Sequence record: OL739525.1 | Strand: one strand, 5' to 3' | Source: Escherichia phage dw-ec | Length of the DNA: 64,000 nucleotides | Part shown: in pieces, positions 1-64,000 of the stretch | How the letters are laid out: every line of letters starts with the position of its first letter | Numbering within the stretch: the stretch's first letter is position 1 | Made by a program: the position numbers and the translations under genes | The notes under the pieces: model-generated | What the model was told of the DNA's origin: nothing | The model's input: only the letters and a program-made list of their open reading frames with translations | The model's database searches: none

Positions 1-1
1 T

Positions 2-229
2 TCCCGTGAAGAGTTGATGACACAAGCTAGTGCAAAAATTCGCTCTTTACAAGAAACAGCGGTAGCACTTATAACACCTTTACAGTATGCTAAAGATTTA
101 GAAATGGCTACTGAAGACGAATTAGCTTATCTTAAAAATCTTCAAGTTTATGTAGTTAAACTAAATCGTGTTCCGCTTCAAAAAGACTATCCTTACGCTA
201 TAGATTGGCCTACATTACCGACAGAATAA
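2..229 (+). CDS. C-terminal fragment of a tail fibre assembly chaperone-like protein (5' end outside window)
   Basis: Reading frame is open to the left window edge; C-terminus ...VVKLNRVPLQKDYPYAIDWPTLPTE resembles the conserved C-terminal motif of caudoviral tail fibre assembly proteins; tentative. Confidence 0.4.
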   Translation, partial: SREELMTQASAKIRSLQETAVALITPLQYAKDLEMATEDELAYLKNLQVYVVKLNRVPLQKDYPYAIDWPTLPTE

Positions 230-238
230 GGGATCACT

Positions 239-574
239 ATGGAATTTCAAGAAGCATGGGGACTTGCAAAGGATGCAATAATCCCTTTAATCGGAGTCAT
301 CTGGTTCTTTTTCAAACAAAAAATGGATAAATTCGGCTCTGATCTTGAGGAAATGGAGGAGAAAAGTCGAGAGCTAGAGAAGAAGTTGGTCTTTGTTGAA
401 TCAACTTACGCAACTAAAGCCGAACTTACCCAGATGCTAAATCAAATTAACTCTACATTAATGGCAAATAACAACACCCTTGAGCAAAAAATTGAAAAGA
501 TTATGGACCTCAAGAATGCGACTATCCAAATGATGCTAGATGACATAGTTAAACGTACACAGAATAAGGGGTAA
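239..574 (+). CDS. hypothetical membrane-anchored coiled-coil protein
   Basis: ATG with AAGGG RBS; N-terminal hydrophobic helix (IIPLIGVIWFFF) followed by charged heptad-like sequence. Confidence 0.5.
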   Translation: MEFQEAWGLAKDAIIPLIGVIWFFFKQKMDKFGSDLEEMEEKSRELEKKLVFVESTYATKAELTQMLNQINSTLMANNNTLEQKIEKIMDLKNATIQMMLDDIVKRTQNKG

Positions 575-577
575 TTA

Positions 578-3500
578 ATGGCAACATTCCCAACATATCC
601 AGCAACGTCTCTCGAACAGGGCGTAGACCTGGTTATTTTCTCATCTAACCAACTCCATGATGTTATTAATGGAAGTGCTACAGAGAGTATTGAAACAGAA
701 TCAGGGTTGATACCAACCCTGAGAAAAGCCCTTGTTGACAACTTTTTCTTTAAAAGCCCATTGGATTGGGCGCAAGGCACAAACGAAACAGTTTTTAACC
801 AACTTCGTTATTTCCAGAATGGAGTATTGAGCGGTTATTACTATGCTCCTAACGCTACATTGGTTAACCCAATCCCTATGCAAGGGACTCCAGTAGGAGA
901 TAACAACTGGGTATTGTGGGGACTGAAAACAGAACAATTAGCAACAGAAGTCACCCCGTGGGTATACTCTGGTGCAACTGGTTATGAAACAGTAATTAGT
1001 CCTCCTTACATCTTTGATAGTGCTATTGTTACGATCAATGGTGTTATTCAGGTTCTGGGGGAAGCTTTCCGTATAGAAGACAGTAAGATCATCTTATCTG
1101 AACCTTTGGGACACGATCCTGCAACAGGACTGCCAAACAAGCTTTTTGCTTATATTGGTAAAATCGTAGCTTCAGCAGATACAGATCCTAATCTAGAGAA
1201 CCGTCTTGTTAGTTTAGAAACAAAAACGGAAGAACTAACAGAAAGCATGGATAAAGTCCCTCTGCAAACTATTGCTCGTAAGTATGGTTTGTTAGATGAT
1301 GAGGTGGCTTACGCAACAGCAGGTCAATCGTTAACAGGGATTAAAGCTCTGTACGATCCGGTAGCACAGTCTTCCTACACATTACCTCCTAACATCACAG
1401 GAACTTTAACATCCTTATCTGTTTCTGGAGTAATGACTTATTCTGGAGGATCTGTAGACCTTTCTGCACTGGCTGTTGAGCGTGGACAGTTTGTTCATTT
1501 GCCTACAAGCTTTGGTAATAACGTAACTCTGACAGCTAAAAATCAGACGATTGGACGTGGTGCTGGTCGTTATCGTTGGGCTGGAAGTTTACCAAAAAGT
1601 ATTTTGGCCTCTGATACATTGGAGACAAGCGGAGGATTAGGTCCAAATGCATGGGTTCTGACTAATACAGAAGGACTGTTAACCCCTCGTGGTGGAACAT
1701 ACAACGATCTATTCGATGTTGTCTACTTGTCAGAATTTGCTAACAATACAACTACCTATACCACACCAGAAGCAGCTTTCCAGGCGGCACTGTTAGCAGC
1801 AAAAGCTTCGAAAAGCAAGATTCTCGATGCTTACGGTTGCGACATGACTTTCACGACAAGCTCTTTTGATATTCAAGATATCACTTTGCGTGGTGGTGTG
1901 TTCCGTGGTCAACGCGACTATCGTGTGCAGAATGCTACAGTAGAAGGCACAACTTTCCGTAACTCTCGTGTTATGTATTGGGGTGGTGCTGTGCGCATGT
2001 TCGATTGTTTGTGGGACGGTGCTCCTCGCGCAGGTCAAGTTGGTAGCTTGGTATTCCAAGGCAACCCAATATCAGGTACTTTTGAAATTGATAATTGTAC
2101 TTTTAAAAACGGGTTATATGGTATTCTTCAACAAGGAACAGGGGAACCAGTAACACGCGGTGTCTTCCGTAACCTTACCTTCATGGACATGCAAGGTGAT
2201 GCAATAGAACTGAACGTCATCAATAAACATTATGACGATGGTTGTGTGATTGAGAATATTTACCTGTCTAATATCGATGGGACTAACGCTCCTATTCCTC
2301 TGTCCAACTGGGGTATCGGTATCGGTGTAGCTGGTAAAGGACCATATGGTTACGGAATCCCTGATGATCAATATTGTAAGAACATTACAATTCGTAACGT
2401 TTTTGCAAAACGTTGTCGTCAGATTGTCCACGTAGAAGTTGGTCGTAATATCTCTATCGAAAACATTCATGGCGATCCAGATCAAACCGTATCTGTTGGG
2501 ACAGGTTTGGCAACTGGCGCAGTTGTAATGTATGGAAGTAAAGACTTTACGATTGATGGTGTTTATGGAGAGCCTAAAACAGACGGTAGCACACTTGCAA
2601 GTAATATCCGTATGATTTACTTGGAGTGGGGAACTAACGCAGTTCTGGATGAAGAGGGTAATCCGGTAGTTCCGGCACAGGGCAGACCTTCAAACCCATG
2701 CTTTAACTATTCTGTTCGTAACGTTCACACCAAAACTGGGCGTGTTTTTGCGGGAGTTTCCGCTGGGCCAGGTTATGAAAACAGAGTTAGCTTTGAAAAT
2801 ATTCGTTGCGCTGCCTTGCAGTTGTTCGGTATAGCTTCTTGGCTTTCAATGTCTAACATCACCTGTAATATCTTCGATTGTGTTGGTCAACCTGAATCTG
2901 GTCCAGGGACATTTTATGATGGATTCTTCCGTAGAGAAAAATCTGTTCTTGAAATGGTTAACGTAAACTGTTACCCAGATGGCAAGACGATGGTTACTGG
3001 TCGTCCACAGTGGAGCCGTTGCCGTTACTCGGATATTCATCGTGTCAACTGTAATGTTGAAGCTAATATGTATACCAATATCGCAGGTGGTATTGGAGCT
3101 ATTGTAGGGACAACGGGCAAAGTTTATTACTTAGAGCCTAATCCTAGTCGAAACATTGATGGAATGCATTTCCCAACAGGGAAAGAGTTTGACAAAGGGG
3201 ATATGATAGTCAAGGCGGATAATACGTTCTTCCTTGTAACAACAAGTGGGGCATATATTCCAGATATCCCAGCTTTCGGTATTCGAGCTACACAGGCAGG
3301 AGATACCTTCCTGACACAGAACTTGACTCCTAACGGGACAGCAACAAATGCTTCTTGGTTGTATCATTACCCTCTGTCAGCAGGGACACGTATCCGTATT
3401 CCTGGCGCTGGTGTAGGTGGAGCAGATTTGGACACAGTTATTACTCGTGCACCTTATCAAGATAATGATACGTGGACTAACCCAGTTAAAATAGACATTG

Positions 3501-3631
3501 CAGATCCAATTGTAACGCCTACAAGTGCTGGAGTTAGAATTAAAACCATACCTAATGATTCCAGTAATGTTTCTGTAGGTAATACTGCGGTTATTCGCCC
3601 AACGCCAGTAGTAGATGTGCCAACAACCTAA
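578..3631 (+). CDS. tail spike / tail fibre protein with predicted right-handed beta-helix (possible depolymerase)
   Basis: 1017 aa ORF, ATG with AAGGGG RBS; long central region of Gly/Asn/Thr/Val-rich repeats typical of parallel beta-helix tailspikes; terminator hairpin immediately downstream. Confidence 0.75.
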   Translation: MATFPTYPATSLEQGVDLVIFSSNQLHDVINGSATESIETESGLIPTLRKALVDNFFFKSPLDWAQGTNETVFNQLRYFQNGVLSGYYYAPNATLVNPIPMQGTPVGDNNWVLWGLKTEQLATEVTPWVYSGATGYETVISPPYIFDSAIVTINGVIQVLGEAFRIEDSKIILSEPLGHDPATGLPNKLFAYIGKIVASADTDPNLENRLVSLETKTEELTESMDKVPLQTIARKYGLLDDEVAYATAGQSLTGIKALYDPVAQSSYTLPPNITGTLTSLSVSGVMTYSGGSVDLSALAVERGQFVHLPTSFGNNVTLTAKNQTIGRGAGRYRWAGSLPKSILASDTLETSGGLGPNAWVLTNTEGLLTPRGGTYNDLFDVVYLSEFANNTTTYTTPEAAFQAALLAAKASKSKILDAYGCDMTFTTSSFDIQDITLRGGVFRGQRDYRVQNATVEGTTFRNSRVMYWGGAVRMFDCLWDGAPRAGQVGSLVFQGNPISGTFEIDNCTFKNGLYGILQQGTGEPVTRGVFRNLTFMDMQGDAIELNVINKHYDDGCVIENIYLSNIDGTNAPIPLSNWGIGIGVAGKGPYGYGIPDDQYCKNITIRNVFAKRCRQIVHVEVGRNISIENIHGDPDQTVSVGTGLATGAVVMYGSKDFTIDGVYGEPKTDGSTLASNIRMIYLEWGTNAVLDEEGNPVVPAQGRPSNPCFNYSVRNVHTKTGRVFAGVSAGPGYENRVSFENIRCAALQLFGIASWLSMSNITCNIFDCVGQPESGPGTFYDGFFRREKSVLEMVNVNCYPDGKTMVTGRPQWSRCRYSDIHRVNCNVEANMYTNIAGGIGAIVGTTGKVYYLEPNPSRNIDGMHFPTGKEFDKGDMIVKADNTFFLVTTSGAYIPDIPAFGIRATQAGDTFLTQNLTPNGTATNASWLYHYPLSAGTRIRIPGAGVGGADLDTVITRAPYQDNDTWTNPVKIDIADPIVTPTSAGVRIKTIPNDSSNVSVGNTAVIRPTPVVDVPTT

Positions 3632-3637
3632 TGGAAT

Positions 3638-3660
3638 AGAGGGGGATTCCCCCTCTTCTT
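3638..3660 (+). terminator. rho-independent terminator
   Basis: GAGGGGG-att-CCCCCTC stem-loop followed by T-rich run, directly after stop of 578..3631. Confidence 0.6.
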
Positions 3661-3692
3661 CCAATAGAATGGTCTAATGATAGGAGAGATAA

Positions 3693-5717
3693 ATGAATTT
3701 AACAAGACCTAATAGTGCGATAGCCGATCTGGTAGAAGCTACTTATCGAAAACGTCGCAGCTTTGAGGCAGGTTTTACATTACGTAATTCCCGTGAAGTT
3801 TTGCTGTTAGCAGCAGAAGGGAATTATTACCAATGGAAAGGAACTTTTCCTAAAGTTGTTCCAGCAAACTCTACGCCAGCCACCACAGGTGGTATTTCTT
3901 CCCTTGCATGGCAAAGTGTTGGGACCGCTGATGATATAGCAATTATCAATGCCAAGTTTACGGCAATGCAGCAACAGATTGATGATCTGTCGGAAACAAT
4001 ACCTGAAGCTGGTAAATCGGCTTATCAGATCGCACTTGATAATGGTTTTGTTGGAACAGAAGCACAATGGCTTGCTTCTTTGAAAGGGGATACTGGTGCT
4101 CAACTTAATATTAAAGGATCATTAGCAAACACTAGTGAACTACCATCCACAGGTAACGTTGCAGGGGATGGTTATATCGTAGGTGATGTAATCTACGCTT
4201 GGGACGGTTCTGTTTGGAAACTTATTTCTTCTCTTGGGCCAGAAGGTAAATCAGCTTACGAGGTATGGTTGGCAGATGGTAATACAGGATCTGTTTATGA
4301 TTTTCTTACCTCTATAAAAGGTGATAAAGGTGATGTTGGTCCTACAGGGCCACAGGGAGCACCTGGTGTTAACGCCAACGGTTTTGATTATCGTGGGGAT
4401 TTGCCTTCTACAAGTAACTTACCACAACCAAACTCTGAAAACGTAAGTCAAGCTTATTCTATCAATGGTAATCTTTATGTCTCTAATGGGACAGCTTGGG
4501 TCAACATGGGTAATATTGTTGGTCCTCAAGGTCCACAAGGTGAGGCAGGTAAAGACGGTCTTGATGGAACAGATGGAGATGAAGGGAAATCTGCATATCA
4601 AAGTTGGCTGGATGCTGGTAATGAAGGGACAGAAGTAGATTTTATTGCCTCACTTAAAGGTCCAAAAGGAGACAAAGGTGATCAAGGAGAGCGAGGTCCA
4701 CAAGGTGAACTAGGTCCACAAGGACCAGTGGGTGCAACAGGATCAGGCTTAGATATTATCGGGGTTCTGAACAGTGAAGCTGAACTTCCTCCTACCGGAG
4801 AAGTAGGTGATGCATATAAAATTAATAATGATTTATATGTTTGGGTTCAAGATGCTACGGAATGGATGAATGTTGGCAGTCTTGGAGGAACATCAATTAC
4901 AGCTAAAGGTCATGTTCCGAACAGTGAAGCTCTCCCTGTTTATAATAACTATGGCGATGCCTACTTAACTGAAGACACTAGTAATCTTTACATCTATACC
5001 TACGATCAAGACACCAATTCCGCATCTTTTGTTGACATGGGAAGTATTAAAGGCGACAAAGGTGAAAAAGGGGATAAAGGAGATAAGGGTGATCCTGGAA
5101 CAAACGGAACCAACGGTACTGATGGGACCAACGGTAAGGACGGCGCACAGTGGTTTGTAGCAACAACTAATCCAGTTGCAGGAGACGGTGTTATCAATGA
5201 TTACGCCTTCAATACTACCACTGGAGCAGTGTTTAAGAAAACAGATTCTTCTACGTGGACGCTTATAGGCACTCTTCCTAGTATACCAGAAGCCCCTCAA
5301 GACGGCTTGACGTATGGTCGGTCTGATGGAAACTGGATCGAAATATCAGGATCAGATCCTACGGAAGCTATAACACCAACTAGAGTTACAGCAGGTTTCA
5401 TGGAACTTGAAACAACTGCTGCCAACTCTGGAGCATCTTGGACTCCTTCTGGAACTTCCAATATGTATGTTGTTACAGTAACTGATGCTCTGACAGTTGG
5501 AGCATGGCCTGGTGTCACTGGCTCTACAAAACCTAAAGCGTTTTCAGCAATGATTTATTTGATTCAAGATACAACGGGACACACGGTTACACTAGATGCG
5601 TCTTATGGAGCACTAAATGATACAGAAATAGCAACTGCTGCTAACGCAGTAACAATTTTGCAATTAACGTATCCTGGTGTGGGTGATATCGTGGACATGG
5701 TTGTTGTAACACGATAA
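3693..5717 (+). CDS. collagen-like tail fibre protein
   Basis: 674 aa; several Gly-X-Y runs (GPQGPQGEAGKDGLDGTDG, KGDKGEKGDKGDKGDPGTNGTNGTDG); three copies of a GKSAYxxWLxxG..GT..xFxxSLKG motif and four ~30-aa LPxxGxxGDAYxIxxDLYVW repeats. Confidence 0.8.
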   Translation: MNLTRPNSAIADLVEATYRKRRSFEAGFTLRNSREVLLLAAEGNYYQWKGTFPKVVPANSTPATTGGISSLAWQSVGTADDIAIINAKFTAMQQQIDDLSETIPEAGKSAYQIALDNGFVGTEAQWLASLKGDTGAQLNIKGSLANTSELPSTGNVAGDGYIVGDVIYAWDGSVWKLISSLGPEGKSAYEVWLADGNTGSVYDFLTSIKGDKGDVGPTGPQGAPGVNANGFDYRGDLPSTSNLPQPNSENVSQAYSINGNLYVSNGTAWVNMGNIVGPQGPQGEAGKDGLDGTDGDEGKSAYQSWLDAGNEGTEVDFIASLKGPKGDKGDQGERGPQGELGPQGPVGATGSGLDIIGVLNSEAELPPTGEVGDAYKINNDLYVWVQDATEWMNVGSLGGTSITAKGHVPNSEALPVYNNYGDAYLTEDTSNLYIYTYDQDTNSASFVDMGSIKGDKGEKGDKGDKGDPGTNGTNGTDGTNGKDGAQWFVATTNPVAGDGVINDYAFNTTTGAVFKKTDSSTWTLIGTLPSIPEAPQDGLTYGRSDGNWIEISGSDPTEAITPTRVTAGFMELETTAANSGASWTPSGTSNMYVVTVTDALTVGAWPGVTGSTKPKAFSAMIYLIQDTTGHTVTLDASYGALNDTEIATAANAVTILQLTYPGVGDIVDMVVVTR

Positions 5718-5721
5718 CAGA

Positions 5722-5746
5722 AGCCCCGAAAGGGGCTTTCTTTTTA
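5722..5746 (+). terminator. rho-independent terminator
   Basis: GCCCC-gaaa-GGGGC stem-loop (GNRA loop) followed by TTTCTTTTT. Confidence 0.7.
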
Positions 5747-5758
5747 TGGAGGGTTTAA

Positions 5759-8431
5759 ATGTTTCCAATTCCAATATTTACTATTATGACCAGCACTGGT
5801 GTCGTTCCTCTGCCAGCGGGTATTGTTAAAAAAGTAATCACTTTAGATTACCCAGATAATGCTGGTAATTCTAACAGCAGTTTAGCAATTTTGCTTAATG
5901 ATGGTAGATTGTTTACTCAAGGCGCAAACCTTTTTGGTGAGATTGCAGATGGAACTCGTAGTGCACGATTCAATAATTTCCACTTAGCTTCTACTGTAGT
6001 AGCGGATGTGTTTACCGCAGATCGTTGTTTTGTTATTAAAACTAACAGCGGGGGATGGCAATATTCAGGATTGACAGCAGGGTTGGTAGGATCTATAGCA
6101 GCAGGTGGTACGGATGCATGTGTAACTACTTGGACCAGCTTTCCATCTGTAATAACAGGGACTATCTCTTTAGCCAATCTTAAAGAGGTTAAAGGAGGGT
6201 ATAACAATACTCTTTGGTTAATGAATAGCGGTGTTCTTTATGGATCGGGTCAAAACACAGTAGGCAGTTTAGGTGCAAGCACTACTAACGAAGTTTCTAC
6301 TCCCCGTCAGATAACAAGTTCAGCAGTTGCTTTTGATGCAGGTTATAACCAATGCTCTTATGTCAACAATGCGGGAACCTTGCGTGTTTGTGGAGCTAGT
6401 AAAGGTTTAGCAGGTAATAATAACACAACAACCGCTTTTGTCAATGCCACGATATCCACTACTGAAACAGTGTATGTCAAAGATTACATCAATACAGTTT
6501 CCCAGACAATAGTTGTAGGAGATACCTCCGGTGGCGCGGGTACAGTAAACTACTTATATGTTAGATCTAATACAGAAACAACCTACACTAAACTGGACAC
6601 CTTTGCAGCAGGTTTCTCAACATGGAAATTTCCACCAAGCCGCCACTCTTTTTTCGTTGGGATCAATAATTCCTTGTGGGCTATTGGTAAGAACTACACT
6701 GCAAACTTAGGTTTGGGATATGATTCTGCGAGCGGAGATCCACTCCAAGTGGGAAAACCAGTTAAACCTGAAGGAGTGGGTTCCTGGGATATAAACAAGC
6801 TCACAAGCGTTCATACGTTGAATATGGATATTACTAACCAATTAGGTTATCAAGGAACCTTTTTCGTTTATAACGGGGATATGTATTATTCCGGTATTTG
6901 GAAAGATGGGAAAGCCTCGTATCTGTTCAATAGTGGTCTAAACTATAATAAATTCACACCAATAGCAAGCTCCGTGATTACGGGGGATGTTCTGGCAACT
7001 GGCTTAACTACAGATTCTTTAGGAATTTGTATTGTAGGTGGAACTAAACAGTTGACACATTCTGTTAGCCCAGAAGGAGGTAAACTTTTCAATATTAAAT
7101 ACACTTCTTCTGCCCCTGCAAACATGACAATATCATCTACTGGTTTAATGACTTTCCATGCAGAAGGTGGTTTTGATGCAGGTATGACAGCCTTAAACGC
7201 TGAAGGAACAACTTTATCAGATACCTCTGGAGGATATGCTTCAACATTGAGTGTTTACACCCCTAGCTTATCTGCGATGGATGTAGGAACAACACAAACA
7301 ATGGTAGCAGAAATAACGCCAACAGGAGCAGCAAGCTTACCTGGTATGGTTGTTGAGTATACAACTACAGATCCTAATGTTGCTACAGTAGATCCTACAA
7401 CTGGTGTAATAACTGGTGTTGGTGATGGTGGTTGTAGAATTGGTTGCACAGCTACATATCAAGGTGTTGTTACCGCTTCTGATAGTTCTTATTTAACGGT
7501 GAACGCTGTTGCGGGAAAGGAGTTAGCTCCATCTCCGAGTAGTAGTTTAACGGTTCTAAACGGATATTTCAACCACTCGGCAGATGGGGCAATTACGTTC
7601 CCAATTTTATCGGGTACTGTCACACCAGCTAACTTTGTAGTTAAGGTGGATGACGTTGTAATACCTTCAAATAAAGTAATATTTAGAAATAAAGCTTTCT
7701 CTACAGTGGATAGTTATCCAGCAGGAGAATATAGACTGGCTATTGAATTTGCAAGTGCTTCAGTAGTGAATAGTGTTGATGTGTCTATGGAAGCAAATCC
7801 AGATCTTTTAGAATTATGGGGCGGCAACAGAATTGGTTATTCTACAAGCCCAGCCTCACAATTCTTAAAAGGTTGTGCTAACTTAAGACGAATAACTTCT
7901 GATTGTTTTAGTAACACATCTTACACCGGAACATCTATAAGTGGTATCTTCTCTGGCTGTACAAGTTTGACAGCTATCCCTGAAGGATTATTCAGTGATG
8001 CTTTATTTCCTTCAATGACAACAATGTCAAGCACGTTTGAAGGTTGTACATCTTTAACATCTATTCCTTCAGATTTATTTAAAAATCTATCAAAAGTTAC
8101 AAGATATTCTTACACCTTTAAAGATTGCACCTCTCTTGCAGAAGTTCCAGCAGGAATGTTTGATAATATTCCAACGAAAGTGACCTCTTTAACAGCTACA
8201 TTCCAAGGTTGTTTAGCACTTACAGATTTTAATAAAATCTTTAATGACAACCCAGGGTTAACTGTTTGTGGTAAACGTGGAGCATTATCTTCTTTCTTTA
8301 GTGGATGCACAAATCTTACAGGAACAGGAACAACATTAACAAATACATTAGGCGGAGTAGCTAATAGTTACCTATTCAGGTATTGCACAAAACTTTCTGA
8401 TTATAACAATATTCCTTCGGGTTATAAATAA
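5759..8431 (+). CDS. tail fibre / adhesin with RCC1-like repeats, Big_2-like Ig domain and BspA-type leucine-rich repeats
   Basis: 890 aa; N-terminal G.N..G.LG repeats (RCC1-like); central segment resembling bacterial Ig-like group 2 domain (TQTMVAEITPTGAASLPGMVVEYTTTDPNVATVDPTTGVITGVGDGG); C-terminal repeats F.GCTSLT.IP..LF typical of LRR_5. Confidence 0.75.
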   Translation: MFPIPIFTIMTSTGVVPLPAGIVKKVITLDYPDNAGNSNSSLAILLNDGRLFTQGANLFGEIADGTRSARFNNFHLASTVVADVFTADRCFVIKTNSGGWQYSGLTAGLVGSIAAGGTDACVTTWTSFPSVITGTISLANLKEVKGGYNNTLWLMNSGVLYGSGQNTVGSLGASTTNEVSTPRQITSSAVAFDAGYNQCSYVNNAGTLRVCGASKGLAGNNNTTTAFVNATISTTETVYVKDYINTVSQTIVVGDTSGGAGTVNYLYVRSNTETTYTKLDTFAAGFSTWKFPPSRHSFFVGINNSLWAIGKNYTANLGLGYDSASGDPLQVGKPVKPEGVGSWDINKLTSVHTLNMDITNQLGYQGTFFVYNGDMYYSGIWKDGKASYLFNSGLNYNKFTPIASSVITGDVLATGLTTDSLGICIVGGTKQLTHSVSPEGGKLFNIKYTSSAPANMTISSTGLMTFHAEGGFDAGMTALNAEGTTLSDTSGGYASTLSVYTPSLSAMDVGTTQTMVAEITPTGAASLPGMVVEYTTTDPNVATVDPTTGVITGVGDGGCRIGCTATYQGVVTASDSSYLTVNAVAGKELAPSPSSSLTVLNGYFNHSADGAITFPILSGTVTPANFVVKVDDVVIPSNKVIFRNKAFSTVDSYPAGEYRLAIEFASASVVNSVDVSMEANPDLLELWGGNRIGYSTSPASQFLKGCANLRRITSDCFSNTSYTGTSISGIFSGCTSLTAIPEGLFSDALFPSMTTMSSTFEGCTSLTSIPSDLFKNLSKVTRYSYTFKDCTSLAEVPAGMFDNIPTKVTSLTATFQGCLALTDFNKIFNDNPGLTVCGKRGALSSFFSGCTNLTGTGTTLTNTLGGVANSYLFRYCTKLSDYNNIPSGYK

Positions 8432-8433
8432 GA

Positions 8434-8460
8434 AAAGGAGCCATTTGGCTCCTTTCTTTT
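8434..8460 (+). terminator. rho-independent terminator (possibly bidirectional)
   Basis: GGAGCC-attt-GGCTCC stem-loop followed by TTTCTTTT after stop of 5759..8431. Confidence 0.7.
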
Positions 8461-8497
8461 ATAAAGTTAACTCTTCCCATGTTCTTGTGCCGCTTCT

Positions 8498-8520
8498 GGG
8501 GGGCCCCCCCCCCCCCCCCC
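8498..8520. repeat. G6-C17 homopolymer tract
   Basis: GGGGGG followed by 17 consecutive C in the convergent intergenic gap between late and minus-strand blocks. Confidence 0.9.
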
Positions 8521-8535
8521 TATAGATCAATAAGA

Positions 8536-9423
8536 TCAGAATGGAATATCATCATCGAAGTCCATTGGAGGTTCTTCTTGATTACTTGGAGTTGGTTCTG
8601 GTTGTGGTTCAGGTTTTTTAACTTCTTTCTTCTCTTCTTTCTTAGGTTGTTCTGCGGAACCACGAATGGCAGCAGCAACTTTATCAGACAAAGCTAGAAC
8701 TTTACGAGCAGAGTCAATCAAATCTTCTACAGATACAGTCTTAATGGTATGGTCTTTACAAGCATTGAGGATAGCGTGACCAACAGATGCCCCAAGATCA
8801 TAATCATTAATGTCAACGCCACGAGATTCAGCAATTTCCGATTTCAGCGTGACAGTTGCAGATTGAACAACCCCAGCGATATCGAAAGCATCACCTTTAA
8901 CACCATTACGAATCAGTTCCAGTGCACCATTTACTGCGTGACCAGTTTCCAGACCTACAGTATCACGTTTTTTATAGGACTGCTTAGGAGCAGCATCGTT
9001 GGAACCTTTATTGCCAGAAGATTTGTTAGACTTCTGAACACCATCGGTAGACAATACTGTAATACGAGATTTTTTAGTATTGTAGTAAGTTTTACCGCCT
9101 TTATTATCAACGCGATCAATATCAATACTTACTTCTACACCTTTTTCAATAGTGATCCAATTATCACCTTCTTTGACTTGCAGGTTTTCATAACCTTCTT
9201 TCAGTTCAATGTCACCAAGAGAAATCCAAACACCTTTCTCATCTGGTTTAGCACCTTTCTCTTTCAGAACAAGAGAAGCTCGGTGAGTTGAAACAATCGT
9301 TTTTCCTTCCCAATGAAAAGTTTTAGGTTCAGCGAATTTATCCAGTTTAACGTAGTCTACGATACCAGTTGCATAAGTTACGGTTTTGCCTTTACGATCA
9401 GTTTCAGTATTAATTACGGACAT
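8536..9423 (-). CDS. putative ssDNA-binding protein carrying a host SSB-type C-terminal tip
   Basis: 295 aa, ATG with GAGGAG RBS; Lys/Pro/Glu-rich linker then C-terminal PPMDFDDDIPF, the same nine-residue tip as E. coli SSB; N-terminal domain not obviously E. coli-SSB-like. Confidence 0.55.
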   Translation of the reverse strand: MSVINTETDRKGKTVTYATGIVDYVKLDKFAEPKTFHWEGKTIVSTHRASLVLKEKGAKPDEKGVWISLGDIELKEGYENLQVKEGDNWITIEKGVEVSIDIDRVDNKGGKTYYNTKKSRITVLSTDGVQKSNKSSGNKGSNDAAPKQSYKKRDTVGLETGHAVNGALELIRNGVKGDAFDIAGVVQSATVTLKSEIAESRGVDINDYDLGASVGHAILNACKDHTIKTVSVEDLIDSARKVLALSDKVAAAIRGSAEQPKKEEKKEVKKPEPQPEPTPSNQEEPPMDFDDDIPF

Positions 9424-9439
9424 TATTATCTCCTCTACA

Positions 9440-9832
9440 TTACATTAATTTTGCACAGAAAGAGCGGAGTCTTTCCATATCATCTTGCTCTAACAGGTAT
9501 TTACCTTTACCTATTCCAACTCCAATTTCACCATTAGGGAAATGAACTATTTGCACTGGAAAACCTCCGAGTTTAATTGTGGCAGCTTTGCCTTCTTCGT
9601 CTATAACGTTTCGGATTGTATCTTGCAGTGAAATGAATTCTTTGTTTGTAACAGTGGTTTCAATTATTTCAGATGTTTCAACACGAGCAGTTAGCTTCTT
9701 GTTTCCACCTTGAATAACCAAAATTTGAAAATAAAAAGAGTTGTCAAGACCTACAACATTTTTCTCAACTAGTGTCAAACTGGTATAGTTTCCATAAACA
9801 GTTTCAACAGCTATCTTAGAACGTTCAGTCAT
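9440..9832 (-). CDS. hypothetical protein
   Basis: 130 aa ORF co-directional with replication block. Confidence 0.55.
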   Translation of the reverse strand: MTERSKIAVETVYGNYTSLTLVEKNVVGLDNSFYFQILVIQGGNKKLTARVETSEIIETTVTNKEFISLQDTIRNVIDEEGKAATIKLGGFPVQIVHFPNGEIGVGIGKGKYLLEQDDMERLRSFCAKLM

Positions 9833-9877
9833 TGAATGCTATCCTATCATAAAATGTTTAATATTGTCAAGCTTTAA

Positions 9878-10471
9878 TTACCAAGGAATATCCTCTTCTT
9901 CCAATCTGGTATCTACTTGAGGTGGACGTGGAACCTTAACCTCTTTCACAAAACGAAGATATGGGAAACGTGTAGCAATTTTAATAACGTGTTTGGCATC
10001 TTCTCTAACGTCTTTGTGCAAGAAGCAGATCCCTGTTTCCAAGGTTGTTTCAAAATCTTTAGAATAATAACAATCCTTCCCATCAAATGCAGCCTGGCAG
10101 ATGGACAGATCGAACTCATTTAGAAAGGTTGTCATTACGCTTGGTTCCATAATCATAAGGTTGCAAAGCTGACCATCACGTTCAAACTCAAAAACGTGTT
10201 TAAGACCAGTAACACCTTCATAATTGTCAGAAGCCTCTTTGTTTCCTAGTTTACGAATATTGGTTCCCATTAAAGCAGATGCAATTAATCCTTGTATTTG
10301 TTCTTCAGTCCGATGTGCAGGAAGGGATGTATAGAAATCAAGATCACGTCCAGCAATATCAAGAATACGCCAATCACGAACAGCACCGCCAGCCAAGACA
10401 GAATTAGGATCAGCGATCTTTAATACGGTAAGAATTTCTTTGGCAATATTGATTTGTTTTGATTTAGTCAT
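9878..10471 (-). CDS. nucleotidyltransferase-fold protein (pol-beta superfamily head domain-like) with acidic IPW C-terminus
   Basis: GGAVRDWRILDIAGRDLDFYT resembles the GGAVRD...DxD head motif of CCA-adding / poly(A) polymerase class II NTases; C-terminus EEEDIPW resembles SSB tip. Confidence 0.45.
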   Translation of the reverse strand: MTKSKQINIAKEILTVLKIADPNSVLAGGAVRDWRILDIAGRDLDFYTSLPAHRTEEQIQGLIASALMGTNIRKLGNKEASDNYEGVTGLKHVFEFERDGQLCNLMIMEPSVMTTFLNEFDLSICQAAFDGKDCYYSKDFETTLETGICFLHKDVREDAKHVIKIATRFPYLRFVKEVKVPRPPQVDTRLEEEDIPW

Positions 10472-10682
10472 TGATACGCTCCACAGTTACTTTTACAACA
10501 TCATCCATATTAATCTCATCCCCCAAGACCTCAATAACACCTTCCTCATAAAGTCGAGCACATTCTTCCCACACTTCAGCTTCCGTCATTCCACCTGCAA
10601 TCTTATTTGCAAGACCTTTAATAACATCTTCATTTTGTTCATCAACAAGAATTGAAACATTAAAGCTCACTAATTTACGCAT
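10464..10682 (-). CDS. hypothetical protein
   Basis: 72 aa acidic ORF, ATG preceded by GGAGAA. Confidence 0.5.
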   Translation of the reverse strand: MRKLVSFNVSILVDEQNEDVIKGLANKIAGGMTEAEVWEECARLYEEGVIEVLGDEINMDDVVKVTVERIND

Positions 10683-10692
10683 TGTTTTCTCC

Positions 10693-10860
10693 TTATACTT
10701 CTAAACGGAAAGTTTCTTTAGATACAAAATCGTATCCACCTTTTTCAAGCCAGTCATTGTAAACCTCATCGGCTTGAGACTCTATCATAAAATACCGAGT
10801 GGTAATTTCGTCTCCGACAATACGCACAATTTTATAGCAAATCATGATACCATTTCCCAT
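10693..10860 (-). CDS. hypothetical small protein (55 aa)
   Basis: Not in ORF track (<60 aa); ATG preceded by GGAGGA RBS, start overlaps upstream stop (TAATG), translated by hand without internal stops. Confidence 0.4.
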   Translation of the reverse strand: MGNGIMICYKIVRIVGDEITTRYFMIESQADEVYNDWLEKGGYDFVSKETFRLEV

Positions 10861-11051
10861 TAATCTTCCTCCAGATCAATTTCATTATAACAATGTATGC
10901 AGAAACCATCATTGTGCATATGTTGTTCATAAGACATATCTTTACCACAAGACCAACAACGGATATCCCCATCGTCCCATTCACGTTCTTCTTCACCTTC
11001 AAATTCATCTGGTAGGTAAGGCATACCAAAATAATCTAAATCGTAACTCAT
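10860..11051 (-). CDS. small zinc-ribbon protein
   Basis: Internal ATG at 11051 with AGGAGA RBS preferred over track start; CWSC...CIHC cysteine pairs. Confidence 0.5.
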   Translation of the reverse strand: MSYDLDYFGMPYLPDEFEGEEEREWDDGDIRCWSCGKDMSYEQHMHNDGFCIHCYNEIDLEED

Positions 11052-11100
11052 ATCTTCTCCTATAAAGGGGCAGAAGCCCCTTATAAAACAATACGTTAGA

Positions 11101-13698
11101 TCAATGACAGGATGCCCAAGAATTCCCCACATCATATCCAGCAGTAAGCTGAACATTAAGATTGTAAAATTCTCCAGCCTTAGTAACAGCTAAAGCAGCA
11201 AGTTCACCTGCCCGACTATAAGCTGTAAACCATCCACCTTTGGGAGATTCATGAATGTTAGCCCAAATTTGCCCTGTCTCTTTTTCCTTATTATGCTTCC
11301 ATTCTTCGACTTTAGCAAGGCATTCTTTATCAATTTTCTTTTGTTCTTCAGGATCGTCTACTTTCTTCCAACCTAATGATTCAGGTGAAAACCATTTGAA
11401 TTCTACAAGGTTACGAGAAACTTCAAGCTGGGCTTCATCGTGATATGCAATCATTTGTTGCACGAAGTCTTTATTCTTCCAGTCATCTTTAAAGAAGTCA
11501 ACACTTAGCCCTTCTTCTTCGATCATGTCATCATAAATAACCATTGCACGTTTAGCACAGATAACCCCACCGCTTTGGAACAGAGAGTTAAGAATCGCGT
11601 GAGCAGAACGAGTAGGAACCTTACGACCGTCAATACCCAAAACATATTGTTTACCAGTCTTAACCCAGAAATCATTTAAACGTTCTTTAAGACGCGCCAA
11701 TGGGAATGCAGCTTCCCAGAAAGCATCGAACACCAATTGACCTGTAAACTTGTCGCTACCAATTGTTTTAGCAACCTTGTCGGCTTGTGCACCATAGGTA
11801 ATACCATACTTAACAGATTTAGCAGGACTACGTTCAAATTTACGTCCAATAGTTTCAGTGATACGTTTTGCCATCATTGTGTGAACATCGTTAGGTTTCT
11901 CTAACAACAGAGCGTTACAATATTCGTGTGGCTCTGGCTCGTACCGCCAACAGTAGTGTGATTCAATTTTTGCTTCCAAAGAGTCGAAGTCGTAGCCAAT
12001 CTGGAAGTACTTAGGAACCTCTACACCAAACAAGTTACGCATCTCCCATCCAAACAAAGATGTGACACGAGGAATATTAGCTACAGACCTATGCTTCATA
12101 CGAGAGGTTGCAGCATCACATGTAGCTGCTGGGGTAGGAATACGACCATCCGCCCTTACTGCGGCTAAGAAACCTTTATCATATTCTTGATCTTCCTCAT
12201 CTTCTTCCCAATCAGCACCACCGCCTAAAATAGAGTTCCTACGATGCTTATACGTTAAGTATTCTACAATCTGTGTAGCATAAGGGAATTTCTCACCTAA
12301 AGCTTGCAGGTTAGGACAGATTTCTTTTTCCTGACCTTTGGTAAAACATGGGTTAGTCAATACTTTAAGACCGCGACCCTTACCTTTTGCTATACGCTCT
12401 TGAATCTTCCTCTCCAAGGTTTCCGGTGTGCACTCCAGATGATCACAACGATCCTGACAAAAATTAGAAGACAGAGTTTGCTCAACGTAAGCTCGAATAC
12501 CTTTCTGAAGTTCTTCCTCGCTCTTTTTAATCTTGGTGCCAGATTTAAGAGTCAAGTCTTTATCTTTATATTCAGACGGTACCCAACCTAATCCTACAAG
12601 CCAGTTTTTAATATGGGTAGTATCGTTCAATGTTGCAGGGATATTAGGATCACACAAAGGCTCATCTGCTGCAACTGGCAGTTTCCATTCTTTCCCCAAC
12701 ATCACTAACCACCAATCTCCATCCCTCTCTTCCAAATGACCATCATGTTTCTTAGCAAAATTGATCATATGGTTAGTTGGCTCTAAGTTCTTTTTAATTT
12801 GCAACTTAGGTGGAATAAAAGCCTTAAGATAACCTTTTGTTGCTGGTTTAGGTGGCAAAATAGGCTCAACGAGTAAACGAAGACGCTCCATTTCTGCATC
12901 CAAAAAAGCAAGGTTCTCTTCTGCTTGTTTCATGTTAAAAGCAAACCCACGGTGTTCCTGGCGTGTAATAATGTCTGCTACACGTTGTTCAAGTTCAAAT
13001 GGACCTTCCCATTTATCATAATCACCCCATTCTTCCATAAGGTAATTATATACGCTCGTATTGGCTTTGTTGTCATAGATACAGTAATAAAGCATATCCG
13101 CAGCAAAAGTCTTAAATCGATCTTCTTCTGGAATCTCTTTACGGAAATCTATTTTTACATCACCCCCTGCCTTTCGAGAAAGTGCTGCCAAGCTATGTCC
13201 TGATTTGCCCTCAATCTTTCGATCTGGGTTTAACACTTTACTCAAAATCAAGGAGTCAATAAGTTTTACCTTATTTTTGCCCCACGTATTATATTTAACA
13301 CTGTAATCTAAACCATAAAACAGTTTTGTAGCCAACCAGTCATAGTTGATACCGTTGTGAGCCACAGCTATTTCAACCAGATATTCAGGCTTATCTTTAA
13401 AATAACCTTCATGATTAATAAAGTCTGGGAAATCTTTTAGTTGAAAATGTGTGTAATCTTGCGCCACATACTCTTTAAGAACATATGTGTATTTACCATC
13501 TGACTCTTCATAAGAACGCCCATCAAAGATGTATTTAGGGCCATCGTGGAAAGCTACTATTTCTCCTGTTTCATGGTTCTCTAAGACAATACAGTGCATT
13601 TGAAATGTGTCTTTGAGACGATAAGGACTAGCTAAATAATCGATAGTGTCATTATTCAACAATCCGTTTGCTTCAATATCCCATGTAAACTTACTCAC
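11101..13698 (-). CDS. DNA polymerase, family A (T7 gene 5-like) with 3'-5' exonuclease domain
   Basis: 865 aa; N-terminus ...DIEANGLL and C-terminus ...NSWASCH parallel T7 DNA polymerase (DIEANALL ... NWAICH); GTG start overlapping upstream stop, AAGGAGG RBS. Confidence 0.9.
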   Translation of the reverse strand: MSKFTWDIEANGLLNNDTIDYLASPYRLKDTFQMHCIVLENHETGEIVAFHDGPKYIFDGRSYEESDGKYTYVLKEYVAQDYTHFQLKDFPDFINHEGYFKDKPEYLVEIAVAHNGINYDWLATKLFYGLDYSVKYNTWGKNKVKLIDSLILSKVLNPDRKIEGKSGHSLAALSRKAGGDVKIDFRKEIPEEDRFKTFAADMLYYCIYDNKANTSVYNYLMEEWGDYDKWEGPFELEQRVADIITRQEHRGFAFNMKQAEENLAFLDAEMERLRLLVEPILPPKPATKGYLKAFIPPKLQIKKNLEPTNHMINFAKKHDGHLEERDGDWWLVMLGKEWKLPVAADEPLCDPNIPATLNDTTHIKNWLVGLGWVPSEYKDKDLTLKSGTKIKKSEEELQKGIRAYVEQTLSSNFCQDRCDHLECTPETLERKIQERIAKGKGRGLKVLTNPCFTKGQEKEICPNLQALGEKFPYATQIVEYLTYKHRRNSILGGGADWEEDEEDQEYDKGFLAAVRADGRIPTPAATCDAATSRMKHRSVANIPRVTSLFGWEMRNLFGVEVPKYFQIGYDFDSLEAKIESHYCWRYEPEPHEYCNALLLEKPNDVHTMMAKRITETIGRKFERSPAKSVKYGITYGAQADKVAKTIGSDKFTGQLVFDAFWEAAFPLARLKERLNDFWVKTGKQYVLGIDGRKVPTRSAHAILNSLFQSGGVICAKRAMVIYDDMIEEEGLSVDFFKDDWKNKDFVQQMIAYHDEAQLEVSRNLVEFKWFSPESLGWKKVDDPEEQKKIDKECLAKVEEWKHNKEKETGQIWANIHESPKGGWFTAYSRAGELAALAVTKAGEFYNLNVQLTAGYDVGNSWASCH

Positions 13699-14492
13699 TA
13701 TTCCTCCTTTCTAATGTTCTCCAGAACCCACTGAAGTTCTTTTAAACTTAAACTTCTTACTCCCGCAGTTTTACTAGCTTCAGCTTTAAGTAACGGGTAA
13801 GCCTCAATGATACGCGTTTTAAGATCAGAAGTCAAGGCTTTTAAAAAATAGGTAGATGCTTCAGATAAAGAATCTTCTTCTGATAACACTTTACCTGCAC
13901 TTGCTCCCGCTCTCCTAACGGCTATATCGTAGTCTTTACTGTTACCTAATACGAATAGTCGATTCTCTCCTAAAACAACGGGAGAACGCTTCTCGTTGCG
14001 TTTAATCCATATCTGGAATACACAAGGAACATCCCAAGGTTCTCCATGAAGAATAAAAGATCCTTTTGGACATTCTTCTTCGTAAAAAAGATGCATGTGG
14101 GGATTTAGTTTGTGTGCAAAAAAGATTTTTTGAAATGTGCGAGGCAAGATAAAACAAATACCACCTTCGTTATCCAACATTTCAGCACAATGGTTAAAGA
14201 ACTTAATGGCAAGACTGGCATTTTTTCCAAACGGAGGATTACCGACAAAAGCAGTTACACTACCAACAGACTCAACAGATTGAGCTAAAAAATCTGCCTC
14301 AATACAATCTTCAAACTTAGGGTCAATATCAAAAGAAGTTATGTTTTTAAAACAAGAAGAGAAAGCTCCTTCTCCCGCAGATGGTTCTACGTAGTTAGCT
14401 TCCTCTCCAAAAATTTCTTTGATCTTATCACATAAGAACCCCGCATAAGCGGGGTTAGTGTAATATTGATCAAGTATGTTCAACTTGCTCAA
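13698..14492 (-). CDS. putative DNA methyltransferase (amino-MTase, NPPF motif)
   Basis: EPSAGEGAF (SAM-binding motif I-like) and VGNPPFG (motif IV); TTG start with AAGGAGG RBS. Confidence 0.55.
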   Translation of the reverse strand: MSKLNILDQYYTNPAYAGFLCDKIKEIFGEEANYVEPSAGEGAFSSCFKNITSFDIDPKFEDCIEADFLAQSVESVGSVTAFVGNPPFGKNASLAIKFFNHCAEMLDNEGGICFILPRTFQKIFFAHKLNPHMHLFYEEECPKGSFILHGEPWDVPCVFQIWIKRNEKRSPVVLGENRLFVLGNSKDYDIAVRRAGASAGKVLSEEDSLSEASTYFLKALTSDLKTRIIEAYPLLKAEASKTAGVRSLSLKELQWVLENIRKEE

Positions 14493-14501
14493 TAGTCCTC
14501 C

Positions 14502-14933
14502 TTAGTTGTTAGCGAACTCAATAGTGAGGTCAACTTTACCATCATCAGAAATAACCATGTTTTTAGTATTTTTAAAGATGATGTCTACTTTACCTTCACT
14601 TACACGACAGAATGCAACACCATCTGCAACTTTATCGATATAATATTTGTAAGAAAGAATACCCACTTTACTACGACCAGCACCTTTTGTGAAAGAAGGG
14701 CTTACATCGAAACGGAAACCTTTAGAAGAAACAACACGGTAAGAACGTCCAGTTGGGATATGTTCAATAACAGAAACATTGTTCTCAACAACTTTTACAG
14801 CAAACTCTTCAGGATGATCCTCAACAATCATATGTGGGATGGCAAATGCCAACGCTTGTTTGTGTTTAATAACACCAGCACCTAGAGCACCAGCAGCTTT
14901 AACTTTTGCATTCAGATCGATTGTCATACGCAT
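14502..14933 (-). CDS. hypothetical protein
   Basis: 143 aa; GAGGAGA RBS; preceded by promoter TTGACA-17-TATACT. Confidence 0.6.
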   Translation of the reverse strand: MRMTIDLNAKVKAAGALGAGVIKHKQALAFAIPHMIVEDHPEEFAVKVVENNVSVIEHIPTGRSYRVVSSKGFRFDVSPSFTKGAGRSKVGILSYKYYIDKVADGVAFCRVSEGKVDIIFKNTKNMVISDDGKVDLTIEFANN

Positions 14934-14966
14934 TTTTACTTCTCCTCTTGTTTGGTTGATGAGACA

Positions 14967-14995
14967 AGTATAAGTCCCTTCCGCAAAGTTGTCAA
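14967..14995 (-). promoter_or_regulatory. sigma70-like promoter (TTGACA-17-TATACT)
   Basis: On minus strand, perfect -35 and near-consensus -10 between primase terminator and 14502..14933. Confidence 0.5.
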
Positions 14996-15000
14996 CAGGT

Positions 15001-15027
15001 ATTTTTAATAAAAGGGCCGAAGCCCTT
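15001..15027 (-). terminator. rho-independent terminator
   Basis: AAGGGC-uucg-GCCCUU stem-loop (UUCG tetraloop) followed by U-rich tract on minus strand after primase-helicase stop. Confidence 0.65.
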
Positions 15028-16804
15028 AATAGTTGCTATCCGTAGGCAAATTAGCAGGATTGTTGAAATACTGCTCTTTGTCATGCAGAGTTGCAGTTCT
15101 AATGTCATAGTAAAACTGCCCTGCCGGACCAGTTTCCGAGAACTCACGGTTTTTTAGGATAAAGCAATGAGTCGTATTGCGTTCTACAGGGTCTTCAGCG
15201 GCTTTATCTCGTTCCAAAGCCAAGGTAATACCAGCACCTTTAGCCAAAAAACTACTACCCATTGCATCGTCCTCTGTTAAGTGTTCATTGCCACCATTAG
15301 CCGATTTCTTAACGTGTGAGATGACGATAATAGTTATAGCGTACTCTTTCATGATGCGCTTCAACCATGTTGCTAACTCTTCCTGGGCTTGAACATCCAT
15401 ACCAGAAAGCAAATCAGAATAAGGGTCGATAACAAGAATTGTTACTCCAAAATAGATGATCATCTCCAAAACTTTTTCTTTGATAGACTCCACATCTGCT
15501 CCACGATCATCACACACATAAAAACGTGGTGATCCATCTTCTCTTTCGTAAAAATCTAGGATTTTTTCTTTATTCTCTTCCAAGATTTGAAATTTCTCTT
15601 CCGGTGTTTTCCTGTGTAGAGGAATATGCAGGAACGAGGACAACAGGTTACGAGAATATTTCTTATAAGTTGCTTCCAAGGACAGAATACCCAAGGTATG
15701 TTCTGGGTGAGCAACAATAATATGTTTGGTGATCTCGTTCACCATCAAAGTTTTACCGATACTGGTCTTTGCCAGGATCACTGTAATCTCTTCCTCTACT
15801 AAACCACCACCCAGCATATTTGCAGCAACACGCATAAAAGGAGGCAAGGTAATCATCTTGGATTCCAAGCATTCTAATGCAGCTTCATACAAGACATTAG
15901 AAGCATAAACACCTGCTGGGGTGTATAGACGAGCACTCCAAAAAGCTTTTACGAAATCTTTTGCACGACCTTCTTCCAGATACTGATTGGCATCCTTAAG
16001 ATCCATCTGCATACGGTAGACTTTGTTACGGGGCAGCACCTTAACAATATTTTCAAATGCCTCATTACCTGCTTTGTCATTATCCATGCAAACAATAATC
16101 TTCTTAAATTTTTCAAAGAAAGGATATTGTGCCTGAACTTGTTTATACATACTGGTTTCACCAGTTGTGCCACTAACTACTGCTGGAAGTTCATATTTGT
16201 TGTCCAAGTTTTCAGACAACATTTGATAAGCTGCCAGAGCATCGTGTTCACCACCTGTAATTACCACAGTATGAGAACGGTCTGCAAAACGAATTTGTCC
16301 AAAAAGATCTACATCTTTACCTACTTGACCAATAGGTTTACTGAAATCTTTAGGATGGATACGACGCTTAAAACCAACCAATTCTTTACCGATGGTAGTT
16401 GGATATAAACAACTTTCTACTACCATCTGATCCCCTTCCTGACGGTATTCATAACGAACACCATAGAAAGATGAAACTTTTTCTTTAATGCCTCGATAAC
16501 CACGTGGGTTGGTTGATGTTTCTTGAACAATTTTACGATGAATCTGTTTATTAAATTCCGAACCCACAATCTCCTCCTCTTCTTCTAAAACTTCACCATT
16601 TTCTCGTAACCATTCTACGCTAGGAATAGTGTATTCACACGCAAAGCACTTAGCACCTTTATGCTCTCCATTAGAATCTAATCCATAAACCATCAGGTTA
16701 TTACGAGAGCGATCCTTGCCATTTTTCATGCAGCGCGGACAACCTGTATGCCCTTCCTTGCTAAGATCAACATCAAATCCATATTTAGTTATAATGTGCG
16801 ACAC
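15026..16804 (-). CDS. DNA primase/helicase (T7 gp4-like)
   Basis: 592 aa; N-terminal zinc-binding CPRC...CFAC, central TOPRIM-like region, C-terminal DnaB-family helicase with Walker A (AKTSIGKT); GTG start with AGGAGA RBS. Confidence 0.85.
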   Translation of the reverse strand: MSHIITKYGFDVDLSKEGHTGCPRCMKNGKDRSRNNLMVYGLDSNGEHKGAKCFACEYTIPSVEWLRENGEVLEEEEEIVGSEFNKQIHRKIVQETSTNPRGYRGIKEKVSSFYGVRYEYRQEGDQMVVESCLYPTTIGKELVGFKRRIHPKDFSKPIGQVGKDVDLFGQIRFADRSHTVVITGGEHDALAAYQMLSENLDNKYELPAVVSGTTGETSMYKQVQAQYPFFEKFKKIIVCMDNDKAGNEAFENIVKVLPRNKVYRMQMDLKDANQYLEEGRAKDFVKAFWSARLYTPAGVYASNVLYEAALECLESKMITLPPFMRVAANMLGGGLVEEEITVILAKTSIGKTLMVNEITKHIIVAHPEHTLGILSLEATYKKYSRNLLSSFLHIPLHRKTPEEKFQILEENKEKILDFYEREDGSPRFYVCDDRGADVESIKEKVLEMIIYFGVTILVIDPYSDLLSGMDVQAQEELATWLKRIMKEYAITIIVISHVKKSANGGNEHLTEDDAMGSSFLAKGAGITLALERDKAAEDPVERNTTHCFILKNREFSETGPAGQFYYDIRTATLHDKEQYFNNPANLPTDSNY

Positions 16805-16816
16805 TTTGTTCTCCTG

Positions 16817-17095
16817 TTAAAATGGTTCGTTAGTCTCCATCATATATTCTGCTTCTAGTTCTTCCATGTGCTTTCTAAATTGGAAAGCAATTTCTGCTAC
16901 AGTTACATTTAAATCTTTTTCAAAAACTTCTGTAGAGCCTTCGTAAAAACGAATACCGTCAATTAAAAGCCCTCCGTGGTAATCCCAATCACTTTCACGA
17001 GAAAGCGGGTTAGGCTCTTCATAATAGTAATCCACCTCCACGACTAAAGCTTTCCCGTTACGAGTGGTGTATTCAAAATCAAAAGTGTTAATCAT
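16817..17095 (-). CDS. hypothetical protein
   Basis: 92 aa ORF tightly packed between primase and glycosyltransferase genes. Confidence 0.55.
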   Translation of the reverse strand: MINTFDFEYTTRNGKALVVEVDYYYEEPNPLSRESDWDYHGGLLIDGIRFYEGSTEVFEKDLNVTVAEIAFQFRKHMEELEAEYMMETNEPF

Positions 17096-18039
17096 TATAG
17101 CTCCTCAAATAAAAGTCTACGACGCTCATTCAACACATCAATGTGATAATGAGTCCTGACATACTTAGCTAATGCTAATCCTTTCTCCATGCAAACATCG
17201 GGAGCACTTAATAAGTATTCCGTAATATCTTTCCACTCGGAAGGTGTTTCAGCAAAGAATAACAAATCTTTAAACTCTTGCGTATGATAATTCTCACGAG
17301 GAGAACAGATCAAAGGTAAACCCTTAGCACCTGCCTCAAGAATTTTAAGATTGCTTTTTGCATTATTAAACACGTTATCAATCAATGGCGCAAGACTGAT
17401 TTGATGACCATCGTAAGATTCCATGTAGTTGGCATATGGTCTTACACCTTCATAAACACAAGTTGGTGCTACATTTTCTCTGATTACAGACCATTCACGA
17501 CTACTTAAAACTTCAGAATCCCTACGAAAACCACATATTGTAAGATCTTTACCAAAATCGGGCAAGATAGCCAAATCTTGTTTATGTGTTTCACTTCCAG
17601 CCCAGACTAATGGAGTTTTGGAGTAGCGATCACGGGTCAACACAAATTGACCTTCATCGTAAGGAAGTCCATTAGGGATTATGTGCACATTATCATTGTA
17701 TTGTGAAAGTTCAACTTGCAAAGCAGGTGTCGTAGTTGTGACAAGATCGCTGTGCTCTAAAAACCATTTTAAATGTTCACGAATACCTGATTCAAAAATA
17801 CCTTCTAACATGTGTCCTTTTGGAATAACTAAAGAGTCATCCAAATCCATAACCATTTTAAAGCCTAGGTTTTTAAGGGCTAAAAAGCCCTGTTTACCTT
17901 TTGTTGGCACCCCGTTAAAAACGAAAACGTTGTGTTTAGGTTGTGAAGAGAACTGCCTTGAGTAAGGCAGCACTACCCTATGGAAATCGCAGACACTATA
18001 ATTGATTCCGTTACGATTGTCAAGAATTATTTGTCCCAT
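17095..18039 (-). CDS. putative glycosyltransferase (GT-B fold), paralog 1
   Basis: 314 aa; C-terminal SNLKILEAGAKGLPLICS resembles GT-B (GT4-like) E..G.P motif; tandem paralog of 18047..18994. Confidence 0.55.
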   Translation of the reverse strand: MGQIILDNRNGINYSVCDFHRVVLPYSRQFSSQPKHNVFVFNGVPTKGKQGFLALKNLGFKMVMDLDDSLVIPKGHMLEGIFESGIREHLKWFLEHSDLVTTTTPALQVELSQYNDNVHIIPNGLPYDEGQFVLTRDRYSKTPLVWAGSETHKQDLAILPDFGKDLTICGFRRDSEVLSSREWSVIRENVAPTCVYEGVRPYANYMESYDGHQISLAPLIDNVFNNAKSNLKILEAGAKGLPLICSPRENYHTQEFKDLLFFAETPSEWKDITEYLLSAPDVCMEKGLALAKYVRTHYHIDVLNERRRLLFEEL

Positions 18040-18046
18040 ACTTCAC

Positions 18047-18994
18047 CTACAAACTTTCAATAACCTGGCGTCGCAACTCGTTTGCATCTGCCAGATTATA
18101 ATGTGTTCGAACATGTTCCGCCAAGAACAAACCACGATCTTCCCGATAGTTTGGATTGCGAAGAAGCTTAACAATTTCGTAATGCCATTCTGCTTTATTC
18201 TCTGCGTAAGCAACAGCGCGAGCATCTACAGGGTTAAAATAAGGTAATACCTTAGAACAAACAATTGGAATACCTTTTGCTCCAGCTTCCAGGATTTTGA
18301 GATTACTTTTACAATTATTAAAATCATTATCTACCAAAGGAGCTATAGCAATAGCATGACTTTCGTAAACACTCATGTAATTATCTAAATCTTTTACAGC
18401 GGCTTTATATTTGGCATTTGGTAAATTTCTGCGAATCTTAATCCACTCTTGTCCCGTGATGCTTTGTGATGCTTCATATCCCGCAATAGTAAGAAGTTCA
18501 TCATCGAAAGTATTAGAGACTAGTCGTAAATCTGGTTCGTGACTAGCACCGCCAGCCCATACAACAGGGGTACCGGATGAACGATCATTTGACAAAGTGA
18601 ATTGTCCACTATCAAAAGGAAGTGCATTTCGGATCACAACAACATTCCTATTTAAGTGACGGATCTTATATGCCAAATATTCTGTAGTCACAATAACCAC
18701 ATCAGCAAGCTTAACCATAGCTACAATAGCATGAGTGTTTGACTCGTATAGACTTGCTAAATAATGTTCTGGATTAAGTTGGTAGAAATCATCTAAATCT
18801 ACAACAATCTTAACACCTTGACGTTTCAAAGATAAAACGTATTCTGCACCTTTAGAGTGGATACGGTTAAACACAACAACATCTTTCTTAGGTTGAAGAT
18901 TATGGTTGTTAAATGGCATAACAATACGATGATAGTCACAACCGCTGTGAGGTTTTGCATCAATTTTTAGTTTAGACCATTTTTTATTTGACAT
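18047..18994 (-). CDS. putative glycosyltransferase (GT-B fold), paralog 2
   Basis: 315 aa; shares CD(F/Y)HR(V/I)V(L/M)P N-terminal motif and SNLKILEAGAKG(L/I)P C-terminal motif with 17095..18039. Confidence 0.55.
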   Translation of the reverse strand: MSNKKWSKLKIDAKPHSGCDYHRIVMPFNNHNLQPKKDVVVFNRIHSKGAEYVLSLKRQGVKIVVDLDDFYQLNPEHYLASLYESNTHAIVAMVKLADVVIVTTEYLAYKIRHLNRNVVVIRNALPFDSGQFTLSNDRSSGTPVVWAGGASHEPDLRLVSNTFDDELLTIAGYEASQSITGQEWIKIRRNLPNAKYKAAVKDLDNYMSVYESHAIAIAPLVDNDFNNCKSNLKILEAGAKGIPIVCSKVLPYFNPVDARAVAYAENKAEWHYEIVKLLRNPNYREDRGLFLAEHVRTHYNLADANELRRQVIESL

Positions 18995-19667
18995 GTGCTA
19001 GTGCCTCCTCATAGGAAATTCGGATTTTCCCATTTTTAATATCCTCTAAAGATGCTTTATATTCTTCCCAGTTAATCCCGATAGCAGCTTCTTTCTCTTC
19101 TTTTGTCAGATTAGCAAAAGGCATAGGATTGTTTCCAAAAACATCGTCTGGGTGGATATAAGCCATGATACGAAGTGGACAAGGTGTTGCCTGAATACCA
19201 TGATTCAAACCAGCAGCTTGTAAACGGTGTCCCCATTCAGCATCTTCAAAACCATAACCATGAGTGTAAGGACGGAAATAACCCATCTTCTCAACAACGG
19301 CACGAGAATACATTGCAAATTGACACATTGCAAGTTCCCAGAGAATAACTTCTCCTTTGCTTCCAACAACTTTATCTTTGAAGTACTCCGGCATACCAAA
19401 GAAATCCCATCCTCCAGAGACAGCTTGATCTACAAAATATGTTTCCCATCCCTCCATGACTGGGTAGCAATCGTCGTCAAAAATAAACCAATAATCATAA
19501 CCTTCTTCATAAAACTGGTGCATAAGTTCATTCCTGGCATAAGCTACACCTTTACGGTCTGGATCGTTGAATACTCGAAAATCTGCACGTGGATCTGTTA
19601 CAAGGTAGTCTTTAAGTGGACGGACACCTACAGTGATAACACCCACTCCGATTTTAATATTTTCCAT
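18984..19667 (-). CDS. putative glycosyltransferase (GT-A fold, DxD)
   Basis: 227 aa; WFIFDDDCYP (DxD) and YGFEDAEWGHRL motifs typical of GT-A family 2-like enzymes. Confidence 0.6.
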   Translation of the reverse strand: MENIKIGVGVITVGVRPLKDYLVTDPRADFRVFNDPDRKGVAYARNELMHQFYEEGYDYWFIFDDDCYPVMEGWETYFVDQAVSGGWDFFGMPEYFKDKVVGSKGEVILWELAMCQFAMYSRAVVEKMGYFRPYTHGYGFEDAEWGHRLQAAGLNHGIQATPCPLRIMAYIHPDDVFGNNPMPFANLTKEEKEAAIGINWEEYKASLEDIKNGKIRISYEEALAHVK

Positions 19668-19675
19668 TTTCTCTC

Positions 19676-20239
19676 CTAAATAGTTTTACTGTGATCATGA
19701 CAGTGTAATAAATGATGTATAGACCGTTGAGGATTTGTTTGACCTAATCTGTAAATGTGAAACAGATACATTCCCCGCATCAATCCTAACCTCTTCCCTT
19801 TTTCATGTAAAGTGCGAGAGAAAATTAAGTCGAATTGGATAGATTTTTCTTCGAAAGGAATTTCATTCCACAAGGATTTTCTAAAAAGCAAAAAGAAACC
19901 TGCTAGAGGTGTTCCGAAAGGAACTTCTTCAACACTCACTTTATGATATTCTCTTGCAATCTTAGCATATTCTATATGGTTTAGAATATCTGGATCATCG
20001 TTAATTTGGTTAGAGAAAAGCTGATAACCACTGCCTAACCTGTTACAAGTTGCACCTATTACATCAAAAGGTGGGTTTGACATAACAAGCTCTTCAAGCA
20101 TAGATGGTTGATCAGGTAGGAGGAACATTGTATCGGTATCTCTTAAACACACCCAACTATCATCTGGAAGAACGGCAATGGCTTCATTGATAGCCTTGCC
20201 GATATTTCCTGTCAGATAGGGAGTAATATAATAAATCAT
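19676..20239 (-). CDS. putative glycosyltransferase-like protein (GT-A-like)
   Basis: 187 aa; CLRDTDTMF DxD-like motif; weaker than neighbours. Confidence 0.4.
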   Translation of the reverse strand: MIYYITPYLTGNIGKAINEAIAVLPDDSWVCLRDTDTMFLLPDQPSMLEELVMSNPPFDVIGATCNRLGSGYQLFSNQINDDPDILNHIEYAKIAREYHKVSVEEVPFGTPLAGFFLLFRKSLWNEIPFEEKSIQFDLIFSRTLHEKGKRLGLMRGMYLFHIYRLGQTNPQRSIHHLLHCHDHSKTI

Positions 20240-20255
20240 TCTCCCCTCCGTTATA

Positions 20256-20447
20256 TTAACTGTCGGCTACAATCCCGCGTTTAATCATTTCCTGTTGGAT
20301 TTGGATGACACGATCTCGTGCTTCCATGTATTCTTTAAAAGATTCTTGAAGATGGTCACGAGCTACGTCTCGTAGCTTAATCAGTTTGTCGTTTGTCACT
20401 TCTTGAAGAGAGATTTCGCCAGTTTCATTGGTCCCAAGCGTTTTCAT
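20256..20447 (-). CDS. hypothetical protein
   Basis: 63 aa ORF. Confidence 0.45.
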   Translation of the reverse strand: MKTLGTNETGEISLQEVTNDKLIKLRDVARDHLQESFKEYMEARDRVIQIQQEMIKRGIVADS

Positions 20448-20655
20448 TTACAACCTCCTTAATAGCTACTGCACAGTTCTTACAAATACATTGACCTTTG
20501 TTCTTAGAAATTTCAATGTAAGGTTCATTTTCGTTTTCTCCGCGTCGTGAGTCGTATATTACCGTATTGAAGCAGACAACGCAAATGTTTTTAATAACGA
20601 CATATTTTTGCACTTTCTGTTTAGTGCGAAAATTGACTTCAATGACTTCTCCCAT
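20425..20655 (-). CDS. small zinc-ribbon protein
   Basis: Internal ATG at 20655 with GGGGAG RBS; CVVC...CICKNC. Confidence 0.45.
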   Translation of the reverse strand: MGEVIEVNFRTKQKVQKYVVIKNICVVCFNTVIYDSRRGENENEPYIEISKNKGQCICKNCAVAIKEVVNENAWDQ

Positions 20656-20939
20656 CAGTGAATCTCCCCTAAAATGTTGTTTTGAGACATTACTGCGGAG
20701 CATTCTACAGCATCATGAGTCCTTGCAAAACGCTCCCACAACACAGCATCTACTTTAAGAACCATACAAGGATAAATACTGTCGTTGATCATGTCAATGC
20801 TATATTTATCTACATCCTTTTCACCTTCCATAAACAAAGTAGCATATGCTTCTAAATGCTTACGGGTGTAGTATACATCCTCTTCAGTAAGACCGACAAC
20901 CAGGTAACTTGCTACAACAACAGTATTATCTTCTTGCAT
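20655..20939 (-). CDS. hypothetical protein
   Basis: Internal ATG at 20939 with GGGGAG RBS chosen to avoid 62-nt overlap with upstream gene. Confidence 0.5.
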   Translation of the reverse strand: MQEDNTVVVASYLVVGLTEEDVYYTRKHLEAYATLFMEGEKDVDKYSIDMINDSIYPCMVLKVDAVLWERFARTHDAVECSAVMSQNNILGEIH

Positions 20940-20940
20940 T

Positions 20941-21462
20941 TTAACTCCCCTTTGGTAGATAGAAACCATGCACTTTATCTCGATAAACAAGACGCATATC
21001 ACGTTCCCAGTGTGTCCTTATATTCCGTTTCTTGAAGTATAGAGCACCTTTAGTAACATCTAAAACAGACCGCAATTCAGGAAAATGTTTCTCTAAATAA
21101 AGTAAACGCTCCGCTATTGCTTTTGCTTCCTGCCACTTATCTTTCTCTGTTACGTTAAAAGTTTTCGCATATGAGAATTGCCCTTTCTGGAACAAGACTC
21201 CTCTGACCGTGTTAGGGAAGTAGGTATCATTTCTTCTGTTGATTACCACATTCCCAACGGCATTCATTCCTTTTTTACCCAGACCTCGACCTTCTGCGTA
21301 AATTGCACAAGCTAATAGAATTTTATCATTATATTGCTTTGTACATTTGTGAACTACTTTAGCGGTTTTTACGTTTGCAGCTTCGGCTTTCGCCACAACA
21401 GGTGTAAATGTAAAAGCAGTTAAGGATAGTAACGCAACTGTTACAAAGTTTTTTATCAGCAA
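20941..21462 (-). CDS. secreted cell-wall hydrolase (SleB/CwlJ-like), candidate endolysin
   Basis: N-terminal signal peptide (MLIKNFVTVALLSLTAFTFTPVVAKA); ACAIYAEGRG...VVINRRND...FP..V..VLFQKGQFS resembles Hydrolase_2 (SleB) domain. Confidence 0.65.
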   Translation of the reverse strand: MLIKNFVTVALLSLTAFTFTPVVAKAEAANVKTAKVVHKCTKQYNDKILLACAIYAEGRGLGKKGMNAVGNVVINRRNDTYFPNTVRGVLFQKGQFSYAKTFNVTEKDKWQEAKAIAERLLYLEKHFPELRSVLDVTKGALYFKKRNIRTHWERDMRLVYRDKVHGFYLPKGS

Positions 21463-21494
21463 ATTTTGCCTCCTTTTTAAGTTAACGAATTTCT

Positions 21495-21523
21495 AGTATA
21501 ACACGATAGAGGCTTTATTGCAA
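21495..21523 (-). promoter_or_regulatory. sigma70-like promoter (TTGCAA-17-TATACT)
   Basis: On minus strand upstream of 20941..21462. Confidence 0.45.
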
Positions 21524-21543
21524 GAGGGGGATTTCTCCCCCTC
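21524..21543 (-). terminator. intergenic GC-rich stem-loop (putative terminator after terD-like gene)
   Basis: GAGGGGGA-tttc-TCCCCCTC perfect hairpin directly after stop of 21562..22164; U-tract weak. Confidence 0.4.
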
Positions 21544-21561
21544 AAAATCATTTGTTAATTA

Positions 21562-22164
21562 TTATGGACATTCATACCATTCTTTTTTACCACCGAAGGC
21601 CATCACCACATCGCAAATATCCAGACCGGCTTTACCTACACCATATGCTTTCAGCTTCCATTCCCCATCTTCACGAACCAAGGAAGCCACGTGGCAGATT
21701 GTGTTACCAGCTACTTCAGGAGCCAGGAAGTCAAAATCCAGAATTTCCACATTACGTTCGGAGTCAAAGATTTTAAGCATACCTTCAGAAGCATGACCAA
21801 AACGTTTCAGACCTGTATCATCATCAATGGTCAGAACAAAGGCAATCTCTTGTGCATCAGGAGAGATTTTAGCCAGAGTAATATCAATCTGCTCCATGCT
21901 GCCAGTCCCATCACGAACATCGTCACCAGCGAAGGTAGAACGTTCAGGATCAAACTTGTTAGCGTAGCAAACCAGATGACGTGCAGACAGCATTTCAGGA
22001 TTGCCAGCGGCATTATGACGACAAACCAGTGCACTTACATCCAGATCCAGTTTAGAATCAGATTTCCAAGAGAATTCCAGGCGCAGTTCTTTCAGAGCCG
22101 GAGCAACTTTCTTCAGGGAAATTTTTTCGCTAGAGCCTTTTTTCAGGGAAATTTTATCAGTCAT
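21562..22164 (-). CDS. terD: TerD-family protein
   Basis: 200 aa; motifs parallel E. coli/plasmid TerD: LDLDVSALV, TFAGDDVRDGTGSMEQIDITL, EIAFVLTIDD, REDGEWKLKAYGVG. Confidence 0.85.
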   Translation of the reverse strand: MTDKISLKKGSSEKISLKKVAPALKELRLEFSWKSDSKLDLDVSALVCRHNAAGNPEMLSARHLVCYANKFDPERSTFAGDDVRDGTGSMEQIDITLAKISPDAQEIAFVLTIDDDTGLKRFGHASEGMLKIFDSERNVEILDFDFLAPEVAGNTICHVASLVREDGEWKLKAYGVGKAGLDICDVVMAFGGKKEWYECP

Positions 22165-22179
22165 CTTTTGTCTCCTCTA

Positions 22180-22449
22180 TTATTTAAGTGTAATACCAGT
22201 TACAGTCAATTCTACTTCCAAAAGCTTAGATGTGTTTTGGATTGATACTAATTGTGCATGATGGTTTAGTTCTACAGCGGAATAATCATTCTCCCCATCG
22301 TCTACTTTTAAATAAACAATGATTTCACTAAGGTCTAAACCATTTTCGTCAAATGCATTTTCATAGACGAAAGTATCTCCTACATCCAAATCTTTAATGG
22401 TAAGGCATCGTTTATTTACTTTTTGCTCATCAATTTCGAAGTTTAACAC
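22180..22449 (-). CDS. hypothetical protein (paralog family with 23471..23749)
   Basis: 89 aa; shares DLDVG(D/A)TF...GLD...VE(L/V)T(G/N)ITLK with 23471..23749. Confidence 0.55.
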   Translation of the reverse strand: MLNFEIDEQKVNKRCLTIKDLDVGDTFVYENAFDENGLDLSEIIVYLKVDDGENDYSAVELNHHAQLVSIQNTSKLLEVELTVTGITLK

Positions 22450-22678
22450 TTCTTCCTCCTAATGTTATCTCCGGTTTGTATATACGAAGAATTATAGCAT
22501 TTTCATTTTCTTTGTCAACCCATTCTTCATAATCGGGCCATACATGAATCTCTACTCTACTTACAATATCTTCCATTCGCACAGTCCCAATGAAATACTC
22601 TTTGAGACTGCGCATAATGAAAGCTTCTCTCTCGCGCCAATAATTTTCTACGACTTGAGAGGCAAGCTCGTCGATCAT
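22430..22678 (-). CDS. hypothetical protein
   Basis: 82 aa ORF. Confidence 0.5.
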   Translation of the reverse strand: MIDELASQVVENYWREREAFIMRSLKEYFIGTVRMEDIVSRVEIHVWPDYEEWVDKENENAIILRIYKPEITLGGRSVKLRN

Positions 22679-23469
22679 TTTTTAGCACCTACTTTAACAA
22701 CCCACTCTCCGAACTCTTCAGATAAGAGTTTGTCATAAAGCTCTGAATCTGTCAAGTCTAAATCTTTAATGCCAATAAAACCAACATTATCATAAGCATT
22801 TGCCAGTTCTTTCAGGAAGCCAAACTTCTCATTACCAACGCCAACCATGAACCAATAAATAGGTTTATTCTTATTCTCTTCAATAAGACGACGAACAGCA
22901 CTAGGATCACCATTCTCACCATCCGTCTGGAAGAATACAACACCAGGGGTAACGTCAGCACCTGGTTCAGATACAGCTACAACTTTTTCACGCTCTACAG
23001 ACACTGTTTCAGTTTTACCAAGCAGACGATTAAAGAAGCCTTTCTTTGGAGCCTCCTCTTGTACCACTTGTTTAGTGGTAATATATTTGGTAACAGTGCC
23101 AAAATACTCATCGTAGATATCTGCCATTACAGGGGCGTAATTTGTTCCACCTCCGATACGAACATTACGCATACATTTACCAACATAGTCATCGTAAACG
23201 TCTGCTGTTGCTGGAGTAAGCTCTTGGGAACTCGTATTGAAGGCCCACATATCAATTTGTTGATTATCGTCGAACAGCATACCAAAAGGAAGCAGTTTAC
23301 CTACAAAATCACTCACTACCCCACTAGAATATAGACCATGCATACTACCAGAAATATCTAGAGCACATGCTACACGAAGAACAATCTTACCTTCATTCAG
23401 GTTCTTATTCTTTTTCAGAGAGAAAGCAAGGTTTTCTTGACGTTTTTTCAGGCTGATTTTCTCGGACAT
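22675..23469 (-). CDS. von Willebrand factor A (vWA) domain protein with TerD-like N-terminal leader (TerY/TerF-like)
   Basis: 264 aa; MIDAS motif ALDISGSMHG; N-terminus MSEKISLKK resembles TerD N-terminus; AGGAGA RBS. Confidence 0.65.
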   Translation of the reverse strand: MSEKISLKKRQENLAFSLKKNKNLNEGKIVLRVACALDISGSMHGLYSSGVVSDFVGKLLPFGMLFDDNQQIDMWAFNTSSQELTPATADVYDDYVGKCMRNVRIGGGTNYAPVMADIYDEYFGTVTKYITTKQVVQEEAPKKGFFNRLLGKTETVSVEREKVVAVSEPGADVTPGVVFFQTDGENGDPSAVRRLIEENKNKPIYWFMVGVGNEKFGFLKELANAYDNVGFIGIKDLDLTDSELYDKLLSEEFGEWVVKVGAKK

Positions 23470-23470
23470 A

Positions 23471-23749
23471 TTATTTCTCCTTCTTAAGTGTAATATTGGT
23501 AACTTCTAAATCTACTTCCACCATATTTGTATCTGGTGGGATGCAATGAGTATAGCCTCGTTGTGCTAGTGATCCATTAATACAAATCGCACTGTTTGTG
23601 GAATTTTTAATGAACACCAAGTTACGGTAGGTATCCAACCCTGCGTCTTCATAGGCATCATAATACATGAATGTGGCCCCTACATCAAGATCTTCGAAAG
23701 CAATAGGTAAATCCTGACTTTTTTCTTCTTGAATATTGAATCTAAACAC
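23471..23749 (-). CDS. hypothetical protein (paralog of 22180..22449)
   Basis: GTG start at 23749 with GAGGAGG RBS gives 93 aa matching paralog length; alternative track start 23815. Confidence 0.45.
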   Translation of the reverse strand: MFRFNIQEEKSQDLPIAFEDLDVGATFMYYDAYEDAGLDTYRNLVFIKNSTNSAICINGSLAQRGYTHCIPPDTNMVEVDLEVTNITLKKEK

Positions 23750-24305
23750 GCATACCTCCTCTACCAATTTTGAAGCCCAAATCGTAAGCTTCCTTAGTGA
23801 TCTTTTGTAACTCACTTATAGGAAGTGTTACAAGAGGATCATCTTCTTCAATTTCCATCTTGTCATCTTCTGTTTCAATGAGAGTATTATGCACTTTGTG
23901 ATAAGGGTTGTCAACACGTTTAAACTTATTCTTTTCTGTGCTGAAAAAACAATCTGGATCTTCTTCACCATCACCCCAACCTTGGTTAGGATCTCCGTCA
24001 GATTGTTCTGTAGGGATTTCACCTGTAAAGTACTCTTCCAGCACCATAGCGATACCGTCCCTTGGATTTGAGGAATGCATCAAATCACAAACCTTACTCC
24101 AATCCATAGCCCATTCAAATCGTTCACGAACACCATTTTCATCCTCCTTTCCAGAGAAAACACAACCATAACTATCATAGTTGCCATACATCTCTTCAAT
24201 AACAACACCGTCCTTCAAAAGAAAGAGGTAGCAAGGTGATCCGTCGAAAGAAGTAGAAAGGGCAGCTTTGCCCGATTCTTTGCACAAAAAGCTAAAACAA
24301 CCCAT
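23742..24305 (-). CDS. hypothetical acidic protein
   Basis: 187 aa ORF. Confidence 0.55.
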   Translation of the reverse strand: MGCFSFLCKESGKAALSTSFDGSPCYLFLLKDGVVIEEMYGNYDSYGCVFSGKEDENGVRERFEWAMDWSKVCDLMHSSNPRDGIAMVLEEYFTGEIPTEQSDGDPNQGWGDGEEDPDCFFSTEKNKFKRVDNPYHKVHNTLIETEDDKMEIEEDDPLVTLPISELQKITKEAYDLGFKIGRGGMRV

Positions 24306-24703
24306 TACAAACCCTCCTTCAGATTATCAAGAGCTACAGTGGTTTCACAAAATTCTCCATAAGCTTTATGATGTTCCAGAAAAGCTTCGGGTCCACCCCA
24401 GTCATTATCTTGTGTATTCCAGCCATCTATAAAAGCATCTTCAATGATTGTGATCAGTTCCTGTCGAGTCAACGTAATGGTATCAGGTTTCTGCGTAGTT
24501 TCCACACGGAACCCTGGTTCTTCATAAAAACCTTTAGTTATAATGGATTCTAACTCTTCTGCATCACAGAGGAAGTAGCCACAAAGATAACACCAACCGT
24601 CATCATCTTTCATTACTTCATAAACTTCACCACTTGCCAAATTAGTGAAAAGAGTAGGGTCTGTTACTGTAAGTTTTAAAAGAATACCTGTTGGATTATA
24701 CAT
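24305..24703 (-). CDS. hypothetical protein
   Basis: 132 aa ORF, RBS GGAGGAAG. Confidence 0.55.
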   Translation of the reverse strand: MYNPTGILLKLTVTDPTLFTNLASGEVYEVMKDDDGWCYLCGYFLCDAEELESIITKGFYEEPGFRVETTQKPDTITLTRQELITIIEDAFIDGWNTQDNDWGGPEAFLEHHKAYGEFCETTVALDNLKEGL

Positions 24704-24869
24704 CTTCTTCCTCCTCTAAAATATGGAACCCGTAATTACAATAATCCTGAAAGGTTTCGTGTGCAAGATCTTCTATATCCTCTTGAGACATATCATCTTC
24801 AATTTCGATATCCACAACCTCATTGCATCCACACCAAGCAGTTTCAATATTCACTCGTAGTATTTTCAT
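24696..24869 (-). CDS. hypothetical small acidic protein (57 aa)
   Basis: Not in ORF track; ATG with GGAGGAGGAG RBS, start overlaps upstream stop (TAATG); hand-translated without stops. Confidence 0.35.
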   Translation of the reverse strand: MKILRVNIETAWCGCNEVVDIEIEDDMSQEDIEDLAHETFQDYCNYGFHILEEEEDV

Positions 24870-25066
24870 TACTCCTCCTCCTCATTGAAGTCAATATCTG
24901 CAAGGAGTTCGAATTTACGGAAGTTACGACAACCTTCATAAATATAACAATCACGACAAACTGCTAGAACACTTGGGGGATATATACCTCCCATCGGCGC
25001 GAATCGTTTTTCGTCATCATAACGGACACCAATGTCCTCATCAATTATATAGATACGGATTCTCAT
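24869..25066 (-). CDS. hypothetical Cys-containing protein
   Basis: 65 aa ORF (CRDC...C). Confidence 0.45.
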   Translation of the reverse strand: MRIRIYIIDEDIGVRYDDEKRFAPMGGIYPPSVLAVCRDCYIYEGCRNFRKFELLADIDFNEEEE

Positions 25067-26175
25067 TTACCAAGCCCTCGTTTCACAGCAGCTACCATCC
25101 CGTCTTCCAGAGATTGAACTTCATTAATATAATCAACACGAGCAGCACGGGCTTCCGTATTGATGCGGTTAGTTTCTTCCAACATCTTAACCAAGTTTTC
25201 CTGATCGTGACGCAGAGTTTCAATATCCAACACTTGACGGTTAGCCAGTGCTGCTGCTTCGATCTGATTCTGTGTGGCAAGATCGCTACCCAGTTTAATT
25301 GCCAGGTTAAATTCATCAAGAACGTTATTCTGCGTCTCTGCTGCTTTCATTTGACGTAAGCTCTCGATATACATTGAGAAGTTAGCAGAGTAAGCAGGAA
25401 TAACATTATTTACTATGTTACGCGCAGATCGCATTAAGCTTGCAGAAACTTTTTGCATACCTTGTACACGCGGTCCCATTTGGACACACAGTAGGCGCAA
25501 TGCTTTTAAATCTGCAATACGAATCTCCAGAAGATCCAAAGTATCTCGGATCACTTGTCGCTGTTCTACTGCATCTTCTGGAAGAGCAGCCAAAGCTTGT
25601 TCTTCTTTTTCATAGGTTGCTGTTAGAAGCTGCATATCTCGGTTCAAACTTGCAGCATATTGTCCAATAGCTTGATGTAGCTTTTCAAGATATACCAAGG
25701 AATCTTCTTCTTTGCGAATATCCATTTGAAGGTTCTTTACCAACTCTTCAATACGGTTATTAACATTATCAAACTCCCCGAACAGGTCTTCTTTCATACC
25801 CATAACTTTTTTAATGAGTTTAGTAATACCCTTGCTTTGTTTAATAGAGTTTGGATCAAGTTGTTTTGCCTGTTTAATCAAAGCTGTAAGTCGTTCACTC
25901 ATCTGATCGCCTTGATTACTACGTTGATGTTTTAACACCTCGGCATTCAAGGAACGCAAGGTTGTTCCTGCCTCTGCCCCAATCTCTTCAATCTCTTGTC
26001 GGGTCATAGAAGGCAAAACTGGAACTTCTTGCGGTGCCGCTGGTGCATAAACAGGACTGGCATCTAACACGCTTGGAGCGAATACAGATTTACTTGCATC
26101 TGTTGTTGCAGCGAATACACTCATTTCAGACTTCTTCTGACCACCAGTAGCTGCTTTTAAAAATGGACTTGTCAT
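25063..26175 (-). CDS. TelA-like (toxic anion resistance family) protein
   Basis: 370 aa, largely helical; LDPNS and DIETL segments resemble TelA/KlaA family; genomic context with TerD/TerC; needs HMM confirmation. Confidence 0.5.
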   Translation of the reverse strand: MTSPFLKAATGGQKKSEMSVFAATTDASKSVFAPSVLDASPVYAPAAPQEVPVLPSMTRQEIEEIGAEAGTTLRSLNAEVLKHQRSNQGDQMSERLTALIKQAKQLDPNSIKQSKGITKLIKKVMGMKEDLFGEFDNVNNRIEELVKNLQMDIRKEEDSLVYLEKLHQAIGQYAASLNRDMQLLTATYEKEEQALAALPEDAVEQRQVIRDTLDLLEIRIADLKALRLLCVQMGPRVQGMQKVSASLMRSARNIVNNVIPAYSANFSMYIESLRQMKAAETQNNVLDEFNLAIKLGSDLATQNQIEAAALANRQVLDIETLRHDQENLVKMLEETNRINTEARAARVDYINEVQSLEDGMVAAVKRGLGK

Positions 26176-26762
26176 TCTTCATTCTCCTCTTCTGCATCTC
26201 TTATATATGGTGAAACACCGTACTCTTTAGCTACTTTAACCCAATCATCCCATTTATACAACCATAATTTTCCTTCAGTTCCTTCTTTATCTGATTTCAA
26301 CCACATGTTAGGTTGCTTGCCTGGGTACATGCGATTAGGTTTACGATTATAACCTCTAACACATCTTGTCGCAAACCTATCTACCAGAACAAGAACATAT
26401 TTATACTCGTGGTTCAACGGCTCTTTGGAAGTGGCTTTAGGATTAGCCCCTAACTCTGCTGCCAGTTTTTGCCAATGAGCACCGTGCCTACTAAACTTAC
26501 CCATACAACCATCAATAGCGTGAGCAATTTCGTGCTTCATTGTATCCACGATCATATCTCTTGTAGAGTTCTTATGCAAGTGCCAATTTACAACAACAAT
26601 TTTATCTCGGTAGTTGCACCAACCGAAAGAGTTATTCACTTTGTTTCTAACACAAGCTTTATATCCTGCTTCACGTAACATGTTGTAGTAAACAGGAAAA
26701 TCTTCTTTTATTTCCTGCATCACTTCCCACCACAAGAGTTGCAAGTCTCTCTCGGTATGCAT
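26172..26762 (-). CDS. SprT-like zinc metallopeptidase-domain protein
   Basis: 196 aa; HEIAHAID (HExxH) within SprT-like context. Confidence 0.5.
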   Translation of the reverse strand: MHTERDLQLLWWEVMQEIKEDFPVYYNMLREAGYKACVRNKVNNSFGWCNYRDKIVVVNWHLHKNSTRDMIVDTMKHEIAHAIDGCMGKFSRHGAHWQKLAAELGANPKATSKEPLNHEYKYVLVLVDRFATRCVRGYNRKPNRMYPGKQPNMWLKSDKEGTEGKLWLYKWDDWVKVAKEYGVSPYIRDAEEENEE

Positions 26763-26764
26763 AC

Positions 26765-27358
26765 TTACACCTTAAAAGCGAAATGCGTGGTCGTGGCTTC
26801 AAAATCAGGGCCAGATAAACTTGCACTGAAATCTGAAATATTTGTAATTAAAAAGCTTTTATGCATACCTAACACAGCCACGCTTTCAATATCTTCTACT
26901 AACATTTCAATCATGTTAGAAACATGGCTGAACGTATAGTTTTGTTTTTTGATGGTGTAGAAAGAAAGACTCTCACCTGCTGTATAAGATACTTCTTCAA
27001 AATCTTTAATCGTATACTGTGTCCCATCAGTAAAGAAAATGGTAGCTTTATTAGTAGCACGTTTCTTGTTTTTTGGTCCTTTTTTACGTTTACTGCGAGT
27101 AGGCAAACCGTTTGGAAATACCGTAGCTACAAATTCTTCAGGAGAAACCTCCTTACCGAAATCATAACCGTAAGAAACAGCGTCTATAAACTCGTCGTCT
27201 TCATTTTTAAAATAATGAAAATAGGGCCAATTTGAGAGATTATCGAGCATCTTATGCTCATCCACAGCAGAGAACGTATCCCTCAAAGCACGTGTGATTT
27301 GCAAAGCATTAGGCAAACTTTTAACACCTGTAATGGAAGTACGGATAGAAATTGTCAT
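26765..27358 (-). CDS. hypothetical protein
   Basis: 197 aa ORF. Confidence 0.55.
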   Translation of the reverse strand: MTISIRTSITGVKSLPNALQITRALRDTFSAVDEHKMLDNLSNWPYFHYFKNEDDEFIDAVSYGYDFGKEVSPEEFVATVFPNGLPTRSKRKKGPKNKKRATNKATIFFTDGTQYTIKDFEEVSYTAGESLSFYTIKKQNYTFSHVSNMIEMLVEDIESVAVLGMHKSFLITNISDFSASLSGPDFEATTTHFAFKV

Positions 27359-27372
27359 TGTTTTTCTCCTTA

Positions 27373-27810
27373 TTAACGTCGCTTGCTACGAGATGAACTC
27401 TTTTTACTTAAAGGGCTATTGTAAGATTTACGAGTTGTATAGCTACTATTTGTTTTAAAAGTTTGTCTCGGCTTTTCATAAGTTTTTATCTCTTGTTTAG
27501 GCTTACCATAAAAATTAGTTTTCGGTTTAGGTGTATTATAATGCTTATTAATAATCGTTCTGTTATCGTTATAATCCCCACTGCTACGATTACTACCGCC
27601 ACTCATCATATGCCCTAACAACATACCTGTAGCAAACTCACCAACACCGCTACTACTAGAACCGCCACCATTGTTGATAATAGTTGTATCTCCGTCAGAT
27701 CCTTGTTGAGCGTATTGTTGAGGAGGTTGTTGGTATTGTGCAGGATTTGTTTCATCCTCGCAAGCTGTTAAAAAGATACAACCAATTAAAATCAGGGCTA
27801 GTTTTTTCAT
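27373..27810 (-). CDS. lipoprotein (candidate superinfection-exclusion protein)
   Basis: Internal ATG at 27810 with GAGGAA RBS; lipobox MKKLALILIGCIFLTAC; Gly/Ser-rich middle, basic tail. Confidence 0.55.
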   Translation of the reverse strand: MKKLALILIGCIFLTACEDETNPAQYQQPPQQYAQQGSDGDTTIINNGGGSSSSGVGEFATGMLLGHMMSGGSNRSSGDYNDNRTIINKHYNTPKPKTNFYGKPKQEIKTYEKPRQTFKTNSSYTTRKSYNSPLSKKSSSRSKRR

Positions 27811-27997
27811 ATTTGCTTTCCTCGTTTTGGCTATTAATACATCTGTGTTTGAAATCTCCAGAGAAGCAATAAAGTTGCTCTCCATCTCGGTATAAACTCA
27901 CTTTACTGCCGTTGATTACGCTTGTCAATACAAAAATTACAACAAACAACCCTATTGCAAAACAGATATTTTCAAACACAACCAACAAGTATTTCAT
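27752..27997 (-). CDS. hypothetical membrane protein
   Basis: 81 aa; one N-terminal TM helix; C-terminal part overlaps lipoprotein gene start so 3' extent uncertain. Confidence 0.4.
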   Translation of the reverse strand: MKYLLVVFENICFAIGLFVVIFVLTSVINGSKVSLYRDGEQLYCFSGDFKHRCINSQNEESKYEKTSPDFNWLYLFNSLRG

Positions 27998-28344
27998 TTT
28001 AAAAATACCTCATCATCAGTTTCATTATCCCAGAAGAACAAATCCCAACCATTCGGATCATTCCATTTGGCTGCTGGAGAAGTCCATATTTGTTCAATAT
28101 CAATATTCAAAACTTCACCGTTTCGTTTTGAAACAGCTTTAGTTAATTCCCAACGAGATACAGGCTCTACTTCTCCTGAACCACTTCCACAACAAGCTAC
28201 CACATTAGGAGGCAAATTAATCGGATCTTTGGTCACAATCATAACGCTTACCCCAGGGTAAACTTTTGAAAGATAATCTGAAATGTAATCCACATCACCA
28301 GGTAAATCCCAAACAAGTTCTTGAATTTCATCAAAATTATTCAT
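27994..28344 (-). CDS. hypothetical acidic protein
   Basis: 116 aa ORF downstream of terC terminator. Confidence 0.55.
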   Translation of the reverse strand: MNNFDEIQELVWDLPGDVDYISDYLSKVYPGVSVMIVTKDPINLPPNVVACCGSGSGEVEPVSRWELTKAVSKRNGEVLNIDIEQIWTSPAAKWNDPNGWDLFFWDNETDDEVFLK

Positions 28345-28361
28345 AAGTCTCTCCTATAAAA

Positions 28362-28384
28362 TAGCCTCCCGAAGGAGGCTCATC
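28362..28384 (-). terminator. rho-independent terminator
   Basis: GCCUCC-uucg-GGAGGC stem-loop with U-rich tail on minus strand after terC-like gene. Confidence 0.6.
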
Positions 28385-28386
28385 TA

Positions 28387-29361
28387 TTAAATAGCAGCTT
28401 CTTCTTTTTCAGGGAAGATAAAGCTTGCAATAACACCAAGAGCTAATGTGCCTAGAACAATCATCAGACTTACGTTAGGGGAAATATCATGCGGGAGGAA
28501 TGACCACTTGGCATGAAGTGTTTCACCGAACGGGTGGTACATAAGTTTAGCACCAACAAACACCAGAACCACAGCAACAGCTTTCTCTAAGTGAACCAGA
28601 TATTTCACAGCTACACTCAACACAAAGAAAAGTGCACGTAAACCAAGAACAGCCATCAGCATTGCAGAATAAACTAGCAGAGGTTCTTGTGTCACACCGA
28701 TCACAGCCGGAACTGAATCAAAAGAGAAGACAATATCTGTAAGCTCAATAACAAACACACAAAGAAGAGCAGGAGTTGCATATTTAATACCATTCTTAAT
28801 GGTGATGAACTTTTCACCATCCAGTGCATTGTGCACAGGCAGAACTTTACCTACTAAACGAACAGCCCAATGCTTAGAGTAATCAATATCCTCTTCTTCG
28901 TCACCACCTTTGATGATAGCCACGGCAGACCAAGCTACAATCAAACCGAACAACACTTGGACCGACCAATGAAGGTTAAACAAAGCGGTCCCTGCTGCAA
29001 CAAAAATACCTCGGAAGACAATGGCTCCTGCAATCCCCCAAAGTAGAATCTTATGTTGGAGATGTGTGCTCTTAATTCCAAAGCTTGCAAAAATCGCCAT
29101 GAACACCATCAGGTTATCTACAGAAAGACTCTTTTCCAACACATAGCCACTTAGGAAAAGCGCGGCAAACTCTTTACCATGTTCTACCCAAATGAATGCG
29201 TAATATCCTAAAGCTAAAGCAATCCAAAAAACAGACCAAAGCAAAGCAGATTTAATTCCAATTTCTTTATTCTCTTTATGACCAAAGAAATCGATACCAA
29301 TAGACAATGCCAAAATACCAACTAAAACAACTACATCAATAATTGGGAAACCGAGTTGCAT
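28387..29361 (-). CDS. terC: TerC-family integral membrane protein
   Basis: 324 aa multi-pass membrane protein; SLSVDNLMVF and ELTDIVFSFDSVPAVIGVTQEP motifs typical of TerC/Alx family. Confidence 0.8.
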   Translation of the reverse strand: MQLGFPIIDVVVLVGILALSIGIDFFGHKENKEIGIKSALLWSVFWIALALGYYAFIWVEHGKEFAALFLSGYVLEKSLSVDNLMVFMAIFASFGIKSTHLQHKILLWGIAGAIVFRGIFVAAGTALFNLHWSVQVLFGLIVAWSAVAIIKGGDEEEDIDYSKHWAVRLVGKVLPVHNALDGEKFITIKNGIKYATPALLCVFVIELTDIVFSFDSVPAVIGVTQEPLLVYSAMLMAVLGLRALFFVLSVAVKYLVHLEKAVAVVLVFVGAKLMYHPFGETLHAKWSFLPHDISPNVSLMIVLGTLALGVIASFIFPEKEEAAI

Positions 29362-29378
29362 TCTTTTCTCCTCTCTTT

Positions 29379-29437
29379 GCGGGGAACTATTCCCCGCTTC
29401 ATGTGATATATCTTACTCTTTTTAAGAACTATGTCAA
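29379..29437 (-). promoter_or_regulatory. promoter-leader cassette on minus strand (TTGACA-16-TAAGAT + GCGGGGAA-tag-TTCCCCGC stem-loop) driving terC
   Basis: Same -35/-10/hairpin/AAAGAGAGG leader architecture as the plus-strand early cassettes, here upstream of 28387..29361. Confidence 0.6.
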
Positions 29438-29440
29438 CAC

Positions 29441-29662
29441 TTATTTTGTTGAATGAGAGGAAAAGATTCCTCGTAATACCGCCAGAATAAACGAAACACA
29501 AACCACGGTCCAGAAGGTTACTGGGACAGTGATATCTGCATGACCCATAACTTCAGCAACATAGTTGTAAGCCAGCAACAGTAACCAAGCTGGAATCAAA
29601 CTAAGCATAAAAGCAATAACAAAAAAGCTTACCACTGCAACAATACCTGCAAAAACACCCAT
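29441..29662 (-). CDS. small membrane protein (2 TM helices)
   Basis: 73 aa hydrophobic ORF. Confidence 0.5.
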   Translation of the reverse strand: MGVFAGIVAVVSFFVIAFMLSLIPAWLLLLAYNYVAEVMGHADITVPVTFWTVVCVSFILAVLRGIFSSHSTK

Positions 29663-29674
29663 ACTAATCTCCTC

Positions 29675-30148
29675 TTAAAGTTTATAAATAGTCACATCGT
29701 GACCTGTTTTTACTAAAGTTTCTTCAATCATCACTTGGATGATAGCCCAATTACCTCCAGCATATCCAGCGCCAATCATAGGTAAGCCGATCTTACATTT
29801 TTGGTCACGGAGAAGCAAATCATTAGCCATAGCTATTAGTGCATCGTAAAGTGCATCATAGTCCAACTGACGACCTTTAGCATTGTATCCATAACGGTAT
29901 TGCCCGTATAGATTATATACCAAAGGGTCTGATTGTTCGTCTGGCACCCCTAAACTAAAACAACCTAGTTTACTTTGATCACCAGCCATTGTGTCTAAGT
30001 CTGCTGCATATGCGTAAGGAAATGCTTGTTTGATTTGTGGGGCAATACCTGCCCCCATATTACACATACAGTTGCAACAATGAGCAATAACAGTTACTTC
30101 ACCTGCTTTAGCGGCATCAATAAGATTACCTCTTTTCATTTTAAGCAT
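29675..30148 (-). CDS. macro domain-like protein (ADP-ribose processing)
   Basis: Internal ATG at 30148 with AAGGAG RBS; G.LIDA...VIAHCCNCMCNMGAGIA and later IGLPMIGAGYAGG resemble macro-domain Gly-rich loops. Confidence 0.5.
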   Translation of the reverse strand: MLKMKRGNLIDAAKAGEVTVIAHCCNCMCNMGAGIAPQIKQAFPYAYAADLDTMAGDQSKLGCFSLGVPDEQSDPLVYNLYGQYRYGYNAKGRQLDYDALYDALIAMANDLLLRDQKCKIGLPMIGAGYAGGNWAIIQVMIEETLVKTGHDVTIYKL

Positions 30149-30161
30149 TTTTAGCTCCTTA

Positions 30162-30989
30162 TTACAGAATGTGTTGTTTTGTGTAACGATCCAAGAATTC
30201 AAAGTTTTCAGCATACTTTGAAATTCGGTTGTAACCTTCTCCCAAACATCCAAAGAAAAGTTGCTCTACATAGTAATGTGGCAATTGGCTAAGAATGATT
30301 TTGAAGTCTTCATGATTTTGGCCCATAAGATACTTAATAGGACGAACAAGACACTGTGCATCACGTTCTTCATTAATCATTTTAACAAACGCTTCTGGTG
30401 TATTAATGTAGTTAAAATTCAGTTTAGCTTCGGTATCTGCTTGATTACCTTCGTATTTTGCAAAATACAAGAAGTAAACATCATTTTTAACTTGATTTTC
30501 ATCAAGGATCTCAATCAGTTTGTCTTCATGCGTTCCAGTGATATTTACATCATCAATGAATACAAGCTTCTTATCACCCCAGAATTCTTTGTTGCAGTAG
30601 AATGTATCCCCATCAATAAGTTTCTTACGACTAGCTTTATCCAAGAAACCATAATCGTTGATATAGCTAACTTTACGATGAATAATGTCCAGTTCTGCTG
30701 AACGACCTTGATCATATTGTGATTGCAACATATTAAAATAATTAATAAAATGATCTGTCATCATTGTTGCAGCATTATGCACATGGTTATAAGGAGAAGG
30801 AATGATAACAAATTGTTCCCCAATATGTTTCATTGCCACTTGAGCAAAAAACTGAAGTGCCAATTCTTTACCCATACGACGCGCAGCTTGGTTACTACCA
30901 AATTTCAATTTTGAATAATCTTGGATATCAAAAGTAGCAGTTTCCAGGTCATCAAATTTATTTGCAAAAATTTGAGTTTGATTACGCAT
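30162..30989 (-). CDS. phosphoribosyltransferase-like protein (type I PRTase PRPP motif)
   Basis: 275 aa; LVFIDDVNITGTH matches hhhhDDhxxTGxT PRPP-binding loop; GAGGAGA RBS. Confidence 0.55.
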   Translation of the reverse strand: MRNQTQIFANKFDDLETATFDIQDYSKLKFGSNQAARRMGKELALQFFAQVAMKHIGEQFVIIPSPYNHVHNAATMMTDHFINYFNMLQSQYDQGRSAELDIIHRKVSYINDYGFLDKASRKKLIDGDTFYCNKEFWGDKKLVFIDDVNITGTHEDKLIEILDENQVKNDVYFLYFAKYEGNQADTEAKLNFNYINTPEAFVKMINEERDAQCLVRPIKYLMGQNHEDFKIILSQLPHYYVEQLFFGCLGEGYNRISKYAENFEFLDRYTKQHIL

Positions 30990-31638
30990 TTACAATTTCT
31001 CCTCTTTTAAGTTTCTCTAGTAAGTCGTTAGGGTTCTTAATATGACAGAAGTTAAATCCTAAGTCAACACATTTTCCATCATATTCTTCACTATCACCTA
31101 CATGCAACACTTCGTGCCCTAACAGAGGGATCGGAGAATACGTGAGCGTGCGAGCAAAGAATCGCGGATCTGGTTTACAAAGTAAAGCTTCATCCGAGAA
31201 ATGGGTGAACTCAAAACAATTCCAACTATCAAACTTACAAGCACGACGCAGGATATCCCCTGATATGAAGTTGGTATTGCTCTTAATACTCAAATCATAA
31301 CGCCCCGAAAGATACAGCAAGTACATCGGCAGATCCACGGCTACGTGTGGTGGAAACTTAAGGAACCACTGTTCACACTCGAAACGAAGCTTTGCAGACT
31401 TCCAAGGCGTTATCCCAAGTTCAGAACCAAGTCTTTCCCAGGCGTATGCTGCACACTCGGCTTTGCCTTGAAGTGCTGCATTATCCAGTTCCTTTTTGAT
31501 CTTTTTATAAGCTGCTCTTGCTTCCACTTCCGTAATATCTCCATATTTTGCGATAGTCCAGGCTCGCATGTCTGCGTAATTGGAGTTTGCTGTGATCAGT
31601 GTGTTCCATACATCAAAAGAGATATGTTTAATAGTCAT
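30982..31638 (-). CDS. HAD-superfamily hydrolase
   Basis: 218 aa; motif I FDVWNTLI and motif IV-like HVGDSEEYD. Confidence 0.55.
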   Translation of the reverse strand: MTIKHISFDVWNTLITANSNYADMRAWTIAKYGDITEVEARAAYKKIKKELDNAALQGKAECAAYAWERLGSELGITPWKSAKLRFECEQWFLKFPPHVAVDLPMYLLYLSGRYDLSIKSNTNFISGDILRRACKFDSWNCFEFTHFSDEALLCKPDPRFFARTLTYSPIPLLGHEVLHVGDSEEYDGKCVDLGFNFCHIKNPNDLLEKLKRGEIVNA

Positions 31639-31639
31639 A

Positions 31640-32245
31640 TTAAGCCCACCATGCGTCTAAGTTAAGATTACTGTCCACTACCACTTGTTCTATGTGGTAG
31701 CCTTTTATCTGTATCCCACTATTCAAGAGCATATCATACGCTTCATTGAAACGCAACTTATCTTCTGCGGAATATAAGCGAGCATTATAAAATCGGTAAT
31801 CAACTTCTTCAGCATTAGAAGAAATACGGAAGAAGTTTGTTTCTACTTCGGGATCACTTGCTGAAGTCTTAATGTGAACTTCTCCGTAATTTTCTTTACT
31901 TAGATCCATGAAAAGAACACAGGCAACATGTTTAAACATTCGTTCCAGCTTGTAACGAACAACATTGAAACCTGCATTCTCAAGTTTTTCTACACACTGC
32001 AACATTAAAGTAGTGTCGAGATCGCTTTGATACTTTGTTAACATACGATCACGTTGAGACTTTGTATCCCGATGTAAATCAATTGTTGTGCATTTGGCAC
32101 CAATAATCTTAGCTGCTTTCATCAACTCTTCAGAACTAACGTTAGATAAAGTAAGATGAAAATGGGCTTTCCACACTTTTTTAGCAGGGACACCAAAAGA
32201 TTTATCCCCACTATTCGGCATGTTGACTACTACACTATGTTGCAT
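31640..32245 (-). CDS. 2H phosphoesterase-family protein (LigT/CPDase-like)
   Basis: 201 aa; two H-x-T motifs (HLTL, HIKT) ~95 residues apart. Confidence 0.45.
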   Translation of the reverse strand: MQHSVVVNMPNSGDKSFGVPAKKVWKAHFHLTLSNVSSEELMKAAKIIGAKCTTIDLHRDTKSQRDRMLTKYQSDLDTTLMLQCVEKLENAGFNVVRYKLERMFKHVACVLFMDLSKENYGEVHIKTSASDPEVETNFFRISSNAEEVDYRFYNARLYSAEDKLRFNEAYDMLLNSGIQIKGYHIEQVVVDSNLNLDAWWA

Positions 32246-32260
32246 TACTTATCTCCTCAC

Positions 32261-32452
32261 TTAAAATGGAAGTCTTTGAAGTTCATCTCCTCCGATATCA
32301 AGTAATTTAGCAACATCTCGATCAGAAAGCAACTCTTTTCTTTGTAAAATATCCACAAGGGTTGCAAGAATATCCTTAACGTCCCGATCACTGTTCTTCA
32401 AAAGTTCTCCTGCCGTCCCTACTCTATCTCCTACAGCAAAATATGTAACCAT
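32261..32452 (-). CDS. hypothetical small protein
   Basis: Internal ATG at 32452 with AGGAGG RBS. Confidence 0.45.
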   Translation of the reverse strand: MVTYFAVGDRVGTAGELLKNSDRDVKDILATLVDILQRKELLSDRDVAKLLDIGGDELQRLPF

Positions 32453-32465
32453 AAAACCTCCTAAG

Positions 32466-32936
32466 TTAATCTGATTGCCAACCACTTGCCGTTTTGGTCC
32501 ATAATCTTTGATTATCTGACCCTCTGAAAGGTTTTGTAGTTGGATTGTTTATTTCATACTTTCCGTCTACAATAATGTCAACAAGATTTTTAATATACAA
32601 AGGCACTTCCTCAAAAGTATATCCTGTATACACCATTATATCTTTGCTTGACCCATAAACGTCTCTAACCTTTTCTATAAGGTTTTTAACATTGTAAATA
32701 TTCTGCGGATCTAATGGCTCTCCTCCTAAAATTGTTAAACCTTTTACAAACGGTCTTGACAAATCTTTTAAAACTTGCTCTACATTTTCGTGAGTGAACG
32801 GTTTCCCATAAGAATAAGACCAGGCTTTTTGGTTAAAACAGCCACGACAACCGTGGCTACAACCACTAACCCAGAGGGAGCACCTAACTCCCTCACCATT
32901 AATAAGATCTACAGGTTCATATCCTGCAAAATTCAA
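32466..32936 (-). CDS. nrdG: anaerobic ribonucleotide reductase activating protein (radical SAM)
   Basis: 156 aa; CSHGCRGC radical-SAM cysteine cluster; TTG start overlapping nrdD stop. Confidence 0.85.
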   Translation of the reverse strand: MNFAGYEPVDLINGEGVRCSLWVSGCSHGCRGCFNQKAWSYSYGKPFTHENVEQVLKDLSRPFVKGLTILGGEPLDPQNIYNVKNLIEKVRDVYGSSKDIMVYTGYTFEEVPLYIKNLVDIIVDGKYEINNPTTKPFRGSDNQRLWTKTASGWQSD

Positions 32937-34747
32937 AGATGTTTCTCCCTTTGCAAAACTTCCTGCATTTTACCTTTGTTGTAAGGCCGTGAATTAGGGG
33001 CAGAAAGATACCCTGATACACGTCTAACTACAGAAATAGTTTCTTCTTCATGGTTGCCACAATCAGGACACTCAAACCCTTTAGCCGTTGCCTTAAATTC
33101 TCCATGAAAACCACACTTAAAGCATTGATCCACGGGCTGATTAATACCAAAATAGTGAATATGTTCATAAGCGTAGTCTACTAAAGTCTCCAAAGCTTCT
33201 AAGTTATTCTTTAAGTTTGGTGTTTCGACATAACTTATGTTACCACCATTGCTAATCTGTGCAAAACCTGCTTCATAATCCCATTTTTCAAAAGGATTTG
33301 TTACCAACCATACAGGTTGGTGAAAAGAGTTGGTAAGATAGTCTCTTTCTACCAAACCTGGGTATTTTTCATTTAAAGCTGTTGCAAACTTATAACACAA
33401 GGATTCTGCTGGAGTTCCATAGAGACTAAACGCCAACTTAGATCGTTCTTTAAACACAGCACACACATCTTTCATATGTTGCAGAATGCTTTTACCAAGT
33501 TCCTTTTTATCTTTTTCTTCTGGATAAAGGATTTCCAAAGCTTCGGCAAGACCTACATAACCAATACTAATAGAAGCATAACCACCTTCAAACAAAACAC
33601 CAATTTCATCATTGGCATTTAAACGCGCTAAAGCCCCTTCCATGAAAAGAATAGGGTTTTCAGATGCTTTGGTATGTCTGATACGGTTTACACGTAACAT
33701 GTGAGCATCGTAGGCTATCTCCATATGTTTATTAAGAAGATCGGTGAAAGATTCTCCTTTACTTCTCGCTTCCGCAGCGATCAGAGGTAAGTTGATAGAA
33801 ACTACTCCAAGGTTGAATCGTCCATCGTATTTTTCTCCTTGTTCGGTGGCATAGTACGACAAAAAGGAACGACAACCCATACTCGTAACAGTGCCATCTG
33901 CTGATCCCGTAACTTCTTTGTTCAAAGGAACAGAAATAAAATCTGGATAAATACGATCAGCACAACATGCCAAAGCTTGTTGCTTAAGGTCATAGTTAGG
34001 ATCACTAGGTTTCATGTTAACACCTTCTTGTAAAAAGAAAATAACTTTAGGGAATACAGGTGTTACATGATCTTTGCCTAGACCGTTACTATGAACTTTA
34101 AGATAGTTAGCTGTGATCATTCTGCCAAAAACAGAGGTATCCAGACCCATACTGATTGTAATAAAAGGAGATTGTCCATTAACACTCATTAAAGTATTAA
34201 CCTGATACAAGAGAGTTTGCATAGCATCATATACATCTTGTTCGGTCATTTCTAGTGCTTCTTTCCTTGCATAACAACCGTAGCGACGTTTGGTTATCTC
34301 CATGTTTTTAAGGAAACTAGCTTCAACATAAGGACTAAGACCTTTATCAATGTGCGCACACGTCTGACCTCCATACTGACTGGAGGCAACAGCTTGGATG
34401 ATTTGAGTTAGCACTGTGGTAGCTACCCCAATAGATTTTGGTTTTTCTATCTGTGCGGCTCCGATCTTAAAGCCATTCTCTAACATATCTTGATAATTAA
34501 CAAGACAACAGTTTGTAAGAGGAGAGAGTAGATAATCTAAGTCGTGAATATGTCCAAAACCTTCTGTATGCCATTCTGACAAGTTTTTTGGCAGTATCTG
34601 TGTCATTGCCATATGTTTGCTTAAAATCCCCGCCAAGAGATCCCTATGCGTGTTAACGAGGTGGGAAGGTTTGTTTGCATTCTCTCTAGTGTATGTTTCT
34701 GAAGTGCGATCTAAAAAAGAAAAAACATCTTGGTACAAATCTTTCAT
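32933..34747 (-). CDS. nrdD: anaerobic ribonucleoside-triphosphate reductase (class III)
   Basis: 604 aa; C-terminal zinc ribbon (CFKCG...CPDCG) and glycyl-radical motif RRVSGYL. Confidence 0.9.
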   Translation of the reverse strand: MKDLYQDVFSFLDRTSETYTRENANKPSHLVNTHRDLLAGILSKHMAMTQILPKNLSEWHTEGFGHIHDLDYLLSPLTNCCLVNYQDMLENGFKIGAAQIEKPKSIGVATTVLTQIIQAVASSQYGGQTCAHIDKGLSPYVEASFLKNMEITKRRYGCYARKEALEMTEQDVYDAMQTLLYQVNTLMSVNGQSPFITISMGLDTSVFGRMITANYLKVHSNGLGKDHVTPVFPKVIFFLQEGVNMKPSDPNYDLKQQALACCADRIYPDFISVPLNKEVTGSADGTVTSMGCRSFLSYYATEQGEKYDGRFNLGVVSINLPLIAAEARSKGESFTDLLNKHMEIAYDAHMLRVNRIRHTKASENPILFMEGALARLNANDEIGVLFEGGYASISIGYVGLAEALEILYPEEKDKKELGKSILQHMKDVCAVFKERSKLAFSLYGTPAESLCYKFATALNEKYPGLVERDYLTNSFHQPVWLVTNPFEKWDYEAGFAQISNGGNISYVETPNLKNNLEALETLVDYAYEHIHYFGINQPVDQCFKCGFHGEFKATAKGFECPDCGNHEEETISVVRRVSGYLSAPNSRPYNKGKMQEVLQREKHL

Positions 34748-34847
34748 TATTAATCCTTATTTTGTGAGTAGAACTATTATTCTACCTCTTCCAACCGAAA
34801 AAAGCTTTGAGGAAAATCAAAAAAGGCGCAAAGTGCGCCTTTAAGTT

Positions 34848-36194
34848 TTATCGTTTGGAGAGGAATTGTCTTCCCATGATCTTACCGTTCTTTACAGCGG
34901 TCCCATCGTGTCCATTATAATCCCAAGTTCCATCAATGTTACGCAAGAAGCTATCACGAACAGTGTAGGCTTTACCGTTCTCTACTTTACTTTCTTCCAC
35001 AATGATTGCCATAACAAGCTTATTTTCAATTTCGGTAGTAACCGATTCTTTAATACCCTCTGTAACTTCACGATCATATTGGATATAAACTCGCTCCTCG
35101 GTCACTTGCACGTCTACCACATTTTTAAATGTGTATGTCTGCTGTGTAGTGTAAAGGACACGAACGACACTCTTCTTACCTACTGGCGGCTTCTGACGAC
35201 GCTTGCGGTAACGTGGAGACGGGTTAAGTTGAATATAACCTACAATATCTGACCCATCTCCAGAGTGGCTCCAATAAAACGTCTCTGCCAAACCTTTTCC
35301 TTTGTCCCCATTTCGAAAAAGGATATTAACAGGACCATCACAAGGGCGTCTACCTCCGATGTGGGCTTGGTATTTTGCTGTTCTTGGGAGAACAAAATAT
35401 TCTTCAATCTGCCATTCACTGTCGTATTTCTCCCATTCGAAGTGGTTGGCTTTGCATACTTCTAAAACACCATTTTTGTAACGGACTTGAACAAAGTCCT
35501 CACAAGGTTGAATACCTGTATTAGGAATATAGGTAGGCTCTGTGTCTTCTGGTTCAAAAGTCTCTTTTTGTTGTTCTACATCTTCCACTTTTCTTACATG
35601 CTTAGTATAAAACATATCTTTAAACTCCTGTGCTTCAACCTCAACTGCAAATTCATGTTCTCTAACAGCCGGAGGCACAAGGCTTCCACACTCAAGATGT
35701 AGAGCATCCAGACCTGCCATTTTATCGTAAAAGATAACTTTTCGATACTTCTTACCGTCTTCTGGAATAGCAGGGTCTACTCGTTTAAGACGGGAAGCAT
35801 CGTTTTTAGTCCAAAAACTCTTCCCTGTTGTATTATTGAAAGTAGTAATCATTTCTCCAATTTCTTCTTCAGAAAGGTTACTAGTGTCTGTGTAAACATC
35901 TTCAATTTTTAGCATTTTAGTTTTCTTAAAAATTAAATCTAGCATTGCATCTCCTGTAAAACGTAGTTCATTATCTCCTACTGTCGGCTCTCCAGAAAAT
36001 TCATCAGTCCCGACTGTGTGACAGATGTATGGAAAATTTGTGCAACCGTGTAAAAGAGCATATTGTCCTGTAAGTTTAGGATCTGTCTCTTTAGTCCAAC
36101 CATATGCAATCTCAATAGCTTTGCAAAGCCTATCGAACAAGCCCCGATTGTTTGCCGCTGTTACCAAATCTTGCTTATGTGCATATACATTCAT
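34848..36194 (-). CDS. hypothetical protein
   Basis: 448 aa ORF with GGAGG RBS; no motif recognised. Confidence 0.6.
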   Translation of the reverse strand: MNVYAHKQDLVTAANNRGLFDRLCKAIEIAYGWTKETDPKLTGQYALLHGCTNFPYICHTVGTDEFSGEPTVGDNELRFTGDAMLDLIFKKTKMLKIEDVYTDTSNLSEEEIGEMITTFNNTTGKSFWTKNDASRLKRVDPAIPEDGKKYRKVIFYDKMAGLDALHLECGSLVPPAVREHEFAVEVEAQEFKDMFYTKHVRKVEDVEQQKETFEPEDTEPTYIPNTGIQPCEDFVQVRYKNGVLEVCKANHFEWEKYDSEWQIEEYFVLPRTAKYQAHIGGRRPCDGPVNILFRNGDKGKGLAETFYWSHSGDGSDIVGYIQLNPSPRYRKRRQKPPVGKKSVVRVLYTTQQTYTFKNVVDVQVTEERVYIQYDREVTEGIKESVTTEIENKLVMAIIVEESKVENGKAYTVRDSFLRNIDGTWDYNGHDGTAVKNGKIMGRQFLSKR

Positions 36195-36745
36195 AATAAT
36201 CCTCCCCGTTTTATTGCAATAGATGCCCTAGGCTCTGCGATACCAGTGGCGTATAAATATGGATGACCTTGTGGAGAAGTTCTCATCCCAAACGAACCTA
36301 ATTCTAACCCATACATATCTTCCACGTCAAGACCAATATCTGTCTCTATGATTTGAGTTTGAACTTTGTAATACGTCCAAAAGAAATAGCGCATAGTTTC
36401 GGCATATTCTTTGACGGACGCTCCTGGATAAAACTCAATAATTTCCAACTTTAAGAAAATGTTAAAATGAGCATCATCCAACTCTTCTTCTGTTCGGTAG
36501 CAAGGTGTTAGAGCCATATAAGGATGATCTGTTGAAAATTCAAACCCATCTTTCTCCATCTGGAGGAAAGACTGCTCTGCACTGGCTACGTAGAACTTAC
36601 CATTAGGATGCCCCAAGGGGCGATCCTCTTTACCTTCTGGTAATGTATATGCAAGGATATCCGCATCTACAAGATAAGGGACTTCCAACATCTCCGCAAA
36701 TCGCCCGTAGTAATCAATAGCTTGAGCAATAACAGCTACGTTCAT
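36191..36745 (-). CDS. hypothetical protein
   Basis: 184 aa ORF, AGGAGGAAG RBS. Confidence 0.55.
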   Translation of the reverse strand: MNVAVIAQAIDYYGRFAEMLEVPYLVDADILAYTLPEGKEDRPLGHPNGKFYVASAEQSFLQMEKDGFEFSTDHPYMALTPCYRTEEELDDAHFNIFLKLEIIEFYPGASVKEYAETMRYFFWTYYKVQTQIIETDIGLDVEDMYGLELGSFGMRTSPQGHPYLYATGIAEPRASIAIKRGGLL

Positions 36746-36993
36746 GATCTTCCTCCTGTGCGGAAAGCGCGTTTAGTAATGTTGGACATAATGATTAAGT
36801 CTTGTAAAGTCATATCTGGGAACTGTTGTTCTAAAACTCCCTCAACAGCACCTATAATATCTGATAATTCAACAAGTTGCATTATTTTGCAATCCTGTTC
36901 AACAGCATCAAAAAGTTCTTCTACTTCCTCTTTAATCTTTTCTATGCTGCCATAAGGTTGTTTCTTAATGTCTGTTATGTGATACCCTGCCAT
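36742..36993 (-). CDS. hypothetical protein
   Basis: 83 aa ORF. Confidence 0.5.
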   Translation of the reverse strand: MAGYHITDIKKQPYGSIEKIKEEVEELFDAVEQDCKIMQLVELSDIIGAVEGVLEQQFPDMTLQDLIIMSNITKRAFRTGGRS

Positions 36994-38586
36994 TTAACGA
37001 TCCTCTCTGATTTGATTAATCTTACGAGCAAGGGCAGCTATAAGCTTATCTTCTTCAGACACAGGAGCCGTGCTCTTACCTAAACGATGCATGTCTAAAA
37101 TCTCTTGAACAGTTCGGTTCCATTGTAGACATTTAATACAACGTGTATGTGCAACATACAGAAGATTTCGTTCTGATTCTTCAAGACCTACCCACTCACC
37201 CTTCTTATCATAATTAGAAGGAAAGTCATTTGCAACAATAACCTGATCCCATTCCAAACCTTTTGATTTGTGGGCTGTAGTTAAAGTAACTTTAGCCGTT
37301 GGAGAGTTACGGTGCATACGTAAAGTGTATGCAATATTATTAGCTTTACCAGAAACAACAATGTTTAAAAGTCGTTTTGCATCAGGATCTGATTCTGCAC
37401 ACTCTACAAATTCTTCCCAAGAAGTGTAAGGGAGAACTGTCTCATGCTTAACTTTGTCCAAATCACCTCTACGTAAAGCATTAACACTATCAACCATAGA
37501 AATGAAATCTTTGGTATCTACGTTAATAATAATCTCTTCTCCGTTAGCGATTCGGTCCATAGCTTCGAGCAACAGAGTCAAATTTTTACGGAAAATAATG
37601 GTGTAAGGTTTACTATAATCTACCACATCAGAATGAAAACTTCCAGTGACAGTATCATAACCTTTGCCTACCAGCGGATGCTTCAGAGGTGAGCGATCAG
37701 AAAGGATCGCATTAGCAATGTCCGCAACTTTAGGACCAAAGCGAAAACAAGCTGTCAGAGGCAACTCAACCCCATATGTAGCCGTTTGCTTCATCATGTT
37801 CTGGCTTCCACGGAACTGATAAATACTCTGAAATTCATCACCCACAACAACAATACGTTTAGCTGATTTAGCATTGCGAAGGATAGACAGGAATGCAGGG
37901 TTAACATCCTGGAATTCATCTCCAAAAATAATATCGTATCCTAAGTCTTCTTTGCTCAATTCAAAGAGTTTCACATAGGTGTCATGAGTCATAATGGTTT
38001 CTGATTTAGGATCAATACGCTCACGCCAAAGTTGCTTCGCATATTTAACAACTTCGTTAATAAGTTTTTGTTCGTTGATGTTCTTACGTTTAAGATCTGA
38101 CATATGCACTTTAGGAAAATGTTTATGTCCGATATGTTCATCGTCAGAAAACTCATATTTAGCTAAAGTTTGTTTTACCATTAACCCGATCATTGCACGA
38201 GTCAGTAGCACTTTACCATTCTTATCAATCAAGTTCTGAATCTTGAATTTTTTGGCAATCTCACTACCAGTTCCAGCTACGTTAACATATTGACCTTCTG
38301 GACGAGACAATTTGTGTCGAAGGTTTTGTGGAAGACGCTGGTAACAGATTGAATGTAGCGTTCGGCACATAACGTTAGGCGGCATTTTACGTCGAGCTTC
38401 CTCTGCCATACTCTTGTTAAAGGCCAAGTATAGAATACTATCATTTGTGCCATTAGCCAACATATACAGTGTTGACGTTTTACCTGATCCAGATTTAGCT
38501 TGAATTGTAACGAAACGATTTTCTTTATACCCGCTTTCAATAGCGTATTGTTCCTCGGTAGGTGTAAAACTCAATTGTGTAGACAC
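36994..38586 (-). CDS. superfamily 1 DNA helicase (UvrD/RecD-like)
   Basis: 530 aa; Walker A AKSGSGKT, VVVGDEFQSIYQFRG, C-terminal TAHKSKGLEWDQVIV; GTG start with GAGGAG RBS. Confidence 0.8.
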   Translation of the reverse strand: MSTQLSFTPTEEQYAIESGYKENRFVTIQAKSGSGKTSTLYMLANGTNDSILYLAFNKSMAEEARRKMPPNVMCRTLHSICYQRLPQNLRHKLSRPEGQYVNVAGTGSEIAKKFKIQNLIDKNGKVLLTRAMIGLMVKQTLAKYEFSDDEHIGHKHFPKVHMSDLKRKNINEQKLINEVVKYAKQLWRERIDPKSETIMTHDTYVKLFELSKEDLGYDIIFGDEFQDVNPAFLSILRNAKSAKRIVVVGDEFQSIYQFRGSQNMMKQTATYGVELPLTACFRFGPKVADIANAILSDRSPLKHPLVGKGYDTVTGSFHSDVVDYSKPYTIIFRKNLTLLLEAMDRIANGEEIIINVDTKDFISMVDSVNALRRGDLDKVKHETVLPYTSWEEFVECAESDPDAKRLLNIVVSGKANNIAYTLRMHRNSPTAKVTLTTAHKSKGLEWDQVIVANDFPSNYDKKGEWVGLEESERNLLYVAHTRCIKCLQWNRTVQEILDMHRLGKSTAPVSEEDKLIAALARKINQIREDR

Positions 38587-38600
38587 GTATTTCTCCTCTC

Positions 38601-39110
38601 TTAATAAAAACTCTTGACAATCCTCATCATTTCCTTAGCTCTGCTGGCATAAGGTTCTTTTAGATTAGGTGGCAAATGTGCATTAATGTACCCCATTTGT
38701 TTTTCCCATGTCCACTTATCTTTAAATCTTGGCATGGTGTCTCCTGCTAAACTGTTTTCTTTTCGTGTTTGAATAATCCAATTACATGGAAAATGCACAC
38801 CACCTTTACGGAAGGGAATATAATGTCCCAATGTGAATGCCTTATTATTCTTTAAACGTCCAGCTAAATTAAGATTAACAATAAGACTACGAAACACGTA
38901 GTATTGATAAAGATTGTCAACAGTATATACAGAGTAGTATGCTCTAAGTGCATTATCTCTACTAAGATTACCAACATCCAAACTGCACCAGTTTAAATTA
39001 CTTGGATCGTAGTTGTGATTATCAATCCATTCTTCTCTTTCCTCAAATTCTGCATTAACAGCAGACTGCCCTGCTGTAGATACAAAAAGAGAATTTGCAT
39101 CAAAGAACAT
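38601..39110 (-). CDS. hypothetical protein
   Basis: ATG at 39110 with GGGGGAG RBS preferred over GTG at 39116. Confidence 0.55.
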   Translation of the reverse strand: MFFDANSLFVSTAGQSAVNAEFEEREEWIDNHNYDPSNLNWCSLDVGNLSRDNALRAYYSVYTVDNLYQYYVFRSLIVNLNLAGRLKNNKAFTLGHYIPFRKGGVHFPCNWIIQTRKENSLAGDTMPRFKDKWTWEKQMGYINAHLPPNLKEPYASRAKEMMRIVKSFY

Positions 39111-39123
39111 ACTCACTCCCCCT

Positions 39124-39477
39124 TTAGTTTACATCGTTTAGAGCATTACCAATCTTTAAGATAATAGCATCATTAAGAGCGTCTTCTCCATTAAGGCCAG
39201 AGAAAGCAGGAGTAACGAAAGTTACCATATAATAATGGTCTTCTTGTAGGATTGCGATAACGCCGTCTAGTTTAACATCTCCTGTGAAACGAAAAACTTT
39301 CAACTTTTGTTCTAAAGGAAGATCTCCTTCAACATTTAAAACCATATCTCCGACACCAAACTTTTCTGCCCCGATGTAGATGTAAGCTTGGTCCTCTTTT
39401 TTATGGTAATACAATGTTGCTTGTTTGTCTTGTAGTGTTGTGATACCAAACACATCCACATCAATAATATTTTTCAA
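39124..39477 (-). CDS. hypothetical protein
   Basis: TTG start at 39477 directly after GGAGGAG, overlapping upstream stop; track start 39534 would overlap upstream gene by 61 nt. Confidence 0.4.
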   Translation of the reverse strand: MKNIIDVDVFGITTLQDKQATLYYHKKEDQAYIYIGAEKFGVGDMVLNVEGDLPLEQKLKVFRFTGDVKLDGVIAILQEDHYYMVTFVTPAFSGLNGEDALNDAIILKIGNALNDVN

Positions 39478-39842
39478 AAATTCTCCTCCCAAATCCAATA
39501 ATTGTCTACATAAGTAGGATGCCTTTTGTCCCACTCTTTTCTAGCCCAAGCTACGGCTGCTACCAATACATCTCCATGACAAGGTTGAGGTGAGCAGAAG
39601 CAAACTAAATCTTTCCCTTCTAACTCTAATAAATCTTCAAGAGTGATCTTACCACAACGAATTTGCTCCCACAACCACTCTTTATACCTTTGTATAGTTG
39701 ATCCTCGTGGCTCATCATCTTTTAACTTAAAAGGGTTTGCAAACTTAGAGGCTTTTAGTCCCATGTGTGGCATTGCTCTACCAATATAAACAGCACCTTC
39801 TGGGATTGTTTTGCCTAAATGGTAAAAGTTTAATACCTTCAT
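39474..39842 (-). CDS. DUF4326-like protein
   Basis: 122 aa; GAVYIGR...ANPF...GKDLVCFCSPQPCHGDVL resembles DUF4326. Confidence 0.5.
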   Translation of the reverse strand: MKVLNFYHLGKTIPEGAVYIGRAMPHMGLKASKFANPFKLKDDEPRGSTIQRYKEWLWEQIRCGKITLEDLLELEGKDLVCFCSPQPCHGDVLVAAVAWARKEWDKRHPTYVDNYWIWEENF

Positions 39843-39843
39843 A

Positions 39844-40206
39844 TTAACCTAAACACATACGTGCGATCAGACCCTGGATGAGTTTATCTGCTTCTTCCCG
39901 ATCATAGTCGGTATCTTCTATACCACCATCTTCGTCACGATAAACTTTACCTTCCAGGTACCCAGCATCGATCAAACCAATAATCAAATCGAACTGCCAG
40001 CAAGAGTTACCGAAAGGGCGTTTTCCACTGAAACTATCTTCTTCTTCCCAAAGTGTAGAGAGTAGTCGTCTGAAATATTCACGCACAGTAACAGTGCCAA
40101 GATCATCGTCTTCAAAAACAACATCTAAAGCATCTGGTTCAGCTTTCTCTACAACAGGCACATAACGTTGACCATTAATAACAACATCTACGATTGTTTC
40201 TCTCAT
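39844..40206 (-). CDS. hypothetical acidic protein
   Basis: 120 aa ORF. Confidence 0.55.
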   Translation of the reverse strand: MRETIVDVVINGQRYVPVVEKAEPDALDVVFEDDDLGTVTVREYFRRLLSTLWEEEDSFSGKRPFGNSCWQFDLIIGLIDAGYLEGKVYRDEDGGIEDTDYDREEADKLIQGLIARMCLG

Positions 40207-40565
40207 TTTTCCTCCTTTTTGTATTCAATGAACATATCTGCATAGTAAGCTTTACGTTCTTCAAATTTAGCAGGGTTTACCACAATGAACAACACCTTTC
40301 TATTGTCTTGTGGTTCTTTGACTGTAATATATAAATCTTTTGTGCAATAGAAACCTGTGGCTTTGTAAGCGTCACCCCAATTATCCACTCCACGATCTAT
40401 ACGATCAAACTTGCAGTTATACTTTTTATCATCCACCTGGTAGACAGCTTCACCACCATACCAAGTGAAGAATTGGCTACCTTCCACCCCAATCTTGAAA
40501 CCATCACGGGCTGCTGTAGCATTGGTGGCAATCATCAACATCAGGACACAAAGTAGCCTTTTCAT
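40203..40565 (-). CDS. secreted/periplasmic protein
   Basis: Signal peptide MKRLLCVLMLMIATNATAA. Confidence 0.6.
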   Translation of the reverse strand: MKRLLCVLMLMIATNATAARDGFKIGVEGSQFFTWYGGEAVYQVDDKKYNCKFDRIDRGVDNWGDAYKATGFYCTKDLYITVKEPQDNRKVLFIVVNPAKFEERKAYYADMFIEYKKEEK

Positions 40566-40871
40566 TTAGAATTCCTCTTCAGTCTTCTGTCGGTTTTTGA
40601 AGAATACTACGTCATATACCTCTCCGTAACCATCATTCACACAGAACATAATAAAACGATCATCTTCTGCTGTTGGTGCGCGATGTTCAAGTTCAAAACT
40701 TTCAATAAAACCGCGTGAATTTACGTAGTAGATTTCATCCTCACCAGAGAACATCCAATCCCTGTCTATCAGATGGAAAGCTAAACTCACAGGCGACAAC
40801 TCATCCTTCACAGAATCATTGTACAGCATGTGGGCTGCAACTGCCAAACTTAAAGTCGTATTGTGCCGCAT
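40566..40871 (-). CDS. hypothetical protein, tandem paralog A
   Basis: 101 aa; aligns with 40871..41179 (LSLAV..H..Y...VKD...ELE.RAP..DD..IM..VN.G.GE...VVF). Confidence 0.6.
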   Translation of the reverse strand: MRHNTTLSLAVAAHMLYNDSVKDELSPVSLAFHLIDRDWMFSGEDEIYYVNSRGFIESFELEHRAPTAEDDRFIMFCVNDGYGEVYDVVFFKNRQKTEEEF

Positions 40872-41179
40872 TACATCTCCTCGTCGGACTTCAAGGCTTT
40901 AGAGAATACTACATTAAACGTTTCACCGCAACCATTATTAACATAATACATGATGTAATTATCATCTTCGTCTACAGGCGCACGATACTCCAATTCATAA
41001 CTATACAAATTAGAATTACTTGTGCAACCTTGTGGATACCAAAAGTAAAGTTCACCACAAGATTCTACCCACTTAAGACCAGTCCGATCTTCAAATACTA
41101 ATGTAGATGGATTTTCTGAATCTTTTACAGCTTCTTCGTAATACTGGTGCACCGTAACTGCTAATGATAATGTACTCAT
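40871..41179 (-). CDS. hypothetical protein, tandem paralog B
   Basis: ATG at 41179 (track used GTG at 41182); paralog of 40566..40871. Confidence 0.6.
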   Translation of the reverse strand: MSTLSLAVTVHQYYEEAVKDSENPSTLVFEDRTGLKWVESCGELYFWYPQGCTSNSNLYSYELEYRAPVDEDDNYIMYYVNNGCGETFNVVFSKALKSDEEM

Positions 41180-41352
41180 CACGCCTCCAAATAGTGTTTA
41201 CAAATGACAAAACGCCATGTTTGTTTGTAATAGTCTCTTTTTTCAAGAGCCTCTTTGTAAGAGGGTATACGTTGCGACAGAAGCATCCATTCACAATCTG
41301 CACCCATTCTTCCATAAAGCGCGTAACGGATGTTACTTTGTTTATCTCCCAT
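41179..41352 (-). CDS. hypothetical small protein (57 aa)
   Basis: Not in ORF track; ATG with AAGGAGG RBS; stop overlaps downstream start (TGATG); preferred over track ORF 41091..41315. Confidence 0.4.
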   Translation of the reverse strand: MGDKQSNIRYALYGRMGADCEWMLLSQRIPSYKEALEKRDYYKQTWRFVICKHYLEA

Positions 41353-41395
41353 AAACGCCTCCTTAATCTTGTTTACAAGTATACCCTCTAATTAG

Positions 41396-41593
41396 TTACA
41401 CTTTTTCCCAAGTACCAAAAGCACAGGAAGGGTAGATTCCAACTTGAGGGTTTCCGTTATCATCTTTGAAAGTAAAACTGTTGTTGTCTTTATCAAGAAC
41501 TGTAGAATAAATCTTACCAACAGTAACGCAGTTGGAAGCTTGACCCAGTTCAGTGAGAGTAAGACATTTCATTTTCTGTTTCTTTGTAGCCAT
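41396..41593 (-). CDS. hypothetical protein
   Basis: 65 aa ORF. Confidence 0.45.
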   Translation of the reverse strand: MATKKQKMKCLTLTELGQASNCVTVGKIYSTVLDKDNNSFTFKDDNGNPQVGIYPSCAFGTWEKV

Positions 41594-41675
41594 TTATAAA
41601 ATCTCCTTAGTAAGTGAATCTTTATTCTACACAAAGAGCTTTGCACATGTCAAGTAACTCTTTGTCAGATTAGTC

Positions 41676-41945
41676 TTAATGATTAATGATGTTGATGACA
41701 ATCTTAGTTTCAACCTTAGCCCAACAGTAATCTGCTTCATTAAAACGACTAGTCACAATGTATTCTCCTGCACGAGAACCTGTTAAGCACACTGCACCTG
41801 TATCTGTAGCTAAGTAGTAGTCCCGTTCTTGTTCACTTACTTCTGAATCGTAGTAGTAGAAAACAGACATAGGTTCAATTTCAGATAAACGGTATAACTT
41901 TGGAACAGGGGATTTCTCGATAAACTCAACAGAAGTTTTACTCAT
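41676..41945 (-). CDS. hypothetical protein
   Basis: 89 aa ORF. Confidence 0.5.
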   Translation of the reverse strand: MSKTSVEFIEKSPVPKLYRLSEIEPMSVFYYYDSEVSEQERDYYLATDTGAVCLTGSRAGEYIVTSRFNEADYCWAKVETKIVINIINH

Positions 41946-42178
41946 TTGTTTTCTCCTAGATCTAAACTAATTAAGAAGTCACGAAGGATGATCATTTGTT
42001 CTGTAGACAATGATAATACACCTTCTCCATAAATATCACCAGACCATTCAGCAGTTAGATCTAGTGTACCAGTACCAGGAAACCAATCAACAGTGATCTG
42101 ATTACCATTAGAGTCAGGTAGTATTTCACTGACTAACATAACACACTCTCCTATTATTGTTCTTGATCTTACGATCAT
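41942..42178 (-). CDS. hypothetical protein
   Basis: 78 aa ORF, start overlaps upstream stop. Confidence 0.5.
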   Translation of the reverse strand: MIVRSRTIIGECVMLVSEILPDSNGNQITVDWFPGTGTLDLTAEWSGDIYGEGVLSLSTEQMIILRDFLISLDLGENK

Positions 42179-42634
42179 CTACCGATAAGAACAAGTACTT
42201 AAATCTCTGTTCTTCGAACATCTAACGATAGAGATTAATCTATTACATAATCTATACTCGCTATCGCTCGACCCTTCGGGGTTAGGGTAGCATATTTTTT
42301 GAAAAAAGTCAACACTTATTTTTTTGGTAAGTAGATAAATCAATTGTTCACCTGCTTCTGGTGCATATAGTGCTTTAGTATCGAAGTCAAAGAAGTGAGT
42401 GACTCCTGTTACTTTGGATGCATGAATAGATAATCGTGCAAGCTTAAGCAGATTATCCATTTCCGCAATCTTTGCACGAAATACTGCACGTGTAGCGTCA
42501 AAAGCTGCATGTGGCATGTATTTACGATTTAGACTACTACGTTTAAATTTACGATAATCTGCAATGATCCTGTTACGTTCTTTGTTCAAGTGCTTTACCA
42601 GTGCAGTATATACATGTGGTTCTTTGTTAGCCAT
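42179..42634 (-). CDS. hypothetical basic protein
   Basis: ATG at 42634 with GAGGAG RBS. Confidence 0.5.
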   Translation of the reverse strand: MANKEPHVYTALVKHLNKERNRIIADYRKFKRSSLNRKYMPHAAFDATRAVFRAKIAEMDNLLKLARLSIHASKVTGVTHFFDFDTKALYAPEAGEQLIYLLTKKISVDFFQKICYPNPEGSSDSEYRLCNRLISIVRCSKNRDLSTCSYR

Positions 42635-42839
42635 TGTTAATCTCCTCTTCATATGTTGGTAGTGCATGGTATGCGATCACAGGTGCCAAGTCAAAATAAA
42701 AATGACCATTGATAACAGCTATCGTGCCATTGCGTGTTTTGTTAACTTCACAGAATCCCTTCTTGCCGTTTGCCATGATTACAAGCCACTCTCCGATAGG
42801 AACATCCTCGGTACCAGATACTTTAATCCATCCACTCAC
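42627..42839 (-). CDS. hypothetical protein
   Basis: 70 aa ORF. Confidence 0.45.
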   Translation of the reverse strand: MSGWIKVSGTEDVPIGEWLVIMANGKKGFCEVNKTRNGTIAVINGHFYFDLAPVIAYHALPTYEEEINNG

Positions 42840-43096
42840 TTTACTTCCCCTTTGTAATCGGACACTATGCCAGGTCTTACTTTTGCCTTAAGATGTTTCA
42901 ACTCTGCCATAGGAGTTGCCACTTGTATAAGGTTAATAATTTCAACCTCGTAGATAGTATACTCATAACCCGCATACTTCCCGATGGAATGCAGGTATTT
43001 GATAGCATGTTCAGGTGAATCTGCTTCAACATACCCCAAATCTTTTGTAGTGCGGCCTTCACAGTCGCCTTCTGTAGTTACGTGATAAAGTGTCAT
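42836..43096 (-). CDS. hypothetical protein
   Basis: 86 aa ORF; start overlaps upstream stop. Confidence 0.5.
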   Translation of the reverse strand: MTLYHVTTEGDCEGRTTKDLGYVEADSPEHAIKYLHSIGKYAGYEYTIYEVEIINLIQVATPMAELKHLKAKVRPGIVSDYKGEVK

Positions 43097-43242
43097 AAAA
43101 CCTCCTCATAGTAAGGTAAAGCCTTGATCAGTTGTTCTGAAGTGCCATTTTGCACCCACGTAACACCCTTGTCAAGAGAAACATACCCTTTCTTATCGAT
43201 AAATTTACGAAGACAACCAGTGAACTTGTTTTTGTAGATCAT
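43093..43242 (-). CDS. hypothetical small protein (49 aa)
   Basis: Not in ORF track; ATG overlaps upstream stop (ATGA), AGGAAAG RBS; hand-translated. Confidence 0.35.
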   Translation of the reverse strand: MIYKNKFTGCLRKFIDKKGYVSLDKGVTWVQNGTSEQLIKALPYYEEVL

Positions 43243-43673
43243 TTCTTCTTTCCTTTCTTTAATTTGTTGTGACCTTTACCCTTATAAAGCTTGTGATTAC
43301 GAGCAGACGGGTTATTTTGGTTCTCCAGTCGGCTAACAGGTGTATTCCAAAGGTTTCCTGCTACAAAAGATGCTGCCACAAGTTCTTCCAGGTATACAAA
43401 ATCCAAAGCAGGTATCTTTGTTTCCCTCATCTCGTGTTCTACATTAGACAACACACCTTCTTCCTTACTGTCTTCTTTTTCAATTACAGACCAACCCTCT
43501 TCCTGCCAAGCTTCCCCTCTGAACCAAGTTTCCATGTTATAACCTTGTTCGTCGAGAATAACACCATCTCGCATTTCAAACCATTCGCCACCACAAAAAT
43601 GGCGGTGCTCAACACGTCTACCTTCCTTCATTGCTTCTTTAGCTTCGGGCCAAGTCAGTTTGATGTTTTGCAT
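43239..43673 (-). CDS. DUF2829-like protein (possible Tad2-type signal-nucleotide sponge), first gene of minus-strand operon
   Basis: 144 aa; N-terminus LTWPEAKEAMKEGRRVEHRHF..GEWFEM fits the [FW]xEAxxAxKxGxxVxR pattern of DUF2829; Lys-rich C-terminal tail; AAGGAGAA RBS. Confidence 0.45.
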   Translation of the reverse strand: MQNIKLTWPEAKEAMKEGRRVEHRHFCGGEWFEMRDGVILDEQGYNMETWFRGEAWQEEGWSVIEKEDSKEEGVLSNVEHEMRETKIPALDFVYLEELVAASFVAGNLWNTPVSRLENQNNPSARNHKLYKGKGHNKLKKGKKK

Positions 43674-43700
43674 TTGTTTTCTCCTTTTGTTTGGTAGGAG

Positions 43701-43763
43701 TTGATCTTAACAAGATTAAAAAGTATGTCAATACTTGATCTGAAATTATTTTCAGGTATCATG
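43701..43763. promoter_or_regulatory. divergent promoter hub between minus-strand and plus-strand early operons
   Basis: Plus strand: TTGATC-16-TATCAT (43735..43762) and TTGATC-17-TATGTC; minus strand: TTGACA-16-TAAGAT (rc of 43704..43731); small ATCTT-aac-AAGAT hairpin. Confidence 0.5.
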
Positions 43764-43787
43764 TATGAACATTAACAAGAGAGGTAG

Positions 43788-44081
43788 ATGATGAACATTA
43801 CTTTAGCAACTAAGAATATTTCTGAAACAATTAACGGTTTTGGTGTGATTGTAGCCTTGCACGGTAACAATGAGAAATGGTTGGCTTCTTTTGAAGAGGA
43901 TCGTCAACACAACATTATTTTAGATGCTCCTATAAAAGTTATGCATATCGTTGGTGAAAGCAAAGTGCTTACTTCCTCCCGTTCAAAAGAACAAATTACA
44001 AATGAATTAGTAAAACTGCTTGACAATGTTCTTAACATGTTTGATAATGCACCCATCGACACAAAACGTGTCTTAATGTGA
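43788..44081 (+). CDS. hypothetical protein
   Basis: 97 aa ORF, first gene of plus early operon. Confidence 0.6.
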   Translation: MMNITLATKNISETINGFGVIVALHGNNEKWLASFEEDRQHNIILDAPIKVMHIVGESKVLTSSRSKEQITNELVKLLDNVLNMFDNAPIDTKRVLM

Positions 44082-44093
44082 AAGGAGAATATA

Positions 44094-44585
44094 ATGGCTT
44101 ACCCTGATTACATTGACGAACGTGCTATGGGTTTCTTCCGTAACTTCTTGGTTGGTCGTTCTCACGGAGACAACGGTTCCAGTTATAAAACAAGCTGGGA
44201 TAGTCAGTGTGGCGCTAAGGCTACCAAAACTTTGAAAATGCCAGGTCGTCCGTTGTGCGCGTATTGTGGTAATGAAGCTTTAGCTCTTCAACCTGGTATT
44301 GAACATGGTGATTATACTATTAAAGGTTACACTTGTGTCTGCAAAGGTGCAATGGACGAGGCGGATTGGGTGAAAGAAAAAGCAGAGATGGAGGAACGTC
44401 ATAAACGAGAAGCTTATGAAATGGAAAAACGTATGCCTGTTCCAGATTTGCAAGTTAAGAAAGATATTGTTGCGAAAATGATGGAAAAAGTCCAGAAAGC
44501 AGAGACGGAAGAAGACCTAAATCGTGCACTGGAAAACTTACGTAATTTTAAAGAAGAAAAAGAGTTGCGTGAGATTATGTGGTAA
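44094..44585 (+). CDS. hypothetical Cys-rich protein
   Basis: 163 aa; AAGGAGAA RBS; C..C...C.C cluster. Confidence 0.6.
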   Translation: MAYPDYIDERAMGFFRNFLVGRSHGDNGSSYKTSWDSQCGAKATKTLKMPGRPLCAYCGNEALALQPGIEHGDYTIKGYTCVCKGAMDEADWVKEKAEMEERHKREAYEMEKRMPVPDLQVKKDIVAKMMEKVQKAETEEDLNRALENLRNFKEEKELREIMW

Positions 44586-44622
44586 GGTATACTATTTCCA
44601 TCAATTAAGAGAGGAGAACCAA

Positions 44623-44910
44623 ATGTATTATTCACAAGACGAAGTAGCAAACATTAAACTGGCAGTTGGCGATCTTATTGTGTCACCTAACTACTATTGG
44701 GATAACACAGACTTGGTTGAAGTAGTAACCTATGTTGGAGTTGAAGGTATTGTGCTCTACACACTAGGTGGAGGTGTTGTTGGGGAAATGGAACGTTATA
44801 CGACAACGAAGAAACTGGTAAGCTCTTATCACATGTTTTTACACCAAGGTTCGGAAGAGTATACAGCTTTCTTGTTGAAATTAGATGCAGATCGGGAGAA
44901 GGCACGATGA
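44623..44910 (+). CDS. hypothetical protein
   Basis: ATG at 44623 with GAGAGGAGAA RBS (track start 44524 rejected). Confidence 0.55.
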   Translation: MYYSQDEVANIKLAVGDLIVSPNYYWDNTDLVEVVTYVGVEGIVLYTLGGGVVGEMERYTTTKKLVSSYHMFLHQGSEEYTAFLLKLDADREKAR

Positions 44911-45263
44911 AAATTGTACACGATGAAATTCAAATAGAAGAAAGTGACCTGATGGATTTGGATGCAGCTTTGGGGAAGGTAATCTATGCAGGAATTAAAG
45001 CCTTCCGTGAGAAGGCAAACAATAGCACGTTTGTCATGATCCCCACTAAACTGATGCGTGTTTTGTATCCAAATAGAAGTGCGCCGTATACAGATGAAGA
45101 AGAGGAGACAGGTAGAAGAGAGTGGTTAAATATTTTAGAAAAGATGGAGAATGCTTTTATTGATAGTGGTAATCCAGAAATCGTGTATGCTGAAGATCAA
45201 AGGAAGGCACGGTTAGAGGGCCGTCTTTTATTCGCTAGTTATTTTGATAATCTTTGGAGCTAA
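44907..45263 (+). CDS. hypothetical protein
   Basis: 118 aa ORF. Confidence 0.55.
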   Translation: MKIVHDEIQIEESDLMDLDAALGKVIYAGIKAFREKANNSTFVMIPTKLMRVLYPNRSAPYTDEEEETGRREWLNILEKMENAFIDSGNPEIVYAEDQRKARLEGRLLFASYFDNLWS

Positions 45264-45265
45264 AT

Positions 45266-45442
45266 ATGTCTGAATTCTTCACAATGGCTTTCTTAGGGAT
45301 CTATCTGATTATTAGTGCTGTTGGCTTAATCATGTCTCTAATAGAGGAAATGGGAATTAAGTGGAATTGTGCATTCGGTATAGCTCTTATGCTCACTCCA
45401 GTTTGGATTTACATTTGCAAATCGGTTGAACTAATTGGTTAA
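45266..45442 (+). CDS. small membrane protein
   Basis: ATG at 45266 with GGAG RBS; two hydrophobic helices. Confidence 0.5.
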   Translation: MSEFFTMAFLGIYLIISAVGLIMSLIEEMGIKWNCAFGIALMLTPVWIYICKSVELIG

Positions 45443-45452
45443 TGGAGGTAAT

Positions 45453-45791
45453 ATGTTTAGTAAAGAAATGAGAGAGGTAATCGCTACTCTGGTAGTTGAT
45501 CATGGTGTTGAAGTTGAGCGTCACGTTTGGAAAGATGAGCCTCCTTTCTTTGATTTGGCATCACGAGCTAAAAGTCACATGAATCTCCTTGAAGATGATA
45601 AGGATTTTATTCTGCGTATGCGTTATGATCGAGAGTTTAGAATTCCTCTTGACACAAATCCTGATGATGTAGTATTGTGGTTGGCAGAGCATTTCGCATT
45701 TAACGCTCTACATGGAAGAAGTTTTGGTAATGAACGTTGGGATACCATTTGTCGTAAACATAATATTGAACCAGAATACGGGAGTATGTAA
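45453..45791 (+). CDS. hypothetical protein
   Basis: ATG at 45453 after GGAGGT. Confidence 0.55.
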   Translation: MFSKEMREVIATLVVDHGVEVERHVWKDEPPFFDLASRAKSHMNLLEDDKDFILRMRYDREFRIPLDTNPDDVVLWLAEHFAFNALHGRSFGNERWDTICRKHNIEPEYGSM

Positions 45792-46042
45792 TGTTAAGCG
45801 TTAAGCCTAAGATGATCAGTGAAGACCAGAAAGATTTCATTTACAAGTGTGGACGAATCTGGAGAGAGTATACCAAGGGTAACGAGGTCGTGGTGGTTAC
45901 TGAACACCAGATTGAAATCTCTGATCTTTTCGGTGATTATTTGCAAGTGATCAAATTAGGCATTGACAGAGGTTTGGTGCAGGTGTTAACATTATCCCAA
46001 GTTGAAGCAGAACACTTAGACAAAATCATTGTCGAGTTCTAA
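45791..46042 (+). CDS. hypothetical protein
   Basis: 83 aa ORF. Confidence 0.55.
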   Translation: MLSVKPKMISEDQKDFIYKCGRIWREYTKGNEVVVVTEHQIEISDLFGDYLQVIKLGIDRGLVQVLTLSQVEAEHLDKIIVEF

Positions 46043-46055
46043 GAGGAGAAAGAAT

Positions 46056-46220
46056 ATGATCTCTTTAGAATCAATAGCTTTTAAGAAAGGGTATACCGCA
46101 GGGTTCAAGTTTGGTATGTTTAATAAAGTAAATCCGTACTGTCCAATGACACACAAAAAGGAATTCGAAGAATGGGAAGATGGATTTTCTAAAGGCTACC
46201 AGGCAAAGGGTTGGTTGTAA
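46056..46220 (+). CDS. hypothetical protein
   Basis: ATG at 46056 with AAGAGGAGAA RBS. Confidence 0.5.
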   Translation: MISLESIAFKKGYTAGFKFGMFNKVNPYCPMTHKKEFEEWEDGFSKGYQAKGWL

Positions 46221-46229
46221 GGAGAGAAT

Positions 46230-46394
46230 ATGATTTTAAACTTCATCATCAATTTGTGTTTGACATTGGGACTACTTTGTGCAATAGTATCCCCTCTGGT
46301 TGGTGAATATTGTTCTGAACTGGCGATGTTTATAGTTCTTGGTGCGGCTATTGTTAATATGTTTGTCGCTGCGATTTGTATGTTGTGGGAATAG
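46230..46394 (+). CDS. small membrane protein (54 aa)
   Basis: Not in ORF track; ATG after GGAGAGAA; two hydrophobic segments. Confidence 0.4.
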   Translation: MILNFIINLCLTLGLLCAIVSPLVGEYCSELAMFIVLGAAIVNMFVAAICMLWE

Positions 46395-46405
46395 GAGGGA
46401 AGTTT

Positions 46406-46762
46406 ATGAAAAAACTAATCTTAGCCACATTGCTGGCTACCGTAAGCTTCACCACTTACGCTCAAAAATTTGTAGCAGTTAAAACGGATATTGGTAAAGA
46501 TGTTGTGATCACAGGCAACAAGTTTTACTATACATCTGGAAATGGTATTCTAGAAGAGTGCAAAGATGTTGAGGCATATACAGGAAAAGAAGATAACACG
46601 GAACGTCCTTTTTATTCGATTATAGCTACTTGCAAAAATGAAATAGTAGCTATTAAACAATACAAAGATGCCCCTGGAGGAGAATACTTATTAGTCAAGA
46701 ATATTAAGAGTGAAAAAACTGCAAAGTTTACAGTAATTATTTTAAAAGGAGAAACGTTCTAA
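46406..46762 (+). CDS. secreted protein
   Basis: ATG at 46406 with AGGAGGGA RBS; signal peptide MKKLILATLLATVSFTTYA. Confidence 0.6.
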   Translation: MKKLILATLLATVSFTTYAQKFVAVKTDIGKDVVITGNKFYYTSGNGILEECKDVEAYTGKEDNTERPFYSIIATCKNEIVAIKQYKDAPGGEYLLVKNIKSEKTAKFTVIILKGETF

Positions 46763-47901
46763 TGAAATACACTATTTTTGGAGATGTAGCTGTTGTAAAT
46801 AAGGAATATGGCGTTGAAGCTAATAAACTTCCTGCTGGAGTTTGGGTTGTCAACTGCGATCCGCACGGTAACTACTCTTTAGTGCGTGGCGAAAGTTTCT
46901 CTCTTCCGAACACTCTTTATGGGGAAACTAAAGATCGCGCCGCACATGTTATTAAAACATTTGCTCGTCGTAGTAAAGAAGGTAAAAATACTGGGGTGTT
47001 ACTGACAGGGACAAAGGGCAGTGGTAAGACGATGTTAGCTAAACTGATTAGCATGTCCCTAATGTCCACAGAAGGTTTAGGTATTCCAACCATTTTGGTG
47101 ACACAGCCTTACACAGATGCTGGATTCTTAGAATTTATGAGTAAAATTACAGATCGTGCTGTTGTTTTATTTGACGAGTTTGATAAAGTGTACGCTAAGA
47201 AAGAAGATCAGGAAGCACTGTTGACCTTGTTGGATGGAACAGGAAGTGGGAATAAACTTTACATCCTCACTAAAAATAGTGGCTATATCTCGGAATATTT
47301 TGTAAACCGTCCTAGTCGTATCTATTACAGTTTCAATTACGATAAACTGTCTAGTGAAACTATGTTAGATTACTTGGATAAGAACTTGGTAAATAAAAAG
47401 CACGTAGATAACTTCCAACGTTTATGGGATGTTAGCACAGAGTTGTCTTTCGATGTTATTCAAGGTATTGTAGAAGAATTGAATTTCTATCCAAAAATGA
47501 CTTTTAAAGAATGTCTTGAAATGATGGGTATTTCTTTAGGGAACGATGCTAAATGGAATGTGGCTTCTATCGTAGCTAATGGCAAAACCTTGAAGGTGAA
47601 TTGGATCAATAACTGGCACGACTTCACCCCTACTAAGTTTTTGTCGGGTGCTTGTTCCCTGAACATCTATCTACAAAGTTTGAAAGATGATGAAGTGGAA
47701 GCAATGGAAACCAACAGTTATGTTATCCTGGATGAAGATGGTGATCCACATATTGATCTATGTGCAACGGCTGATGGTCTAACTTGTGATCTGATTGAAG
47801 GTGGTAAGATTCTGGTTATGAGCACTACACCAGGAAACACTCTGCGAGTGGTGCTGGAGCCTGTAACACAACGTTCCACCACACTGGGTAGCGTGTTCTA
47901 A
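46762..47901 (+). CDS. AAA+ ATPase
   Basis: 379 aa; Walker A GTKGSGKT and Walker B VVLFDEFDK. Confidence 0.7.
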   Translation: MKYTIFGDVAVVNKEYGVEANKLPAGVWVVNCDPHGNYSLVRGESFSLPNTLYGETKDRAAHVIKTFARRSKEGKNTGVLLTGTKGSGKTMLAKLISMSLMSTEGLGIPTILVTQPYTDAGFLEFMSKITDRAVVLFDEFDKVYAKKEDQEALLTLLDGTGSGNKLYILTKNSGYISEYFVNRPSRIYYSFNYDKLSSETMLDYLDKNLVNKKHVDNFQRLWDVSTELSFDVIQGIVEELNFYPKMTFKECLEMMGISLGNDAKWNVASIVANGKTLKVNWINNWHDFTPTKFLSGACSLNIYLQSLKDDEVEAMETNSYVILDEDGDPHIDLCATADGLTCDLIEGGKILVMSTTPGNTLRVVLEPVTQRSTTLGSVF

Positions 47902-47917
47902 TAATTTGAGATTTATT

Positions 47918-47945
47918 AAACCCGCTTCGGCGGGTTTTGTTATAT
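47918..47945 (+). terminator. rho-independent terminator
   Basis: AACCCGC-ttcg-GCGGGTT followed by TTGTTAT. Confidence 0.65.
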
Positions 47946-47975
47946 TGGTTTTAGTTTAATAGAGAGGATCGTTAG

Positions 47976-49202
47976 GTGAGACGTAAATCAATAGAAGAAT
48001 ATATGGAAGAGTGCGCACCGATAGCGACTGAGAGGGGGATCATCATCCTCGGCACGTATGGAGAGGATAAGGGAAGTAAGACTAAAATGATCCTACGGGG
48101 AAGAGATTGCAATCATGAGTGGAATACCACGACTTTTAACCATTTTAAAAGGGGTAGTGGTTGTCCTGTTTGTGCAAAAGAAATGGAAAGTAGAGGTAAA
48201 GCTAAAAAGAAAAACTTAGAAACCTGTCTTATAGAGTGTCAACCTTTAGCACAGGAAAGAGATATTGAGATTATTGGGGTTGTGAAACCTTTTAAAGGTG
48301 TACGGACTAAAATGATCAACCGTTGTAAAGTTTGTTATCATGAATGGAATACTTGCAGTATTGCCAATTTCAAGAGAGGTTCGGGATGCCCGAAATGCAA
48401 AGCTGAGAAAATAGGAGAATTAGGCAAGTGTGCGGTTATCCCAGACGATCAGCACATACAAGATTTCATGAATACTGGCGCTTTCCAACCAGGAACCATC
48501 TTCATCAATACAGGGGAACGTACTGGAAAGAGCGACAGTATTTGGTGTATAAAATGTCCTATTTGCTCATACGACGAATATGTACAAGCTGGAGTATGTG
48601 ATGGTAAGTTTTATTCTACAAGGGGCAGTCTTAAAAACGGGAGTCTCGCTTGTCGTTGTTCTACACGTTATGTGTTTAGCGATCAGCAGTTAACATACCG
48701 CATGAGAAAGGAGTTGCAGAAAAAAGATTTGATTTTTATCGAATGGGTAGGCAAACCGTCTGTAAGATTAGGTAAGTTTAAATATGGATGTAAGAAACAT
48801 GGGGTACAAATAGGACGTGCCAGTAGTTTGTTAAATCATGGCACTGGTTGTCCGCAATGTGCTAACCAGACACAACAACAATGTTACATTAACCACATTC
48901 ATGATGAACAAGGTATTCTCTGTGCTTTGAAATTTGGAATTGCCAATAATAGTGATCGCCGTATCAAAGAACAAAATAGTCGTAATGTGTTTACTATGAA
49001 ACAGGTCCAAGTGTGGCACTTCCCTACTGCGAAGCAGTGCAAAGATGCAGAGAAGCGTTGTAAGCGTGTCCTTCACACGGAAGCAGTGAGCAAATATGCT
49101 ATGCCAGATGGCTACACAGAGACAGTGGAGTTATCTTGCATGGCATCAATACAAAACATTTATAAACTTTATGGTGGAACATTACAGGAGGAAACATGTT
49201 AG
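47976..49202 (+). CDS. zinc-ribbon repeat protein, possible GIY-YIG-like nuclease
   Basis: 408 aa, GTG start; repeated C.HEWNT...F.RGSGCP.C modules; C-terminal GILCALKFGIANNSDRRIKEQN weakly GIY-YIG-like. Confidence 0.5.
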   Translation: MRRKSIEEYMEECAPIATERGIIILGTYGEDKGSKTKMILRGRDCNHEWNTTTFNHFKRGSGCPVCAKEMESRGKAKKKNLETCLIECQPLAQERDIEIIGVVKPFKGVRTKMINRCKVCYHEWNTCSIANFKRGSGCPKCKAEKIGELGKCAVIPDDQHIQDFMNTGAFQPGTIFINTGERTGKSDSIWCIKCPICSYDEYVQAGVCDGKFYSTRGSLKNGSLACRCSTRYVFSDQQLTYRMRKELQKKDLIFIEWVGKPSVRLGKFKYGCKKHGVQIGRASSLLNHGTGCPQCANQTQQQCYINHIHDEQGILCALKFGIANNSDRRIKEQNSRNVFTMKQVQVWHFPTAKQCKDAEKRCKRVLHTEAVSKYAMPDGYTETVELSCMASIQNIYKLYGGTLQEETC

Positions 49203-49561
49203 TTGACGTTCAAATTATGCGCAACGAAAGAATGGACTTCTTTGAAGCAGTAGAGAAACATCTGATCAGATGGGACTATGAATTTGTTCCTGCTGGATGT
49301 GGACCAGTAGAGCATTTAGCGGAAGACGACGATGTATACATGATCATTCGTCAAGTGTACCAGACAGACCAGTGTGAAGAAACTCCCGAACTGATTTTGT
49401 TTGAGTGTAAAGATCTTGCAAAATATTTTGACTATGGTGGAAAAGAGGGTCATAATCTCTCCAGATACAATAAACGTCTACTTATCTTAGACTACATGCG
49501 GAACAATAAACACAAACTCATCGACGCAGACGCAGTTTATGGCTACTGGTGGATGGACTAA
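49196..49561 (+). CDS. hypothetical protein
   Basis: 121 aa ORF. Confidence 0.55.
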   Translation: MLVDVQIMRNERMDFFEAVEKHLIRWDYEFVPAGCGPVEHLAEDDDVYMIIRQVYQTDQCEETPELILFECKDLAKYFDYGGKEGHNLSRYNKRLLILDYMRNNKHKLIDADAVYGYWWMD

Positions 49562-49574
49562 CAAAGGAGAAATT

Positions 49575-49763
49575 ATGGCACGTTTAGCAGATCATGAAAT
49601 CTTTAAACCTATTCTGAACCATTATAATGAACTTAAAGCAGTGTTGGATTGTTATAAAGAGGATGAAGAACGCTTGGAAGTCAATCTTAAGATAGTTCTG
49701 ATGAAAGCTTTTCAAGACGGGCAAGCTGAAGTCTTAAGAGGTATGAAAAATGCGAATAACTGA
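49575..49763 (+). CDS. hypothetical protein
   Basis: ATG at 49575 with AAGGAGA RBS. Confidence 0.5.
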   Translation: MARLADHEIFKPILNHYNELKAVLDCYKEDEERLEVNLKIVLMKAFQDGQAEVLRGMKNANN

Positions 49764-50283
49764 TGAATATGTATTCTTCTTTTCACATAAAGATGTGTTT
49801 AGCAATTGGTACATTGCACCATTCACAGAGACGGAACCAGGGTACAGTGAGACTTTCTGTTGTGTAGAGCAATACATGATGTGGCGTAAGGCTTTGCTGT
49901 TCAAGGATCAGGTAATCGCAGCAGCTATCCTTGATCACTCAATGAAGCGAGACGACGAGAAGGGACAGGCATACTACAAGCGTATGGGTCGAGCGGTGTC
50001 TGGTTTTAATAATGACATGTGGGAAGAGTACCGAGAGCGTATCGTAATGCGAGGCTTATGCTTGAAGTATACACAGAACCCTGATCTTTACTCTGACTTG
50101 CGACTGTACCAATTCAAAACGTTCGTTGAGGCGAGTCCTTATGATAAGGTTTACGGAATTGGAATGGGTATGTACGAACCAGGGGTGCTTAATCCTGCCA
50201 ACTGGAAAGGGCAGAATCTTTTAGGTAAATATCATAATAAACTGATCGAAATACTTTTCCCAGACAAAATACCGCAAAGATGA
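49750..50283 (+). CDS. NADAR-domain protein (YbiA-like)
   Basis: 177 aa; FFFSHKDVFSNWY, CVEQYMMWRKALLF and KYTQNPDL..L segments fit the NADAR/DUF1768 fold family. Confidence 0.6.
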   Translation: MRITDEYVFFFSHKDVFSNWYIAPFTETEPGYSETFCCVEQYMMWRKALLFKDQVIAAAILDHSMKRDDEKGQAYYKRMGRAVSGFNNDMWEEYRERIVMRGLCLKYTQNPDLYSDLRLYQFKTFVEASPYDKVYGIGMGMYEPGVLNPANWKGQNLLGKYHNKLIEILFPDKIPQR

Positions 50284-50535
50284 TATTTGTGATATTTTAA
50301 CTTTTTTCATTTTTAGAACAAAGGTGTCACTTTGTAGCACAGAAATAAGGCTCCTACAGCACCGTAGAGAGCCTGTTATTTTGTCCTATACAAACCCTTA
50401 TCTTTTTCAGTTTGCATCACTAAGATTCGATCTAAGTGGGTTCCTGAAGGTCTACTAATAAGATTAAAGGTTATATCAAATTCCCACTATCCATTATCTC
50501 AAAAATCCCTCAAATTATTTAAACTTTTTAAGAAT

Positions 50536-50720
50536 TTACAAAAGTGAAAGTTGAAAACCAAAATTTAAAGTTTAGGAAAATTATCTTAAAATGTTAGATA
50601 CAAAACAAAACTCAAAAGTCAAGGAAAATTTTAAAAATTTTGCGCGCCCACAGTATTTAAAGTTTTTTTGCTTTTACAAAAATGAAAGTACAAAAGCAAA
50701 ATTTAAAGTTTACAAAAATT
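50536..50720. repeat. AT-rich direct repeats (two ~47-bp copies plus partial copies)
   Basis: 50536..50582 and 50674..50720 about 83% identical (TTACAAAA.TGAAAGT...AAAATTTAAAGTTTA..AAAATT); ATTTAAAGTTT occurs three times. Confidence 0.7.
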
Positions 50721-50731
50721 TTTATGCAGGT

Positions 50732-50752
50732 GAGAATGAGAAGAGTTCTCAT
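50732..50752. promoter_or_regulatory. palindromic operator-like site (ATGAGAA-gag-TTCTCAT)
   Basis: Perfect 7-bp inverted repeat; same half-site family as the Fur-box-like elements. Confidence 0.4.
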
Positions 50753-50762
50753 ATGGAAATGC

Positions 50763-50783
50763 AAATGATAATGATTCGCATTT
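50763..50783. promoter_or_regulatory. Fur-box-like element
   Basis: AAATGATAATGATTCGCATTT, partial match to GATAATGATAATCATTATC. Confidence 0.4.
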
Positions 50784-50820
50784 AAGTTTATAAATGAGAT
50801 TGATTCTTATTTAATAAGGT

Positions 50821-50850
50821 AAATGATAATCATTCTCATTTAGAGAATGA
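50821..50850. promoter_or_regulatory. Fur-box-like element with TCATTCTC-attta-GAGAATGA palindrome
   Basis: AATGATAATCATTCTC matches 15 of 16 positions of the Fur-box core AATGATAATCATTATC. Confidence 0.5.
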
Positions 50851-51098
50851 CGCGCAGGGGCGGTGTTTGTCTCGCGCTCCCGTGTCCCCTCGCCATGTAA
50901 TAAGAATAACAGATCCAGCCAGGAAAGCAAGCGATTATTTTATCTTTACATTTCTTTACAAATATATAGCGCCCAGCCTACCGGCGATCAACCTTCCAAC
51001 CAGCGCCCTGGTATGTTAGCCCCGCCTTTACGCCGTGGGGTGGCGCTTCCTCTTCTGTATGTAAAACAGTATAAGCCCGATCCCTGGGCTTGTCAAGA

Positions 51099-51365
51099 TT
51101 ATTTTTTGTTTTCTTGCCAGGATAGGACACCTAACCAAAAATACATATCGCCCCGCGCCCCTGGTGGTATCTTGCTTTCCCCGCCGCCACTGCAAGCCCA
51201 TAGATAACCATTTGCGAACGTATCAAAATGATCTATCTCTTCCACCTTATGATCGCCCAGGTTGAGAACGGTTTCAACCTTTAAGCCCGTTGCGCTTGCT
51301 ACCTGGTGCACCGTGCCGCCTTGCCAGCCCAATGAGTGCATAAGGTGTAATGTAGTAGTTGTCAT
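51099..51365 (-). CDS. hypothetical protein in GC-rich island
   Basis: 88 aa ORF with protein-like composition; surrounding 50860..51560 noticeably GC-richer than the rest of the window. Confidence 0.4.
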   Translation of the reverse strand: MTTTTLHLMHSLGWQGGTVHQVASATGLKVETVLNLGDHKVEEIDHFDTFANGYLWACSGGGESKIPPGARGDMYFWLGVLSWQENKK

Positions 51366-51474
51366 GGTGTCGCCCTTTCTTTGTTGTGCGCCCTGGTTGG
51401 CGCGGTAGAAAGATGATAGCCTTTTCCTTTATATATAGCAAGCAAAAAGAAAATAAAAAAGATTGAAAAAGTGG

Positions 51475-51503
51475 TTGACGTTCCTCACCTGGTAGCGTAG
51501 TAT
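51475..51503 (+). promoter_or_regulatory. sigma70-like promoter (TTGACG-17-TAGTAT)
   Basis: Upstream of 51639..51836. Confidence 0.4.
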
Positions 51504-51638
51504 TCATCTTGTCGAGGGGGGCGCGGCACAACGACAATAAAAAACAGGAGGGCGCAATGTAGGACGGGCAAAGGTGAGGATCTCCATAATCCACCGTCAA
51601 CCAACAAAAAACATCATTCATCACCTGGAGTTAAAATC

Positions 51639-51836
51639 ATGGCAACATTGCACATAGTAGCGAAAGCAGGACAAATCAGCGTCGTGGTAAACGGTTTTAC
51701 TGAGTTCAGTCATCCCCAGGATGATCATGAAACGGTTTTATCTTTCATTGATTCACTGTTAGAAATGGGAGTAATTACAGAAGACCAGCACGCTACAAAA
51801 TGCAAACGCGTTAATCAGATTGCAGGAATAGAATAA
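51639..51836 (+). CDS. hypothetical protein
   Basis: 65 aa ORF. Confidence 0.5.
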   Translation: MATLHIVAKAGQISVVVNGFTEFSHPQDDHETVLSFIDSLLEMGVITEDQHATKCKRVNQIAGIE

Positions 51837-51842
51837 AAAGTA

Positions 51843-51904
51843 TTGACAACAACCAACAACCTGATAAGATGTATCACATAGGGCGGCGGAATGGTCCACC
51901 GCTC
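51843..51904 (+). promoter_or_regulatory. promoter-leader cassette P1 (TTGACA-16-TAAGAT + leader stem-loop)
   Basis: -35 51843..51848, -10 51865..51870, then GTATCACATAGGGCGGCGGAATGGTCCACCGCTC hairpin and AGAAGAGAG leader. Confidence 0.7.
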
Positions 51905-51927
51905 ACAACAGAAGAGAGATTATAATC

Positions 51928-52200
51928 ATGGCATCATATAGCGCAACAATGATCGTAGCTGGCACCACTGGTAAACCTATGAGCGGTGGCGGATCTTTCG
52001 CAAATATCAACATTGACGGGCGTTTATCCCTGGACGCAGCGATCACCGTGGCGCGGGAAACATTTAAGAAAGAATGTAAATTCAATAAACAAGATTATCT
52101 CGGTTTTGCTATTGAAAAAACCGCGCGTTTTGTTGATTATAAAAGCCCAAAAATGGTTGATACTACACTAAAAGCGCAAGATGTAGCGTTTTTGCTTTAA
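51928..52200 (+). CDS. hypothetical early protein
   Basis: 90 aa ORF downstream of P1. Confidence 0.55.
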   Translation: MASYSATMIVAGTTGKPMSGGGSFANINIDGRLSLDAAITVARETFKKECKFNKQDYLGFAIEKTARFVDYKSPKMVDTTLKAQDVAFLL

Positions 52201-52203
52201 GGC

Positions 52204-52259
52204 TTGACATTAACGAATAATTTGTTAATATGTTACATAAAGCGGGAATAGTTCCCGCT
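52204..52259 (+). promoter_or_regulatory. promoter-leader cassette P2
   Basis: TTGACA, TAATAT, hairpin GCGGGAA-tag-TTCCCGC. Confidence 0.65.
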
Positions 52260-52276
52260 ATTTGTAAGGTGGTAGA

Positions 52277-52534
52277 ATGTTTTACATCAAATTAAAAGGT
52301 CACGTGATCGCGTTCAAAGATAACGCTTTTTACAGATTAGCAAAATATGCGTTAATACATCCCCACTATGTTTATATAAGGGGGCGTGATGAAATAAATA
52401 TCTTTGATCAAACAACATGCGAAAACATCGAGATCCGCAAGGTTGGCGTACGTGATTATCGTACATCTTTCTACCCTTGCAAGGATTCAGCAAGTCTTTT
52501 CAAAGTATGCCAATTGTTGAAAAAAGGTGGTTAA
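52277..52534 (+). CDS. hypothetical early protein
   Basis: 85 aa ORF. Confidence 0.55.
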   Translation: MFYIKLKGHVIAFKDNAFYRLAKYALIHPHYVYIRGRDEINIFDQTTCENIEIRKVGVRDYRTSFYPCKDSASLFKVCQLLKKGG

Positions 52535-52535
52535 T

Positions 52536-53093
52536 ATGGGCCGCGAATATGTGATCCAGTCTTGGGTAAAACATGAAGCAGATGATCCGCGCATCATTCC
52601 CGATCATCTTATCGATGAATCCACGGGATATAGCGGTGAGCAAATAGGTAACAGATTAGCACGTAGTAACGGCAACGTAAAAGCGCGTTATGTGCGCCCT
52701 GGTTGGCTGGCAAATGGTAATGCTGATTTATCCAGTGCGGAAGATGCGAGCGACGGCGCGAAAGATAATCCTTTGTACAAAGTTGATCCGGCTTTTCGTG
52801 TCCTGGATGAATACCCCAGCAAGATAGCGGCGCTCGATCAGGCCCTGGAAAGTAAGCGCATCACCTGGACCGCTTACAACATGGCAAAAAACGTACTTGA
52901 TGGTAAATTGATTCAAGCTGAAAGAAAATTAGCCAAAATTGCAGCCATAGCCCAGGAGGAAGACGAGGAGACAACGGAAGAGGAAGAGTACGAAGAGATC
53001 CCGCCGTTGTTGTGTGTTGATGCTTTTCCTGATTATCAGCCGACAGAGGAAGAAAAAAGGATCGCACTAGAAAACTTTGAAAATAGTCTTTGA
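52536..53093 (+). CDS. hypothetical early protein with acidic C-terminal region
   Basis: ATG at 52536 after AGGTGG; E-rich segment. Confidence 0.55.
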   Translation: MGREYVIQSWVKHEADDPRIIPDHLIDESTGYSGEQIGNRLARSNGNVKARYVRPGWLANGNADLSSAEDASDGAKDNPLYKVDPAFRVLDEYPSKIAALDQALESKRITWTAYNMAKNVLDGKLIQAERKLAKIAAIAQEEDEETTEEEEYEEIPPLLCVDAFPDYQPTEEEKRIALENFENSL

Positions 53094-53148
53094 CATATCG
53101 CCGCCACTGGCATAATATTTACCACGTAGGGCGGCAATGGTGCCGCTC
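53090..53148 (+). promoter_or_regulatory. promoter-leader cassette P3
   Basis: TTGACA-17-TAATAT, hairpin GCGGCA-atgg-TGCCGC. Confidence 0.65.
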
Positions 53149-53175
53149 ATAGTAAAATTATGCAAGAGGTTTGCA

Positions 53176-53271
53176 ATGATTAATAAAGAAAATAGCTTGA
53201 CGGTTGGAACGATTAACGCTATCATTTTCGCCGTTCCATTTTGGGTTGTAGTAGCGGCTATTATTTTCTAA
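53176..53271 (+). CDS. small hydrophobic peptide (31 aa)
   Basis: Not in ORF track; ATG after AAGAGG; MINKENSLTVGTINAIIFAVPFWVVVAAIIF; lies between cassettes P3 and P4. Confidence 0.35.
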   Translation: MINKENSLTVGTINAIIFAVPFWVVVAAIIF

Positions 53272-53280
53272 AAAATATTC

Positions 53281-53341
53281 TTGACAACGTTTTTTAATCT
53301 GATAAGATGTATCACATAGGGCGGCGGAATACTTCCCCGCC
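53281..53341 (+). promoter_or_regulatory. promoter-leader cassette P4
   Basis: TTGACA-16-TAAGAT, GTATCACATAGGGCGGCGGAATACTTCCCCGCC. Confidence 0.65.
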
Positions 53342-53362
53342 AAAACAAAAAAGGGTAACACA

Positions 53363-53725
53363 ATGAGCAAGCAAATCAGTACTATCATGTTTAATCTGGT
53401 ATCTTTCCGCGATGATATGAAAAATTTACCACGTGAAACGGTTGATATTCATGTTTCAGCTTATCGCGCCCTTATTGACATGTTACCGCTAAAACGTGAT
53501 CAACATGCCGCTAATATGATGCTTAATGCTATGCTTAAAAAGATGATTCAAACGGATCTCACCCTGGCATATGAGTATCAAGGGCGCTTATATGCAACTT
53601 ACAACAAAGCGGTACCTGGTTTGGGAAGTACCGAAGAGTTGCACGGCTTAAACCTGGATCAAAACACTTGGGATAGTATGCGCCGCGTTATGGTATGGGC
53701 CGAAAGCGGTAAAATTTACGAATAA
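53363..53725 (+). CDS. hypothetical early protein
   Basis: 120 aa ORF. Confidence 0.55.
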   Translation: MSKQISTIMFNLVSFRDDMKNLPRETVDIHVSAYRALIDMLPLKRDQHAANMMLNAMLKKMIQTDLTLAYEYQGRLYATYNKAVPGLGSTEELHGLNLDQNTWDSMRRVMVWAESGKIYE

Positions 53726-53731
53726 AAACGG

Positions 53732-53788
53732 TTGACACTGTTTAAACTTCTGGTATAGTTTATCACGTAGGGCGGCAATGGTGCCGCC
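53732..53788 (+). promoter_or_regulatory. promoter-leader cassette P5
   Basis: TTGACA-16-TATAGT, hairpin GGCGGCA-atgg-TGCCGCC. Confidence 0.65.
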
Positions 53789-53808
53789 AACAATAAAAGG
53801 TTAACATC

Positions 53809-53988
53809 ATGGCTATCATTGCAAAAACTGAGATTATAGGTTTAGATTCGATCCTCCTGGCTTATGAGGAAACTTTAAAAATGTATATAGTGACCTATGG
53901 TGATTATGTGCGTGAATACGAATACATTGATCTTGCTTTCGAATGTTACATTCGCCAGGTCAATAAAGCCTATAACGATTATCGTTAA
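53809..53988 (+). CDS. hypothetical early protein (59 aa)
   Basis: Not in ORF track; starts MAI like neighbouring cassette genes; hand-translated. Confidence 0.45.
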   Translation: MAIIAKTEIIGLDSILLAYEETLKMYIVTYGDYVREYEYIDLAFECYIRQVNKAYNDYR

Positions 53989-54007
53989 AAGTTTTAGTCT
54001 TATACTA

Positions 54008-54060
54008 TTGACAATGAGTGATAGTATAAGCATAATAACTTTTATCGGGAATACTTCCCA
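54008..54060 (+). promoter_or_regulatory. promoter-leader cassette P6
   Basis: TTGACA-17-CATAAT, hairpin GGGAA-tac-TTCCC. Confidence 0.6.
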
Positions 54061-54085
54061 CTAACCAAAAAGAGAGAGTGACACC

Positions 54086-54451
54086 ATGGCTATTAATATC
54101 AATGTTTCCGCTTATGCTACCCTGGCTAACACGGCTAAAATTGAATTATCCAGCATTGAGGCGGTGCATATTAGCGCCCGTCGCTGGTTTCAACGGTCCT
54201 ACGGTAACACATATTTTTCTTTAATGGTTGACGTTGAGATCGGCGGTAAACTGATCGAGGTGGTTAACGTTCCGTTTCAATATGGCTATGGTGATCATTT
54301 TGATACCGTCGCCCTGGAAGAATTTAGCAAGGTTATCAACCTTGAGGGCAAGGAATTTTCACGCGGCGCGTATCTTTCCCGTTTTTGCCGTGACAATGGG
54401 ATCACTGTATACAGTCATGCAAGCGATGTAAAACGTAAAAAAGATTTATAA
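54086..54451 (+). CDS. hypothetical early protein
   Basis: 121 aa ORF. Confidence 0.55.
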   Translation: MAININVSAYATLANTAKIELSSIEAVHISARRWFQRSYGNTYFSLMVDVEIGGKLIEVVNVPFQYGYGDHFDTVALEEFSKVINLEGKEFSRGAYLSRFCRDNGITVYSHASDVKRKKDL

Positions 54452-54456
54452 AAGCA

Positions 54457-54517
54457 TTGACAGCACGAATAAAAAGAGTAAACTGTATTACATAGAGAGC
54501 GGGAATAGTTCCCGCCT
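54457..54517 (+). promoter_or_regulatory. promoter-leader cassette P7
   Basis: TTGACA-16-TAAACT, GTATTACATAGAGAGCGGGAATAGTTCCCGCC. Confidence 0.65.
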
Positions 54518-54539
54518 CATTCAAAGAGAGATTATCATC

Positions 54540-54779
54540 ATGGCTATTACTAAAACTTACAACGGTCACAAAAACAAAACTCACTGGAATGTAAGCCTTT
54601 GGATTAATAACGATGAATCGTTATACCGGTTGGCCCAAGATTTTATTAACGCTAATGCTAATCGTAATGATGCGGCGCGGGATATGATGCTTTTTCTGGA
54701 ACAAACTGGACAAGATAAAACGCCAGACGGTTTCAAATATAGCACTACTGCGATCCGTGCCGCGATGGTTGGAATGTAA
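54540..54779 (+). CDS. hypothetical early protein
   Basis: 79 aa ORF. Confidence 0.55.
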   Translation: MAITKTYNGHKNKTHWNVSLWINNDESLYRLAQDFINANANRNDAARDMMLFLEQTGQDKTPDGFKYSTTAIRAAMVGM

Positions 54780-54788
54780 TAAAAACAG

Positions 54789-54849
54789 TTGACAACGTTT
54801 AAAATTAGTGTAAGATGTATCACATAGGGCGGGAAGTGGTTTCCCGCCA
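54789..54849 (+). promoter_or_regulatory. promoter-leader cassette P8
   Basis: TTGACA-16-TAAGAT, hairpin GGCGGGAA-gtggt-TTCCCGCC. Confidence 0.65.
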
Positions 54850-54869
54850 AAACAGAGAGATTAAAGATT

Positions 54870-55097
54870 ATGGCTATCAATATTGTTCGCGTATCCGGCA
54901 CCGTTGGCACTTCCCAGGTCATTGCAGTTGTAACAAACAAAAAGATTAATGATGTATGTGAGATCTTGAATAAGTGGGCTGTTGCTAATTTTGGGGAATA
55001 TGCAAGCGTCGAGTACATCGAATCCTACCAGGTGCCAACCATCAGCCTAACCGATCTCAACGTTGATCGCCTGTTATGCCTGGATGAATTAATCTGA
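54870..55097 (+). CDS. hypothetical early protein
   Basis: 75 aa ORF. Confidence 0.55.
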   Translation: MAINIVRVSGTVGTSQVIAVVTNKKINDVCEILNKWAVANFGEYASVEYIESYQVPTISLTDLNVDRLLCLDELI

Positions 55098-55106
55098 AAA
55101 AGATTG

Positions 55107-55164
55107 TTGACACGGGAAAGAAAAAGAGTAAACTGTATTACGTAGGGCGGCAATAGTGCCGCTC
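55107..55164 (+). promoter_or_regulatory. promoter-leader cassette P9
   Basis: TTGACA-16-TAAACT, hairpin GCGGCA-atag-TGCCGC. Confidence 0.65.
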
Positions 55165-55187
55165 ACAACAGAAGAGAGATTATCACG

Positions 55188-55400
55188 ATGGCTAATATCC
55201 GCACACTGTTAAAAAATGCAAGTCAAGTTTTATTTTCTGATCACGATCATTTTAATAAAGATATTACAGGCGTGAAGAATATCAAAGATGTAAAAAGTGT
55301 TATGGGTATATATTGCAATGTTAAACGTGTTGGAACGTTCGGTGATAAAGTATTGTATCAATCAGGTGATTACAATTTTACTTTGACGATTATTTCATAA
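55188..55400 (+). CDS. hypothetical early protein
   Basis: 70 aa ORF. Confidence 0.55.
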   Translation: MANIRTLLKNASQVLFSDHDHFNKDITGVKNIKDVKSVMGIYCNVKRVGTFGDKVLYQSGDYNFTLTIIS

Positions 55401-55406
55401 AACCGC

Positions 55407-55468
55407 TTGCAATACTGCAAAAATAAAGTAAACTGTATTACATCAAGGCGGCGGAATGGTCCACCGCC
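55407..55468 (+). promoter_or_regulatory. promoter-leader cassette P10
   Basis: TTGCAA-16-TAAACT, hairpin GGCGGCGGAATGGTCCACCGCC. Confidence 0.6.
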
Positions 55469-55492
55469 TAACAAAGAGAAGAGGAAAACATC

Positions 55493-55660
55493 ATGATCAC
55501 TTTCGCTACCCGTGAAGCCGCTCGCAACGTTGCCCGTAAAGTTAACGCCGCCAACCTGGGCGCTACGTTTAAAGCACCTGTAAAAGATGAATCAGGAAAA
55601 TGGATCTTCCCTGGTCTGCGTCACGCTGATAAGCTAGGCACTTTAAGCCTTAAAAAATAA
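55493..55660 (+). CDS. hypothetical early protein (55 aa)
   Basis: Not in ORF track; MITFATREAARNVARKV...; shares MITFA start with 55735..55956. Confidence 0.45.
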   Translation: MITFATREAARNVARKVNAANLGATFKAPVKDESGKWIFPGLRHADKLGTLSLKK

Positions 55661-55663
55661 TCG

Positions 55664-55701
55664 TTGACTTTTCGTTATAGCGCCCATTATAAGGCGCTAT
55701 A
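55664..55701 (+). promoter_or_regulatory. promoter-like element P11 with distinct hairpin
   Basis: TTGACT then AGCGCC-cattataa-GGCGCT hairpin overlapping the -10 region. Confidence 0.4.
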
Positions 55702-55734
55702 GAGAAGAGAAACCACTACTAACAAGGAAACATC

Positions 55735-55956
55735 ATGATCACTTTCGCTATTGTCGCCGTTGTTGCTGGTCAGGTTTACGTAAACGATACATTCACCACA
55801 GAAGACAAGGCCGCAGGAGACATAACCGCCGTTTACAATGAGTGCAAGGCAGTAGAAAGAATGTTAGCGCCTTGTATGCTAATGAGTGAACGCCAGGACG
55901 GGATAACAGTATTTACTAACATTGAAACAGGGTACCAAATGGTAGTAACAAAATAA
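55735..55956 (+). CDS. hypothetical early protein
   Basis: 73 aa ORF. Confidence 0.5.
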   Translation: MITFAIVAVVAGQVYVNDTFTTEDKAAGDITAVYNECKAVERMLAPCMLMSERQDGITVFTNIETGYQMVVTK

Positions 55957-55959
55957 AGC

Positions 55960-56018
55960 TTGACACGGATTTAATTTTCAGTAAACTGTTACACGTAGAG
56001 CGGGAATAGTTCCCGCTC
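55960..56018 (+). promoter_or_regulatory. promoter-leader cassette P12
   Basis: TTGACA-17-TAAACT, hairpin GCGGGAA-tag-TTCCCGC. Confidence 0.65.
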
Positions 56019-56035
56019 AAAAAGAGAGAAAGACC

Positions 56036-56389
56036 ATGAAAGCACAAAATGCAATTAAAGAGTACATCCTTGCCGCTATCGATTTTAATGATTACGGTAT
56101 TACAACCGAAAAAGAGAAGATCGCGGAATTGATGCGCCGTTTTAATTCCGAGTACTGGTACCCTGATAACCAATCACGTTTTAATTATAGTATTGTTAAA
56201 GCACTTGCATCATGGTTACAAGGTTTGCCATCAGATATCAATATCGCTTTCGAATATTGGGAAATTGATCGCCTGTTAACATCCTGGGGATACATTAAAG
56301 AGAATAGCAGCGATGATAAAATCCAACGAGAAAGGGAAAATTATTGGCTTTATATTGCAGGCGTGATCCTTGCTTGCTCTTATGAATGA
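56036..56389 (+). CDS. hypothetical early protein
   Basis: 117 aa ORF. Confidence 0.55.
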   Translation: MKAQNAIKEYILAAIDFNDYGITTEKEKIAELMRRFNSEYWYPDNQSRFNYSIVKALASWLQGLPSDINIAFEYWEIDRLLTSWGYIKENSSDDKIQRERENYWLYIAGVILACSYE

Positions 56390-56395
56390 TAAACC

Positions 56396-56449
56396 TTGAC
56401 AATTTTACAAAACAGTTTAAATTAATAATATAGCGGCAATGGTACCGCT
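56396..56449 (+). promoter_or_regulatory. promoter-leader cassette P13
   Basis: TTGACA, AT-rich -10 region, hairpin GCGGCA-atgg-TACCGC (one mismatch). Confidence 0.5.
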
Positions 56450-56468
56450 CATATAAAGAGGAAACAAA

Positions 56469-56615
56469 ATGAATACATCTAATCGCGCAGAAAAAATTCA
56501 ATCTTCCAAGATCCGCAAGGCCTGGAATGAGGAAGTGATCCGCAAAGGCGACAAGCGCAATAAAACAAAGCGCGGGAAGAGTGACAAATATAATTGGATG
56601 GATTTAGAGAATTAA
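56469..56615 (+). CDS. small basic protein (48 aa)
   Basis: Not in ORF track; ATG after AAGAGGAAA; Lys/Arg-rich. Confidence 0.4.
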   Translation: MNTSNRAEKIQSSKIRKAWNEEVIRKGDKRNKTKRGKSDKYNWMDLEN

Positions 56616-56621
56616 CATAAC

Positions 56622-56650
56622 AAGGGCGCACCAAGCGCCCTTTCTTTTTA
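56622..56650 (+). terminator. rho-independent terminator
   Basis: GGGCGC-accaa-GCGCCC followed by TTTCTTTTT; near-identical copies at 61964 and 62529. Confidence 0.7.
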
Positions 56651-56670
56651 CATGTAGAGGATAAACAAAA

Positions 56671-56856
56671 ATGACTTTAAACGAGCTTAAAACAGCGTAC
56701 AGCGCAACATTAAAAATAGCCGTGCGTTACCGTGACGAATACGGTTTTATTGCGCAGGGCGTGATCCTGGGCTTTTCTGACGATGGTTTGATCTATGTTG
56801 ATGCACATTATAACAAGGTTAAACCGGAAAACGTTATTAGCATAAAATATCTTTAA
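56671..56856 (+). CDS. hypothetical early protein
   Basis: 61 aa ORF. Confidence 0.5.
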   Translation: MTLNELKTAYSATLKIAVRYRDEYGFIAQGVILGFSDDGLIYVDAHYNKVKPENVISIKYL

Positions 56857-56862
56857 AAACGG

Positions 56863-56922
56863 TTGACACCATAACCGGACCTGTTAAACTGTATTACATC
56901 AGGCGGGGAATAGTTCCCCACC
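56863..56922 (+). promoter_or_regulatory. promoter-leader cassette P14
   Basis: TTGACA-16-TAAACT, hairpin GGGGAA-tag-TTCCCC. Confidence 0.65.
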
Positions 56923-56941
56923 ATACAAAAAGGTAAATATT

Positions 56942-57148
56942 ATGATCACCGCAAAACAAGAAAAAATCATTATCGACGTTGCAGCCGTTGCCGCTATCGC
57001 TATTATTGGATCTTATTATGATACCCGTTTCCCGTCGGCTATGCATGAGGTCGCCGCCGTTGCATCAGTTGGCGTACTGTTTTACGTTGGTAAACGCTAT
57101 TTATCACCAATGATTAACAAGCTGACACCGTGGAAAAATAAAGGTTGA
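56942..57148 (+). CDS. small membrane protein
   Basis: 68 aa; hydrophobic segment IIIDVAAVAAIAIIG. Confidence 0.5.
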   Translation: MITAKQEKIIIDVAAVAAIAIIGSYYDTRFPSAMHEVAAVASVGVLFYVGKRYLSPMINKLTPWKNKG

Positions 57149-57201
57149 TCCTGTTTTACATTGTGTTATAGTTATCGTGTAGGGCGGCAATGGTGCCGCG
57201 C
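57145..57201 (+). promoter_or_regulatory. promoter-leader cassette P15
   Basis: TTGATC-16-TATAGT, hairpin GCGGCA-atgg-TGCCGC. Confidence 0.55.
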
Positions 57202-57219
57202 CCCTTTGAGGATGCAATC

Positions 57220-57504
57220 ATGAGTAAAGCTAACACCGTGCTAATGTTTTCCCTGATTAATGATCTCGCTTACTTGTCCAACATGACGCAGGAGGGTAAC
57301 ACATTAACGGCAACATTCACCAATAAGCTTGACCGAGTGATCATCATCTCACTGAAAACAGTTAGTAAAGGCTTTTACTCGTTAGCTTATCATTGGATCA
57401 CCGATACCGATGAGACAAGCCAGGACTATAGCGCCCCTTTCCCTGAATCAATGGCACGGGAGATCATCGCCGCCGTTATAAATGATGGTTTGTTTACTGC
57501 ATAA
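57220..57504 (+). CDS. hypothetical early protein
   Basis: ATG at 57220 after GAGGA; track start 57190 lies inside the leader hairpin. Confidence 0.5.
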   Translation: MSKANTVLMFSLINDLAYLSNMTQEGNTLTATFTNKLDRVIIISLKTVSKGFYSLAYHWITDTDETSQDYSAPFPESMAREIIAAVINDGLFTA

Positions 57505-57521
57505 ATAATTTAGAAAAAGGC

Positions 57522-57578
57522 TTGCAATCATTTTGAGATAGTGTATATTTAATTCATAGGGCGGCGGGAATAGTTCCC
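57522..57578 (+). promoter_or_regulatory. promoter-leader cassette P16
   Basis: TTGCAA, TATATT, hairpin GGGAA-tag-TTCCC. Confidence 0.55.
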
Positions 57579-57601
57579 AAAGCAAACGAGAGGATTACAC
57601 G

Positions 57602-57721
57602 ATGAGCAAGTACACAGTAGAATACACGGTAGAAAATCCGGCAGTATCCGAAGGTAAAAAGATGACATTTGCCATCAGTATAATCGCTTTCGTTGTCACT
57701 ATCTTATCAATCATCTTATAA
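57602..57721 (+). CDS. small membrane peptide (39 aa)
   Basis: Not in ORF track; ATG after GAGAGGA; C-terminal TM helix FAISIIAFVVTILSIIL. Confidence 0.35.
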   Translation: MSKYTVEYTVENPAVSEGKKMTFAISIIAFVVTILSIIL

Positions 57722-57731
57722 GGTGCACACC

Positions 57732-57893
57732 ATGAAAACAACAGACATTATCAAAGAGATCGCCCTTGCCGCTGGCGTTGAAGTCGAGGAAGTGATCGCG
57801 CTCAATCTTACAGAAAACGATCTGCGCAACTATGAAGCGGAAAGCGTGAAAGCAAGCGGCGCGGTCCTGGTATATGATCCGGCTAACAAGTAA
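57732..57893 (+). CDS. hypothetical early protein
   Basis: ATG at 57732 after AAGGTG. Confidence 0.45.
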   Translation: MKTTDIIKEIALAAGVEVEEVIALNLTENDLRNYEAESVKASGAVLVYDPANK

Positions 57894-57902
57894 GGGGATA
57901 AC

Positions 57903-58013
57903 ATGAATCCGAAAGATATGCAAGCATGGAAAGGGTACGACGATCTAAGCGCCTTGCGCAATAAGTCAAGCCGTAACCTTAGACGGTTGGAAGCAAAGAA
58001 AAAGAAAAAATAG
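57903..58013 (+). CDS. small basic protein (36 aa)
   Basis: Not in ORF track; ATG after AAGGGGA; Lys-rich tail. Confidence 0.3.
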   Translation: MNPKDMQAWKGYDDLSALRNKSSRNLRRLEAKKKKK

Positions 58014-58014
58014 T

Positions 58015-58071
58015 TTGACAAGTCCGCCTAGTCTGATAATATGTATCTTGTAGGGCGGCAATGGTGCCGCT
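58015..58071 (+). promoter_or_regulatory. promoter-leader cassette P17
   Basis: TTGACA-16-TAATAT, hairpin GCGGCA-atgg-TGCCGC. Confidence 0.65.
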
Positions 58072-58091
58072 CACAAGAAGAGAGAAAAATC

Positions 58092-58376
58092 ATGAAAATC
58101 ACAAAAAGCCTAACTAATTATGCAGCACGTCGCGGATTATGTTTAACCGTTGAAAACTTAGGGAAAGAAGACTTTTTGTGTTTTTGGGAGCTTGAAAATG
58201 ATTGCGAGTGGATGTTTTCTTATTCTATCTGCGAAGATCAAAACGGTTGTTTGTTAACCTGGCGCGGTAATATCTATTTACCGGAAGAAATTAAAGAAGA
58301 GTTACCAGGTACGATCATGACAGAGAGACAGCTTAAGGAAATGATTAATTTTGTAGGGCAAAACATTAAAAAATAA
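58092..58376 (+). CDS. hypothetical early protein
   Basis: ATG at 58092 (track start 58041 overlaps the leader hairpin). Confidence 0.5.
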   Translation: MKITKSLTNYAARRGLCLTVENLGKEDFLCFWELENDCEWMFSYSICEDQNGCLLTWRGNIYLPEEIKEELPGTIMTERQLKEMINFVGQNIKK

Positions 58377-58377
58377 T

Positions 58378-58440
58378 TTGACAGCACGCAAATAACGTAG
58401 TAAAGTTTATTACATAGAGCGGCGGAATGGTCCACCGCTC
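58378..58440 (+). promoter_or_regulatory. promoter-leader cassette P18
   Basis: TTGACA-17-TAAAGT, hairpin GCGGCGGAATGGTCCACCGC. Confidence 0.65.
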
Positions 58441-58461
58441 ACAACAGAAGAGAAACAAATC

Positions 58462-58632
58462 ATGATCCCGACTATGTTTTATGTATCGCGCAAAGGTCAC
58501 AATATTTTTTGGTCTGAAGATTTAAATGAAGCTATGACGTTTGCCCGTGATCGTGTTGCTATCGGTGGCGTTAACATCACCGTAACCGATGAAAACGGCA
58601 TTGAATACTATAACGGCGACAATGAAGAGTAA
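58462..58632 (+). CDS. hypothetical early protein (56 aa)
   Basis: Not in ORF track; hand-translated without stops. Confidence 0.45.
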   Translation: MIPTMFYVSRKGHNIFWSEDLNEAMTFARDRVAIGGVNITVTDENGIEYYNGDNEE

Positions 58633-58639
58633 TCAACAA

Positions 58640-58657
58640 GGCGGGATTAATCCCGCC
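58640..58657 (+). other. intergenic stem-loop (GGCGGGAT-ta-ATCCCGCC)
   Basis: Perfect 8-bp stem between two small genes; no U-tract. Confidence 0.5.
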
Positions 58658-58676
58658 TGTATTAAAGGGCAATATA

Positions 58677-58814
58677 ATGAAAACTTTCAACGCAACAGCC
58701 TCGACAATTGGTTATATTATTACAGTACAAGCCGTTGACCTGGTAGCGGCAGCAAACAAGATTAAAAAAATGATCCCAACAGGCAGCGAATTTTCCGTTT
58801 GGGAAGTAAAATAA
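58677..58814 (+). CDS. hypothetical early protein (45 aa)
   Basis: Not in ORF track; hand-translated. Confidence 0.4.
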   Translation: MKTFNATASTIGYIITVQAVDLVAAANKIKKMIPTGSEFSVWEVK

Positions 58815-58817
58815 AGC

Positions 58818-58880
58818 TTGACAATAATTTGTTATCTAGTAAAGTGTATTACGTAGGGCGGGGCAATGGTGCAACGCCCA
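58818..58880 (+). promoter_or_regulatory. promoter-leader cassette P19
   Basis: TTGACA-16-TAAAGT, GTATTACGTAGGGCGGGGCAATGGTGCAACGCCC. Confidence 0.6.
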
Positions 58881-58897
58881 TTAATGAGGGTAGAATC

Positions 58898-59002
58898 ATG
58901 TTAGAGAAAATTTTCACGGTTGCAGTGGTTGGCCTGGCGTTATCGGTTGGAGTAGTTGCAACTATGGCTAATATGATCCTATCTTCCCACGGTATCGGTT
59001 AA
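58898..59002 (+). CDS. small membrane peptide (34 aa)
   Basis: ATG at 58898 after GAGGGTAGAA; MLEKIFTVAVVGLALSVGVVATMANMILSSHGIG. Confidence 0.35.
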   Translation: MLEKIFTVAVVGLALSVGVVATMANMILSSHGIG

Positions 59003-59003
59003 G

Positions 59004-59228
59004 GTGAAACAAATGATCACGAACAAAACAGGCAAAACGGAATTTTTACGCGGCTTACAAGTTGGTAAGCCTGAGATCTGGCATTGCACGAAGTCCGCGC
59101 ATAATGAAATGAAAGATTTTACCGCTACTTTACAACGTGTTAAAATATCTATCACACAGAAAAAAGCCTTGTTAGTAGTAGAAAACGAGATCCCGCAAAC
59201 TATTATTATTGTCGAGCGTACAGCATGA
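59004..59228 (+). CDS. hypothetical early protein
   Basis: 74 aa ORF. Confidence 0.5.
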   Translation: MKQMITNKTGKTEFLRGLQVGKPEIWHCTKSAHNEMKDFTATLQRVKISITQKKALLVVENEIPQTIIIVERTA

Positions 59229-59611
59229 AAACAGAAATCATTATTGAAATCATCAACGGCTATAAAGAAGCCTTTATTTTTGCTGAATCAGCAAGGGATC
59301 ATGAAGGTAATTTTATTGATAACTTAGACGATTATGATTTTTCTCCTAGCGCGGATCAACGGATCGCCCAGGATGTAACAGCCTTTATTAATGCTAATCT
59401 TGCCGCTATCTCTGAGGCAATGAGCGACGGCGCAACAGCCAACCAGATCGGGAATGATTTACATTTTACCCGTAACGGTCACGGCGTAGGCTTTTGGGAT
59501 CGCCCTGAAATATACACCACTAACACGGCGAACCGCCTAACCAATGCAGCTAAGTTTATGCCGAACGTGTCGGCTTACATTGGTGAAGATAATTTGATTT
59601 ATATTGAATAA
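59225..59611 (+). CDS. hypothetical early protein
   Basis: 128 aa ORF. Confidence 0.55.
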   Translation: MKTEIIIEIINGYKEAFIFAESARDHEGNFIDNLDDYDFSPSADQRIAQDVTAFINANLAAISEAMSDGATANQIGNDLHFTRNGHGVGFWDRPEIYTTNTANRLTNAAKFMPNVSAYIGEDNLIYIE

Positions 59612-59617
59612 AAAGTA

Positions 59618-59675
59618 TTGACACAGATCGCCAGTGTGATAATATTTACCACGTAGGGCGGCAATGGTGCCGCTC
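59618..59675 (+). promoter_or_regulatory. promoter-leader cassette P20
   Basis: TTGACA-16-TAATAT, hairpin GCGGCA-atgg-TGCCGC. Confidence 0.65.
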
Positions 59676-59694
59676 ACTGTAAAAGGTAAACATT

Positions 59695-59886
59695 ATGAAA
59701 ACTATCACCTATCTGGAATCGAATAACATGTTTTTTGCGCCCGTTGATGAAATCATCGAAGCATTAAACAACGAGGAAGGGATCAATGGTTTATCTTATA
59801 GCCAACTTTTAGGAATGGTTGCAGCAAATGCAGAGCTTGCTTACTATGTTGAAAATTTTGATGAAGCTGTAATCTTTACAAAATAA
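59695..59886 (+). CDS. hypothetical early protein
   Basis: 63 aa ORF. Confidence 0.5.
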   Translation: MKTITYLESNNMFFAPVDEIIEALNNEEGINGLSYSQLLGMVAANAELAYYVENFDEAVIFTK

Positions 59887-59889
59887 TCC

Positions 59890-59946
59890 TTGATCTAATC
59901 TCTTAAATAACTTATATTTAATGCGTAGGGCGGCAATGGTGCCGCC
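59890..59946 (+). promoter_or_regulatory. promoter-leader cassette P21
   Basis: TTGATC-17-TATATT, hairpin GGCGGCA-atgg-TGCCGCC. Confidence 0.55.
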
Positions 59947-59964
59947 GATAATGAGGAAAGTAAA

Positions 59965-60264
59965 ATGGAAACTATCGCTATTGTTACCGTAGAAAAACTG
60001 GTTGTTGGTGATGTATTCGCGTTAATGGTGCCTAACAGCAGCAAGCTGGGCGCTTATGAAGTAATGGATCATAAAAATGAATCATTTGGCGACGGTTGCA
60101 CAATGGCGGTAAAATCTTTAAAGGATGGAATCATCCGTCAAGCTAATTGGCACAAAGGAAATCAAGTCGGATTAATATCAGCTAATTTCTTGCCAGAAGA
60201 GCAAACGTTAGACCAACTGTCAGGCGGTAAGACGTTAGCCGAACTACTGGAAACAGCGATCTAA
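59965..60264 (+). CDS. hypothetical early protein
   Basis: 99 aa ORF. Confidence 0.55.
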   Translation: METIAIVTVEKLVVGDVFALMVPNSSKLGAYEVMDHKNESFGDGCTMAVKSLKDGIIRQANWHKGNQVGLISANFLPEEQTLDQLSGGKTLAELLETAI

Positions 60265-60272
60265 TCAACAAA

Positions 60273-60288
60273 GGGGCGGCAACGCCCC
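60273..60288 (+). other. intergenic stem-loop (GGGGCG-gcaa-CGCCCC)
   Basis: 6-bp GC stem with GNRA-type loop, no U-tract. Confidence 0.5.
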
Positions 60289-60308
60289 ACGTCAGAAAGG
60301 AAAAGATT

Positions 60309-60545
60309 ATGAGTATTGCAACAGTATTAAACGCCGTTAAAACCGCTGAATCATCCGGCTTACATGTTGAGCTTATAGATCAACCAGGTGGCGATCTCCT
60401 GGTCCAGGTTTACCCGCCGAAAGTAGGGGATGATTATTATTGGTGCTATTCCGATACGTTCGAACAAGTAGACACGAAAGCGATCACGGCTTTTATTTTA
60501 AAAGCTATTGAAGAAAATAATTTTCATTATAACATCAATCAATAA
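60309..60545 (+). CDS. hypothetical early protein
   Basis: 78 aa ORF. Confidence 0.5.
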   Translation: MSIATVLNAVKTAESSGLHVELIDQPGGDLLVQVYPPKVGDDYYWCYSDTFEQVDTKAITAFILKAIEENNFHYNINQ

Positions 60546-60554
60546 ACCATAAGC

Positions 60555-60570
60555 GGGGCGGTAACGCCCC
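60555..60570 (+). other. intergenic stem-loop (GGGGCG-gtaa-CGCCCC)
   Basis: Same stem as 60273 with a different GNRA loop. Confidence 0.5.
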
Positions 60571-60600
60571 ATTAAACGCAATAGGAAGAGGCTAGAAAGC

Positions 60601-60885
60601 ATGAAAAAGATGATCGCAGTAGTTGCCCTGGTTGTTGGTATTAACGCGCCTGTAATGGCGAAAGAGTTGCCAGAATCCATCACGTTAACCGATATTAACG
60701 CAGTGAACCGGATCGGCGTTAATTATCGCCTATGCCTTGCCGCTAAAACTTTCCAGGACGGCACAACAGAGTACTACGGATTCGAGGGTGTCCGGTGCGG
60801 TGAGCTTGCACGCGACCTTAAGGAAGATCCAGACCTTGAGGCCATACCGATGACCGTAAACGGTAAAGCCCAGGTAAACCGCTAA
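60601..60885 (+). CDS. secreted/periplasmic protein
   Basis: Signal peptide MKKMIAVVALVVGINAPVMA. Confidence 0.55.
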   Translation: MKKMIAVVALVVGINAPVMAKELPESITLTDINAVNRIGVNYRLCLAAKTFQDGTTEYYGFEGVRCGELARDLKEDPDLEAIPMTVNGKAQVNR

Positions 60886-60887
60886 CC

Positions 60888-61022
60888 ATGAGAAAGGTAA
60901 TCATCACAATGGGGATCGTAGTAGCAACGCTGGCGCTTATCCCCTTCCTGGTTGAATATGTGCTGATTAATGTTGTCCTGGTAGTCAGTGACCTATTGGA
61001 AACGGTTGGCAACTGGTTTTAA
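60888..61022 (+). CDS. small membrane peptide (44 aa)
   Basis: Not in ORF track; ATG after GAGAAAGG; two hydrophobic segments. Confidence 0.35.
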   Translation: MRKVIITMGIVVATLALIPFLVEYVLINVVLVVSDLLETVGNWF

Positions 61023-61197
61023 GATAAATAAACAGGGCTTGCTTTTGTCCTGTTTTTTGTTATGCTTATTGAACGGGCGGCACCTGGGAGCAGGGGAAGA
61101 TAATCACCGGAAGACCCCGCTATATATTGATAGCTAACATCTATCAAACAACAAAACATCAAAGGAATAAACTATCAAATCTTTACAATCCCACCTA

Positions 61198-61254
61198 TTG
61201 ACACCGGATCACGCTTACATTATTATTTATCACGTAGGGCGGGAATGTTTCCCA
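61198..61254 (+). promoter_or_regulatory. promoter-leader cassette P22
   Basis: TTGACA-17-TATTAT, hairpin GGGAA-tgt-TTCCC. Confidence 0.6.
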
Positions 61255-61274
61255 CCTGATTTAGGAGTCATATC

Positions 61275-61508
61275 ATGATCGAACAAATTAAAAGCACTAC
61301 ACCAAATGTTAACGGTAATGTTTCTCACTTTATCGGGGATAATGAAAGAGGTACACCGTACGCCGCCGTAACCGTTCAACCTAACGGGGATTATTGGTTT
61401 ACCGTGTACGGATCTTACTCTTTTGGACGTTCGGCACATGATAAGATCTTGCAAGTGGTTAAGCCTACTGGGAAGAATATCACAGCAGAAAAATTTTATA
61501 AAAAATAA
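61275..61508 (+). CDS. hypothetical early protein
   Basis: 77 aa ORF. Confidence 0.5.
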   Translation: MIEQIKSTTPNVNGNVSHFIGDNERGTPYAAVTVQPNGDYWFTVYGSYSFGRSAHDKILQVVKPTGKNITAEKFYKK

Positions 61509-61569
61509 CTTGCTTTATAGCTCCTGTTAACTTATAGTTATTGCGTAGGGCGAGCAATACAGCAAGCCC
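61509..61569 (+). promoter_or_regulatory. promoter-leader cassette P23 (divergent variant)
   Basis: TTGCTT, TATAGT, then TTGCGTAGGGCGAGCAATACAGCAAGCCC with alternative pairing. Confidence 0.45.
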
Positions 61570-61586
61570 ACAAAGAGGAAAATAAA

Positions 61587-61955
61587 ATGAGCAAATCAGC
61601 AATTAAAGCACTTGAAAAAGCACAAGAAGTGATCGCAACGTCAACCACTGGCGCAAATATTAATTTGGTCGCTTATCTGGAAGATGAAACTATCCGTAAA
61701 AATTGGCGTAATGCTGATTTACTGGCTTGCTTATTGATTAATAGTGTCGCTAATGCTTTCCAGTGTGAAACAGCCGAGAGCCTGGAGGAAAACTTGTTTG
61801 ATAATATGGATCAAGCCATTGAAACCTATATACAATCAAACTTGGATAGCTGGAACAGTAAAACATGGCCCGACAATTTACGCGATACAACTGATCAACT
61901 GATCCGCCTTGCCGTGATGGTTGAACGCGATAACGTTTACAACAGCACAAAGTAA
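61587..61955 (+). CDS. hypothetical early protein
   Basis: 122 aa ORF. Confidence 0.55.
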   Translation: MSKSAIKALEKAQEVIATSTTGANINLVAYLEDETIRKNWRNADLLACLLINSVANAFQCETAESLEENLFDNMDQAIETYIQSNLDSWNSKTWPDNLRDTTDQLIRLAVMVERDNVYNSTK

Positions 61956-61963
61956 GATTATAC

Positions 61964-61990
61964 AAGGGGCGCACTAAGCGCCCTTTAACG
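61964..61990 (+). terminator. rho-independent terminator
   Basis: GGGGCGC-actaa-GCGCCCC followed by TTTAACG. Confidence 0.55.
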
Positions 61991-62011
61991 TAAAGAAATG
62001 TAAATAATGCG

Positions 62012-62050
62012 CTATCCCCTATTGACAGGGGATCGGCGTTATATTATATT
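62012..62050 (+). promoter_or_regulatory. promoter P24 with -35 embedded in a palindrome
   Basis: TCCCCT-attgac-AGGGGA hairpin contains TTGACA (62022..62027); 17 nt later TATATT. Confidence 0.45.
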
Positions 62051-62095
62051 TAACTCACTGGCAGCAAACAACGAAACGAAACAAAGGATAACACT

Positions 62096-62515
62096 ATGAA
62101 CATTAAATCAAATAATCCAGCTTACTCCTTCGATAACGCTTTTTGTCACGGTAGCGCCGCCAAAGGCTTCGAAATCGATGGTAAATTGGTTATCGTGAAC
62201 GTTGACGGGGAAGAGGTTGCAGTGTATCCGGTAAACGATGTTAAAAGCCGTTTACAATGCCGTATGGATGTTACCGCATATCAGCTTGATCCGATCCGTG
62301 TAGTTGCCCTGGTATTAGAGGAAGAGATCAAAGCAATGCATCACAGTAATAAGTTTATTGGTGACGCGCAGGATAATATGAACGTTTGCCGCCATAAAGT
62401 TAATGAAGCACTGAAAGAATGCGGTTTTAAGGATCTGATGATCAAACGTGATGAAAAATTCCGCTTTCGTAATGACCTGGCAAACCGGATCTACTCAATC
62501 TATGAAGCGTTATAA
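62096..62515 (+). CDS. hypothetical early protein
   Basis: 139 aa ORF, last gene before the non-coding A+C-rich region. Confidence 0.55.
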   Translation: MNIKSNNPAYSFDNAFCHGSAAKGFEIDGKLVIVNVDGEEVAVYPVNDVKSRLQCRMDVTAYQLDPIRVVALVLEEEIKAMHHSNKFIGDAQDNMNVCRHKVNEALKECGFKDLMIKRDEKFRFRNDLANRIYSIYEAL

Positions 62516-62528
62516 TTGACAACAAAAC

Positions 62529-62556
62529 AAGGGCGCACCAAGCGCCCTTTCTTTTT
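62529..62556 (+). terminator. rho-independent terminator
   Basis: GGGCGC-accaa-GCGCCC followed by TTTCTTTTT; identical core to 56622. Confidence 0.7.
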
Positions 62557-63130
62557 GCCCGAACAATGTTGATAGCTTTCGCCTATGAAAAACCGACACA
62601 GAACAAAATTGAATAAATCGCGGTATCGAGCTAATCAACCATTAAACGAATAACCATACCTCCCAGGGTAACAGGCTGTTAGAGAGCCATTTATAGCGGT
62701 TAAAATCGATCAACAACCAACAACAAACCATCAAAAACACCCTTCTACCTCCTTTCTAGTGCAATGATAACCATTATCATCTACCCATGATTATCTATGC
62801 AATATAAGCGCATAATTATAATGTTGATAATAGTTCGCAACAACTAACCAACAAACAACATAAAACAATAAGCAAACTAATCATAATCAAAGGAATAATA
62901 GCAAGATGATTGATAACGACAAACAATCAAACCATGATGAATACTAAGCAAAATAACGATAACACGACAAAACAACCAACTAACGAACAATAACAAACGA
63001 AACCATTAAAATAATAACTATTGCCATAATAGTGACTGAATGAAATCATTACAAAACGAATCATTCACAGGATCATCATTAGCACGCTATGCCGGACACA
63101 TAGCGAGCTAATAATAAGCCAACTACACCC
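62557..63130 (+). other. ORF-free, strongly A+C-skewed non-coding region
   Basis: No ORF of 60 aa or more in any frame from 62516 to the window end; plus strand dominated by A and C with CAA/AAC-type triplet runs. Confidence 0.7.
62765..62779. promoter_or_regulatory. palindrome TGATAA-cca-TTATCA
   Basis: Inverted repeat of Fur-box-like hexamers. Confidence 0.4.
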
Positions 63131-63138
63131 CAACAATC

Positions 63139-63206
63139 ATAACCATCGGTGATGGTTATTTCTTGTTACTGCGTAGCTTGCAATAATTGCAAGCGTAATG
63201 ACGCTT
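63139..63206. repeat. cluster of three distinct palindromes
   Basis: ATAACCATC-ggt-GATGGTTAT (63139..63159), CTTGCAAT-a-ATTGCAAG (63177..63193), AAGCGT-aatg-ACGCTT (63191..63206). Confidence 0.7.
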
Positions 63207-63590
63207 ACACTTATTGCGCTGGCTTATTATTAGCATTATATGTAATTACCAAGATCATAACATTAGCGCAATAACAATAATCATTGTAATGGTTACAATA
63301 TGAAATCATTAGCAGGATGAATAATTGCACGTAGCAACATGAGCGAATAGCGACAGGTTGCATAGTGTGCACATAATAGAATAAAAGTCAATAATTTTGG
63401 GGGCGAAATGTTACCGCCACGGGCGGGAATGTTGAGCACTAAGAAAAGAGATAAACCTTAATCATGGGGGCGTAAATATCCGCAGGATTGCCAACGGCGA
63501 TCCGGTAGGATGTTGAGCATCTTCTCTTAAACGTAAATAAAATCAGAAAATTCTTGATTTATTCTGGTTTTTATGTTAATAAACGTTTAA

Positions 63591-63610
63591 ATAATAATCA
63601 TTCTCATATG
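63591..63610. promoter_or_regulatory. Fur-box-like element
   Basis: ATAATAATCATTCTCATATG; shares ATAATCATTCTCAT core with 50826..50839. Confidence 0.45.
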
Positions 63611-63766
63611 AATAATAGTCCGTCTGTCATGAGCGGCATTAGTTGACATTGTTCCGTCATATGATGAAGTTGCCAAACCATTGATAAATAAGCGTTTGTG
63701 TGATTTATAATCAAGTGGCCCACCTTGTCGCTATGTTGGCATAAGCCTTGCATAAGTCATTGAATA

Positions 63767-63789
63767 CGAATGATAATTATTCTCATTCG
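63767..63789. promoter_or_regulatory. Fur-box-like palindromic element
   Basis: CGAATGA-taattattc-TCATTCG. Confidence 0.45.
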
Positions 63790-63895
63790 CATGATATTTG
63801 GGAATTGTCGCTGCGTGGACCTGACGGCCCGAAAATTCGCGTTAGGTTAAACACCCAAGCAGACGCCGCAATATCAGCACCGACAGGAAACACAA

Positions 63896-64000
63896 AGACA
63901 CCGACAACTTTCTTGTCACATGTGTACTTCGTTCAGTTTCGAATGTTCGGGTGTTTATGCAATCGTAAGCCCTACCGTGACAAGAAAGTTGTCGGTGTCT
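63896..64000. repeat. 24-bp perfect inverted repeat (arms 63896..63919 and 63977..64000) flanking a 57-nt spacer
   Basis: AGACACCGACAACTTTCTTGTCAC and its exact reverse complement; right arm touches the window edge. Confidence 0.8.

What the first reader, a model, noticed from the sequence alone, without database searches (positions are those of the whole stretch)
5759..8431. Tail adhesin combining RCC1-like repeats, a Big_2 Ig-like domain and BspA-type leucine-rich repeats
The 890-aa late protein has N-terminal G.N..G.LG repeats, a central Ig-like domain and C-terminal F.GCTSLT.IP..LF repeats. LRR modules are uncommon in coliphage receptor-binding proteins and suggest a protein rather than polysaccharide receptor, or a domain captured from a bacterial adhesin.
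Basis: partly seen in the sequence, partly recalled or inferred. Interest (0 to 1): 0.45.

Follow-up and report, generated by a model that had tools for sequence, protein, structure and literature searches.

The report
Modular phage tail adhesin with LRR head
This is the last gene of the tail-fibre cluster of a Phapecoctavirus coliphage and encodes a beads-on-a-string protein (RCC1-like propeller, two Ig-like domains, a small beta-sandwich and a leucine-rich-repeat horseshoe) whose C-terminal third is an exchangeable cassette; it is probably an accessory host-binding protein, already present in dozens of sequenced phages, and interesting but not exceptional.

Summary
The ORF is real: 5759-8431, + strand, 890 aa. 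All three domain calls hold. Residues 23-400 form an RCC1-like seven-bladed propeller. Residues 401-585 are two tandem Big_2 domains, not one. Residues 691-890 are seven 26-32-residue leucine-rich repeats with a C-terminal cap. 'BspA-type' holds only at superfamily level: this sequence misses the Pfam LRR_5 and DUF285 cut-offs, but its homologues hit both.

The window is a Phapecoctavirus, 99.9% identical to phage ETEC-TG. The gene is PHROG 11922 'tail protein', called TfpM1 in a 2025 paper that made no domain analysis.

The main new point is modularity. The first ~530-585 residues are conserved. The C-terminal third is one of at least four states: this LRR cassette, a gp17/GTA-head-spike-like domain, a classic DUF285 cassette, or nothing. 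Synonymous divergence shows the LRR cassette moved between lineages more recently than the N-terminus diverged.

Best reading: a virion-borne accessory adhesin with a swappable ligand-binding head. Virion location, oligomeric state and ligand are untested, and nothing favours a protein over a glycan receptor.

Verdict: new member of a known kind, moderate-low interest.

The parts
5748..5753 (+). Shine-Dalgarno GGAGGG, 5 nt upstream of the ATG
   Evidence: Read directly from the sequence.
5759..8431 (+). Whole gene, 890 aa plus stop. It is the Phapecoctavirus 'tail protein' (PHROG 11922), called TfpM1 in PMC12695924.
   Evidence: It is 99.9% identical in nucleotides to ETEC-TG CDS0226.
5759..5824 (+). 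Conserved N-terminal peptide, residues 1-22 (MFPIPIFTIMTSTGVVPLPAGI). Low model confidence. Candidate docking segment.
   Evidence: M1, P3, P5, G14, P17 and G21 are at least 90% conserved across 42 homologues down to 27% identity. pLDDT is 42-52. The docking role is inferred.
5825..6958 (+). RCC1-like seven-bladed beta-propeller, residues 23-400
   Evidence: Pfam PF00415 and PF25390. Foldseek against UVR8, HERC2, RPGR and RCC1: E 1.4e-14, target TM 0.70. DSSP shows about 7 x 4 strands.
6959..7243 (+). First Big_2 Ig-like domain, residues 401-495
   Evidence: Pfam Big_2 has two stretches. PHROG hits cover 401-585. The model shows a beta-sandwich.
7244..7513 (+). Second Big_2 Ig-like domain, residues 496-585. 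Its distal half (about 533-585, nt 7355-7513) is the recombination boundary of the C-terminal cassette.
   Evidence: The best Pfam Big_2 stretch is 505-565. In P0128-130 identity falls from 99-100% to 87% in this domain, and the sequence is unrelated beyond it.
7514..7540 (+). Flexible linker, residues 586-594
   Evidence: pLDDT is below 50 at residues 585-588.
7541..7828 (+). PKD-like beta-sandwich, residues 595-690. It is the first half of the exchangeable cassette.
   Evidence: The model shows a beta-sandwich. It aligns with the WGDG sandwich that precedes the DUF285 repeats in P0141 (hhalign). BFVD matches are named 'PKD domain-containing protein'. There is no Pfam hit of its own.
7829..8428 (+). 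Leucine-rich-repeat horseshoe, residues 691-890. Seven repeats (F.GC at 703, 731, 760, 787, 815, 847, 873) with a C-terminal cap ending ...DYNNIPSGYK.
8434..8455 (.). Bidirectional terminator-like hairpin directly after the stop codon, between this gene and the convergent minus-strand genes
   Evidence: It is a consensus scan only.
5720..5739 (+). Terminator-like hairpin between the upstream 674-aa fibre gene (which ends at 5717) and this gene
   Evidence: It is a consensus scan only, and its significance for expression is unknown.

Best explanation
The gene encodes a modular, virion-borne accessory adhesin of the Phapecoctavirus tail-fibre apparatus.

- **Invariant part.** The conserved N-terminal peptide and the RCC1-like propeller hold the protein on the particle.
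- **Stalk.** The two Big_2 domains form a stalk. They also supply the conserved DNA at which recombination swaps what follows.
- **Head.** The C-terminal cassette (PKD-like sandwich plus seven-repeat capped LRR horseshoe) is the ligand-binding head. It is one of at least three alternative heads used by this protein family.
- **Proposed role.** The head makes a reversible, auxiliary contact with a conserved host-surface component and so helps set host range. Irreversible binding to the LPS core is left to the short Mu-like fibres.

Shown: the domain folds, the cassette exchange, purifying selection and the position in the locus. Inferred: presence in the virion, attachment through the N-terminus, probably non-trimeric state, binding function and nature of the ligand.
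For: **Locus**
- This is the last gene of the + strand cluster: baseplate wedge, short fibre, chaperone, colanidase-like spike, collagen-containing fibre, then this gene. Replication genes follow on the other strand.
- At the same position, rV5-like phages carry an 1875-aa 'lateral tail fiber protein with intimin domain' that shares the N-terminal ~195 residues.
- phi92-like phages carry a 939-aa 'tail component' that shares the Big_2 pair at 64% identity.

**Architecture typical of receptor-binding proteins**
- The N-terminal two-thirds are conserved across Phapecoctavirus, the 'Wecvirus' group and Seunavirus-like phages.
- The C-terminal third is the LRR cassette, or a domain homologous to 'Tail fiber protein gp17' (9occ, E 2e-20) and to the R. 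capsulatus GTA head-spike fibre (6tb9, E 3e-14), or a DUF285 cassette (E 1e-42), or absent.

**Recent cassette exchange**
- Window against phiWec190: dS is about 4 (saturated) in the propeller, 0.23 in the sandwich and 0.62 in the LRR.
- phiWec186 is 76% identical in the N-terminus but about 98% identical in its alternative cassette to Phapecoctavirus P0129.

**Selection.** dN/dS is 0.03-0.18 in every domain.

**Fold.** The head is a genuine LRR solenoid of the BspA/DUF285 class, which is used by surface adhesins.

**Correlation with host requirements**
- Close relatives with the LRR allele (phiWec188/190) need yhaH. Those with the alternative allele (phiWec179/181/186) need flhD. Both groups need waaT (PMC12548472; alleles).
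- The cassette is one of only three differences in the fibre locus between the two groups.
Against: - I found no proteomic, microscopic or genetic evidence that this protein is in the virion or on the tail.
- Unlike its two upstream neighbours, it lacks the Tail_spike_N docking domain.
- I saw no coiled-coil, beta-helix or collagen segment in the model or in the domain hits that would suggest a trimeric fibre.
- Terminator-like hairpins flank the gene on both sides, so it may be expressed separately.
- The LRR cassette is more conserved than the N-terminus among carriers: 90-93% against 74-86%. It is therefore not a hypervariable specificity determinant.
- In-frame deletion variants that lose half the propeller exist on two contigs of near genome length, 143 and 147 kb. 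This suggests the intact protein may be dispensable.
- The flhD/yhaH correlation is confounded by a divergent TfpL and an extra 688-aa gene.
Confidence: 0.6

Rival explanations
1. It is a head or neck decoration adhesin in the manner of T4 Hoc. On this reading it is an Ig-domain protein displayed on the capsid or collar that mediates weak adherence to mucus, biofilm matrix or cell debris, and it is not a tail receptor-binding protein.
For: - Big_2 domains are typical of decoration proteins. PHROG hits to the Big_2 region include 'structural protein with Ig domain' in the head-and-packaging category.
- The alternative cassette is homologous to the GTA head-spike fibre 6tb9.
- The phi92 structure paper notes that two fibre-like phi92 proteins resemble a head spike of phage Pa223.
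- The protein lacks Tail_spike_N and has no obvious trimerisation element.
Against: [quoted passage not shown]
- Positional counterparts are annotated as lateral tail fibre or tail component.
- The same alternative cassette matches a tail-fibre protein even better (9occ, E 2e-20).
Confidence: 0.15
2. It is a structural scaffold of the fibre network with no ligand of its own. The propeller and Ig domains bridge other fibres, and the C-terminal cassettes dock different partner fibres rather than host molecules.
For: - From general knowledge, propellers and LRRs are generic protein-protein interaction modules.
- Phages of this subfamily have branched fibre assemblies in which several components are still unassigned.
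- The cassette is well conserved among carriers.
Against: - Cassette states include 'none', as in the 565-609-aa versions of Seunavirus-like phages.
- Another cassette state is homologous to known distal receptor-binding domains.
- Phages that are 97-100% identical in the rest of the protein and share the flanking fibre genes carry unrelated cassettes. That is hard to reconcile with docking to a fixed partner.
Confidence: 0.12
3. It is a non-virion late protein. On this reading it is secreted or released at lysis and acts on host or neighbouring cells, for example as a decoy, in biofilm interaction or against a defence system, rather than being part of the particle.
For: - Terminator-like hairpins lie on both sides of the gene.
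- In-frame deletion variants exist in nature.
- No proteomic evidence of incorporation was found.
Against: - The N-terminus has no signal peptide or lipobox.
- Synteny with fibre genes is strict across three genera.
- The pattern of conserved N-terminus and variable C-terminus is that of virion adhesins.
- There was no hit in defence or anti-defence contexts. PADLOC was not searched.
Confidence: 0.05

Closest known systems
BspA of Tannerella forsythia and related BspA/LrrA-type surface adhesins (Pfam LRR_5, with Big_2 domains)
   Same: - LRR repeats with an F.GC.sLtsI.iP-type consensus, including the conserved core Cys, are combined with Big_2 Ig-like domains in a surface-exposed adhesin.
- 38 of 86 homologues of the cassette hit LRR_5, and one is named 'BspA family LRR surface protein'.
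   Different: - This sequence does not itself reach the LRR_5 model.
- Its repeats are 27-29 residues, against about 23 in LRR_5 (my recollection of the family).
- The domain order is reversed, with Ig domains first and the LRR last.
- It is a phage protein with an RCC1-like propeller and no secretion signal.
DUF285 / PARCEL repeat proteins (Pfam PF03382, NCBIfam TIGR02167)
   Same: - Sister alleles of this very protein (P0141-P0145) carry a classic DUF285 cassette at the same position (E 1e-42).
- That cassette aligns with the sandwich+LRR family over both sub-domains: hhalign probability 94.8%, E 5e-8.
- Weak direct hits exist: DUF285 at E 0.07 and PARCEL at E 0.0028.
   Different: - The direct scores are below the curated cut-offs.
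- The motif here is LT.IP.GLF, of the VLR/LRRTM kind, rather than the W-D-containing DUF285 motif.
Modular receptor-binding proteins of the Vequintavirinae/Stephanstirmvirinae 'Swiss army knife' tail (phi92, rV5, BASEL phages)
   Same: - The locus and subfamily are the same.
- It follows the same pattern of conserved N-terminus and exchangeable distal module.
- The rV5-like 1875-aa 'lateral tail fiber protein with intimin domain' shares the first ~195 residues and the same terminal position in the locus.
   Different: - The described fibres are trimeric spikes with glycan-degrading domains (colanidase, endosialidase, deacetylase).
- This protein shows no enzymatic domain and no evident trimerisation element.
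- It is missing from phi92 itself, whose cryo-EM fibres I-III do not include it.
Listeria internalins (LRR plus Ig-like inter-repeat domain)
   Same: A capped LRR horseshoe is packed against an Ig-like beta-sandwich and acts as the binding head of a surface adhesin. This is general knowledge; internalin-derived repebodies are among the PDB profile hits.
   Different: - The order of the domains differs, since the sandwich precedes the LRR here.
- The repeats are 27-29 residues, against 22 in internalins (my recollection of the family).
- There is no close sequence relationship.
RCC1-like domain proteins (UVR8, HERC2 RLD, RPGR, RCC1)
   Same: The seven-bladed propeller fold is shared: Foldseek E 1.4e-14, target TM 0.70. 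One repeat is above the Pfam RCC1 threshold.
   Different: - Sequence identity is only 13-18%.
- Nothing suggests guanine-nucleotide-exchange or photoreceptor function.
- Here the propeller is the conserved part of a phage structural-locus protein.

Membership tests
RCC1-like domain (seven-bladed propeller; Pfam RCC1 PF00415 / RLD PF25390) | Sequence match to the RCC1 repeat or RLD models above the curated thresholds | tested here: inconclusive
   PF00415 scores 23.8 bits against a cut-off of 21.7 for one repeat, which passes. PF25390 scores 44.2 bits against a cut-off of 150, which fails despite E 2e-11.
RCC1-like domain (seven-bladed propeller; Pfam RCC1 PF00415 / RLD PF25390) | Seven-bladed beta-propeller fold superposable on solved RLDs | tested here: met
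   The model has pLDDT 89.6. Foldseek against UVR8, HERC2, RPGR and RCC1 gives E 1.4e-14 to 1e-8, target TM up to 0.70 and about 415 aligned columns.
Big_2 bacterial Ig-like domain (PF02368) | Match above the gathering threshold and a beta-sandwich fold | tested here: met
   The score is 36.6 bits against 22.8, in two stretches. There are two beta-sandwiches at 401-585 in the model. Homologues score up to E 9e-23.
Leucine-rich repeat superfamily | Curved solenoid of tandem 20-30-residue repeats with a parallel beta-sheet on the concave face | tested here: met
BspA-type LRR (Pfam LRR_5, PF13306) | Match of the sequence itself to PF13306 at or above the gathering score | tested here: not met
   There is no LRR_5 hit at E <= 1 for the full protein and none at E <= 1e-3 for the C-terminal 310 aa.
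BspA-type LRR (Pfam LRR_5, PF13306) | Homology to proteins that are members | tested here: met
   38 of 86 homologues hit LRR_5, with a best E of 2.5e-13. The profile hits the BspA-like structures 4fs7 (7e-12) and 4gt6 (3.6e-10). One source names a homologue 'BspA family LRR surface protein'.
DUF285 / PARCEL repeat (PF03382, TIGR02167) | Match of the sequence itself above the curated cut-off | tested here: not met
   DUF285 scores 13.3 bits against 25 (E 0.07). TIGR02167 scores 17.4 bits against 30. Remote homology is supported by hhalign at 94.8% probability.
Phage receptor-binding protein (tail fibre or adhesin) | Encoded in the tail or baseplate morphogenesis module | tested here: met
   It is the last gene of the baseplate and fibre cluster and is syntenic in three genera.
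Phage receptor-binding protein (tail fibre or adhesin) | Conserved virion-proximal part and exchangeable distal part | tested here: met
   There are four C-terminal states on a conserved N-terminus. The dS contrast shows recent exchange.
Phage receptor-binding protein (tail fibre or adhesin) | Physically present in the virion, on the tail | not testable with these tools
   No proteomic or structural report was found for this protein or its PVP-SE1 or rV5 counterparts in the papers I could read.
Phage receptor-binding protein (tail fibre or adhesin) | Binds a host surface receptor and determines adsorption or host range | not testable with these tools
   There is only a confounded correlation: the LRR allele goes with yhaH dependence and the alternative allele with flhD dependence in the phiWec phages.
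Phage receptor-binding protein (tail fibre or adhesin) | Homotrimeric fibre or spike architecture | not tested
   Only monomer prediction was available. I saw no coiled-coil, triple beta-helix or collagen segment in the model or the Pfam hits. There is no Tail_spike_N domain, unlike the two upstream genes.

The most novel reading that the evidence does not exclude
The protein could be the first experimentally tractable example of a non-trimeric, propeller-anchored coliphage adhesin whose receptor-binding head is a leucine-rich-repeat horseshoe. On this reading the natural cassette polymorphism (LRR, gp17-like or DUF285) directly switches which host factor the phage depends on. An example would be the yhaH-dependent against flagella (flhD)-dependent infection seen in the phiWec phages. 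That would add LRRs to the repertoire of proven phage receptor-binding folds and give a ready-made swap site inside the second Big_2 domain for host-range engineering.
Probability: 0.2. Interest if true: 0.6.

Novelty: new member of a known kind. Interest (0 to 1): 0.33.

Why it matters
Phapecoctaviruses are among the broadest-host-range coliphages and are popular candidates for therapy and biocontrol. Which of their many fibre-locus proteins does what is still unresolved.

This analysis shows three things that the papers I could read do not report:
- 'TfpM1' is a four-domain-type modular protein.
- Its cassette boundary lies in the second Big_2 domain, at residues ~533-585.
- About half of the sequenced genomes carry an LRR head and the rest carry a different head.

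This gives a concrete hypothesis to test by cassette swapping for differences in host range and host-factor requirements. If the LRR head binds a host ligand, it would be a well-defined case of an LRR used as a phage receptor-binding domain in a cultivable model system. Otherwise it is one more annotated 'tail protein' with a better domain description.

Tried and rejected
- **Direct family assignment of the repeats.** Pfam and NCBIfam gave only sub-threshold hits on this sequence. I therefore relied on homologues, profile searches and fold.
- **Virion evidence.** The rV5 proteomics paper and its supplements do not mention the rV5 counterpart. The PVP-SE1 proteomics paper is not held. The CB7 paper has no held supplements. 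A search for Phapecoctavirus virion mass spectrometry returned nothing.
- **Literature on RCC1 or LRR in phage tails.** Searches gave nothing relevant. The second BASEL paper does not cover this subfamily.
- **Origin in E. coli.** blastn of the cassette against 5,426 complete E. coli genomes found no match.
- **Assigning the yhaH/flhD phenotype to the cassette.** I rejected this as unproven, because TfpL (74% identity) and an extra 688-aa gene also differ between the two phage groups.
- **The 396-aa protein P0001 as evidence that the LRR head works on a trimeric Tail_spike_N anchor.** I kept it only as an observation. It is a single contig, and the other members of its cluster are fragments or different deletion variants.
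- **Hypervariability or diversifying selection in the LRR.** I considered and rejected this. dN/dS is 0.085, and the cassette is more conserved than the N-terminus.
Full report
**1. The observation**

The window has an ORF at exactly 5759-8431 on the + strand, 890 codons with an ATG start. A GGAGGG ribosome-binding site lies at 5748-5753. Terminator-like hairpins sit at 5720-5739, upstream, and at 8434-8455, directly after the stop codon.

By megablast the gene is 99.9% identical to the 'tail protein' gene of Escherichia phage ETEC-TG. It is 95-99.5% identical to about 30 other full-length copies, all in ~150-kb genomes of the genus Phapecoctavirus, subfamily Stephanstirmvirinae. It matches PHROG 11922 'tail protein' end to end. 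So the window is a Phapecoctavirus, and the gene is already in the databases many times under an uninformative name.

**2. Domains**

*Residues 23-400: RCC1-like propeller.*
- Pfam gives one RCC1 repeat above threshold, 23.8 against 21.7 bits.
- The RCC1-like-domain model covers residues 40-332 at E 2e-11, although far below its curated cut-off.
- The AlphaFold2 model built from 42 homologues has mean pLDDT 89.6.
- Its N-terminal 400 residues superpose on the seven-bladed propellers of UVR8, HERC2, RPGR and RCC1, with Foldseek E down to 1.4e-14 and target TM 0.70.

*Residues 401-585: two tandem Big_2 domains.* The Pfam score is 36.6 against 22.8 bits, in two stretches.

*Residues 586-594: a low-confidence linker.*

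*Residues 595-890: an independent two-domain unit.* It models with pLDDT 91.7 and pTM 0.88. It consists of a small beta-sandwich (595-690) followed by seven repeats whose F.GC motifs start at 703, 731, 760, 787, 815, 847 and 873. The period is 26-32 residues, mostly 27-29, and a C-terminal cap follows.

Evidence that the repeats are LRRs:
- A profile of 86 homologues hits LRR proteins in the PDB by sequence alone: LRRTM2 at 6.6e-32, designed LRRs, VLRs, and 4fs7 at 7e-12.

The sequence itself reaches no Pfam LRR model. DUF285 scores 13.3 against 25 bits, and the PARCEL repeat gives E 0.0028 below its cut-off. Of its 86 homologues, 38 hit LRR_5, 20 hit DUF285 and 13 hit LRR_8.

'BspA-type' is correct at the level of the BspA/DUF285 branch of the LRR clan, not as direct Pfam membership.

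**3. Surroundings**

The genes upstream on the same strand are, in order:
- baseplate wedge proteins;
- a 353-aa short fibre with its chaperone;
- a small lipoprotein;
- a 1017-aa colanidase-like spike at 578-3631, with Tail_spike_N at residues 302-361;
- a 674-aa fibre at 3693-5717, with an N-terminal Tail_spike_N and collagen repeats.

This gene is the last of the cluster. Downstream genes are convergent and belong to replication, including DNA polymerase and primase/helicase. It carries no Tail_spike_N domain of its own.

**4.

Homologues of the full protein keep the N-terminal ~585 residues but differ in the C-terminus:

| State | C-terminus | Examples |
|---|---|---|
| a | this sandwich+LRR cassette | P0121-127, P0132, P0134, P0135 |
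| b | an unrelated ~300-residue domain | P0128-130, P0133, P0136, P0137, P0158 |
| c | a WGDG sandwich plus classic DUF285 repeats (PF03382, E 1e-42) | P0141-145 |
| d | nothing (565-609 aa) | Seunavirus-like phages such as PVP-SE1 ORF40, 4MG and GAP31 |

- State (b) is homologous to the solved 'Tail fiber protein gp17' (9occ, E 2e-20) and to the R. capsulatus GTA head-spike fibre (6tb9, E 3e-14).
- States (a) and (c) are remote homologues over both sub-domains: hhalign probability 94.8%, E 5e-8, 201 columns.
- P0128-130 are 99-100% identical to the window protein through the propeller and the first Big_2. Identity drops to 87% in the second Big_2, and the sequence is unrelated afterwards. This places the recombination boundary at about residues 533-585.
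- Among phage records, 64 carry the N-terminus at 95% identity or more and 35 carry the LRR cassette at 90% or more. Roughly half of the sequenced Phapecoctavirus-like genomes therefore have the LRR head.

Evidence that the cassette moves between lineages:
- Between the window and phiWec190, synonymous divergence is saturated in the propeller (dS about 4) and high in the Big_2 domains (1.1-1.8). It is only 0.23 in the sandwich and 0.62 in the LRR.
- phiWec186 is 76% identical in the N-terminus but about 98% identical in its type-(b) cassette to a Phapecoctavirus allele.
- dN/dS is 0.03-0.18 in all domains, so every part is under purifying selection.
- GC falls to 0.34-0.36 over the LRR, against 0.39-0.43 elsewhere in the gene. 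This is a weak compositional hint of foreign origin.

Neighbouring taxa use the same terminal slot differently:
- rV5-like phages have an 1875-aa 'lateral tail fiber protein with intimin domain' that shares only the first ~195 residues.
- phi92-like phages have a 939-aa 'tail component' that begins with the same Big_2 pair (64% identity) and has no propeller.

**5. Where the LRR cassette family lives**

- An exhaustive HMMER search finds 14,253 cluster representatives at E <= 1e-3 and 783 at E <= 1e-30. Many are giant multi-repeat proteins, and only one other representative covers sandwich plus LRR end to end.
- Three contexts were inspected. One homologue is in a bacterial chromosome among housekeeping genes. 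One is in a phage structural module next to the tape-measure gene. One is on a 157-kb phage-like scaffold.
- BFVD holds many phage proteins named 'BspA family leucine-rich repeat surface protein' or 'Leucine-rich repeat protein'. They come from uncultured gut phages, a crAss-like virus, Aeromonas phage D3 and Klebsiella phage Eowyn.
- In cultured phages the cassette occurs at high identity only in Phapecoctavirus-like genomes. Weak hits (about 32%) occur in Klebsiella temperate phages, jumbo phages and a cyanophage.
- It is absent from 5,426 complete E. coli genomes.

LRR heads are therefore unusual among cultured coliphages but not among phages in general. The direction of transfer between bacteria and phages cannot be decided.

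**6. Literature**

- A 2025 paper names this gene TfpM1 (890 or 891 aa). It notes its presence in Phapecoctavirus and the proposed 'Wecvirus' and its absence from Justusliebigvirus. It describes the between-group differences as slight and C-terminal, and gives no domain analysis (PMC12695924).
- The companion receptor paper shows that phiWec179/181/186 need waaT and flhD, whereas phiWec188/190 need waaT and yhaH (PMC12548472).
- I find that these two groups carry different TfpM1 cassettes: type (b) in phiWec186 and LRR in phiWec188/190.
- In the fibre locus the two groups also differ in TfpL (74% identity) and in an extra 688-aa gene in phiWec190. The correlation is a lead, not an assignment.
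- The BASEL paper and the 2026 phi92 cryo-EM paper both state that the assignment of genes to the lateral fibres in this group remains unresolved.
- I found no virion proteomics for this protein or its counterparts.

**7. Mechanism**

The best-supported reading, at confidence 0.6, is a virion-borne accessory adhesin.
- The conserved N-terminal peptide and the propeller are the attachment and scaffold part. In residues 1-22, six positions are at least 90% conserved across homologues down to 27% identity, yet model confidence is low.
- The Big_2 pair is the stalk and the recombination linker.
- The sandwich+LRR unit is the ligand-binding head.
- The cassette is conserved among carriers. This suggests a conserved host ligant rather than a variable one such as O-antigen.

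Shown: the folds, the cassette exchange, purifying selection and synteny. Inferred: incorporation into the virion, the docking mode, a probably non-trimeric state, binding, and the nature of the ligand. My results give no basis for preferring a protein over a glycan ligand.

The rivals are a capsid or neck decoration adhesin (0.15), a fibre-network scaffold with no host ligand (0.12) and a non-virion late protein (0.05).

**8. Comparison and novelty**

In function it most resembles modular phage receptor-binding proteins and BspA/internalin-type bacterial adhesins, which also combine an LRR with Ig-like domains. Membership is met for the LRR superfamily, Big_2 and the RCC1-like fold. It is not met directly for LRR_5 or DUF285. 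It is untestable here for the defining functional features of a receptor-binding protein.

The gene is already sequenced and annotated as 'tail protein' in dozens of genomes, and LRR proteins are widely annotated in phage metagenomes. It is therefore a new, better-described member of a known kind. The added value is the domain map, the cassette boundary and a testable link to host-factor dependence.

Interest is 0.33. The most novel reading not excluded has probability about 0.2 and would merit about 0.6: a non-trimeric LRR-headed adhesin whose natural cassette polymorphism switches host-factor dependence.

Noticed in passing
L002 8705-9895 (Logan SRR10359460 contig); corresponds to window 3693-3936 joined to 7460-8431: This is a 396-aa natural chimera, P0001. 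The Tail_spike_N N-terminus of the neighbouring 674-aa fibre is fused in frame to residues ~567-890 of this protein (sandwich+LRR, 100% identical). Most of the fibre gene, the propeller and the Big_2 domains are deleted. The junction lies in a ~25-nt imperfect microhomology. It is a single contig, so it could be a real deletion mutant or a minority variant.
   Followed up: partly
P0162 and P0167 (610 aa; contigs of 143 and 147 kb); corresponds to window residues 1-194 joined to 475-890: Two distinct sequences carry the same in-frame deletion between two FDAG-coding 13-nt repeats (TTTTGATGCAGGT). The deletion removes half the propeller and most of the first Big_2. The retained N-terminal ~195 residues coincide with the only part shared with the rV5-like 1875-aa fibre protein. 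This may mean that residues 1-195 are the functionally essential anchoring part.
   Followed up: partly
L010 4378-6444 (phiWec190) compared with L011 (phiWec186): phiWec190 has an extra 688-aa gene in the fibre locus with no counterpart in phiWec186. TfpL is only 74% identical between the two (958 against 943 aa). Together with the TfpM1 cassette these are the only large differences in the locus between the yhaH-dependent and the flhD-dependent phages.
   Followed up: partly
window 7650-8400: GC content dips to 0.34-0.36 and GC skew turns negative over the LRR-coding segment, against 0.39-0.43 in the rest of the gene. This could reflect a foreign origin or just the Ser/Thr/Asn/Phe-rich composition.
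   Followed up: no
L008 8956-11772 (Justusliebigvirus PHB05): The syntenic last gene of phi92-like phages (939 aa, 'putative tail component protein') starts with the same Big_2 pair at 64% identity and has no propeller. It has a weak SASA sialate-acetylesterase hit (E 0.025). The published statement that TfpM1 is absent from Justusliebigvirus is therefore only partly true.
   Followed up: partly
window 578-3631 and 3693-5717: Both upstream fibre-locus proteins carry the Tail_spike_N (PF18668) docking domain. It is internal (residues 302-361) in the 1017-aa colanidase-like spike and N-terminal in the 674-aa fibre, which also has collagen repeats. This pattern resembles the branched tail-spike complexes of Ackermannviridae.
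   Followed up: partly
phage records MG065650 (Campylobacter phage B15), OR584014 (Pseudomonas phage PsgM04F), NC_047994 (Klebsiella phage ZCKP1) and an Acinetobacter record: These are Phapecoctavirus genomes carrying this gene at 90-97% identity but deposited under non-Escherichia host names. About 20 'Campylobacter phage' records also appear among the rV5-like and phi92-like hits. The host labels look doubtful.
   Followed up: no
Klebsiella phage ST16-OXA48phi5.4 (NC_049450) 26133-26687 and about 13 related 37-kb temperate phages: A gene annotated 'tail protein I' contains 7-8 separate tblastn matches (32% identity) to the LRR repeats. LRR-bearing baseplate or tail proteins therefore also occur in temperate Klebsiella phages.
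   Followed up: no
L002 12518-15850 compared with window 11101-13698: The DNA polymerase ORF is 1110 aa on the Logan contig but 865 aa in the window. This suggests an insertion, an intein or a fusion polymorphism in the polymerase gene among close relatives.
   Followed up: no

Follow-up and report, generated by a model that had tools for sequence, protein, structure and literature searches.

The phAPEC8-like phages carry a short direct terminal repeat, given as 328 bp for Schickermooser (PMC6563267), and an 'infestation' of E. coli phages by homing endonucleases has been noted (PMC8594841). From sequencing practice, poly-G read tails are documented for the two-colour NextSeq/NovaSeq chemistry (fastp, PMC6129281). 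The window considered here, i.e. the whole 64,000-nt stretch of DNA that was analysed, belongs to Phapecoctavirus (phAPEC8-like coliphages of the Stephanstirmvirinae); megablast gave 71 matching records, the closest relatives being ETEC-TG (99.5% over 25 kb) and MRostami-2023b.

The feature under study is the tract GGGGGGCCCCCCCCCCCCCCCCC at 8498-8520, which consists of G6 at 8498-8503 followed by C17 at 8504-8520, letter for letter as reported in a preliminary description made from the sequence. Its placement between the late-gene terminator and the 3' end of the minus-strand block was likewise correctly given there (the stop codons of the two flanking genes lie at 8431 and 8536), and the tract is unusual in this genome: C17 is the sole C run of six or more in the 64-kb window of 39.5% G+C, G6 recurs only once, at 51516, and the next-longest stretch of G and C alone is 13 nt. 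What the description missed is that the left neighbour of the tract is a homing-endonuclease relic, and that the tract forms the right end of a longer segment of 55 nt (8466-8520) specific to the window. As set out below, the G6-C17 tract very probably arose as a local error of assembly or consensus, at a site where an endonuclease gene is polymorphic, and does not belong to the phage chromosome. The features referred to are the following:

5759..8431, plus strand: tail protein gene, 890 aa, with RCC1-like and Big_2 domains (Pfam PF25390, PF02368, PF00415); the last gene of the plus-strand late block
8433..8456, no single strand: bidirectional intrinsic terminator hairpin with the core GGAGCCATTTGGCTCC, terminator-like on both strands, with an A-run upstream and a T-run downstream
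8466..8520, no single strand: window-specific segment of 55 nt (net +48 nt), replacing the 7 nt AACTCTT of endonuclease-free relatives
8466..~8499, minus strand: degraded 3' end of an HNH-type homing endonuclease gene, reading ...EAAQEHGKS* as against ...HHEAWHQEHGEGLNAE* in the intact gene
8479..8697, plus strand: spurious ORF, 72 aa, MFLCRFWGAPPPPPY..., with its ATG inside the insertion and the remainder antisense to the SSB-like gene
8498..8503, no single strand: G6 run, the first two G still aligning with the endonuclease allele
8504..8520, no single strand: C17 run, with no counterpart in relatives; homology to all relatives restarts at 8521 (TATAGATCAATAAG)
8536..9423, minus strand: SSB-like gene, 295 aa, with the acidic tip ...MDFDDDIPF*; the first-met gene of the minus-strand replication block
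63516..63844, plus strand: terminal-repeat homologue (97%), to which the 329-bp direct repeat of Schickermooser maps; the physical end in this genus
63845..64000, no single strand: untrimmed Oxford Nanopore technical sequence, 156 nt, directly after the terminal repeat

The tail protein, which is so annotated in ETEC-TG and Mt1B1_P17, was not on record in an exact protein look-up, and the terminator at 8433-8456, common to both convergent genes, was found from the alignments to be kept in the relatives. The gene on the other side is annotated as a single-stranded DNA-binding protein in several relatives. Neither its product nor the endonuclease gave a match in Pfam, and PHROGs gave matches for both. 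In the SSB-like protein, the SSB families match the C-terminal tail only (the last ~45 residues), and the body matches phrog_4477 (E 3e-97), a family of unknown function; the product possibly has another fold to which an SSB tail is attached. In DE16 (1995-2927 of locus L003) and Mt1B1_P17 (2426-3358 of locus L005) the SSB-like ORF is without this stop and has 15 extra codons (APIGLQYGRNFLHCF), the extension going past DDDIPF into the endonuclease 5' region, with the tip no longer C-terminal. The plus-strand ORF 8479..8697, which translates the tract as a proline run, had been called spurious, and rightly so: it starts in the insertion, is mostly antisense to the conserved SSB-like gene, and is the only ORF to contain the tract. 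It is absent from the relatives because its ATG sits in the window-specific insertion.

By megablast, each match across the junction splits in two, with record spans that differ from the query length. When ETEC-TG was aligned by blastn with the low-complexity filter off, positions 1-8465 were recovered without gaps at 99.9% and 8521-44096 at 99.2%, 8466-8520 alone being left unaligned between them in place of 7 reference nt. The junction of the relatives reads ...CTTTTATAAA-AACTCTT-TATAGATCAATAAG..., and that of the window ...CTTTTATAAA-GTT-AACTCTT-CCCATGTTCTTGTGCCGCTTCTGGGGGG-C17-TATAGATCAATAAG...; where the close relatives have ...TATAAA-AACTCTT-TATAGATC..., the window has 48 more bases. With a query of 106 nt that spans the junction, coverage stays below 80% in every phage record; 117 records match part of it, and 22 records among the matches listed cross the junction in 58 nt rather than 106. 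Over 7800-9400, ETEC-TG and MRostami-2023b are 100% identical to the window except for the segment, and the short junction is found throughout the clade, the members of which have 95.7-100% identity to the window in this interval. Likewise, all ten of the independent ENA/Logan/NCBI contigs listed with an identical SSB-like protein (a protein that occurs on many contigs) read CTTTTATAAAAACTCTT followed by TATA[A/G]ATC, i.e. the short junction, including six that differ in the tail-gene end and the terminator. Exact searches with segment-specific strings gave no match in IMG/VR, JGI metagenome contigs or GTDB genomes; four JGI metagenome matches to a shorter 19-mer sit in unrelated DNA and were set aside as chance. 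Nor was a natural endonuclease allele or relic of the window's type found in INPHARED, IMG/VR or the GTDB genomes. Because the flanks are identical to those of members of the short-junction clade, the extra 48 nt must, as judged from these alignments, be derived rather than ancestral, a state of this one sequence.

The left-hand part of the segment has a recognizable origin. In an alignment with Mt1B1_P17, 8466-~8499 agrees at 33 of the 34 bases aligned, and each of the six gaps represents a deletion on the window's side; the local alignment score with the endonuclease, a homology that covers 8466-~8499 only, is 46, whereas 500 shuffles averaged 15 and reached 25 at most. The intact endonuclease family matches phrog_2340, 'endonuclease' (E 1e-40), and, less strongly, HNH and endonuclease VII families. 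An intact minus-strand gene of this family (128-164 aa, with a variable N-terminus) is located here in Mt1B1_P17, nepoznato, AV125, phiWec188/190 and PsgM04F, DE16 has an internally deleted relic in which both gene ends are kept, and most phages (e.g. ETEC-TG) retain a 7-nt trace. The garbled version in the window, which holds no intact endonuclease ORF and in which a gappy 3' end of ~34 nt is left, makes up the fourth of the junction alleles (loci compared: window 8457-8535; L003, 1952-2050; L005, 1954-2430; L006, 1750-2200). The endonuclease gene is in this way present in some and absent from others of a set of otherwise collinear genomes. The junction of the tail gene and the SSB gene in Phapecoctavirus is, by the evidence of these alleles, a hot spot at which a free-standing HNH endonuclease gene is gained, decays and is lost.

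The relation of the segment to these alleles is uneven. In the shared columns it follows the endonuclease-free allele (TATAAA, AACTCTT), and elsewhere it departs from the endonuclease allele by deletions alone, with gaps that become denser toward the tract. Such a fine-scale mosaic would be the pattern expected from a consensus over discordant reads. A natural decay intermediate would also fit, but this is disfavoured because the extra bases are derived. The insertion measures 45-46 nt, compared with 45 nt in the endonuclease alleles between the same anchors, an agreement that may be a coincidence.

The right end of the window bears directly on how the assembly was made. The block at 63845-64000 consists, in order, of the reverse complement of the adapter/PCR primer GGTTGTTTCTGTTGGTGCTGATATTGCGGCGTCTGCTTGGGTGTTTAACCT (46/48 match), the reverse complement of barcode 01, AAGAAAGTTGTCGGTGTCTTTGTG (24/24), the head of the sequencing adapter (TGTACTTCGTTCAGTT...) followed by the barcode flank CCTACCGTGAC, and barcode 01 in forward orientation (19/19, cut by the window end); these oligonucleotides are given in PMC4678842 and PMC10513316. 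From this arrangement, the block is most readily understood as a read-end/read-start chimera that entered the consensus at the right physical end of the genome, and it presumably runs on past the end of the window. It was not found in the other phage records of the collection. Because adapter and barcode 01 are present at 63845-64000, the source can be identified as an uncleaned Nanopore PCR-barcoded assembly. Elsewhere the window is cleanly assembled, and the few indels relative to ETEC-TG (1-44 kb) were placed in intergenic spacers by coordinate mapping onto the ETEC-TG annotation. Assembly quality that is low in general was rejected on this ground, and because these indels lie between annotated genes the error at the junction is local. 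Short reads may have been used as well, to judge from genes that are free of homopolymer frameshifts.

Abutting runs of G and C were found to recur in assemblies of unrelated origin. In IMG/VR, G6C12 occurs in at least 120 unrelated contigs; among the 124 such tracts listed, 73% lie less than 200 nt from a contig end, where 7% would be expected, and 21% are internal. The control motif C12G6 was also present in at least 120 contigs, as frequent as G6C12 and also concentrated at the ends. Because of this equal frequency the order of the runs carries no information, and the notion of two 3' poly-G tails meeting, read from the order of G on the left and C on the right, was dropped. Long abutting G and C runs are still best described as a generic assembler product. 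Loci L027-L249 of IMG/VR (e.g. L071, 1047-1106, with G32C28; L078; L043) hold long runs of this kind, mostly near contig ends, and such a collection-wide artefact could contaminate repeat or terminus analyses. One internal example, G13C8 at 7258-7278 of L070 (IMGVR_UViG_3300008278_000008, a 146-kb contig), has an A-run before it and ~18 T after it; it has the layout of a strong bidirectional terminator, unlike the tract of the window, and might be real.

A mis-assembly at the junction is hence the reading that we favour: the segment is absent at this locus from near-identical independent genomes, its composition is foreign to the genome and recurrent elsewhere, and technical sequence was retained in the same assembly. 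The preliminary description had listed a sequencing or assembly artefact among its possibilities, and this part of it stands, given the absence from relatives, the junk-type motif and the Nanopore adapters; for the 'homopolymer tailing' that it named as the route, no specific evidence was obtained. The junction would have been hard to resolve if the lysate was a mixture with and without the endonuclease gene, or if the genome truly carries the endonuclease. An assembler, polisher or contig-bridging step could then have written a garbled, partial endonuclease 3' end, and G/C filler of the type seen at assembly dead ends would have closed this copy. If short reads were used for polishing, two-colour Illumina poly-G tails together with their poly-C complements would be a candidate source of the filler. 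The real sequence would most likely be either the short endonuclease-free junction or a full endonuclease gene of ~0.4-0.5 kb. Some points count against a mis-assembly. Nanopore consensus tends as a rule to shorten homopolymers and would not readily produce one of 17 nt, and outside the junction the assembly of the window is clean. Moreover, the sequence on the left is genuine phage-type sequence, with the DE16 relic at the same site, and 8466-~8499 is possibly natural.

It is unlikely that the whole segment is real, in the form of a recent insertion or a decaying endonuclease remnant restricted to this lineage, with a true G6-C17 at the deletion junction that arose by replication slippage expansion or by aberrant repair of an endonuclease-made double-strand break. 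Such an origin would account for the true homology of 8466-~8499 to the endonuclease 3' end, for the location at a hot spot of natural gain and loss, where four types of allele occur, the DE16 relic included, and for the precise joining of the flanks to conserved sequence, and it would agree with the general experience that Nanopore consensus under-calls a homopolymer rather than invents a 17-mer. However, neither the relatives nor the three large collections searched contain the segment, and with flanks that are those of the short-junction phages a de novo gain of 48 nt would be needed. We know of no phage or E. coli mechanism by which ~20 untemplated G/C bases are added. The state of the relic, endonuclease-free-like in the shared columns and with bases only missing elsewhere, is odd for recombination, and the assembly is demonstrably uncurated.

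Very unlikely is the more specific proposal that the tract is a real repair scar at a homing-endonuclease target site. Here the HNH endonuclease of a co-infecting phage would have made the break, ~34 nt of the gene 3' end would have been copied from an endonuclease-bearing donor, and the scar would have been sealed after untemplated addition of G/C, conceivably by the phage nucleotidyltransferase encoded 1.4 kb away (9878..10471). If true, this would imply a hypermutable homopolymer in a lytic coliphage.

The tract was also considered as a functional element, i.e. a phase-variable switch, a terminator or roadblock hairpin, or a G-quadruplex/i-motif, which we regard as highly improbable; the earlier suggestion of a real slippage-prone or structure-forming element is accordingly not supported. 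G6 can pair with C6 (-6.9 to -7.5 kcal/mol), and by rule of thumb the G17 of the minus strand could form a quadruplex. However, the hairpin is not better than that of shuffled sequences (z = -0.4), no T-run follows the tract, no Rfam family comes near its gathering score at the tract, and the only terminator found at the junction is the conserved one at 8433-8456. The tract lies between the two stop codons, downstream of both convergent genes and outside any real ORF or promoter. No length variants were seen in the relatives, among which there is neither conservation nor length polymorphism because the tract is simply absent from all of them.

The preliminary description had raised the tract as a possible marker of the physical genome ends, brought together during assembly; in the form considered here, circularisation of a linear genome would have done this. 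The position between convergent gene blocks would suit such a marker, as would the fact that contig-end junk often looks alike. The evidence on the true ends makes it extremely improbable. In MK373788.1 (Schickermooser) the first 329 nt are identical to the last 329 nt, and this repeat maps at 97% to 63516-63844, 55 kb from the tract. The homology to Schickermooser and ETEC-TG ends exactly at 63844, and because Nanopore adapters are ligated exactly there, this position is a real molecule end. Relatives are contiguous across 8465/8521, and in the records with true ends the junction falls well inside the sequence, at ~95 kb for Schickermooser and at 96-101 kb for ESCO5, ESCO13 and phAPEC8.

That the non-homopolymer part of the insertion comes from a sequencing adapter, either the P7 tail of Illumina or the rapid adapter of ONT, with poly-G behind it, has a negligible probability: TGCCGCTTCTG resembles P7 TGCCGTCTTCTG by eye, GCCGCTTC occurs in the ONT rapid adapter and adapters are present elsewhere in the assembly, but such an origin of TTCTTGTGCCGCTTCTG was rejected by scored alignment with shuffles, because the six adapter sets scored 12-21 against 8466-8503, within the shuffle range (19 and 21 versus maxima of 31-34, as compared with 46 versus 25 for the endonuclease), and the library at 63845-64000 is of the ligation/PCR-barcoding rather than the transposase type. 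Of the adapter sequences compared with 8466-8503, two of the ONT ones were confirmed in published oligonucleotide lists.

In combination, these results indicate that the source record probably contains at least two non-biological stretches, one of ~48 nt within 8466-8520 and one of 156 nt or more that starts at 63845. Such stretches give rise to the spurious proline-run ORF, distort comparative alignments and could mislead searches for repeats, termini or structured DNA, and the record needs trimming of the adapter/barcode block. The adapter fusion at 63844 has the benefit of pinpointing independently the right physical end of the genome, at the end of the ~329-bp terminal repeat. Almost certainly, G6-C17 is not a real feature and the underlying biology is ordinary, the endonuclease hot spot being the useful part of it.

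A number of observations were made in passing. In the right-hand part of the window, the intervals 44097-44608, 48071-48436, 51013-51387, 53817-54081, 60289-60550, 61203-61531 and 63439-63509 could not be aligned to ETEC-TG. The 44-63.5 kb region has lower identity (89-98%), many small ORFs and short GC-rich hairpin-like motifs, e.g. CGCCCCGCGCCCC at 51149 and GGGGGGCGCGGC at 51516, a pattern that points to cassettes of the early region being turned over as modules. The last interval, 63439-63509, lies immediately before the terminal repeat and resembles one more copy of a local repeat unit that contains a hairpin. Among the near-identical Phapecoctavirus genomes are MG065650.1 ('Campylobacter phage B15'), OR584014.1 ('Pseudomonas phage PsgM04F') and OP562383.1 ('Acinetobacter phage vB_AbaM_ABPW7'). 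For a coliphage genus these three host labels appear doubtful, which suggests possible contamination or misassignment.

Compared with known systems, the tract resembles the G/C junk found at contig ends: a G run abuts a C run, the composition is foreign to the genome, and relatives lack it. It differs in being internal, with correctly ordered genome on both sides. The poly-G tails of two-colour chemistry differ from the present case in that the assembly of the window is at least partly Nanopore-based. Embedded Nanopore adapters are present in this assembly in exactly the known form at 63845-64000, whereas 8466-8520 is without a match to any adapter tested. Phase-variable homopolymeric tracts, the contingency loci of bacteria and some phages, share with it a long G/C run that would be slippage-prone if real; unlike these, the tract is neither conserved nor located within or upstream of a switchable gene. 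Finally, in comparison with free-standing HNH homing endonuclease genes, the window is without an endonuclease ORF, and homing in the phages listed is itself putative, but the intergenic site is the same and 8466-~8499 is homologous to the 3' end of these genes.

Follow-up and report, generated by a model that had tools for sequence, protein, structure and literature searches.

Two nearby genes of Escherichia phage dw-ec (OL739525.1) encode proteins whose C-termini resemble that of the host SSB, raising the question of what such tips do on a phage SSB-like protein and on a nucleotidyltransferase (NTase), and whose docking sites they address. The window analyzed here, the whole stretch of 64,000 nucleotides, belongs to a Phapecoctavirus (phAPEC8/rV5-like), with phage ETEC-TG (149.9 kb, 148 kb scanned) as the nearest relative used for comparison. 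An earlier note, made from the letters of the window, had proposed that both proteins may be recruited to, or compete for, SSB-tip binding pockets on host replication and repair proteins, an interpretation that our results partly support.

Two SSB-type tips in one replication operon

The features of the locus are as follows.

8433..8456, no strand assigned: bidirectional terminator hairpin, 3' of the SSB-like gene, closing the leftward replication operon
8466..8520, no strand assigned: insertion relative to phage ETEC-TG (HNH remnant, then homopolymer run)
8536..9423, (-): SSB-like protein gene, 295 aa, PHROG 4477 family (ORF; phrog_4477 match)
9440..9832, (-): 130-aa protein, phrog_16560, no assigned function, always between the NTase and SSB-like genes
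9878..10471, (-): Pol-beta-superfamily NTase gene, 197 aa (ORF)

Both tip-bearing genes lie within the polymerase operon, with the SSB-like gene beside the genes for the DNA polymerase (11101-13698) and the primase-helicase (15026-16804), and the phage encodes a full replication gene set. The earlier note had placed the NTase gene two genes downstream; as both genes are on the (-) strand, it is in fact transcribed ahead of the SSB-like gene and lies two genes upstream. The order NTase, phrog_16560, SSB-like gene is also kept in Citrobacter phage Tr1 and in Bas60. Within the insertion, positions 8476-8487 are what remains of the 3' end of a gene for an HNH homing endonuclease, and positions 8498-8520 are a G6 C17 homopolymer run.

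We observe that acidic-[ILV]P-aromatic C-termini are restricted to these two proteins among the 384 window ORFs of at least 40 aa, and that the same ending is confined to the same two proteins in ETEC-TG (1341 ORFs of at least 30 aa, 148 kb), two such tips exceeding chance by far. A 74-aa ORF (…QRLPF) and a 92-aa ORF (…TNEPF) were set aside as candidates, lacking the acidic-[ILV]P pattern. Recognition of the SSB C-terminus (SSB-Ct) involves a pocket for the side chain of the terminal Phe and a basic residue for the alpha-carboxylate (PMC3159472), and both window proteins, with an acidic run and [ILV]-P-aromatic end on a flexible linker, have SSB-Ct-type tips by sequence.

A divergent SSB-like protein with an added helical domain

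The 295-aa protein is matched by phrog_4477 at E 2.7e-97 in the PHROG search and belongs to a family with 137 homologs in a protein search and tblastn matches in 337 phage records. Its parts, from the N-terminus to the C-terminus, are listed below.

9034..9423, (-): predicted OB-fold domain, putative ssDNA-binding core, residues 1-130 (predicted structure)
8659..8967, (-): four-helix domain, putative oligomerization module, residues 153-255 (pLDDT 91-97)
8575..8658, (-): disordered Pro/Glu/Lys-rich linker, residues 256-283 (low pLDDT, no column conservation)
8539..8574, (-): C-terminal tip EPPMDFDDDIPF, residues 284-295 (identical to E. coli SSB)

The earlier note had judged by eye that the N-terminal domain is unlike the E. 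coli SSB fold and had suggested structure prediction. In sequence this impression holds, with Pfam PF00436 (SSB) giving no match at E values up to 1 and similarity to E. coli SSB being confined to residues ~269-295 (phmmer, and the family profile against PDB), but the predicted model has one beta domain that is an OB fold after all, if a divergent one, followed by the four-helix domain. The predicted helices span residues 156-172, 179-201, 208-223, and 232-253 and carry two GHA(V/I)xxA-type motifs, with D154, G157, G161-H162-A163, T190, K194, G211, and G215 nearly invariant in the homolog alignment. The linker, with pLDDT below 50 at residues 263-284, differs in length and sequence among homologs.

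The 295-aa protein is the sole SSB candidate of the phage: annotation and tblastn revealed no second SSB across 148 of the 149.9 kb of ETEC-TG, where tblastn of E. coli SSB matched the tail alone, and tests including the PHROG search found neither gp2.5-family sequence nor fold in the protein itself. Like E. coli SSB, it combines a predicted OB-fold N-terminal domain, a disordered linker, and a docking peptide, and we infer that it likewise binds and coats ssDNA while displaying this peptide. It differs in having no sequence similarity beyond the tail, in a Pro/Glu/Lys-rich rather than Gly/Gln/Pro-rich linker, and in the extra four-helix domain between OB fold and linker, which probably provides the oligomerization that the OB fold provides in E. 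coli SSB.

A host-identical tip in phage codons

The protein ends in …PSNQEEPPMDFDDDIPF, and its last 12 residues are those of E. coli SSB (PDB 1eqq/4mz9 sequence), extending the nine-residue identity first noticed in the earlier note. At the codon level, 6 of the 11 variable codons of the tip differ synonymously from E. coli ssb. A conventional fold acquired wholesale from a host ssb gene, the case that the note had named as contrary to its proposal, is ruled out, since similarity to host SSB is limited to the tail and the tail is in phage codons; the codons also led us to reject a recent DNA transfer of the tail by itself.

The tip is under selection and is conserved across the family, with [ILVC]PF in all 120 of 120 SSB-like homologs behind variable linkers, P294 and F295 invariant in the homolog alignment, D288, D290, and D292 conserved at 90% or more, and the full DFDDDIPF retained in 56 of the 120. 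The tip has become internal through homing-endonuclease insertion in 17 of these 120 homologs.

An extended form of the SSB-like tail reads …IPFAPIGLQYGRNFLHCF. For its 15-aa extension, APIGLQYGRNFLHCF, we rejected both a functional motif and a group I intron, as an inserted HNH ORF (MVETSCIASKVCFKCG...) overlaps it, and favor a read-through into the 5' end of the inserted HNH gene.

Relation to the DRT10 trigger Bas52_0087

The Vequintavirus protein Bas52_0087 has been described as SSB-like, with two OB-fold domains and the same tip, and as a trigger of the DRT10 defense with reported genetic links to ExoI/SbcB; Stephanstirmvirinae are also restricted by DRT10 (bioRxiv 10.64898/2026.04.29.721553). 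Sequence comparison indicates that Bas52_0087 is almost certainly the Vequintavirus ortholog of the 295-aa protein, its identity being deduced from the five sister BASEL phages Bas48/51/54/57/58, whose orthologs fit every descriptor in the preprint (D252, Y351, FDDDIPF). The SSB half of our finding is therefore largely known from that description. The window protein is ~35% identical to these five orthologs and shares with them the genomic neighborhood, the FDDDIPF-type tip, and the helical domain with the escape-mutation site, the DRT10 escape site D252 aligning with D154 and Y351 with A250. The Vequintavirus proteins differ in their length of 408-423 aa and in a further beta (OB) domain that is inserted behind the first; in the alignment, this ~90-residue domain of the 375-425-aa family members is missing from the window protein. 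An NTase homolog was not detected in Vequintavirus.

These data also bear on the idea that the tips are decoys, with abundant phage SSB and NTase tips mainly titrating or misdirecting ExoI, RecJ, RecQ, RecG, and PriA, the effect being protected phage DNA ends or a shutdown of host repair rather than the recruitment of helpers. A tip that copies the host's exactly would suit this role, but expression of Bas52_0087 by itself left host viability unaffected (bioRxiv 10.64898/2026.04.29.721553), and a tip on ssDNA-bound SSB would recruit partners, not remove them, so that we give the decoy explanation little credence.

A minimal nucleotidyltransferase carrying a DIPW tip

The NTase tip is the newer and less known half of the finding. 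The ORF at 9878-10471(-) is as the earlier note had it, a protein with a GGAVRD...DxD head and an EEEDIPW end; its sequence has LAGGAVRDWRILDIAGRDLDFY near the N-terminus and RLEEEDIPW at the C-terminus.

10337..10390, (-): catalytic head motif GGAVRDWRILDIAGRDLD, NTase residues 28-45 (invariant residues in homologs)
9881..9901, (-): EEEDIPW acidic-IP-aromatic tip, NTase residues 191-197 (homolog C-termini)

All 12 homologs share G28, G29, A30, V31, R32, D33, W34, D43, L44, and D45, and the GGAVRD...DLD motif is intact on a Pol-beta nucleotidyltransferase fold, with pLDDT below 50 at residues 179-185 and 190-197 of the predicted structure. Sequence and model together suggest a minimal, active-looking Pol-beta-fold enzyme. 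It resembles the head of class II CCA-adding enzymes and poly(A) polymerases (PF01743) in fold and GGxVRD...DxD motif, but its score against PF01743 is below threshold (13.8 bits; gathering threshold 23), the best family member reaching E 0.0011, and the family profile matched no CCA-adding enzyme or poly(A) polymerase in PDB. Neither Pfam nor the predicted structure matched the tRNA-binding neck, body, and tail domains of CCA-adding enzymes in its 197 aa, and the SSB-type tip is in turn a feature that class II enzymes do not have.

Among close homologs, 9 of 10 end in DDIPW and 1 in DDSFPW behind varying linkers, and the homolog of Citrobacter phage Tr1, at 36% identity, ends in KDIPW. DIPW is fixed in this clade, Tr1 included: it is kept from 97% to 36% identity, whereas the 10-15 residues ahead of it shift in sequence and length. 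The tip was not found in the NTase homologs of Bas60, Justusliebigvirus, Klebsiella phi1_175008, and Vibrio, and the two remotest homologs in the database likewise lack it.

DIPW as a tag on viral replication proteins

In IMG/VR, among the matches listed, 102 of 108 occurrences of [DE]DIPW-stop end real ORFs, compared with 6 of 22 for a scrambled control motif, and the ORFs, again among the matches listed, come from 27 unrelated families. Carriers include PF00436 SSBs, gp2.5-like SSBs, SF2 helicases, and a dNMP kinase, and genuine bacterial-type SSBs ending in IPW were found. The same tag class occurs on primases (…EEEIPF) and a 3'-5' exonuclease (…LDEIPF), with two neighboring genes both tagged in some contigs. 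As a C-terminal tag, DIPW is common and is carried by many phage replication proteins that are unrelated to one another.

This generality has to be weighed against the view that EEEDIPW is a lineage-specific tail with no docking role and a coincidental resemblance to SSB-Ct. The absence of the tip from several homologs, its terminal Trp instead of Phe, and the shallow phylogenetic depth of the NTase family (~12 database clusters) would fit such a tail; its persistence amid changing flanking residues, the restriction of such ends to two ORFs in the genome, and the strong over-representation of DIPW at real C-termini of viral families that include true SSBs make it improbable. At the other extreme, …DDIPF/…DDIPW termini could form a general, transferable phage address code that plugs unrelated enzymes into an SSB-tip hub at ssDNA, in which case the tip would here deliver the NTase to SSB-tip readers, where it may modify nucleic-acid 3' ends or partners during replication or counter-defense; we offer this wider proposal tentatively.

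Host or phage docking partners

We lean, if only slightly, toward a joint reading in which the 295-aa protein is a replicative SSB with a host-type tip for SSB docking sites and the NTase tail is an address tag of the same class. The 295-aa protein would then represent a phage-specific SSB family without sequence relationship to bacterial SSB, whose divergent OB fold coats phage ssDNA and whose four-helix domain probably assembles it into oligomers. Its tip, which has stayed the same as the enterobacterial SSB-Ct, would give phage-SSB-coated ssDNA access to the sites that read host SSB, each consisting of a hydrophobic pocket and a basic residue. Host SSB-interacting proteins, e.g., ExoI, RecQ, PriA, and RNase HI, would be the most likely partners, because a phage-only partner would not keep the peptide host-identical over 12 residues. 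In the Phapecoctavirus clade, the NTase may have acquired a same-class tail (acidic run-I-P-Trp) on a flexible linker, which would address it to the same kind of docking site, alongside SSB or competing with it.

The main rival reading takes T7 as its model. The T7 tail ends in …DGDF, and phage-internal tails have drifted in T7 and T4. As in T7 gp2.5 and gp4, where docking depends chiefly on the terminal aromatic, two replication-module proteins of the window phage have an acidic stretch and a terminal aromatic, the second carrier being an NTase here and the gp4 helicase-primase in T7. Binding of gp2.5 to T7 polymerase and helicase/primase goes through its tail and the terminal Phe, as summarized in a preprint (bioRxiv 10.64898/2026.02.22.705581). 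The two window tips might by analogy dock on a phage replisome protein, with the neighboring family-A DNA polymerase and the primase-helicase as the most plausible candidates, rather than on the host, their likeness reflecting a common phage partner, as for gp2.5 and gp4 on T7 DNA polymerase. Besides this precedent, the position of both genes in the polymerase operon, the full replication set supplied by the phage, and the IMG/VR tags on primases, SF2 helicases, a 3'-5' exonuclease, and a dNMP kinase, sometimes in adjacent genes, are consistent with such a partner. The T7 tails, however, are phage specific, whereas the window SSB tail exactly duplicates that of the host: nothing would keep an interface internal to the phage from drifting, and here 12 residues stay host-identical despite synonymous turnover. 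With DFDDDIPF recurring in so many homologs and no such tail found on the phage's own primase-helicase and helicase, we regard a phage-internal partner as rather unlikely and retain the joint reading, with host SSB-interacting proteins as the likelier partners.

Implications for rV5/phAPEC8-like phages

Therapy cocktails make wide use of rV5/phAPEC8-like phages. Should the tips act in the proposed manner, these phages would replicate with a non-canonical SSB that uses the host SSB docking signal, which would help explain why DRT10-type defenses key on the SSB-like protein. The homologs with a tip buried by a homing endonuclease constitute a natural test of the importance of a free C-terminus. 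The NTase and the IMG/VR survey would further suggest that phages graft the SSB-type tail, as a portable tag, onto many enzymes, giving a simple sequence rule that could predict which uncharacterized phage proteins act at the replication fork, and the natural peptide variants IPF, IPW, and LPF would be available for probing or inhibiting SSB-partner pockets.

Tip-bearing proteins of the replication operon

Based on a 2.8-kb query around the tip genes, the window is of the Phapecoctavirus type (phAPEC8-like, Stephanstirmvirinae; 96-99% identity), with Escherichia phage ETEC-TG as the nearest match. Records labelled as Campylobacter phages (MG065650.1, MG065645.1, and others) show 98-99% identity to E. 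coli Phapecoctavirus/Vequintavirus genomes, and their host labels look doubtful. The SSB-like and nucleotidyltransferase (NTase) genes lie in a leftward replication operon:

8433-8456, bidirectional terminator at the end of the operon
8536-9423, minus, SSB-like gene, 295 aa, C-terminus …PSNQEEPPMDFDDDIPF
9440-9832, minus, 130-aa protein (phrog_16560)
9878-10471, minus, NTase, 197 aa, LAGGAVRDWRILDIAGRDLDFY near the N-terminus, C-terminus …RLEEEDIPW
11101-13698, minus, family-A DNA polymerase
15026-16804, minus, primase-helicase

The order polymerase … NTase, 130-aa ORF, SSB-like gene is kept across Stephanstirmvirinae. The 130-aa protein, for which Pfam gave no match, always stands between the other two genes in Phapecoctavirus, Citrobacter phage Tr1, and Justusliebigvirus, and may be part of the same module. 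The polymerase of Justusliebigvirus Bas60 has an annotated intein (L010 1-2348).

We observe that the 295-aa protein shares its last 12 residues with E. coli SSB, beyond the nine of the earlier note, with the E. coli ssb 3' end being confirmed in 5101 of 5426 complete genomes. The NTase has the head motif and …EEEDIPW end ascribed to it, but in transcription order its gene lies two upstream of the SSB-like gene, not downstream. All 12 amino acids of the tip are identical to those of the host, while 6 of 11 variable codons differ synonymously and follow phage usage, indicating that the peptide is kept by selection and is not a recent copy. Of 384 window ORFs and 1341 ORFs from 148 kb of ETEC-TG, these two alone have an acidic-[ILV]P-aromatic end, and the tip observation is real and non-random. 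The C-terminus of NrdB, …DDEELDF, is the classic ribonucleotide reductase tail, unrelated to SSB tips. Weaker tip-like ends without the acidic-[ILV]P pattern occur on a 74-aa ORF adjoining nrdG (32261-32485, minus; …GGDELQRLPF) and a 92-aa ORF adjoining the primase-helicase gene (16817-17095, minus; …EYMMETNEPF).

Fold and family of the SSB-like protein

Pfam finds no SSB domain in the 295-aa protein, PHROGs assign it to phrog_4477 (function unknown; E 2.7e-97) with contact to SSB PHROGs through the tail only, and E. coli SSB in the PDB likewise aligns by the tail only (phmmer and a 49-sequence family profile). An AlphaFold2 model from the family alignment (mean pLDDT 82) gives the following layout:

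residues 1-128, beta-rich domain, pLDDT about 90
residues 131-148, disordered
residues 156-253, four-helix domain, pLDDT 91-97
residues 263-284, disordered, followed by the tip

The beta-rich domain is predicted to have an SSB-type fold, so that the view that the N-terminal domain is unlike E. coli SSB holds for its sequence and not for its modelled fold. A copy of host ssb is ruled out, as sequence searches find no likeness to the bacterial SSB family beyond the tail. Since neither annotation nor tblastn with E. coli SSB reveals a second SSB in 148 of the 149.9 kb of ETEC-TG, the 295-aa protein is the phage's sole SSB candidate.

Its homologs (137 database clusters, 337 phage records), mostly annotated as hypothetical and in few cases as SSB, all belong to large rV5-like myoviruses of Enterobacterales, namely Phapecoctavirus, Justusliebigvirus, and Vequintavirus, and related phages of Cronobacter, Pectobacterium, Klebsiella, and Serratia. 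Columns G20, G95, Y114, D154, G157, G161-H162-A163, T190, K194, G211, and G215 are invariant or nearly so, as are D288, D290, D292, P294, and F295 in the tip; the linker is not conserved. All 120 homologs listed contain [ILVC]PF, with DFDDDIPF in 56 and PPMDFDDDIPF in 27. In longer members, of 375-425 aa, the first beta domain is followed by an inserted second one. In the helical domain (8659-8967, minus), two alike motifs, ETGHAVNGAL and SVGHAILNAC, each start a helix pair, which points to an internal duplication in which the His residues are conserved.

ExoI/SbcB is a classic SSB-tip binder. A preprint of April 2026 reports that Bas52_0087, from BASEL phage Bas52, is needed to trigger the DRT10 reverse-transcriptase defence, which is modulated by host ExoI/SbcB and also restricts Stephanstirmvirinae; AlphaFold gave Bas52_0087 two OB folds and a disordered C-terminus, its FDDDIPF motif was likened to the E. 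coli SSB tip, and the escape mutations, D252V and Y351C, map to a putative oligomerisation interface (bioRxiv 10.64898/2026.04.29.721553). We drew the comparison through the orthologs in five sister BASEL Vequintaviruses (Bas48_0087, Bas51_0089, Bas54_0087, Bas57_0085, and Bas58_0088). The Bas51, Bas54, Bas57, and Bas58 proteins, translated and aligned, are 408-423 aa long and all have D at 252 and Y at 351; Bas57_0085 ends AFDDDIPF. In the alignment, D252 falls on the nearly invariant D154 of the window protein, where the helical domain begins, and Y351 on A250, within the final helix of that domain. The SSB-like protein is thus a member of the family described in the preprint, a single-OB variant in contrast to the two OB folds predicted for Bas52_0087, and the preprint, on an ortholog some 35% identical, essentially anticipates this half of the finding.

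Buried tips and homing endonucleases

In 17 of the 120 homologs listed, about 15 residues (APIGLQYGRNFLHCF and variants) follow the tip, and viable phages with a buried tip therefore exist. HNH homing-endonuclease sequences follow the SSB-like gene in these genomes:

L001 6060-6530, Mt1B1_P17, HNH gene
L009 5007-5501, Citrobacter phage Tr1, HNH gene
L006 2744-3367, Bas54, HNH gene
L010 4930-4975, Bas60, HNH remnant

In Mt1B1_P17 the gene is inserted exactly 3' of the Phe codon, replacing the stop codon, and the endonuclease ORF (MVETSCIASKVCFKCG…, start MVETSC…) overlaps the APIGLQYGRNFLHCF extension in another frame. The divergent lineages Tr1 and Bas54 have the same arrangement, and in Bas60 the HNH gene is down to 11 codons with the tip extension still there. 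The conserved tip-coding DNA looks like a homing site. In phages with a buried tip, the free carboxylate may be dispensable, the tip may still function from an internal position, or the extension may be cleaved off post-translationally. In Bas51 and Bas58 an endonuclease gene lies 9 nt beyond an intact stop codon of the SSB-like gene.

About 50 nt of the window (8466-8520) are absent from ETEC-TG, and may represent either the scar of a deletion or an artefact of assembly or sequencing at a contig join:

8476-8487, minus, HNH 3'-end remnant, CAAGAACATGGG
8498-8503, G6 homopolymer
8504-8520, C17 homopolymer

The nucleotidyltransferase and its DIPW tip

The PHROGs match of the NTase is phrog_10174, a nucleotidyltransferase (E 6.5e-63); the poly(A) polymerase/CCA head family PF01743 scores 13.8 bits on residues 26-65, under the 23-bit threshold, and E 0.0011 on the best family member. 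The NTase looks active, judging from the invariance of G28-D33 and D43-L44-D45 in 12 of 12 homologs. Among ten homologs at 58-97% identity, nine end in DDIPW and one in DDSFPW, after linkers that differ in length and sequence, and the Tr1 protein (36% identity) ends in KDIPW. The tip is missing from Bas60 (…NNEEFKI), Klebsiella phi1_175008 (…AWDDL), Vibrio homologs, and the two most distant database matches.

We found no description of DDIPW tips in the literature searched. A scan of IMG/VR with the back-translated pattern [DE]DIPW+TAA gave at least 120 loci, and 102 of 108 scorable in-frame matches listed are true C-termini, of ORFs of 67-933 aa. The control [DE]DPIW+TAA, with the same codons and I and P swapped, gave 22 matches in the entire IMG/VR, six of which end an ORF of at least 60 aa. 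Once stripped of their tips, the 102 ORFs form 27 clusters without BLASTP links, including, among the matches listed, PF00436 SSBs, a gp2.5-like SSB, SF2 DEAD/ResIII helicases, Pam3-gp34-like proteins, a dNMP kinase, and many families of unknown function. At least seven IMG/VR loci carry two tip-bearing ORFs, for example a primase (…EEEIPF) adjoining a …DDIPW protein, or a 3'-5' exonuclease (…LDEIPF) near an SSB (…DDDIPW). The SSB-type tag is thus often found on non-SSB replication enzymes. The dNMP kinase (phrog_139; 205 aa, L050, IMG/VR contig 2706796100_000001), ending …HVDWSDDIPW, suggests a nucleotide-metabolism enzyme tethered by such a tag. One tip-bearing SF2 helicase (933 aa, L101 9426-12227) contains an intein, seen as extra sequence when set against homologs of 573-601 aa.

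DDDIPW+TAA occurs rarely among GTDB representative genomes (32 matches), where it ends genuine SSB-type proteins of Nitrosomonadaceae, Legionella, and Clostridia and Bryobacterales MAGs. A cyanobacterial family of roughly 510 aa (MPRIPTLTFDRGTLLLHP…; L164, L168, L170, L181, and L183) ends …DDDDIPW, and is therefore a cellular, possibly helicase-like, protein with an SSB-type tip. SSB-type tips can thus naturally end in Trp in place of Phe, though this is the minor form.

Candidate readers of the tips

Sites known to bind the SSB C-terminus hold the side chain of the terminal Phe in a hydrophobic pocket, meet its alpha-carboxylate with a basic residue, and offer the Asp residues a basic ridge (PMC3159472). 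The main rival to a host-directed tip is an arrangement as in T7, whose SSB and helicase-primase, as a preprint summarises, dock on the phage polymerase through acidic aromatic tails of a common kind (bioRxiv 10.64898/2026.02.22.705581). Tagged primases, helicases, and exonucleases of other phages agree with this arrangement, but the strict identity of the tip to the host peptide argues against it. The primase-helicase, helicase, and polymerase of dw-ec have no tip-type tails.

The newer elements are the NTase tip and the wide occurrence of …DIPW as a C-terminal tag among phage replication proteins that are unrelated to one another. In the best-supported reading, the 295-aa protein would coat phage ssDNA and display a host-identical tip, which would keep access to proteins evolved to read host SSB, and the NTase tail would be an address tag of the same kind.
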